IMG/VR virus record: IMGVR_UViG_3300022719_000055
Location: 1 to 24,821 of that record
Origin: a virus
Taxonomy: Duplodnaviria; Caudoviricetes
DNA: 24,821 bases
Reading direction: 5' to 3' (one strand)
Part shown: positions 1 to 24,821 of the stretch, piece after piece
Layout: every line of letters begins with the position of its first letter
Numbering within the stretch: the stretch's first letter is position 1
Notes under the pieces: generated by a model
What the model saw: the letters and a program-made list of their open reading frames with translations, nothing else
The model's database searches: none
What the model was told of the DNA's origin: nothing
Position numbers and translations under genes: made by a program

Positions 1-35
1 GCGAAATCGACATTCACCATGGTGACTAGCGCGCG

Positions 36-71
36 ATTTAGTTTTGAGCGTTTTACATTTAGTTTTGAACG
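36..71. repeat. Tandem 15-bp direct repeat ATTTAGTTTTGA(G/A)CG, possible transposase end-binding sites
   Basis: Copies at 36-50 and 57-71 (1 mismatch, 21-bp period) in AT-rich non-coding DNA after the last tail gene. Confidence 0.5.
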
Positions 72-192
72 CGTGTTAATTATAGGGCAAATTTCGGGGT
101 TAATTAGGGGTCACTGGCTGGGGTGTGCAAGGTGCGGCAGCCCATCGCCAGCAATGAGCAGATGACTCGCGAAGCTGAGCTGCAGAAACCCA

Positions 193-1401
193 TCACAGCG
201 ATTCCAGTAGGGAGAATCCGCCGCGGGTCAGATCGCCGTCGATGTCTGAGTATCCGCCCCATGTCGGCACGCCATAGAACACGAGCTCATCGAGTCGGTT
301 GAGGTCATCAGATCTCAGGATCAAGCCTATCGGTTTGTCAGGGCCACTGGATCGGATGGCGTCGAACAGATTAGGGTAGCCGCTGACTGATGGCGGGACG
401 TCGTCGTTATTGACGTTGCTGGTGAAGCTCACCAGCGATACCACGTCGACGGTGACATCGTACTGCAGGCTGGTGGCCTCGATGACCAGGTCATCACGAA
501 GCAACTGGGGGATGGTATTGCTCCTGTAGTTGACGCCCTGGCTGAGCGTATCGGGAATGAATAGCCCGCCGCCTTCGCTGCGCAGCGTGAGAGACATATC
601 GCCAGCGCCTGAGGCTGGCGCGCTGACGTCGACATCTATGCGGTATCTGATCCACTTCCCGGATACTCCTACACCGGTCAGGACATTAGGCAGAGTGATT
701 GTGCCAGACGCGCCAGAGCTTATCGTGTAGCGGTCCGTTGATGGTGATGACCATCCGCCAGTCAGCACTCCTGCAGGTATCGCTATGGGGTTGAGGTCTG
801 AAGGTGTACCGGACAGGATGTCGGTCCTGATCAGGCCCTGATTCACCTGTAACTGCCTGCGCACTGAACCGGGGCCGCCGAATATCTGACCGCCCTGCGA
901 TTGCTCATTTATGGAGGTTGTCACTGGTGTGACACTCCATCCAGCATCTGCGATCTCATCATCCTGCAGCGCCTGGTAGACCTGCATGTAGCCGATAGCC
1001 AGGCGGTCAGCGGTAAACGTCTCCAAGTCTTTCCGGATCTCCACGCGCAGAGTGCCGCTGATGGTCTGCTGCTGATCAAACAGGAATATGGCGTGAGCCT
1101 CTGAAACGGCCGTTCCCCTGGTGACAAGTAGCTGGCCGGTAATCTGCGTCACGCCACTAAACACCAGCACGGTGGCGCTGGTGAAATTTCGCACCCCCCA
1201 TATACCGATAGCTCCCGCCACATACCGACCTGTAACTGGTGTCGTGTTCATTTGCCATTCTACAGTTTCGCTATCGTGACGAGCTTTGGGCGACAGTTGA
1301 GGCTGTCGAATATTATCATCGCCTTCCACGGTGCCGACATCGAGGCTGAACCAGTCACTTCGTCCCAAATCTTCGGCTTCATATAGCATTATCGCAGCCA
1401 T
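193..1401 (-). CDS. Tail-tip/virion structural protein (~402 aa)
   Basis: Last gene of the tail operon, beta-rich. Start moved to ATG 1401 (MAAIMLYE), which has a GGAG RBS at 1410-1413 just after the upstream stop. Confidence 0.65.
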   Translation of the reverse strand: MAAIMLYEAEDLGRSDWFSLDVGTVEGDDNIRQPQLSPKARHDSETVEWQMNTTPVTGRYVAGAIGIWGVRNFTSATVLVFSGVTQITGQLLVTRGTAVSEAHAIFLFDQQQTISGTLRVEIRKDLETFTADRLAIGYMQVYQALQDDEIADAGWSVTPVTTSINEQSQGGQIFGGPGSVRRQLQVNQGLIRTDILSGTPSDLNPIAIPAGVLTGGWSSPSTDRYTISSGASGTITLPNVLTGVGVSGKWIRYRIDVDVSAPASGAGDMSLTLRSEGGGLFIPDTLSQGVNYRSNTIPQLLRDDLVIEATSLQYDVTVDVVSLVSFTSNVNNDDVPPSVSGYPNLFDAIRSSGPDKPIGLILRSDDLNRLDELVFYGVPTWGGYSDIDGDLTRGGFSLLESL

Positions 1402-1405
1402 CAGA

Positions 1406-3295
1406 TTATCTCCATAGCAATAGATCGACACGCGGGCCGATGAGTCTGCGGGTGACGCCCACCAGGGCGGTGTCGACGCCTGATTGTAGGCCCTTGCCCG
1501 GCCACGTGACATTCACCTTTTGAAACGGGCGCAGATCAGGCAGGTCGCTTGTGAGCATGGGCACGCGGATGAACTGGCGGCGGACGCTGGCGATGTCAGT
1601 GACATGATCTGCGAGGGCCTGCAGGCTGGTTTCGTCCACCACGGTGGTGGGAAATATGCAGCGCTTCTCAGCCCAGGCATAGAACGGGTGCAGGCTGTTG
1701 GCACCGGTGACCACGAAGCGATGCTCGGCTGCCACGTCTTCGCGCTTTTGCATGTCGCTGGCTATCGCGCCGGCGCTGCTCTCGGTGGGTATCGGCAGCC
1801 AGTTGCGACGGCCGCCGAATGTATCGGTGAGGCCGGGCATGAGGTCGTCCTCGACGGTGACTGTCTCGCCTGCCGGGATCTGCTCCGGAGTGATTTCCAG
1901 CACCGGGCTACCGCCAATGTCGCCAGGGTCAACCAGCCGCGCGAAGCGCATGACGCCAGCCTCGTCGATGTACTTGGTGGCGAGGAACTGCCCCAGCAGC
2001 TGCCGGATGATGTCGTTGCCGGTGGTGGTCGCATCCAGCCACATGCCGAGCTCGTGCGACCCTACAGCGGTATCGAGCGCGGCCAGTCCGGTGGTGTCAA
2101 TGTCGGCCACATCCCACCCTGCCTGCTCAGCAACGTAGGGGATCAGACCGTCCAGATCGCCGATGAATGTCTGCATGACGGTCTGCGGCCTGACGGTAAG
2201 ATTATCGATCCTGATGCTATTGAATCCGGACTGCCGCCGGAACAGCACTCGGATCTGAGCATAGGTAGGCGTGAAGTCTACCTGCAGGCTCGATCCGGAT
2301 GGAACCGCCCAATCATAAATGATGTGTTCGCTCGCCCCGTCGGTGTCAACGATCTTGATTTCCGATCTCGTGCCGAAGCTGCCATTGAACAGATCGACGT
2401 TGAGCCGGTGTAGCGTTCCCGCGCTCATGCCGATATTGCGCGTGATGGTTGCCGGTGTCGTTGTGCCGGTCACATTGTCCAGTTGATTGCTTTGAAGCTC
2501 AATCGTGTTCAGTCCGCTGTCAACCGTAGTCCAGCCAGGTGGGTTAATTCCATTGGAGCCAGTAAACTGCCCAGCGCTGCCCACAATATCGGTCCCGAAG
2601 CCGGACGACACCGATATGCTGCTGCCCTTAACCTCGGCAGTGATTCGCCCGGCCGGGGTGATGAGCATTTCAAAACCACGCCCAAGCGGATCCCACTGTG
2701 CGCCGGTGGCGGGGTTGCCGTTGCTCTGCACCTCGATCACCTCATAGGGCGCTTCGGTGTGTACTGCGTATTCGAGATCGTTGGGCGTCTCCAGCACAGC
2801 AGGCACTTGCCAGCAATGACCCAGCGTTACAGGCACGGGTAGTCCCCGGATACGGGCGTTGGGTGTGGTGTCGGTGTAAAAGTCGGTCTGCCAGGTGCCC
2901 TGCAGCTTGATGTCGCTGGCGGCGAACACCACTATCAGCCGGCCATTCTGTCCGGTGCCGATGAAGTCCACCACCGGCTCGGCCACCACCGCATAGCTGC
3001 CGAATGGCGCCGTGCTGGGACCTGCGAGCAGGCGGGCCGGCTTGTCGCGGACGTCGGCTGTGTGCAGCCAGTCAAACACGCCATCGGCACTGATCACCTC
3101 GGCCTGGCCGATGCCACTGCTTGTTGTGGTCTCCCAGATCCACAGACCAGCCTGCAGCTCGTAGGTGGGCACGCCCACCAGGCGCGGGTGTACGTCGGTG
3201 GATTGTGCAACCGGGAATACTGAGAAACGAACCAGTTCATCGCCGCTACCGCGATCAGCAGTCAGCTCCAGAATGATGTTGTCGCCCTGTGCCAT
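1406..3295 (-). CDS. Tail-tip/hub-like protein with an inserted carbohydrate-binding-like domain (~629 aa)
   Basis: Directly follows the tape measure gene. ATG 3295 (MAQGDNII) has GGAGG at 3301-3305. Contains a 'GLPVPVTLGHCWQVPAV' motif typical of siphophage tail proteins. Confidence 0.75.
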   Translation of the reverse strand: MAQGDNIILELTADRGSGDELVRFSVFPVAQSTDVHPRLVGVPTYELQAGLWIWETTTSSGIGQAEVISADGVFDWLHTADVRDKPARLLAGPSTAPFGSYAVVAEPVVDFIGTGQNGRLIVVFAASDIKLQGTWQTDFYTDTTPNARIRGLPVPVTLGHCWQVPAVLETPNDLEYAVHTEAPYEVIEVQSNGNPATGAQWDPLGRGFEMLITPAGRITAEVKGSSISVSSGFGTDIVGSAGQFTGSNGINPPGWTTVDSGLNTIELQSNQLDNVTGTTTPATITRNIGMSAGTLHRLNVDLFNGSFGTRSEIKIVDTDGASEHIIYDWAVPSGSSLQVDFTPTYAQIRVLFRRQSGFNSIRIDNLTVRPQTVMQTFIGDLDGLIPYVAEQAGWDVADIDTTGLAALDTAVGSHELGMWLDATTTGNDIIRQLLGQFLATKYIDEAGVMRFARLVDPGDIGGSPVLEITPEQIPAGETVTVEDDLMPGLTDTFGGRRNWLPIPTESSAGAIASDMQKREDVAAEHRFVVTGANSLHPFYAWAEKRCIFPTTVVDETSLQALADHVTDIASVRRQFIRVPMLTSDLPDLRPFQKVNVTWPGKGLQSGVDTALVGVTRRLIGPRVDLLLWR

Positions 3296-3296
3296 A

Positions 3297-6200
3297 TCAG
3301 CCTCCGCAGCTACCCCCGCCGCGTGACTGCTGACCGACGAAGGCGTCACGCCTGGCGCTGAATTTCAGTTCACTGAAGGAGTTGCTGATCGCGGCGTTGC
3401 CGGACGAGATCACGCCGGTCTGGTTCTTTCGTTGATCGTTTCCAGCCTCTAGCAACGCCTCCAGACGCTCCAGCCGCTGCACTACCGCTGTGCTATCGCC
3501 GCCGGGGCCAATGCTGAGACCGCTGCGGCGGGCAAAATCGCTGACTGGTGACGGCAGGATGATTTCACCGGCATGCACCAGCGCCGGGCCTGTGCGTGGG
3601 ACTGAGCCGCTGCCCAGGGCAAAGGCCGGGATACCGGCCTCGCTATTCTGCGCCTGCAGATTGTCGGCGATCCTGCCGAGGTCAACAGCCATTGTGGTCA
3701 GCGGTTCGAGGCCGGTGACCATATCCTCTATCCCTACGTTAATTTTTGTGAGCTCGTCGATCTGCGCATCGGCCTGTGAAGTGATGTCAATATCATCAAA
3801 GAATGGGGCCAGCTCATTGCGGAAACCGGGAGCGAGCTCATTGACCAGCCGCTCCAGTTCCGTGACGTCACCGGTTTCCTCTGCATCTCGAAGCGCGTCC
3901 TCAATAGGGCCAGCAATTTCAGGGGGGAGCCCTGATAGAGCCAGTTCAAAACCGTCATTCAATAGCCCGGTGGCGTCGGTCAGTGCGCCGAGGCTTATGC
4001 CTAGCTCATTCTGCAGCTCATCCAGCGACAGCCCGAATTCCTCAGCCAAACCACCGAGAATCCCGACCTGCTCAGCGCTGAGATTCTTGAGATCGACGCC
4101 GATAAACTCAGTTAGCTGCTCCAGCGACAGGCCGCTGTCTTCGAGAATCTGCAGCACGTCCTGATCCAGATCGGCCAGCAGGCCAAGCTGTTGAATGAGC
4201 TGCTGCGCCAGTTGCACCTGCTCCAGGGCGCTTTGCTCGATGCTGCTCGCGCTGCTGGCAATGCCGCCCACCTGCTGGCCGGTGACCGGCTCGGGTGCCT
4301 GTGGGCCGCTGGCTTGCAGATCGGCCAGGCGGTCGAGCGTGGCCTGGAATTCATCGGGGAATATGCCGACGCCGCCGGTGAACGATGACAGCTCACCGAG
4401 GAACTGATTGACCAGATCGGGCAGGCTTTCCAGCGCATCCACGTCGCCACCCTCAGCAGCGGCGAACGCGGCATCAAGCTGGGCACGTGCCTCGGCCAGG
4501 CGTTGCTCCGGAGTTAGTGGTGAGATGCTTGACAGCAGCAGATCATCAATGAGATCACCGATGCTCTCCAGCGCTGCCACCTCGCGGCGGAATCGATCAT
4601 CCACGGCGTCATTAACGCGTGAGATACCACCGAGGCTGCGGCCGACCAGTGAGCCTCCGGATTGCCCGAGCAGTTGCTCACTGATGGATTGCACACTAGC
4701 CAGAAGATCGTCAGCGAGTGCGGAGAGCGCAGCCTGGCGCGCAAACTCAACCTCCAGCACTTCCTGCTGGGTCGTGGCCAGGCCCAGTAGCGCATCGGCT
4801 CGCTGATTGATCTGGTCGATCTCTGATTGCTGGATACCCAGCAGTTCATTAATACCCTCGCGCAGGCTAGCTCTGCGCTCAGCCTCAGCCTCAGCCAGTG
4901 CCGCAGTTCTGGCCCTTTCAATTTCGGTTAACTCTGCTTCACTCTGGGCCAGCTCTGCAAGTGCATCAGCTCTGCGATTGATTGACTGGACTTCAGTTTC
5001 CGTGATTCCGAGCAGGCTATTGATCCCTGCTTCAAGACTCGCGACGCGCTCGGCTTCTATCGCGGCCAGTTCTTCCTGTGAATGCAGCAGTGCATCCACT
5101 GCCACGCCAGCCTCGATCAGTATCGCAAGCTCTTCCGGCGACAGAATATCGGCAAGCGACTCAAACGCTTCCCTGAATCCAGACTCGGTAAACAGTGCGT
5201 CAGTGACCTCGATGCCCAACGTGCCGAACAGTTCGGATGCGCGCTGCCGGGCCAGTTCCGCATCGTTCTCCAGCACTTCACCGGCGCTGAAGAATCGTTC
5301 GGATATGGTCTCAAGGCCGCTGGTCAGCCGATCAAGATCATCCCCAAACGCGCGGGTCAGGCTATCGCCGAACCGAATCAGATCATCACGGGATTCGCCG
5401 AAAGTCGTACCCAGCAAGCCGCCAAGCTGATCTAGCGCCGCCGTGGATTCCAGCAGGCGCTCAAACGAATCGCTCAGCGTCTCGCCTGTTCGGGCCAGCT
5501 CATCAACGATAGCGATGGTCTGTTGCAGTGCCGGGCTGGATACGTCGGCAGCGTCGCCAGTGCCCGCGATGACTGAATTGAACTTGGCAACGTCGTCAGA
5601 TGCTGACTGGATGCGGATCGGGCCGCCAAATCCCGGATCTCCGATTGAACCGCCCGGACCACCACCACCGCTCGGCGGGCCGATGGGCGCGGGTGATGGG
5701 GCTGGAGCTGGGTTAAATCCAGCTCCGGTAAGGCCAAGCGTGTCACCCAGCGCGAACCGGGTTCCGATGTCAATGATGTCGTTCAGGCGCTCAATGCGAT
5801 CTTCCAGCAGGCTGGCTTGATTGACGATTCCCTGAGTGAAGCCGTCAAACGCTGACAGGACAGCGTTAAATCTCGCCTCAAGCAGCTCCCCCGTGCTAAA
5901 CTTTTTGGCTTTGGCCTGCTGATCAAACTCAGCCAATGCAGCGTTAATAGCATCCAGATTGCCAGCGCCGTCAATCGCAGTGGCTATAGCCTTGTCAAAC
6001 TCCTGAATGGCTCGCCTGATCTGGTCTGCGACCTCTGGTGGAATTTTCCGCAAACCGAGGAACACTTCACCCAGATCGGTTTGTAGCGCTTCAACGTCCT
6101 TGGTGCCAAATCGCTCTACGTCAGCGTCGCCGGATATGCTGATTCGCGGGGCCTTGGTGAAGGCGTCAAAAATCGCGTCCCCGATTATATCCCCAATGAT

Positions 6201-8453
6201 GCCGCCGATTACTGCACCGGCAGGGCCTGCGATTGCACCCAGTTTTTCGCCGATTGCGCCTCCAATATCTTCACCAATATCACTCGCGATATCTGATAAC
6301 GCACCGCCAATCTGAGTGCCTATAATAGCGCCAGCGCCAGCCAGCAGCCCAGCACCAGCGCCCTGCTCACCGCCAACCGTTATGGCGCGCCCAAGAGCAA
6401 AAGCGATGCTCTCGCCGAACTCCTCTGCGTCATCGTCCAAGTCAGCAAAAGCCTCTTTGAAGCTGGCCGCAATCCTGTCCGTAAGGCCACTGAGCCCAAA
6501 TGAGGTGAGACTGGTCCCAATGGCTTCGCCGATGCCTTGGCCGTTCGCAAGCGCCCGTCCGATATTGTTGGCAAGATCTTCTGCCAAGCCGTCAAACGCA
6601 CCGCCTGCCTCATCGCCAGCACCGGCCAGCCGCTCGATGGCGGCTGTGATACGATCAGCCCGCTCAACATTGCCCTCATTAAGCGCCTCTTCCAGAGCCA
6701 GATTCAGCAGCAGCAGTTGCTCATCCGCGCTGCTGATCGGGATGAGCATGGCGTCGATCTTTCGCGTGAACTCATCCGCCTCATTGCCAGCACCGGTGAG
6801 CGCGGCAACCTGATCATCGGCACGCCGATTAATCGCATCAATCGCATCGGCCAGGCTAATGCCAGACGCCTCCAGAGACTCCTGATTCTGCGTCAGCAGA
6901 TCAATGGCCGAGGTGCGCTCAGCCTCGATCAGCGCCAGCTTGTCTTGTTCGGTGCCGTAGTTACCCAGCACCTGCAGGGCTGCGTTAACCGCATCTTTGT
7001 TGACGTTGACGGCATCTGTGTTATCACCTGTGGCATCGGTGTTGTCGCCGGTGGCCTCGGTGTTGTCCTCAGTGCCCTGAGTCAGCTCGCGCTGCTGCAA
7101 CAGCAGCTCGCGGCGCTTCTCCAGCAACTCACCTAGTGATACCAGCAGCTCATCCTGCGAGTCTTTGAGTGCGTCGATCTGGTTGCTGCCGGTCAGGCCG
7201 CCGAATATCTCTGCATCCGGATCAATCTGATCAATCTGGGATTGCAAGTCGTTAAACGCGGCTTCGATCTCGCGGATGCCGGCATCGATCTCGCCCAGGC
7301 TGACGGCATTGAAGGCGGCGGTGATTTTGCCCGCCGCCTCGTCGCCTCTGACACCCAGCTCAATCAGCCGGCGTTCGGCCGTCTGCGAGCGGGCAATCAC
7401 CACAGCCAGGCCGCCAGCCAGCACGCCGGCGGCGGTGATGATTGCCCCCAGCGGGTTGGCGCGGGCAGCCACGTTGATGGCGATGATAGCGCCGCGAATA
7501 GCAACCAGACTACGCAGCACTGAGCCCAGCGCAACAATGGCCGGGCCGATCAGGGCTGCCGCCGCACCGCCGATGATGACATTGCGACGGGTTTCGGAAT
7601 CCATCTCGGTCAGCGACTGCGTGATGCCGCGCACACCGGTGATCAGCTCACTGACTACTGGCAGCATGTCGTTGCCTATGGCCTCGGCAGCTTCGAGGAT
7701 GTCGCGGCGGATGAAGCGGATCTGTGCCGCGTTGTCGCCGGCGGTGCGGGCGGCATCGCCCAGGGCATCGGATGAGTCTGCAGTGATAGCGGCAAACACG
7801 GCTTGCGCCCTCGCTGCGCCGTCTAGTTCCTGCCCCTGCTTGATGATGCCCTCGGTGAGCGCTATCGCCTGCAGCCTGGTCTCACGGGTGTCGACGCCGA
7901 ACCGGCGCATCGGCTCACTACTGCCGGCCAGTGACGATTTGATTGCCTCCAGAACTTCCTCGGTGCCAGCGTTGTTGAAGCTGCCCAGGTCGGCAGCCAG
8001 TTCCAGCGCCTGCACACTGAGGTCAGACGCTGAGCCACGTGCCAACCCCAGCGGTACCAGCAGATCCTGCACGCCGGCAGAAAGCTCACGCATCTCGGTG
8101 ATGGTGAGTGGCACGGTGTCGCGTAGTTCGAGCAGTCTGGCGTTGACCCGCTCAAGCGAGCCGCGAAATACCACATCGAATTTGTTGGCCGTCTCGGTGG
8201 CGTCAATCGCCAGCTTGCTGGCAGCCGTGGCCGCAGCCAGCAGCGGTGCAGTCAGGCCAATTGAAAGATTGCGGCCACTGCGCTGCATCGACGCGCCGGC
8301 TGCATCGATGCGCTTGGCCAGCCGGTCTGCCGAAGTGCCGGCCTGGTCAAGCGTCGAATTGAATTTTTGCAGCGTACCGTCAGCGCTCTTGACCTCGCCC
8401 TGGAGCTGGCTGCCGTCTGCGCTCAGTACCAGCCTGAGACCGATATCACTCAT
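3297..8453 (-). CDS. Tail tape measure protein (1718 aa)
   Basis: Very long Ala/Leu/Glu-rich helical ORF after the tail chaperones. N-terminal 'GRNLSIGLTAPL' and 'AADLGSFNN' motifs; C-terminal 'PAFALGS...GPALVHAGEIILP' motif. Confidence 0.95.
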   Translation of the reverse strand: MSDIGLRLVLSADGSQLQGEVKSADGTLQKFNSTLDQAGTSADRLAKRIDAAGASMQRSGRNLSIGLTAPLLAAATAASKLAIDATETANKFDVVFRGSLERVNARLLELRDTVPLTITEMRELSAGVQDLLVPLGLARGSASDLSVQALELAADLGSFNNAGTEEVLEAIKSSLAGSSEPMRRFGVDTRETRLQAIALTEGIIKQGQELDGAARAQAVFAAITADSSDALGDAARTAGDNAAQIRFIRRDILEAAEAIGNDMLPVVSELITGVRGITQSLTEMDSETRRNVIIGGAAAALIGPAIVALGSVLRSLVAIRGAIIAINVAARANPLGAIITAAGVLAGGLAVVIARSQTAERRLIELGVRGDEAAGKITAAFNAVSLGEIDAGIREIEAAFNDLQSQIDQIDPDAEIFGGLTGSNQIDALKDSQDELLVSLGELLEKRRELLLQQRELTQGTEDNTEATGDNTDATGDNTDAVNVNKDAVNAALQVLGNYGTEQDKLALIEAERTSAIDLLTQNQESLEASGISLADAIDAINRRADDQVAALTGAGNEADEFTRKIDAMLIPISSADEQLLLLNLALEEALNEGNVERADRITAAIERLAGAGDEAGGAFDGLAEDLANNIGRALANGQGIGEAIGTSLTSFGLSGLTDRIAASFKEAFADLDDDAEEFGESIAFALGRAITVGGEQGAGAGLLAGAGAIIGTQIGGALSDIASDIGEDIGGAIGEKLGAIAGPAGAVIGGIIGDIIGDAIFDAFTKAPRISISGDADVERFGTKDVEALQTDLGEVFLGLRKIPPEVADQIRRAIQEFDKAIATAIDGAGNLDAINAALAEFDQQAKAKKFSTGELLEARFNAVLSAFDGFTQGIVNQASLLEDRIERLNDIIDIGTRFALGDTLGLTGAGFNPAPAPSPAPIGPPSGGGGPGGSIGDPGFGGPIRIQSASDDVAKFNSVIAGTGDAADVSSPALQQTIAIVDELARTGETLSDSFERLLESTAALDQLGGLLGTTFGESRDDLIRFGDSLTRAFGDDLDRLTSGLETISERFFSAGEVLENDAELARQRASELFGTLGIEVTDALFTESGFREAFESLADILSPEELAILIEAGVAVDALLHSQEELAAIEAERVASLEAGINSLLGITETEVQSINRRADALAELAQSEAELTEIERARTAALAEAEAERRASLREGINELLGIQQSEIDQINQRADALLGLATTQQEVLEVEFARQAALSALADDLLASVQSISEQLLGQSGGSLVGRSLGGISRVNDAVDDRFRREVAALESIGDLIDDLLLSSISPLTPEQRLAEARAQLDAAFAAAEGGDVDALESLPDLVNQFLGELSSFTGGVGIFPDEFQATLDRLADLQASGPQAPEPVTGQQVGGIASSASSIEQSALEQVQLAQQLIQQLGLLADLDQDVLQILEDSGLSLEQLTEFIGVDLKNLSAEQVGILGGLAEEFGLSLDELQNELGISLGALTDATGLLNDGFELALSGLPPEIAGPIEDALRDAEETGDVTELERLVNELAPGFRNELAPFFDDIDITSQADAQIDELTKINVGIEDMVTGLEPLTTMAVDLGRIADNLQAQNSEAGIPAFALGSGSVPRTGPALVHAGEIILPSPVSDFARRSGLSIGPGGDSTAVVQRLERLEALLEAGNDQRKNQTGVISSGNAAISNSFSELKFSARRDAFVGQQSRGGGSCGG

Positions 8454-8848
8454 TTGTTGCTCTTGGTCTGATCGCTGATGGCTTTTCGCGCAGCCTGCAC
8501 GTAGTGGGCATCAAGCTGGATGACAGCCTGATGGAGCTGCGGTCGCAGCTCGACATCGTGCACGTTGGCGACAGCGGCGATTTCGGCTGTGTCGAGCTCT
8601 TGCGGACAGGGGATTCCCCAATCGTATGTGAGCGGCTTGCGGCAGGCGCGCCAGAGCATGAAAGCCTGCAGGTTGCTGCCAAGCACCTCGACCTCTTCAC
8701 TGCGCTCGCGGCTCGGCGGCGGCCTGATGCCGAGCACCCGATACTCCTCATCGGCGTCGTCATCGGGCTGGTCGCTGCCATCAGATAGCGCTCTGCTGCC
8801 GGTCGGGTTCAGCTTGCCAAACGTCCGCCCGACAGCAGATAGTTTCCC
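8450..8848 (-). CDS. Tail assembly chaperone, -1 frameshift extension (lambda gpT-like, DUF1799-like)
   Basis: Frame is open from the slippery site at 8848 to the stop at 8450, in frame with listed ORF 8450..8737. Stop overlaps the tape measure ATG. Confidence 0.75.
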   Translation of the reverse strand, partial: GKLSAVGRTFGKLNPTGSRALSDGSDQPDDDADEEYRVLGIRPPPSRERSEEVEVLGSNLQAFMLWRACRKPLTYDWGIPCPQELDTAEIAAVANVHDVELRPQLHQAVIQLDAHYVQAARKAISDQTKSNK

Positions 8849-9321
8849 AAATTGACCTTGGGCTGCTCAGCCTCCCACACCGCCATAATGGCGTTGCGAT
8901 ACTTGGGTGAGCGTTTCATGTACTCCAGCACTTCGTCTGGGCCCATCTCGGCACCGTCGGCACGCTCGATGCTGACACCCTCGATGCCAATCAGCACGCG
9001 GTCGATCATGGGCGTGGCGTTCTTGATGCCGTCGATGCTTTCGTCGAGCTGCTCGATGTCCACGCTGTCGGCCACCTCGCTGTCGCTCTTGATCTTTTCG
9101 CTTTTCACCTGCCGCGACAGGCGCAGCAGATTGCTGCGCAGCTCGACAATGGGCTTGAGCAGGTCGGTGATCTGTTGTTGGGCGTCGTTGACCTCGTCCG
9201 GTGGCAGGTCGCGGAACACGGCGACGAAGCTGGCCTCTACCGTTTCATCCACGCCCTGGCCGTGCTCAGTGGTGGTGATGGTGCGCTTCCAGTGCTGGCC
9301 GATTTTGATTTTCAGACTCAT
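8809..9321 (-). CDS. Tail assembly chaperone (lambda gpG-like, 170 aa)
   Basis: Lies between tail tube and tape measure. AGGAG RBS. Carries G GGA AAC near its 3' end. Confidence 0.8.
   Translation of the reverse strand: MSLKIKIGQHWKRTITTTEHGQGVDETVEASFVAVFRDLPPDEVNDAQQQITDLLKPIVELRSNLLRLSRQVKSEKIKSDSEVADSVDIEQLDESIDGIKNATPMIDRVLIGIEGVSIERADGAEMGPDEVLEYMKRSPKYRNAIMAVWEAEQPKVNLGNYLLSGGRLAS
8842..8848 (-). other. Programmed -1 frameshift slippery heptamer GGGAAAC
   Basis: XXXYYYZ pattern correctly phased (TTG GGA AAC = L-G-N). The -1 frame joins ORF 8450..8737. Confidence 0.8.
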
Positions 9322-9401
9322 GGAGATAGTTCTCCTTGGTGGTTAAAAAAAGTCGGGGCGGGCAACCGATCTGGTCAATGCCAGCAGCCCCGTGTGGCTG
9401 T

Positions 9402-9432
9402 AAAAATAGCAGCCTGCGCTAAGGCAGGCTGC
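9402..9432 (-). terminator. Intrinsic terminator/attenuator after the tail tube gene
   Basis: Perfect 9-bp stem GCAGCCTGC/GCAGGCTGC (9409-9432) followed by TATTTTT on the minus strand. Confidence 0.6.
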
Positions 9433-9458
9433 AGTGGCGATGATCCCCGCGGTGCGGA

Positions 9459-10388
9459 TCATGCCGTATCACCAAAGGTGATGGTGTAGTCTTCGATCAG
9501 CGTGACCGGGATATCCCAGGCGCGCAGGCCGTCGACGTTGACGTTTTGCGGTTCGCCGATCTGAATGCCGGCGGCGCTGAGCGCGGTGGACTGGTTGGCC
9601 GTGCCGGTATCCAGCGACACCAGCAGCGGTACTTTCGTCGTGGTCTCGGCCAGGCTGCGGATATCCTTGGTGGCAATCAGCGGACGATACACCCGCAACG
9701 TGCCGGTGACGGCGCGCACTGTCTGCCGGGCAATCACGGCCTCGGAGTGGTAGGCCAGGCTGAGGGTGATACCGGGATCCAGATTGAGGCTGATGCCCTC
9801 CAGATTGGTGCTGTCGAGCGACACCACCATGTTGGCCTCGGTAAACGCCGGCGGGTCGAGATAGGCGCTGAGATCGTCAGCCGGTACCGCCTGCTCGGCC
9901 ACGGCTGAGATGCGGCCGAGAAACTCCACGTTGGCCTTGGCGAAATCGTTGATGCCGAGCGCAATGCTGGTCAACCGGCCGCGTGCGCCCACCAGCGTGA
10001 CCAGCTCGCCGGCATGGTTGAAGCCGATGGTGGCCGAGGGGAAATTGTTCAGCACGGGCTCATAGGTGACGTTGGCCGGCGGCCCGCTGACCTCGGTCTC
10101 GGTGTGACCGCAGTTGCGCAGCAGGCCACTGAGCGGACCGGCGCTGCCTGCGGTGGCACCGCCGATGAGTTCTATCTCACCGGTGATCAGGCCGCGCCTC
10201 CGCACCGGCACATTGGGCCGGGCACCACCGTCGGGCTTGTCGCGATTGAGCTGAATATTGTCGGTCTGGATCTGCACACTGCCGTTGTTGAGCAGGATTC
10301 CATCGCTACCAGCAAGGGTTTCAGCAACGTTTTCTGTCGCCTCGATTTTGTGGCGAACGGCGCGTAAATCGAATATGTCCAATGGCAT
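9459..10388 (-). CDS. Major tail tube protein (309 aa)
   Basis: Size, position and motifs ('GLLRNCG', 'LVGARG') fit siphoviral tail tubes. No sheath gene is present. Confidence 0.8.
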   Translation of the reverse strand: MPLDIFDLRAVRHKIEATENVAETLAGSDGILLNNGSVQIQTDNIQLNRDKPDGGARPNVPVRRRGLITGEIELIGGATAGSAGPLSGLLRNCGHTETEVSGPPANVTYEPVLNNFPSATIGFNHAGELVTLVGARGRLTSIALGINDFAKANVEFLGRISAVAEQAVPADDLSAYLDPPAFTEANMVVSLDSTNLEGISLNLDPGITLSLAYHSEAVIARQTVRAVTGTLRVYRPLIATKDIRSLAETTTKVPLLVSLDTGTANQSTALSAAGIQIGEPQNVNVDGLRAWDIPVTLIEDYTITFGDTA

Positions 10389-10394
10389 GGCTGC

Positions 10395-10619
10395 TTACTC
10401 CTTGGCTTCGTTGGGCTTGGCACCGGCGTTGGCGTTGCCGTCGTCGGGTTTTGCTGCGGCGGCCTGCCGGGCCTGTTCGCGGCGGCGCATTTTGGTTTTG
10501 CCGGGATACGGCTTCTGCGGCTTGTCCAGGCGTTTGGCGCTGGTGATGTTGCCGTGTTTGTCCTTGCTCACGCGGTAGCTGCCGCCTGGCTGTAGGGTTG
10601 GTGTTTTGTCGCTGCTCAT
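10395..10619 (-). CDS. Small basic hypothetical protein (74 aa)
   Basis: ATG 10619 (MSSDKTPT) with a GGAG RBS. Fills the gap between gp37 and tail tube. Confidence 0.6.
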   Translation of the reverse strand: MSSDKTPTLQPGGSYRVSKDKHGNITSAKRLDKPQKPYPGKTKMRRREQARQAAAAKPDDGNANAGAKPNEAKE

Positions 10620-10623
10620 GGTG

Positions 10624-11058
10624 TTAACTCCAGATGGATGTTTGGAAGCGGTCTCGAAACCACATGGCATTTTTGTTCAGGCCGATCGGCTGGCCGCCGC
10701 GATTGACCACCGGCACGGTGGCATCGGCAGGCTGCCAGCCGACCAGCGCGGCCCAGCAGTCTTTGCGCAAAACGCGCAAGGCGTCGGTAGCCTGACCGCC
10801 GTGCGTGTCGCCGTAGTGACGCAGTGCCAGCACCAGCTCCACGGTCACCAGCATGCGCCGGCGCGGGGTCGGGCTCTCGGCACTGGCTGGTACCGACTCG
10901 CTGCCCGGCAGCACCCATGCTGCCGGCACCGCTCGGGTGATGTCCTGCACCTGCTGCAGATCCCCGGCTAGCCCCACCGTATTCAGGCTGCCCACCTCGG
11001 ACTGCAGGCGCGCCACCCACAGGGTGAGGTCCAGCGGTGCACGCGGGGTCATAGACAT
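10624..11058 (-). CDS. Mu gp37-like tail terminator/completion protein
   Basis: Follows gp36-like gene. 'PAAWVLP' and 'ALVGWQP' motifs. Confidence 0.8.
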   Translation of the reverse strand: MSMTPRAPLDLTLWVARLQSEVGSLNTVGLAGDLQQVQDITRAVPAAWVLPGSESVPASAESPTPRRRMLVTVELVLALRHYGDTHGGQATDALRVLRKDCWAALVGWQPADATVPVVNRGGQPIGLNKNAMWFRDRFQTSIWS

Positions 11059-11465
11059 ACATCGTGGGCGGCCCAGTCAAAGTTGCTTTTTGCCTGCTTC
11101 ACCACGACCCGTGCCGAGGTCTCGGCACCGGCGTCGTCGCTGCTGATGGCGGCTTTGCCGGCGGCGGCATCACGCAGCCACTGGATGGCAGACTTGCGCC
11201 TGGCCCCCACCTCTTCGGGGGCGTGGTCATCGTGCAGGCTGGCGCGAGCCAGATCGGCGGCGATGCGTACCAGCACATCGGGCACCGGGCTCACCGGCAC
11301 AGTCACACGGGTGCCGATGTAGCTGTCGATGAGCGCGTCGGCGTCCTCCAGCGCGGTGGTGACCACGGCAGCATCGATGGCGTCGCCGGCCATATTGGGC
11401 GCAATCTGCAGCAGCTCGTCCTCGCCAAAGCGATCGATGAGGTTCTGCTGGGTGGCGTAGGTCAT
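11049..11465 (-). CDS. Mu gp36-like head-tail adaptor (DUF1320)
   Basis: 'MTYATQQNLIDRFGEDELLQ...ALEDADALIDSYI...AIQWLRD' is the characteristic gp36 pattern. Confidence 0.92.
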   Translation of the reverse strand: MTYATQQNLIDRFGEDELLQIAPNMAGDAIDAAVVTTALEDADALIDSYIGTRVTVPVSPVPDVLVRIAADLARASLHDDHAPEEVGARRKSAIQWLRDAAAGKAAISSDDAGAETSARVVVKQAKSNFDWAAHDVCL

Positions 11466-11475
11466 GGGTACAGGC

Positions 11476-11838
11476 TCAGACGGTCAGGACGTGCTGATTT
11501 TCGAGCACGGTGGCACCGCTGATACCACCGACTGCGGTGATGTCCTTGAGCTTGCGAAACGGGCCATTGGCCTCGCGGTGCTTGACCAGATCGGTGGCGG
11601 TTTTCTTGCCGATGCCTTTGGCGGCTTTGGCAATTTCGGCCGCGCTGGCGGTGTTGACGTTGAGCTTGGCGGCAGGCTTGTCCTGACTCATGCCGGCGTC
11701 GACATCGGCAACGGCTCCCGCTGCGAGCAGCGGCGCGGCCTCGGCATCTGTCAGGCTGATATAGGCACCCGGCTCGTAGCGTTTGCCGTTGTGGCGGATC
11801 GGTGATGCCACGATGTAGTCTGTTTGTTCGCTTGCCAT
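11476..11838 (-). CDS. gp35-position protein with a C-terminal ComEA-like helix-hairpin-helix domain
   Basis: N-terminal 'SPIRHNGKRYEPG' phage domain. C-terminal 'LNVNTASAAEI..KGIGKKTA..LVKHREANGPF..DITAVGGI' HhH domain. Confidence 0.85.
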   Translation of the reverse strand: MASEQTDYIVASPIRHNGKRYEPGAYISLTDAEAAPLLAAGAVADVDAGMSQDKPAAKLNVNTASAAEIAKAAKGIGKKTATDLVKHREANGPFRKLKDITAVGGISGATVLENQHVLTV

Positions 11839-11862
11839 GTTGCCTGTCTCCGGTTGATAAAG

Positions 11863-11883
11863 CCGCCCGGTCGTGCCGGGCGG
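11863..11883 (-). terminator. GC-rich hairpin downstream of the capsid gene (attenuator or stabiliser)
   Basis: CCGCCCGG-N5-CCGGGCGG with only a weak U tract. Confidence 0.4.
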
Positions 11884-11932
11884 TAGGCGTTGGTCGCCAC
11901 CCTGACTACCGCCAAGTAGTTCTGGTTTCCGG

Positions 11933-12874
11933 TTACGCCACCGCGTCGGTGATGAGGTAGCCGGAACTGATGCCCGAGAGCACCGGGGCGCGCTCGTAGC
12001 TGATGCCGGCCATCCAGCTCCGGCTTTCGCGATCCCACTCTGCCTGCTCGGCTATGGGATGCAGCAGGCTGGATTCTTCCAGCGTGTAGGTGTAGCCGTA
12101 GCTGGGCTGCTCCATGCTGTCGGGCAATTCGGGCGCGTAGGCGACGATGATGTCCTTGCCCCACACATCGACGAAGCTGCCAGCGTCGTCCAAGTACTTG
12201 GCCTTGCCGACCAGCACCTGCGGCACATCGAAGAAGCTGGCCAGCAGATCGGTGGTGACCACACCGACCTGGGTGTGCTTGATCTTGTCGGTCAGCGCCG
12301 GGTGGTGCTTGAGCACATTGAACACGGCGCGGCCGAGGACGATCACGTTGGGGTCGGTCGCAGCCTGCGCCTGGATCGCGTTGACCGCGTCCTGGATGAC
12401 GCCGGCCGGATCACTGTCGTCCAGATCGCTGAACTGGTCGGTACCGCTGAGCGTGACCTTGTTGCTGCTGGCGTAGTTGGCTGCGTCGCGGGCCAGATCG
12501 GCCTGTTGTTTTTCCAGCCCCAGATGCATGACGTTGAGCACCCGGTTGCTGGCGCGGGTCAGAAGATCAATGCCTGGCACGGCGTTGGCATCGCGCTGGT
12601 GCTCGCGTGGCACCTTGGCATCGAGCGCGTGGTTTTCCAGCGCGAAGGGTTTGCCAACGTGGCCGAACTGGATGCTGGGCACGTTGTCGCCCGGCGCGCG
12701 GACGGTGTTGTACAGGCGGAAATCCTCGCGCCCGAACTCAATCACCTGGCCGCCGGATGCCTGCACCGGCACAGTGGGAAACAACGCCATGCCGACGTTG
12801 GTGGGGTGGCGAAAACCCTGCACCACATTGGTGAGGATCGGATCGATGACGCGTATGCTTTTCGGGGTGCTCAT
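11933..12874 (-). CDS. Major capsid protein (313 aa)
   Basis: Follows protease and cement genes. 'RVIDPILTNVVQG' and 'PSYGYTYTL' motifs of Mu-like/gpE-type capsids. Confidence 0.9.
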   Translation of the reverse strand: MSTPKSIRVIDPILTNVVQGFRHPTNVGMALFPTVPVQASGGQVIEFGREDFRLYNTVRAPGDNVPSIQFGHVGKPFALENHALDAKVPREHQRDANAVPGIDLLTRASNRVLNVMHLGLEKQQADLARDAANYASSNKVTLSGTDQFSDLDDSDPAGVIQDAVNAIQAQAATDPNVIVLGRAVFNVLKHHPALTDKIKHTQVGVVTTDLLASFFDVPQVLVGKAKYLDDAGSFVDVWGKDIIVAYAPELPDSMEQPSYGYTYTLEESSLLHPIAEQAEWDRESRSWMAGISYERAPVLSGISSGYLITDAVA

Positions 12875-12891
12875 TTATCTGCTCCTGTTGA

Positions 12892-13230
12892 TCAGTGGCT
12901 GACCAGGGTGACTTCAATGTCGTCGTCAGCTGATGCGGCGCCCATGCTGCGGGCGACGCCCACGCCTGAGTCAATTGGTATCAGCCGGCCTGTGGTGCCA
13001 ACCTCAAGCTCGACACCAGCCGCGCTGATGGTGGCACCGGCCTTGGCTGCTGCCAGGCCCATGCGGTTGCACTGCACCCGTTCGCCGATTTCGGCATCGT
13101 GCAGGGCAATACCAAAGATGGCGGCGTCGGGCGCTGCCACCGCACCGGCGTAGCTGACTGCCTGGCCCTTGCTGATGGCGGCAGTGGCAGTGACGCTGCC
13201 CTGCCAGATTGGAATGTTGAGCGCGCTCAT
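12892..13230 (-). CDS. Capsid cement/decoration protein (DUF2190-like)
   Basis: 112 aa, Ala/Gly-rich, between scaffold and capsid. ATGA overlap with the protease stop. Confidence 0.8.
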   Translation of the reverse strand: MSALNIPIWQGSVTATAAISKGQAVSYAGAVAAPDAAIFGIALHDAEIGERVQCNRMGLAAAKAGATISAAGVELEVGTTGRLIPIDSGVGVARSMGAASADDDIEVTLVSH

Positions 13231-13718
13231 GCTGATACCTCCACAGCCTTGACGGCGGTAATAAAGTCACACTTGTTGGCCCGCTGGTATTCCAGCGCTT
13301 TGGCGTGCAGCTCGGCACGCTCGGCATCCACGGTGCTGCCGGCGGGGGCGGCAAACTGCACCGCTGTGCCACGCTGGCCAGCGGCAGCCTGCTCGGACTG
13401 CAGCTTCTGCAGCTCGGGCTGCACCGGCAGTTGTGCGACGAAGCTGGCGAAGAAATCTGCCGGCGTCTTGCGCACTGGTGCACGGCCGTCGCCCTGGCTA
13501 AAATCCATCTCCGCCTCGGCGTTGAGGTTGGCCATGAAATCGGCCATGCCAGCAGCCTGTGCCGGGCTCAGCCGACAGTCGTCGATGGCCTGGTTGATCA
13601 CCTGCTGCGCAGCACTGCGCCGGGTTGCCAGTGCGAACTCGGCGTTCTGCTGACGAAGCTGGTCGCGCTCGGTTTCGGCGGCGTTAAGCCGCTCCTGAAT
13701 TTCTGCGGTGTCGGTCAC
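13227..13718 (-). CDS. Internal in-frame scaffold protein (Mu gpZ-like, ~163 aa)
   Basis: In-frame GTG at 13718 with GGAGA 7 nt upstream (13726-13730), at the start of the coiled-coil region. Confidence 0.55.
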   Translation of the reverse strand: MTDTAEIQERLNAAETERDQLRQQNAEFALATRRSAAQQVINQAIDDCRLSPAQAAGMADFMANLNAEAEMDFSQGDGRAPVRKTPADFFASFVAQLPVQPELQKLQSEQAAAGQRGTAVQFAAPAGSTVDAERAELHAKALEYQRANKCDFITAVKAVEVSA

Positions 13719-14600
13719 TGGAGTGTCTCCGGGTTTGGGTATGTGTCGGGAAAACGATGGCAGCCCGGATGAGTCCGGCTGCTCGATGGCCTCGGCGGCC
13801 AGCGTGCGCGACTGCTCGGCAAGCGCGTCGATGTCGCTCTGCGGTATTAGCCGATCGGCCACGTCGAGACTGAATCGATCAAGCGTCCACTCGCGGAAGC
13901 GGCGGAAGAACCGCGCCAGCGCATTGGGGGTGAATGAATCTGGCATGGCGAAGTCAGGATTACTCAGCGTCTCCTTGATGGTTTCGACGGAGACCCCGAG
14001 CGCGCTGGCAAAACCCTTGATCCTCTCTTCGGGCGGGTTGTCAATCTCGCCACGCAGAATCTGGCTGACCGTTGACTCTGATATGCCTGCAGCGTCAGCA
14101 AGATCGGCCGTGCTCACTGACTTCTCTTCCATCAGACGGGAGAGCAATGCGCCAAGCGCTGACTTGCGAAAATCAGCCACCTCAAAATCGATGGCGTCAG
14201 CCGGCGCAGAATAGTTCAGCGCTGCCAAGCCATCCACGGCAGGCGGGGCAGCGCCCAGCCAGCCCACGTGCAGCAGCCGCCAGCCGCCCTTGTTGTCGGG
14301 CGCAATGCGCACCGAGCGCTTGGCGTAGTGGCCAGCGGCGACAGCGGCGGAGAACTCGGGAGCCACCTTGTCGAACTTAGCCTGCAGGCGGTCGCCAACA
14401 CGGCGCAGCGCAGCGGTCCAGCCAAACGCGGGGTCGTTGGTTTTGGGGTGGCCGACCACTGCGGGTGCCGCATCGGCGGCGGAGTGGTTGGCGACAATGG
14501 CGTCCAGATCGGACTCGCTGAAATCGCGCGTGACACCAGCCGAGTCGGTGCGCCGCCCGGCTTTGAAAATGTCGATCCAATCTGCAAAAGGATTAGTCAT
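13227..14600 (-). CDS. Prohead protease/scaffold (Mu gpI-like) with an inserted XRE-HTH domain (~457 aa)
   Basis: 'IDIFKAG', 'APAVVGHP...PAFGW' and 'LLHVGWLGAAPPAVDGL' protease motifs. Coiled-coil C-terminus. Start taken at ATG 14600. Confidence 0.9.
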   Translation of the reverse strand: MTNPFADWIDIFKAGRRTDSAGVTRDFSESDLDAIVANHSAADAAPAVVGHPKTNDPAFGWTAALRRVGDRLQAKFDKVAPEFSAAVAAGHYAKRSVRIAPDNKGGWRLLHVGWLGAAPPAVDGLAALNYSAPADAIDFEVADFRKSALGALLSRLMEEKSVSTADLADAAGISESTVSQILRGEIDNPPEERIKGFASALGVSVETIKETLSNPDFAMPDSFTPNALARFFRRFREWTLDRFSLDVADRLIPQSDIDALAEQSRTLAAEAIEQPDSSGLPSFSRHIPKPGDTPVTDTAEIQERLNAAETERDQLRQQNAEFALATRRSAAQQVINQAIDDCRLSPAQAAGMADFMANLNAEAEMDFSQGDGRAPVRKTPADFFASFVAQLPVQPELQKLQSEQAAAGQRGTAVQFAAPAGSTVDAERAELHAKALEYQRANKCDFITAVKAVEVSA

Positions 14601-14652
14601 GCCGCCATTCTTGCAGCGGCGCACGCAATTGTAAGGGGGAACGACTTCCCCC
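14600..14652 (-). promoter_or_regulatory. Activator-dependent late promoter (Mor/C-type)
   Basis: Dyad GGGGGAA-N4-TTCCCCC at 14635-14652. -10-like AAGAAT at 14612-14607, 6 nt before the ATG. No good -35 and no RBS. Confidence 0.6.
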
Positions 14653-14665
14653 GATGGGCGGGCAC

Positions 14666-14691
14666 AAAAAAGCCCCGGCGTCCCGGGGCTT
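14666..14691 (-). terminator. Rho-independent terminator
   Basis: Minus strand reads AAGCCCCGG-GACG-CCGGGGCTTTTTT. Confidence 0.9.
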
Positions 14692-14753
14692 GTTGCCGCT
14701 CGTCAGCGGCGGCTCTCTCAGTGGGTTTTAAGATATCGTTATTAAGTGCCGAA
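14666..14753 (-). ncRNA. Candidate small RNA (~85 nt)
   Basis: Bounded by its own sigma70 promoter and a terminator. No ATG/GTG/TTG start. Internal hairpin GCCGCT-GACG-AGCGGC. Confidence 0.5.
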
Positions 14754-14758
14754 GCTTA

Positions 14759-14786
14759 ATTCTAACTTGTGCGTTGCGGATGTCAA
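14759..14786 (-). promoter_or_regulatory. Sigma70 promoter TTGACA-N16-TAGAAT
   Basis: -35 at 14786-14781 and -10 at 14764-14759, immediately after the aca-like stop. Confidence 0.7.
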
Positions 14787-14791
14787 TCGGG

Positions 14792-15028
14792 TCAGGCTAC
14801 CCGGTTCCGTGCGCACCACCACACTGCAGGGTGCATGCGGCGTTCGCCGTTCTCCCATTTTTGCCAGGTGCGGAAATGAGAGAACACCCGTTCAGCGCAC
14901 AGCTTCTGGGCATCGGTGACGCCAATATCACGGCTGTCCTGGATGAGCACGCGCAGTGCGCGGACTTCGGCAGGCGAAGGGTTTGCCGCCGGGTTTTCCC
15001 GGCGGCTTCGCTTGGGGTGGTTGCTCAT
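14792..15028 (-). CDS. Anti-CRISPR-associated (Aca10-like) HTH regulator (78 aa)
   Basis: 'PSPAE' and 'RTWQKWENGERRMHPAVW' match the Aca10-type pattern as I recall it. GGGAG RBS. Located just upstream of the Mu-like protease gene. Confidence 0.75.
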   Translation of the reverse strand: MSNHPKRSRRENPAANPSPAEVRALRVLIQDSRDIGVTDAQKLCAERVFSHFRTWQKWENGERRMHPAVWWCARNRVA

Positions 15029-15044
15029 TGCTGTGGTTCTCCCG

Positions 15045-15323
15045 CTATCGGGACGCTTCCTGCCATTCGCTCAGAGCTTCTGAGGCCATTTTGGTTGCCT
15101 GCACAGCCTCAGCTACGTGATCATTCCAAGCCTCATCAATAACTTCGGGGGCCTCATCGTCATCTGGATCAACCCCCCCCATCTCTAGCCAAACAGCGTC
15201 AAACCAGCCTGACGGGAAGTCGAAAGACTCAAGCTTGTCGCCGGATTCGGGAACATAACCGTTTATATCAGCGAAGCGCTGGAGCTCGGTGCCAAACTGG
15301 CCGAAATTGGTGTGGTGAAACAT
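15045..15323 (-). CDS. Small highly acidic protein, candidate anti-CRISPR/anti-defence protein (92 aa)
   Basis: 21 D/E versus 4 K/R. AGGAG RBS. First gene after a consensus promoter and directly upstream of the aca-like gene. Confidence 0.65.
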   Translation of the reverse strand: MFHHTNFGQFGTELQRFADINGYVPESGDKLESFDFPSGWFDAVWLEMGGVDPDDDEAPEVIDEAWNDHVAEAVQATKMASEALSEWQEASR

Positions 15324-15389
15324 AATCTTCTCCTATCTGAGCCCCTGAATCCCCGAGGCGCGGTGCAGTCGTTATTGACTACAGTTCCT

Positions 15390-15417
15390 ATTATATGCCC
15401 ATTGGGCATAATGTCAA
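15390..15417 (-). promoter_or_regulatory. Consensus sigma70 promoter with an overlapping palindromic operator
   Basis: TTGACA (15417-15412)-N16-TATAAT (15395-15390). Perfect inverted repeat TATGCCCA-T-TGGGCATA at 15394-15410. Confidence 0.9.
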
Positions 15418-15431
15418 GCCCTTTCAAGCAA

Positions 15432-15866
15432 TTATTTTTCCTGCCGCGCGAGCCACTCCACATAAGCCTCGAGCTGCTGCGGCTGATCTTCAACCATCGT
15501 GACGTTGAGCGCGGTGCTGCTGGCATCGCCCCAGGGCGAGAACTCCTTGGCGTGGCCGTCGACACTGTTGGTGATGCCGGGGTTGTCCGGGCCACGGGTG
15601 TGGATCCACACCGCGCCACTCATGCGGACATTAGAGAAAGGGCTGGTGAGCACACCAGCCACGTACCAGGCGTTTTTGTGCAGCTCACTTTTCACGGTGT
15701 ACACGTGGCTGAGACCGTATGGCTTTTCCACGCTGCTGGCGATGCGCTGGATCTGCTGCGGCGATGCCGGCTGGCCGATGGCCGGTGGTGGCGACTGGCT
15801 GCAGGCGGTGGCAGTAATCAGCAGTATCAACAAAGCACTATATATAAGGTGTGTTTTCATGGTCAT
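15432..15866 (-). CDS. Putative lipoprotein co-transcribed with the repressor
   Basis: MK + hydrophobic stretch + 'TATA-C' lipobox-like site. ATGA overlap with the repressor stop. Confidence 0.7.
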   Translation of the reverse strand: MTMKTHLIYSALLILLITATACSQSPPPAIGQPASPQQIQRIASSVEKPYGLSHVYTVKSELHKNAWYVAGVLTSPFSNVRMSGAVWIHTRGPDNPGITNSVDGHAKEFSPWGDASSTALNVTMVEDQPQQLEAYVEWLARQEK

Positions 15867-16279
15867 TGTTCTGGCTCCTGTTTGCGTTTGACTATGTACT
15901 CGCAGCGGCCCTCGCGCACTGCTCGCAGCAGCATGCTGTCCAGCCTCAGCGTGGCGTCTTCCTTGTCTTCATCGGGCAGCATTCGGTAAGTGTCGAGCAG
16001 CTCCAGCTCGTCCTTGTTCAGCCGCTCCTCGATGCCGGCATCCTGCCTGACTCCGCTCATTATATAGACTGCATCAAAACCAATGCTCATGGTTTTTGCC
16101 AACATCTCCGCTGTTGGCGTGGCCCTGCCTGATTCCCAATCCGCAATAGTTGTTTTGCCACAGCCGAGGAAATCACAGAGATTTTGCTGTGTCAGTGATC
16201 TACTCCTTCGCTCTTCGCGAAGCCTCGCGCCTATCGTTGATCGGTTATGTGAGGTTTTTTGTTTAATTTCTATTGACAT
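15863..16279 (-). CDS. Phage repressor, XRE-family HTH (138 aa)
   Basis: 'IGARLREER...LTQQNL...TIADWESGRATP...GFDAVYIMSG'. Divergent from the ner-like gene. Confidence 0.88.
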   Translation of the reverse strand: MSIEIKQKTSHNRSTIGARLREERRSRSLTQQNLCDFLGCGKTTIADWESGRATPTAEMLAKTMSIGFDAVYIMSGVRQDAGIEERLNKDELELLDTYRMLPDEDKEDATLRLDSMLLRAVREGRCEYIVKRKQEPEQ

Positions 16280-16301
16280 GTTCGGATATCCGGCTTATAT
16301 T
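16273..16301 (+). promoter_or_regulatory. Early lytic promoter with a palindromic operator
   Basis: TTGACA (16273-16278)-N17-TATATT (16296-16301). Palindrome CGGATATCCG at 16283-16292 in the spacer. Confidence 0.8.
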
Positions 16302-16332
16302 TACGTCATTAACTTGTTTAGACCCTCGAATC

Positions 16333-16713
16333 ATGACACAAATTGGCAACGAAGCGCGTAAGAAAATCGCTTTCATCTTCAAACACTCCAGTATTACTGG
16401 CGCAGATCGCATATACGCGCTTAACTTGGCTGGTTATACACAACGCGACCTAGCTAAACACTGCGGAGTTTCACCGCCCCTGGTTAATCAGGTGCTGCAT
16501 GATAGGTCTAGCAGCCTACAAGTAGCCCTTGGATTATCGAGCTTGATCGGTATTCCAGTGATTCGTATATGGCCATGCGGAAAATACGCCGACAGGAAGC
16601 TACAGTCAGACAAACCACAACCCGGTCGAAATCGGTCGAACGAATCGAAGCAAGGCCAAGGTAGCGGGTCAGGCGCGAAAACGCTGTCAGCGGCTTCTGA
16701 GGGGGTGGCTTGA
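16333..16713 (+). CDS. ner: Ner/Cro-like HTH regulator (~126 aa)
   Basis: First early gene. HTH 'TQRDLAKHCGVSPPLVNQVL' and Ner-type 'IWP..Y' motif. ATG 16333. Confidence 0.75.
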   Translation: MTQIGNEARKKIAFIFKHSSITGADRIYALNLAGYTQRDLAKHCGVSPPLVNQVLHDRSSSLQVALGLSSLIGIPVIRIWPCGKYADRKLQSDKPQPGRNRSNESKQGQGSGSGAKTLSAASEGVA

Positions 16714-17150
16714 TGAGCATCGGGCAAGATCGTCACCTGTTGACTTCGCCGGTTAATTACCCCAGCCATCTCACATACGCTGCAAAAGACCGGCTCCGCG
16801 CTGAGCGACTAAGAGCTGGCCTCACGCAAAAGCAGCTCTCCGATCTGCTGATTGATGGGATGTTTGAGCAGGTTGACTACGACTCTGATTATAAATCCAC
16901 CTTTCATTACCTAAATGACTCCGACTCACTTGCTCACACTTTTGCCAGCCGCCAACTCGCAATGCTTTCACCGGGAGCTATCAGCAGATATGAACGTGGG
17001 GTAACGCCTTTGCCTTATGGTCTCGGGCGCTTGTTAAGCGCGTGCGGACTAGATGGGGACTGGGTCGCAAAGGGATTCCAGCATAGAGAGCACGGCTCCC
17101 GCACATCCCATCACTGCCCCCAATGCGGTTACGCGCTCAACAAAACATAA
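16713..17150 (+). CDS. XRE-like HTH protein with an insertion in the HTH turn and a C-terminal CPQCG
   Basis: 'RLRAERLRAGLTQKQL' ... 'AISRYERG'. TGATG coupling with ner. Confidence 0.7.
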   Translation: MSIGQDRHLLTSPVNYPSHLTYAAKDRLRAERLRAGLTQKQLSDLLIDGMFEQVDYDSDYKSTFHYLNDSDSLAHTFASRQLAMLSPGAISRYERGVTPLPYGLGRLLSACGLDGDWVAKGFQHREHGSRTSHHCPQCGYALNKT

Positions 17151-17162
17151 AGGAGATAAGGA

Positions 17163-18266
17163 GTGACCAAGGCCATTTCAAAGAAGGCAGGCGAAGTCTC
17201 ACACGTGAGACCCCACCAGGAAAATGCCGAGCGCTCACACGTGAGCGCTCCGAAGGAAAATGCCGAGCGCTCACACGTGAGCCCTGATCTTTCGCAGTTG
17301 CCACAGTTCCAGCTTGCCGCTGATCGCATACGCCAATTCTCACTGGCAGATGGGACACTGGACAAGGCAGCAGAGTTCTACTTGCCGATATCCGGCGGCG
17401 AGCTGCTGCAAGGCCAGGCGCTTGATCAGTGGATCCAGCATGCTGAATCGACCAACTTTATGCTCATGGCTGGCCGTGGCCTGGCCTTCCTCATCAAGAA
17501 GACTGAGCTGCCGAGCAACACTTTTTATGCCTGGCTGCGCGACAACGGCATTCCAAAATCAAGCGCTCATCGATGCATGGCGGTCGCCAATATGTTCGGC
17601 GTGGTGTCGGACGACGTGGCGAAAAAGATCATCACTCTGGAAACGCACAAAGCTTATGCCCTGACCCAGCTCAAGGGTGATGATGAATCCTACGCGGCAC
17701 TAGAAAAGCTGTGCAGCGAAGGCAAGCTGGAAGAAATATCACCGCTCAGCCGGCAGGATTTTCTTGCCATCATCAAACAGCACAAGCAGGCCAAGGCTGA
17801 GCAGAACAGGCAGGACAAAAAGATCGACGCGCTGCAGCAGAGAATCGACGCGCTGCAACCACAGAGTGTTGGCGATGTTCCGGAGAACGTCAGCGCCGCG
17901 CGGATAGAGGTCAGCCAGATCCTGTTTACCGTGCGCGATCTGCTCGAACGACTACACGCCATAGTGCATGAGACTGCACATGGCTCGCACCTGTCGAGCG
18001 ACCCAGTTCTGCGGGCCAGACATCAGGCCCTGATTGTTGGACCGCTTGTCGCCACCATGAGAGCTATCCGCGCCTACTGGACCGAGGTCGCTACCGAGAT
18101 TGACATGTTTGAAGATCTCGGGGACAAGCTCGAAGATGCCGAGTGGTTAAGCCCGGAAGAGAGCCGTGCTGCGCTGGAGCGCGCAGAACATGTGCTCGGC
18201 CTGTACGCCAGAGAATCGCGCTATGGTCTCATGGATAAGCGGCTGTTCTCCGCACGGGGCAAGTGA
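17163..18266 (+). CDS. Early protein preceding the transposase (DUF3102-like N-terminal region plus coiled coil)
   Basis: AGGAG/GGAG RBS. 'GRGLAFLIKKTEL...FYAWL...GIPKSSAHRCMAVA' pattern. Usual position in B3-type phages. Confidence 0.7.
   Translation: MTKAISKKAGEVSHVRPHQENAERSHVSAPKENAERSHVSPDLSQLPQFQLAADRIRQFSLADGTLDKAAEFYLPISGGELLQGQALDQWIQHAESTNFMLMAGRGLAFLIKKTELPSNTFYAWLRDNGIPKSSAHRCMAVANMFGVVSDDVAKKIITLETHKAYALTQLKGDDESYAALEKLCSEGKLEEISPLSRQDFLAIIKQHKQAKAEQNRQDKKIDALQQRIDALQPQSVGDVPENVSAARIEVSQILFTVRDLLERLHAIVHETAHGSHLSSDPVLRARHQALIVGPLVATMRAIRAYWTEVATEIDMFEDLGDKLEDAEWLSPEESRAALERAEHVLGLYARESRYGLMDKRLFSARGK
17196..17282. repeat. Three palindromic CTCAC-AC-GTGAG units at a 36-bp period
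   Basis: Cores at 17198, 17234 and 17270. Exact 29-bp repeat at 17218-17246 and 17254-17282. Confidence 0.9.
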
Positions 18267-18267
18267 A

Positions 18268-19929
18268 ATGGCTGAGCGCGCATTGAGAGTTCTTGACGGT
18301 GGCATGTCAGGTCTTAAGAAGAAAGCCGCTGAGAAATCGCTGCAGGCGCGTACAGAAATTGAGCAGCAGATCACTGCCAGCGCGACAGATAGATTGGAGA
18401 AACGCCAGTTATTGGTGCATAAAATGCAGAGGCTGATGGATGAATCATCTATCAGCGAGGCCGATGCTGCGCGCCTGTTGATCAAGCAATGTGTCGAGAG
18501 GCTGGCCCGAAATAACGTCAGGACAGCCGCCACAGCGCTGGCCAGACGCGGCCGTGTTTGCCCGAGCGTCAACAGCCTGGTGAGCTGGTACCGGCAAGCA
18601 CAGGAAAAGGGCAAGCAAGCACTCAGCGACAAACTGCGTGGCCGTCGCCGCAAAAACTACGGCTGGGAGGCGCGTGCCCTGGAGTTGTACAACAGCCCCA
18701 ACCGTCCGCAGATTGGCACGCTGGTGTGGTGGCTGCAGCAAGAGGGCCACACTAGCGCCAAATACAACCGCGTGTACACCTATATAAGGAGCCTGCCGGC
18801 CGACCTGGGCGAGCATGGTCGGGCGCGTGTCGGCGAGCGCCAGTGGAAGGGCAAGCACACACCCTATGTGGTGCGCGATAAATCCAGCGTGCCGGTGGGC
18901 TTTGTCTACGAGGCCGACGGCCACACCTGCGATGTGTACGTGGCGCACCCGGTTACCGGCGGCGTGTTCCGTGCCGAGCTCACGGTGTGGATTGATGTGG
19001 CCAGCAACTATGTGGTGGGCCATCTGCTCACCGAATCTGAATCGGCGGTGACCACACTGTTGAGCCTGGGCCGCGCGGTGTCGCAGCACGACCACGTGCC
19101 GGCGATGATCCACGTCGACCCCGGCAGCGGCTACCGCGCCAGGATGATCACCGACGATGTCAGCGGGCTGCTGGCGCGGCTGGATATCAAACACAGCGAG
19201 GCGCTGCCGGGCAACTGGCGCGGAAAGGGCCTGACCGAGGGTTTCTTCAAGCATTTCGAGGAGCGCTTTGGCAAGCGCTGGGCCACCTACTGCGGCCACT
19301 GCCGCACCGATGAGGCGCTGAGCCGCCTGCAGGACAAGATCAAACGCGGCGAGATTGAGCTGCCGCAGTGGGATGAGTACTGCAATGCAATGGCCGAATA
19401 CTTCGAGGCCCACAACCAGACCCCGCAGCGCGGCCTGGGCATGCGCGCACCGGCCGATCTGTGGGCCAGGCTGGAGAACGTGCCCAGCCACATCGACCCG
19501 ATGGAACTGATCCGCCCACGTGAGCAGCGGAAAGTCACCTACCAGCGCGTGCAGATGTTCAACCGCAAATATCAGGCGACCGCCGGCGAGCTGGCTGGCT
19601 ATGAGGGCCAGACCGTGTTGGTGGAGTTTGACCAGCACGACATGACCAGCGTGGTGGTGCGTGATCTCAAGGGCCGGTTTATCTGCGACGCGGGCTGCGT
19701 GGACAAGCAGGCATGGCTGAGTGACAGCCACCTGCAGGACCTGCGCCAGAAACGCCAGGCCGGCCAGGCCAGACGCCTGCAGCACAAGCTGGACGAGACC
19801 AGGGCACGCGCGCGGCCGCTCATCGAGCTGGCCGAACAGGACGACCGCGCCGAGCTGATCGACAACCAGACCCCGAAGCTGGAGCACAGCAAGCGCTTCA
19901 GCATAGACCCCCTGAAAACCGACTATTGA
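18268..19929 (+). CDS. Mu-like DDE transposase A (~553 aa)
   Basis: Catalytic motifs YEADGH, HVDPGSGY and KGLTEGFF, plus a Mu-transposase-like C-terminus. ATG 18268 lies right after the upstream stop. Confidence 0.95.
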   Translation: MAERALRVLDGGMSGLKKKAAEKSLQARTEIEQQITASATDRLEKRQLLVHKMQRLMDESSISEADAARLLIKQCVERLARNNVRTAATALARRGRVCPSVNSLVSWYRQAQEKGKQALSDKLRGRRRKNYGWEARALELYNSPNRPQIGTLVWWLQQEGHTSAKYNRVYTYIRSLPADLGEHGRARVGERQWKGKHTPYVVRDKSSVPVGFVYEADGHTCDVYVAHPVTGGVFRAELTVWIDVASNYVVGHLLTESESAVTTLLSLGRAVSQHDHVPAMIHVDPGSGYRARMITDDVSGLLARLDIKHSEALPGNWRGKGLTEGFFKHFEERFGKRWATYCGHCRTDEALSRLQDKIKRGEIELPQWDEYCNAMAEYFEAHNQTPQRGLGMRAPADLWARLENVPSHIDPMELIRPREQRKVTYQRVQMFNRKYQATAGELAGYEGQTVLVEFDQHDMTSVVVRDLKGRFICDAGCVDKQAWLSDSHLQDLRQKRQAGQARRLQHKLDETRARARPLIELAEQDDRAELIDNQTPKLEHSKRFSIDPLKTDY

Positions 19930-19951
19930 CGCAACCGCCAAGGAGTACACA

Positions 19952-20938
19952 GTGAGCAAAGCACAACGAAAATTCCCGGATCACTACACCGATGAGGACA
20001 TCGGTACGATCCACTGGATCAACGAGCAGCTAAACAATCAGAAGCTGTCGATCAATGGCCTGAGCCGTGGCACCAAGCGTGGCGAGAGCACAATCAAAGA
20101 GGTGCTTTCTGGCACCTACAACGCCAGTCCCGGCAACGTGTTGCTGCAGTGCCGCGATTTTCTCAGCGGCGTGAATAACCAGCCCACCCGGCAGCAGCAC
20201 CGCAGCAAACCCACCGCCGAAACCAGCGTGTACAAAATTGTTCGCGCTGCCTGCCGCCGGGCGCAGGTGTATCGCGGCTTCAGCGTGGTGTCGGCGATTG
20301 TCGGCACCGGGAAAACCCACGCGCTGCACGAGTATTGTGAGCGCAACCCCGGCACCGTGCTGGTGCAGGCGATCCCGATGATGAATGTCACCGTGCTGCT
20401 CGATGCCATCGTGCGTGCCACCGGTGCCCTGGTGACCAGCAACAACCGCTTCACTCGCGGCACCAATGCCGACAAGATGACTGCCATTCTGGAGACCCTG
20501 ACTGGCAGCGATCGGCTGCTGATCGTCGACGAGGCCGAGACGCTTTCGCCCAACACGCTGGAGTATATTCGCCGCATGCGCGATCTGGCCAATGTGGGTG
20601 TGGTGCTCTCGGGCACCGAAAAGCTGGAAGTGATTTTGCGCAACAAGCATGGCCGCTTCGGCCAGATCAGCAGCCGCGTGAACTACTGGGCGCGCACCAT
20701 CCGCAGCATCACCCGCAGCGATGTCGAGCTGCTGGCCAGCAGCTACATGGAGGACTGGTCTGACCAGCTCAGTCCCGACGTGCTGGACGCATTGTGGGGC
20801 GCGTGCGATGGCAGCGCCCGCGTGCTGGTCGAGGGGATTATCCCCGGCCTGCACGACTACGTGCTGAGCGAGGGCCAGGACATCACACCGGAGGCGGTGC
20901 ACGCCGTGGCCACCGAGATTCTGGGGTACCAGTCATGA
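19952..20938 (+). CDS. MuB-like AAA+ transposition ATPase
   Basis: Walker A 'IVGTGKT', Walker B 'LLIVDEAE', N-terminal HTH, AAGGAG RBS. Follows the transposase. Confidence 0.93.
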   Translation: MSKAQRKFPDHYTDEDIGTIHWINEQLNNQKLSINGLSRGTKRGESTIKEVLSGTYNASPGNVLLQCRDFLSGVNNQPTRQQHRSKPTAETSVYKIVRAACRRAQVYRGFSVVSAIVGTGKTHALHEYCERNPGTVLVQAIPMMNVTVLLDAIVRATGALVTSNNRFTRGTNADKMTAILETLTGSDRLLIVDEAETLSPNTLEYIRRMRDLANVGVVLSGTEKLEVILRNKHGRFGQISSRVNYWARTIRSITRSDVELLASSYMEDWSDQLSPDVLDALWGACDGSARVLVEGIIPGLHDYVLSEGQDITPEAVHAVATEILGYQS

Positions 20939-21261
20939 GCAACCCCCGGCGCTACCGTGGCCCGTTCAAATGCGCAGGGCAGCAGCCTGCCCCAGCGCGC
21001 AAGCGGCGCGGGCTCAACGGCGGACATCTGATCAACCTGGCGGCCGTCCTGCTGGTGGCTGCCACACTACTGGAGGTACTACCTATGATCAAGACCAGAA
21101 CCCAGGACATGCTGCCTGACGCAGCACGCCTAACCGGCGCTGGCTATCGCGAGCCCATGCGCCACTTCCGCGTTGGCCGCCACACCCGCAAGGACAGCGG
21201 CAGTGACCGGCGCACCTACCGTCACAACAAGCGGGGCGGACGCCCCTGGAGAAACTCATAA
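20935..21261 (+). CDS. Hypothetical basic protein (alternative start at 21085)
   Basis: ATGA overlap with the ATPase stop. Internal GGAGG RBS before ATG 21085. Confidence 0.45.
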   Translation: MSNPRRYRGPFKCAGQQPAPARKRRGLNGGHLINLAAVLLVAATLLEVLPMIKTRTQDMLPDAARLTGAGYREPMRHFRVGRHTRKDSGSDRRTYRHNKRGGRPWRNS

Positions 21262-21485
21262 TGTCTAGCCTGATATTGTTCAGCCTGACCTGCTGCTGGG
21301 CAGCACTCGTTGTCGTCGCCGCCCGCGCGGCGAGCATCCACGGCAGCCACCTTTTCCGCGCGCGCCTGGCCACATTCATCAGCCTGCTGGCGGTGGTGTT
21401 CGGCGGTGCAGTGTTGGCCGCCGAGCACTACGTCAACAGCTTTGCTGCGGGCGTGGCGCGCGCGTCGTATTCGGAGTTCTCCTGA
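21261..21485 (+). CDS. Small membrane protein (two hydrophobic segments)
   Basis: Translationally coupled on both sides. Hydrophobic. Confidence 0.6.
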   Translation: MSSLILFSLTCCWAALVVVAARAASIHGSHLFRARLATFISLLAVVFGGAVLAAEHYVNSFAAGVARASYSEFS

Positions 21486-22156
21486 TGAACAAACAAAACA
21501 TCCTCGCAAAAATCCGCAAATGCATGGCACTCGCCGCCAGCAGCAACGCCAACGAGGCAGCTACCGCGCTGCGCCAAGCGCAGAAGCTTATGGCCAGGTA
21601 CGGCATCACCGACGCCGATGTGCGTCTGGCTGACGTGTCCACCGCACACTGCACCACCGCCGTGCCCAGCGCACCGCCGTGGATGGTCGGCCTGTCCAAG
21701 GTGGTGGCGCGTGCTTTCCGCTGCGAGCACTGGTACACCTATCGTTACAGCCACAGCTCAGAGCACGTCGAGTTCTGCGGTGTTGGGGCAGCGCCCGAGC
21801 TGGCCGCGTACAGCTTCAGCGTATTGCGACGTCACCTAGCCATGCAGCGTTCCCAGTACTACAGGGGCACGCGCGGCAAGCGGAACAACCGCATCAGGAG
21901 GGCTGATGATTTCGCCAAGGCGTGGGTGATCCGCATACACCGCGAAGTCGCCCGCTTTGCCGAGCAGCCGCCGGCGCAGGTGCTGGAGTTCAAAGGCCAG
22001 AAAGGCCTCATAAGAGTGCCGACCAGCAAACGCGGCAACGGCAAATTGGACGGCCGTGCAGCACAGGCTGGATGGGACGCCGCCGCCGGCGTGAGTCTGC
22101 AACACGGCATGCCCGGCAGCGAGCAGGGCCGGATTGGCTCGGGGGTGGGATCATGA
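21485..22156 (+). CDS. DUF2786-family phage protein
   Basis: 'KIRKCMALAASSNANEAATALRQAQKLMARYGI' signature. Confidence 0.88.
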   Translation: MNKQNILAKIRKCMALAASSNANEAATALRQAQKLMARYGITDADVRLADVSTAHCTTAVPSAPPWMVGLSKVVARAFRCEHWYTYRYSHSSEHVEFCGVGAAPELAAYSFSVLRRHLAMQRSQYYRGTRGKRNNRIRRADDFAKAWVIRIHREVARFAEQPPAQVLEFKGQKGLIRVPTSKRGNGKLDGRAAQAGWDAAAGVSLQHGMPGSEQGRIGSGVGS

Positions 22157-22824
22157 GCTTTGACCTATTCGATAAGACTAAAAAAAATGTACGAATCTAC
22201 GGCGGAGATGTGGTCATCATGACACCGCCCGAGGTCGAGTTGCTTGATCGCATTGCTGAGGCTGCCGCACAGGGTGTGAGAACAAACTCTGCACTGCATT
22301 CTTACATAGAGTGGTCAGAACGGCAAACAGCGAGCCGCGTAAAGCAACTGGATGCCAGCATCAATAAGCTTTGCGGAAACCTACAGGCTCTCCATGCCAT
22401 CCGTGATCGGCTGACAGATCTCTGCCATCGCCACAGCCATCACCTGGAGATCTCCGTACGCGATGAGTGGTTCAACGCGATCGATGACCTCAATGAGCTG
22501 CTGGGCGCGCCCTATGAGCAGCCCGATGAGGGCGATGATGAACTCGATGCATTCGACCAGGCATTCGCAGACGCCCAAGCCCAGGACCCAAGCGCAGACA
22601 TCCGACCGCAGCACTACGGTGGCCCTGATGATCCCTATGAGGCGATCAAGGTCATCGAAGCGTGGGGCCTGAATTTCAACCTGGGCAACGTCCTCAAATA
22701 CATCAGCCGGTATCGTGGCAAAGGCGCACCGGTGGAAGATCTGCGCAAGGCCCGCTTTTACCTCGATCGCGAGATCGCTGCGATGGAAGCTCGCCGTGGC
22801 CAGCAGGTTGGGGGTGATTCATGA
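22153..22824 (+). CDS. Protein with a C-terminal DUF3310 (T7 gp1.7/SaV-like) domain (~223 aa)
   Basis: 'PQHY...EAIKVIEAWGLNFNLGNVLKYISRYRGKG..EDLRKARFYL'. ATGA-coupled start at 22153. Confidence 0.85.
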   Translation: MSFDLFDKTKKNVRIYGGDVVIMTPPEVELLDRIAEAAAQGVRTNSALHSYIEWSERQTASRVKQLDASINKLCGNLQALHAIRDRLTDLCHRHSHHLEISVRDEWFNAIDDLNELLGAPYEQPDEGDDELDAFDQAFADAQAQDPSADIRPQHYGGPDDPYEAIKVIEAWGLNFNLGNVLKYISRYRGKGAPVEDLRKARFYLDREIAAMEARRGQQVGGDS

Positions 22825-23030
22825 ACCAGAAAGACACCAATCTCCGACAGGCACTTTTGCGCCTCACTGAGCTACTCACTGAAATAATCCGCAAATATGG
22901 CGTGAGCATTCTGTCGGAGGACGTGATTGCTTATGAGGTCAGACTCGAACAGGTGAAGCAGCTCTTGCGGAGTTCATGCGAGCGCGGCCAGCAGGATGAT
23001 CACGATGACTGCGAAGGCGTGCAGCCATGA
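22821..23030 (+). CDS. Hypothetical protein (69 aa)
   Basis: ATGA overlaps at both ends. Confidence 0.6.
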   Translation: MNQKDTNLRQALLRLTELLTEIIRKYGVSILSEDVIAYEVRLEQVKQLLRSSCERGQQDDHDDCEGVQP

Positions 23031-23254
23031 TTCTCGAATATGAAGATGGCATGACGATAGAGCCGTTCGATCAGGTCGAGGCCAATATCGATGGCCGTTT
23101 AGTCGACGCTATCGTTATCAGAATAATGCCGATGAAACGCTGCGTCAGGGTGCGTTATGAAGACCCTATCCTGGTTAAAAGGGACGGCGATCCGCGCGTG
23201 TTGTCTGCCACGATAAGAGCAGATGACGTTGAACTGATCGCGAGGGATTGCTGA
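23027..23254 (+). CDS. Hypothetical small beta-rich protein (75 aa)
   Basis: ATGA coupling. Fits operon packing. Confidence 0.6.
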   Translation: MILEYEDGMTIEPFDQVEANIDGRLVDAIVIRIMPMKRCVRVRYEDPILVKRDGDPRVLSATIRADDVELIARDC

Positions 23255-23257
23255 GCC

Positions 23258-23719
23258 ATGAAACTAACCTGCCCAAACTGCAACCAGCCGCTGAACCTGG
23301 ACACACTCACCGAGGATGCCAGCGCGCGGCAGCTACTGGCGCTGCTGCCGGAGTTCGGCCCCGCCTCTGGCCTGGTGGTGGCGTATCTGTCGTTTTTTCG
23401 CCCGCGCGTCCAGGCGCTGCGCTGGTGCCGGGCGCTGGCGCTGGCCACGGCGCTGCAGCAACTGCGTGATGACGGCGGCTACAGCGATCGACAGTTGTGG
23501 TGGGCGCTGGATCGCGCCATTGCAGCGCTGGCCGAAAAGCGTCACGCCGAGGGCCAGCAGTGGCAGCCGATGCGGAGCCATCGCTATCTGGAAAAAATAC
23601 TGGCATCGGCCCCGGCCGACAGCGGCCAGGTGCTGCGCACTGCGTCTGGGCAGCAACAGCAACCAAGCTGGCAGCAGCAGGGCGCTGCCAACCTCGACCA
23701 ACTCCGGAGGCTCGAATGA
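23258..23719 (+). CDS. Conserved Mu-like phage hypothetical protein (N-terminal CPxC)
   Basis: 'MKLTCPNC...YLSFFRP...PMRSHRYLEKIL' pattern recurrent in Mu-like early regions. Confidence 0.75.
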   Translation: MKLTCPNCNQPLNLDTLTEDASARQLLALLPEFGPASGLVVAYLSFFRPRVQALRWCRALALATALQQLRDDGGYSDRQLWWALDRAIAALAEKRHAEGQQWQPMRSHRYLEKILASAPADSGQVLRTASGQQQQPSWQQQGAANLDQLRRLE

Positions 23720-24084
23720 TCAACTACACCGCCGTGCCCAAATGGCTGCGCGACGCCGTCACCGACGGCGTGCAGTTGCTGTTTGACCTGCGCCTGCCAT
23801 CCGCGCCGGCACAGGACCGCATCCACCACACCGCCATGAGCCTGGCCTGCACCATCTACCGCTGGCCGTTCGCCTGGTCGCGCGAGAGCGACCTGCCGCG
23901 CATCCGCCAAATGTTCCAGCAGGCAGCCGGGCAGTGCACGCGCTGGCCCACCCCGGCCGAGCTGCGCCAGCACCTGCCGCCACGCCCGCGCCCGCCGGCA
24001 CTGCCCGAACCGCGAGGCGTCAGCGTGGATATGAGCACCGTCGAGGCCGAGATTGAAAAGATATTTGGAGAATCAAGCCAATGA
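23716..24084 (+). CDS. Conserved Mu-like phage hypothetical protein (~122 aa)
   Basis: GGAGG RBS and ATGA overlap. 'LRLPSAPA...RWPTPAEL..HLPPRP'. Confidence 0.72.
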   Translation: MINYTAVPKWLRDAVTDGVQLLFDLRLPSAPAQDRIHHTAMSLACTIYRWPFAWSRESDLPRIRQMFQQAAGQCTRWPTPAELRQHLPPRPRPPALPEPRGVSVDMSTVEAEIEKIFGESSQ

Positions 24085-24479
24085 AACTGAATCGCGATCA
24101 ACTCAAACGCCGCCTGCTGCAGGTGCTGGCCAGCCACACCTGCCGCGACGATTGCATCAGCATGACCCAGCTGGTGCCCGCTGTGCTGGGTGACTATGTC
24201 ATCCCCAACAAGCGCTATGACCAGAGCCGGATCGTGCGCAGCCTGGTGGCGCAGTGCCGCCGCGAGGGTGCGCCGATTTGCATCCGCAGCGGCAAATATG
24301 GTGGGTATTTTTTGGCTACCAATCCAGAGGAACTTGAACACACCGCCAAGTGGTTCCGCAAGCGCGCCATGTCCAGCCTGAAGCAGGAAGCCCTGCTGCG
24401 GGGCATGGCGATATCCGACCTGGTCGAGCAGATCTCGCTCGACCTGACCACCGACAAAGGAGTAAGTGAAAATGCCTGA
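24081..24479 (+). CDS. Putative winged-helix DNA-binding protein (132 aa)
   Basis: 'RIVRSLVAQCRREGAPIC....GGYFLA...EEL' pattern. Coupled start. Confidence 0.7.
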   Translation: MKLNRDQLKRRLLQVLASHTCRDDCISMTQLVPAVLGDYVIPNKRYDQSRIVRSLVAQCRREGAPICIRSGKYGGYFLATNPEELEHTAKWFRKRAMSSLKQEALLRGMAISDLVEQISLDLTTDKGVSENA

Positions 24480-24821
24480 GAAAATCAAAACCACCGTAGC
24501 GGTGAACATCCAGAACCGTGAACAGATGGTCGATGCGATCGGCCAGATCGGCGTCGCGCAACGCGAGCGCGAACGCATCAAGGCCGACATGAACGATGCC
24601 ATCGACAAAATCAAAAAGGACTACGAGCTGCAGGCACACCCGCACGCCAAGACAATCAAGGACCTGAGCAACGCCGTCGCGGGTTTCTGCAACGCCTATC
24701 GGGACGAGCTGACCGGGGGCGAGAAAAAGACCGTGAAGCTGGCCACCGGGGTCATCAACTGGCGCAAACGCCCGGCGCGGGTGAGCGGGCGCGCCCGGCG
24801 GAGGCCCGCCACGACGAGGGC
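24472..24821 (+). CDS. gam: Host-nuclease inhibitor Gam (truncated by window end)
   Basis: Not in the ORF track. AAGGAG RBS, ATG 24472, translating to 'MPEKIKTT...ADMNDAI...FCNAYRDELTGGEKKTVKLATGVINWRKRP'. Confidence 0.9.
   Translation, partial: MPEKIKTTVAVNIQNREQMVDAIGQIGVAQRERERIKADMNDAIDKIKKDYELQAHPHAKTIKDLSNAVAGFCNAYRDELTGGEKKTVKLATGVINWRKRPARVSGRARRRPATTR

Follow-up and report, generated by a model that had tools for sequence, protein, structure and literature searches.

A promoter-terminator unit behind an aca10-like gene of a Mu-like phage and its possible relation to crRNA-like counter-defence RNAs

The slot that separates an aca10-like gene from the head protease gene in a partial phage sequence of 24,821 nucleotides (the whole stretch that was analysed, here called the window) is a real promoter-terminator unit. 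A separately promoted short non-coding RNA, predicted from the motifs of this unit, is plausible, because its promoter (P2) lies far beyond chance and a homologous promoter is found in the same slot of another phage. The reading that we favour, with a probability of about 0.35, is that the P2 RNA is a crRNA-like RNA that has diverged and would serve counter-defence by occupying or redirecting type I Cas proteins of the host. It draws on the above-chance promoter, on the homologous promoter of a sister unit, on the type I-C repeat marks of that unit in phage G005 and on the link between Aca10 and type I-C anti-CRISPRs. Against it stand the lack of repeat marks in the window, the confinement of the homologous promoter to one lineage, the absence of the unit from phage G004, the changes in phage G001 and the status of the neighbouring anti-CRISPR gene as a candidate only.

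The predicted acr-aca10 operon of a Mu-like phage

The window is part of a Mu-like transposable phage. Its plus strand encodes a transposase, a transposition ATPase and HTH regulators, and its minus strand the head and tail proteins; Burkholderia phage KS10 is among the best matches of the transposase (about 41% identity). The slot sits on the minus strand between a gene for a 78-aa HTH protein and the head protease gene, and every element listed in a preliminary description of this region is likewise carried by the minus strand. The HTH gene (14792..15028, minus strand) encodes an Aca10-like repressor that matched a 65-aa regulator, PDB 7xi5 (E 2.8e-8), which we take to be Aca10, as it fits the 65-aa length listed for that protein. 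Sequence similarity and a palindromic operator in the operon promoter, the Aca10 features considered for this gene, are both present. The operon promoter, P1 (15390..15417, minus strand), is a sigma-70 promoter scoring 12/12, with an 8+1+8 palindrome of the Aca10 operator type at 15394-15410.

The P1 palindrome resembles Aca10 site IR2 (PMC9410881), and the operon recalls acr-aca10 of Pseudomonas citronellolis from the same report, where a similar small HTH gene ends the operon and a palindrome with a 1-bp centre lies between the -35 and -10 elements of a promoter with a 16-nt spacer. The window differs from that locus, as described there, in that its upstream gene falls in no known Acr family and a second promoter follows aca. 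Aca10 has been linked to type I-C Acrs (PMC9410881). The upstream gene of the window, an acidic 92-aa ORF (15045..15323, minus strand) of no known family, is an anti-CRISPR candidate by position only. Its relatives in viral contigs amount to three loci at 37-38% identity, and one of these, L279, has neither an aca10-like gene nor a P2-type unit. In unrelated phage contigs, the family also occurs as the N-terminal part of a longer ORF (L279:2501-2902); in L279 this ORF comes first behind a promoter-like region and points away from an HTH gene.

The 5′ UTR of the acr-aca10 operon contains a conserved motif at 15341..15362 (minus strand), which may be the predicted Aca10 UTR RNA motif described in PMC13551039. 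The leader motif was also seen in L001, L002, L048, L142, L152, L154 and L303, in L142 between genes; in L001 the sequence of the first leader hairpin differs while its pairing is kept. Directly upstream of acr-aca10 in L048 (2074-3969; phage G002), a csf3-like gene (TIGR03116, E 4.6e-21, below cut-off) was found together with a CysH-like gene, and the same block recurs in L303 (phage G004), which suggests a type IV-like locus beside the anti-CRISPR operon.

The P2 unit and its predicted RNA

The preliminary description had placed a near-consensus promoter 5 bp past the aca-like stop codon, and this is where P2 was found. P2 (14759..14786, minus strand) is a sigma-70-type promoter, TTGACA-16-TAGAAT, that scores 11/12; its -35 element TTGACA (14786-14781) starts 5 nt after the stop codon (14792-14794) and is separated by a 16-nt spacer from its -10 element TAGAAT (14764-14759). 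The window has three promoters of at least 11/12, where 40 shuffled windows averaged 0.05, and shuffling the P2 intergenic region itself gave such a promoter in 0.06% of cases (n=5000). P2 has no Aca10-type operator, the best match within 14661-14800 having 8/16 mismatches.

The predicted RNA would be non-coding and ~87 nt long (14666..14753, minus strand; start placed by its spacing from the -10 element), with an AU-rich 5′ part followed by an inner hairpin, the terminator and a U tract. The inner hairpin (14695..14710, minus strand; 6 bp and a GACG loop in the predicted fold) and the intrinsic terminator motif (14666..14691, minus strand; stem 14691-14670), which also has a GACG loop, were both recovered as they had been described. 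The fold of a 94-nt stretch gave z = -4.97; without the terminator the value was z = -3.03, with 1/200 shuffles as good.

Within the slot, only the P2 promoter and the terminator stand above chance, and the remaining elements of the preliminary description, although present, fall within it. A 6-bp hairpin was seen in the RNA body in 6% of 3000 shuffles. ATG, GTG and TTG are indeed missing from 14753-14670, but all three were missing from 17% of 5000 shuffles as well. The dyad ATTAAG-N8-CTTAAT (14741..14760, 6-bp arms) does overlap the end of the -10 element and the predicted start, but a 6-bp dyad was obtained in 10% of 3000 shuffles of the 70-nt promoter region. Across the dyad, TTAA words recur at 14728, 14742 and 14756 with an exact 14-bp spacing (14728-14759). 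The leaders of P1 and P2 have an 8-nt word in common, an event that 8% of shuffles reproduce.

Together, the dyad and the TTAA repeats with their 14-bp spacing could form an operator or recombination site that keeps P2 shut, in which case the slot would be a DNA site and not an RNA gene. The placement of the dyad and the regular spacing of the three words would suit such a site; however, the dyad is within chance, its half-site is absent at the other two strong promoters and it is not kept in the sister unit, and we regard this explanation as highly improbable. The unit had also been called stand-alone. It does have its own promoter motif, but its terminator is at the same time the first terminator after the acr-aca operon, and since the same terminator lies directly behind aca10 in phage G004, where P2 is absent, the unit is not fully stand-alone.

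No homologue of the RNA body was found in the viral contigs, phages or plasmids searched. A 16-nt word of the body had four matches in viral contigs, all of them unrelated, and a loose promoter pattern occurred at 119 or more loci, with none like the unit among the 45 listed. As a motif, the hairpin is not conserved: it had 91 exact 16-nt matches in viral contigs, none of which lay in this promoter-terminator layout on inspection. Blastn of the P2 region gave no phage match at E 0.01 and, at E 10 against phages and plasmids, generic terminator matches only, of which the two inspected were unrelated; the sister unit of G005 and G001 likewise gave nothing beyond generic terminator matches. Scans of metagenomes and genomes with the Aca alignment returned seven and two distant loci, respectively, and no close relative. 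Rfam, searched with E up to 5, had no match for the element, and the window as a whole gave sub-threshold miRNA and RsmY matches only, as did eight related loci. Opposite a tail-region gene, on the other strand, 1525-1633 gave a weak RsmY-family score (22.4 bits against a gathering threshold of 57; E 0.1) that is probably due to chance.

Several known RNA classes were considered and rejected. Csr/Rsm decoy RNAs present several GGA motifs in loops; the window RNA contains one GGA, which lies in the terminator. For an antitoxin of a type I toxin-antitoxin pair, the plus-strand ORFs of at least 40 aa proved to be shadows of aca or of the protease gene. A hammerhead, of which the core word is present but no downstream partner motif, and likeness to boxB/nut, tracrRNA or vsgRNA were dropped after an informal comparison in which few bases agreed with the motifs of these classes.

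A base-pairing sRNA of the Hfq type, which in the lysogen would use its AU-rich 5′ part to pair with mRNAs of the host, is an alternative that fits the anatomy of the predicted RNA, since an open AU-rich 5′ end, a hairpin and a terminator with a U tract are typical of this class; phage sRNAs of such size are also known, for example StxS (74 nt; PMC7547250). However, no seed is conserved, and a target search of the kind that had been proposed earlier, run against phage mRNAs, gave energies of -6.6 to -23.5 kcal/mol for 12 start regions compared with a background of -15.7 +/- 4.6 kcal/mol (708 tiles), so that no partner stood out. We consider this explanation unlikely.

The sister unit and its CRISPR-repeat features

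Twenty-three aca10-like loci were compared, leaving out near-duplicates and matches judged spurious, and whole-record scans found a promoter homologous to P2 in two of them, from phages G005 and G001. These two phages represent one lambdoid lineage (34 differences in 8233 nt, 99.6% identical). Their Aca is the closest relative of the Aca10-like protein of the window (83% identity), and they have the same P1 and leader. The sister promoter, which reaches into the end of an aca gene that is duplicated in tandem, scores 11/12 in G005 and 10/12 in G001. It has in common with P2 a TTGACA followed by the word CCGCAAC, a combination seen at 0/170 other TTGACA sites in the loci examined. The spacers of the two promoters differ (16 and 17 nt), yet both promoters have kept a near-consensus -10 element, a sign that transcription may be selected for.

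The sister unit (L002:2942-3036 in G005; L001:3091-3185 in G001) consists of this promoter, a predicted start that coincides with a type I-C repeat end, a stretch of 21 nt and a terminator; the terminator comes 57 nt after the promoter and is followed by the endolysin, terminase and head genes of the lambdoid phage. In G005 the predicted RNA start matches the 3′ end of type I-C repeats at 12/12 positions, a result equalled in 0/5000 shuffles for a motif that was spotted first and tested for significance afterwards, and this is the sole exact match in 308 kb on both strands. The 21 nt that follow lead into a terminator with an I-C-like loop. In the solitary-repeat table the loop word is found 66 times in one orientation and 57 times in the other, and among the matches listed all 30 rows carrying it are I-C. 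In G001 the -35 element is weakened and the repeat end is reduced to 10/12 by two changes. The sister unit holds 4 of the 34 differences between the two phages, one of them in its -35 element, in a comparison where differences cluster elsewhere too.

RNAs with which phages counter CRISPR beside acr genes have been published as Racrs (PMC10651486), as Cracr RNAs, which are viral crRNA-like RNAs (bioRxiv 10.1101/2024.10.29.618823), and as vsgRNAs (bioRxiv 2026.06.01.729453). A Cracr comprises a repeat-like part, a short spacer (17-21 nt for I-F) and a terminator, and I-C examples exist (bioRxiv 10.1101/2024.10.29.618823). The order of repeat, 21 nt and terminator in G005 fits the layout given there. 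Because only the 3′ end of the repeat would be transcribed, the G005 RNA may need no processing. The sister unit is thus a candidate for a ready-made, Cracr-like crRNA mimic, or else a leader of the pR′ type, and in G005 it is a stronger lead than the unit of the window. It may be among the published Cracr candidates; the titles and abstract openings of the papers found in the literature describe no RNA unit behind aca10.

The window unit resembles Cracrs, as they are presented in that preprint, in being phage-encoded and compact, with its own promoter motif and an intrinsic terminator motif, and Cracrs can accompany an acr gene. It differs in that its RNA has no recognisable repeat-like part or handle, whereas the handle is complete in G005 (12/12) and partial in G001 (10/12). 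Like Racrs, as characterised in PMC10651486, it is intergenic, lies in a phage and is within 1 kb of an acr candidate; in contrast to them, its RNA has neither a repeat match nor a processing site made of a stem plus handle. The best I-C repeat end in the window RNA agrees at 7/12 positions, with 90% of shuffles as good, and the best I-F repeat end at 9/13, with 14% of shuffles as good; neither lies after a hairpin. For other subtypes the coverage consists of the word searches that follow. Racrs are recognised by a match to a known CRISPR repeat with identity and coverage of 90% or more, a criterion approximated here by searching for words in a table of 2,194 solitary-repeat rows (PMC10651486 Supplementary Data 1): control words were found, and 0/15 words (8-9 nt) of the window element were. 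On the evidence of its letters, the window RNA is not a member of the Racrs, and as it fails the repeat features tested, the element was filed neither there nor under Cracrs.

These results do not support the original argument for an RNA anti-CRISPR, which had loosely likened the tetraloop stem and its A-rich tail to a solitary repeat: there is no Rfam family, none of the words was found and no repeat end matched above chance. What survives of the earlier sRNA claim is the separately promoted short RNA, made plausible by the promoter and its homologue. The accompanying idea of a paired protein and RNA counter-defence gains support from the sister phage and none from the sequence of the window.

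The two RNA bodies were also compared directly. Without the hairpin they show no likeness (86% of shuffles as good). With it, likeness is weak, as 32/3000 shuffles and 3/62 natural terminators score as well, and the inner hairpin of the window aligns weakly with the terminator hairpin of the sister phage. When the whole units were compared with the -35 element fixed, 18/3000 shuffles were as good. A covariance model of the sister unit picked the P2 slot as its only match in the window, at a non-significant E of 8.9, and found nothing in 32 other loci. With respect to conservation in relatives, on which the preliminary description had staked its proposal, P2 therefore recurs in one lineage, whereas the body recurs weakly.

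The junction with the head protease gene

In phage G004 (L286), the aca10-like gene is followed by ~20 nt, the terminator and the head protease gene, and P2 is absent. The G004 terminator is 91% identical to that of the window over 35 nt (E 3e-9). As it lies directly behind the aca10-like gene there without P2, the terminator belongs to the junction between aca and the head genes. Compared with this junction, the window appears to have a ~70-nt insertion composed of P2 and about 45 nt. The pre-terminator stretch of L286 resembles the inner-hairpin region of the window in a weak alignment that 108/5000 shuffles equalled.

This arrangement could be a transcribed relic, P2 and its leader having arrived with the acr-aca10 cassette from another phage, or having lost their payload, and now firing into a resident terminator; in that case the terminator alone would be of importance, the RNA being a by-product. 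The G004 junction and its likeness to the flanks of the insertion favour this explanation, as do the missing body homologue and the differences between G001 and G005 in the sister unit. However, the promoter scores 11/12 with correct spacing and has been kept in both lineages while the sequence between promoter and terminator diverged. We judge the relic to be a close rival, nearly as likely as the crRNA-like reading. Were it correct, the locus would be an ordinary moron of the acr-aca10 type whose terminator serves as an insulator.

The gene behind the terminator encodes a Mu-like head maturation protease of 457 aa with an inserted HTH domain (13227..14600, minus strand; start at 14600). The inserted domain spans aa ~146-208 and matches Pfam HTH_31 above the cut-off. 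Immediately upstream, at 14607..14652 (minus strand), we predict a leaderless late promoter, made up of a dyad with 7-bp arms (14652-14635) together with a -10-like hexamer that lies 6 nt ahead of the ATG. Relatives of the protease gene were collected at 44 loci, some of them redundant, of which 41 had enough upstream DNA, and they show a similar dyad and -10-like word at similar spacing just before the start codon. A Mor-family gene lies upstream of the protease gene in all five relatives tested, three of them above the curated cut-off. From this combination of dyad, -10-like word and Mor-family genes, the protease gene likely has its own activator-dependent promoter. A terminator-like hairpin precedes the protease gene in 14/41 relatives; in 0/41 do the 400 nt upstream contain a sigma-70 promoter scoring 10/12 or more.

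The terminator probably shields the head-protease gene. In work by Stanley from 2019, unrepressed acr transcription is said to harm the downstream protease gene. In phage DMS3, where as in the window an acr-aca cassette directly precedes the protease I gene, expressing the protease gene slowed growth by about 13% (PMC8027618), which would give a reason to insulate it. The window differs from the DMS3 acr-aca1 locus, as reported there, in having Aca10 instead of Aca1 and an extra promoter.

P2 could also be an attenuated late promoter like pR′-tR′ of lambda, its transcripts extending into the head operon when an antiterminator is at work. In G005 and G001, endolysin, terminase and head genes come directly behind the homologous promoter and terminator, and the -10 element there is followed by a -10-like hexamer; the window unit precedes late head genes too. 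The layout of strong promoter, short RNA, terminator and late genes is that of StxS, the pR′-tR′ by-product sRNA of Shiga-toxin phages, which shows that such a by-product can gain a function (PMC7547250). The window differs from the StxS locus described there in coming from a Mu-like phage, in which a late promoter separate from P2 is predicted, and in showing no antiterminator among the 30 window proteins scanned from this partial contig. Sigma-70 promoters are, moreover, absent upstream of the protease gene in the relatives, which have Mor-family activators and the dyad-type late promoter that is kept at 14652-14607 in the window. We find a pR′-like leader improbable for the window, and more plausible for the sister phage.

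Under the crRNA-like reading, P2 would drive a constitutive ~87-nt non-coding RNA that ends at the terminator common to the acr-aca10 operon and that descends from, or has replaced, a crRNA-like RNA, the two bodies presumably having a common origin. Since P2 has no Aca10 operator and P1 a perfect one, P2 expression may escape Aca10 and continue in the lysogen once the Acr burst has been shut off. The RNA could then act on, and possibly bind, type I Cas proteins of the host after Acr repression, while the terminator would keep transcription from both P1 and P2 out of the head protease gene. A broader version, about which we are doubtful, is that aca10 cassettes carry an exchangeable RNA slot in which an Aca-independent promoter makes a crRNA mimic, directed at type I-C in G005 and at another or a divergent Cas subtype in the window. 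The 5′ end of such a mimic would serve as the repeat handle and the terminator as the repeat hairpin; it would need no Cas processing, would be invisible to searches for solitary repeats, and would provide RNA-based protection that lasts beyond repression of the protein burst. If true, RNA counter-defence of the Racr and Cracr kinds would extend to aca10 cassettes, a permuted and processing-free crRNA mimic would have been missed by present repeat searches, and the timing of counter-defence would be divided, the protein inhibitor being repressed and the RNA constitutive.

Two further features of such phages were recorded. In a related Mu-like phage (L012:766-2445), another accessory cassette, which ends in an HTH gene and has no second promoter, is found in the same place before the protease gene. 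Elsewhere in the window, at 17198-17284, the start of a 367-aa gene located before the transposase gene contains three in-frame repeats of 36 nt, each with the palindrome CTCACACGTGAG.
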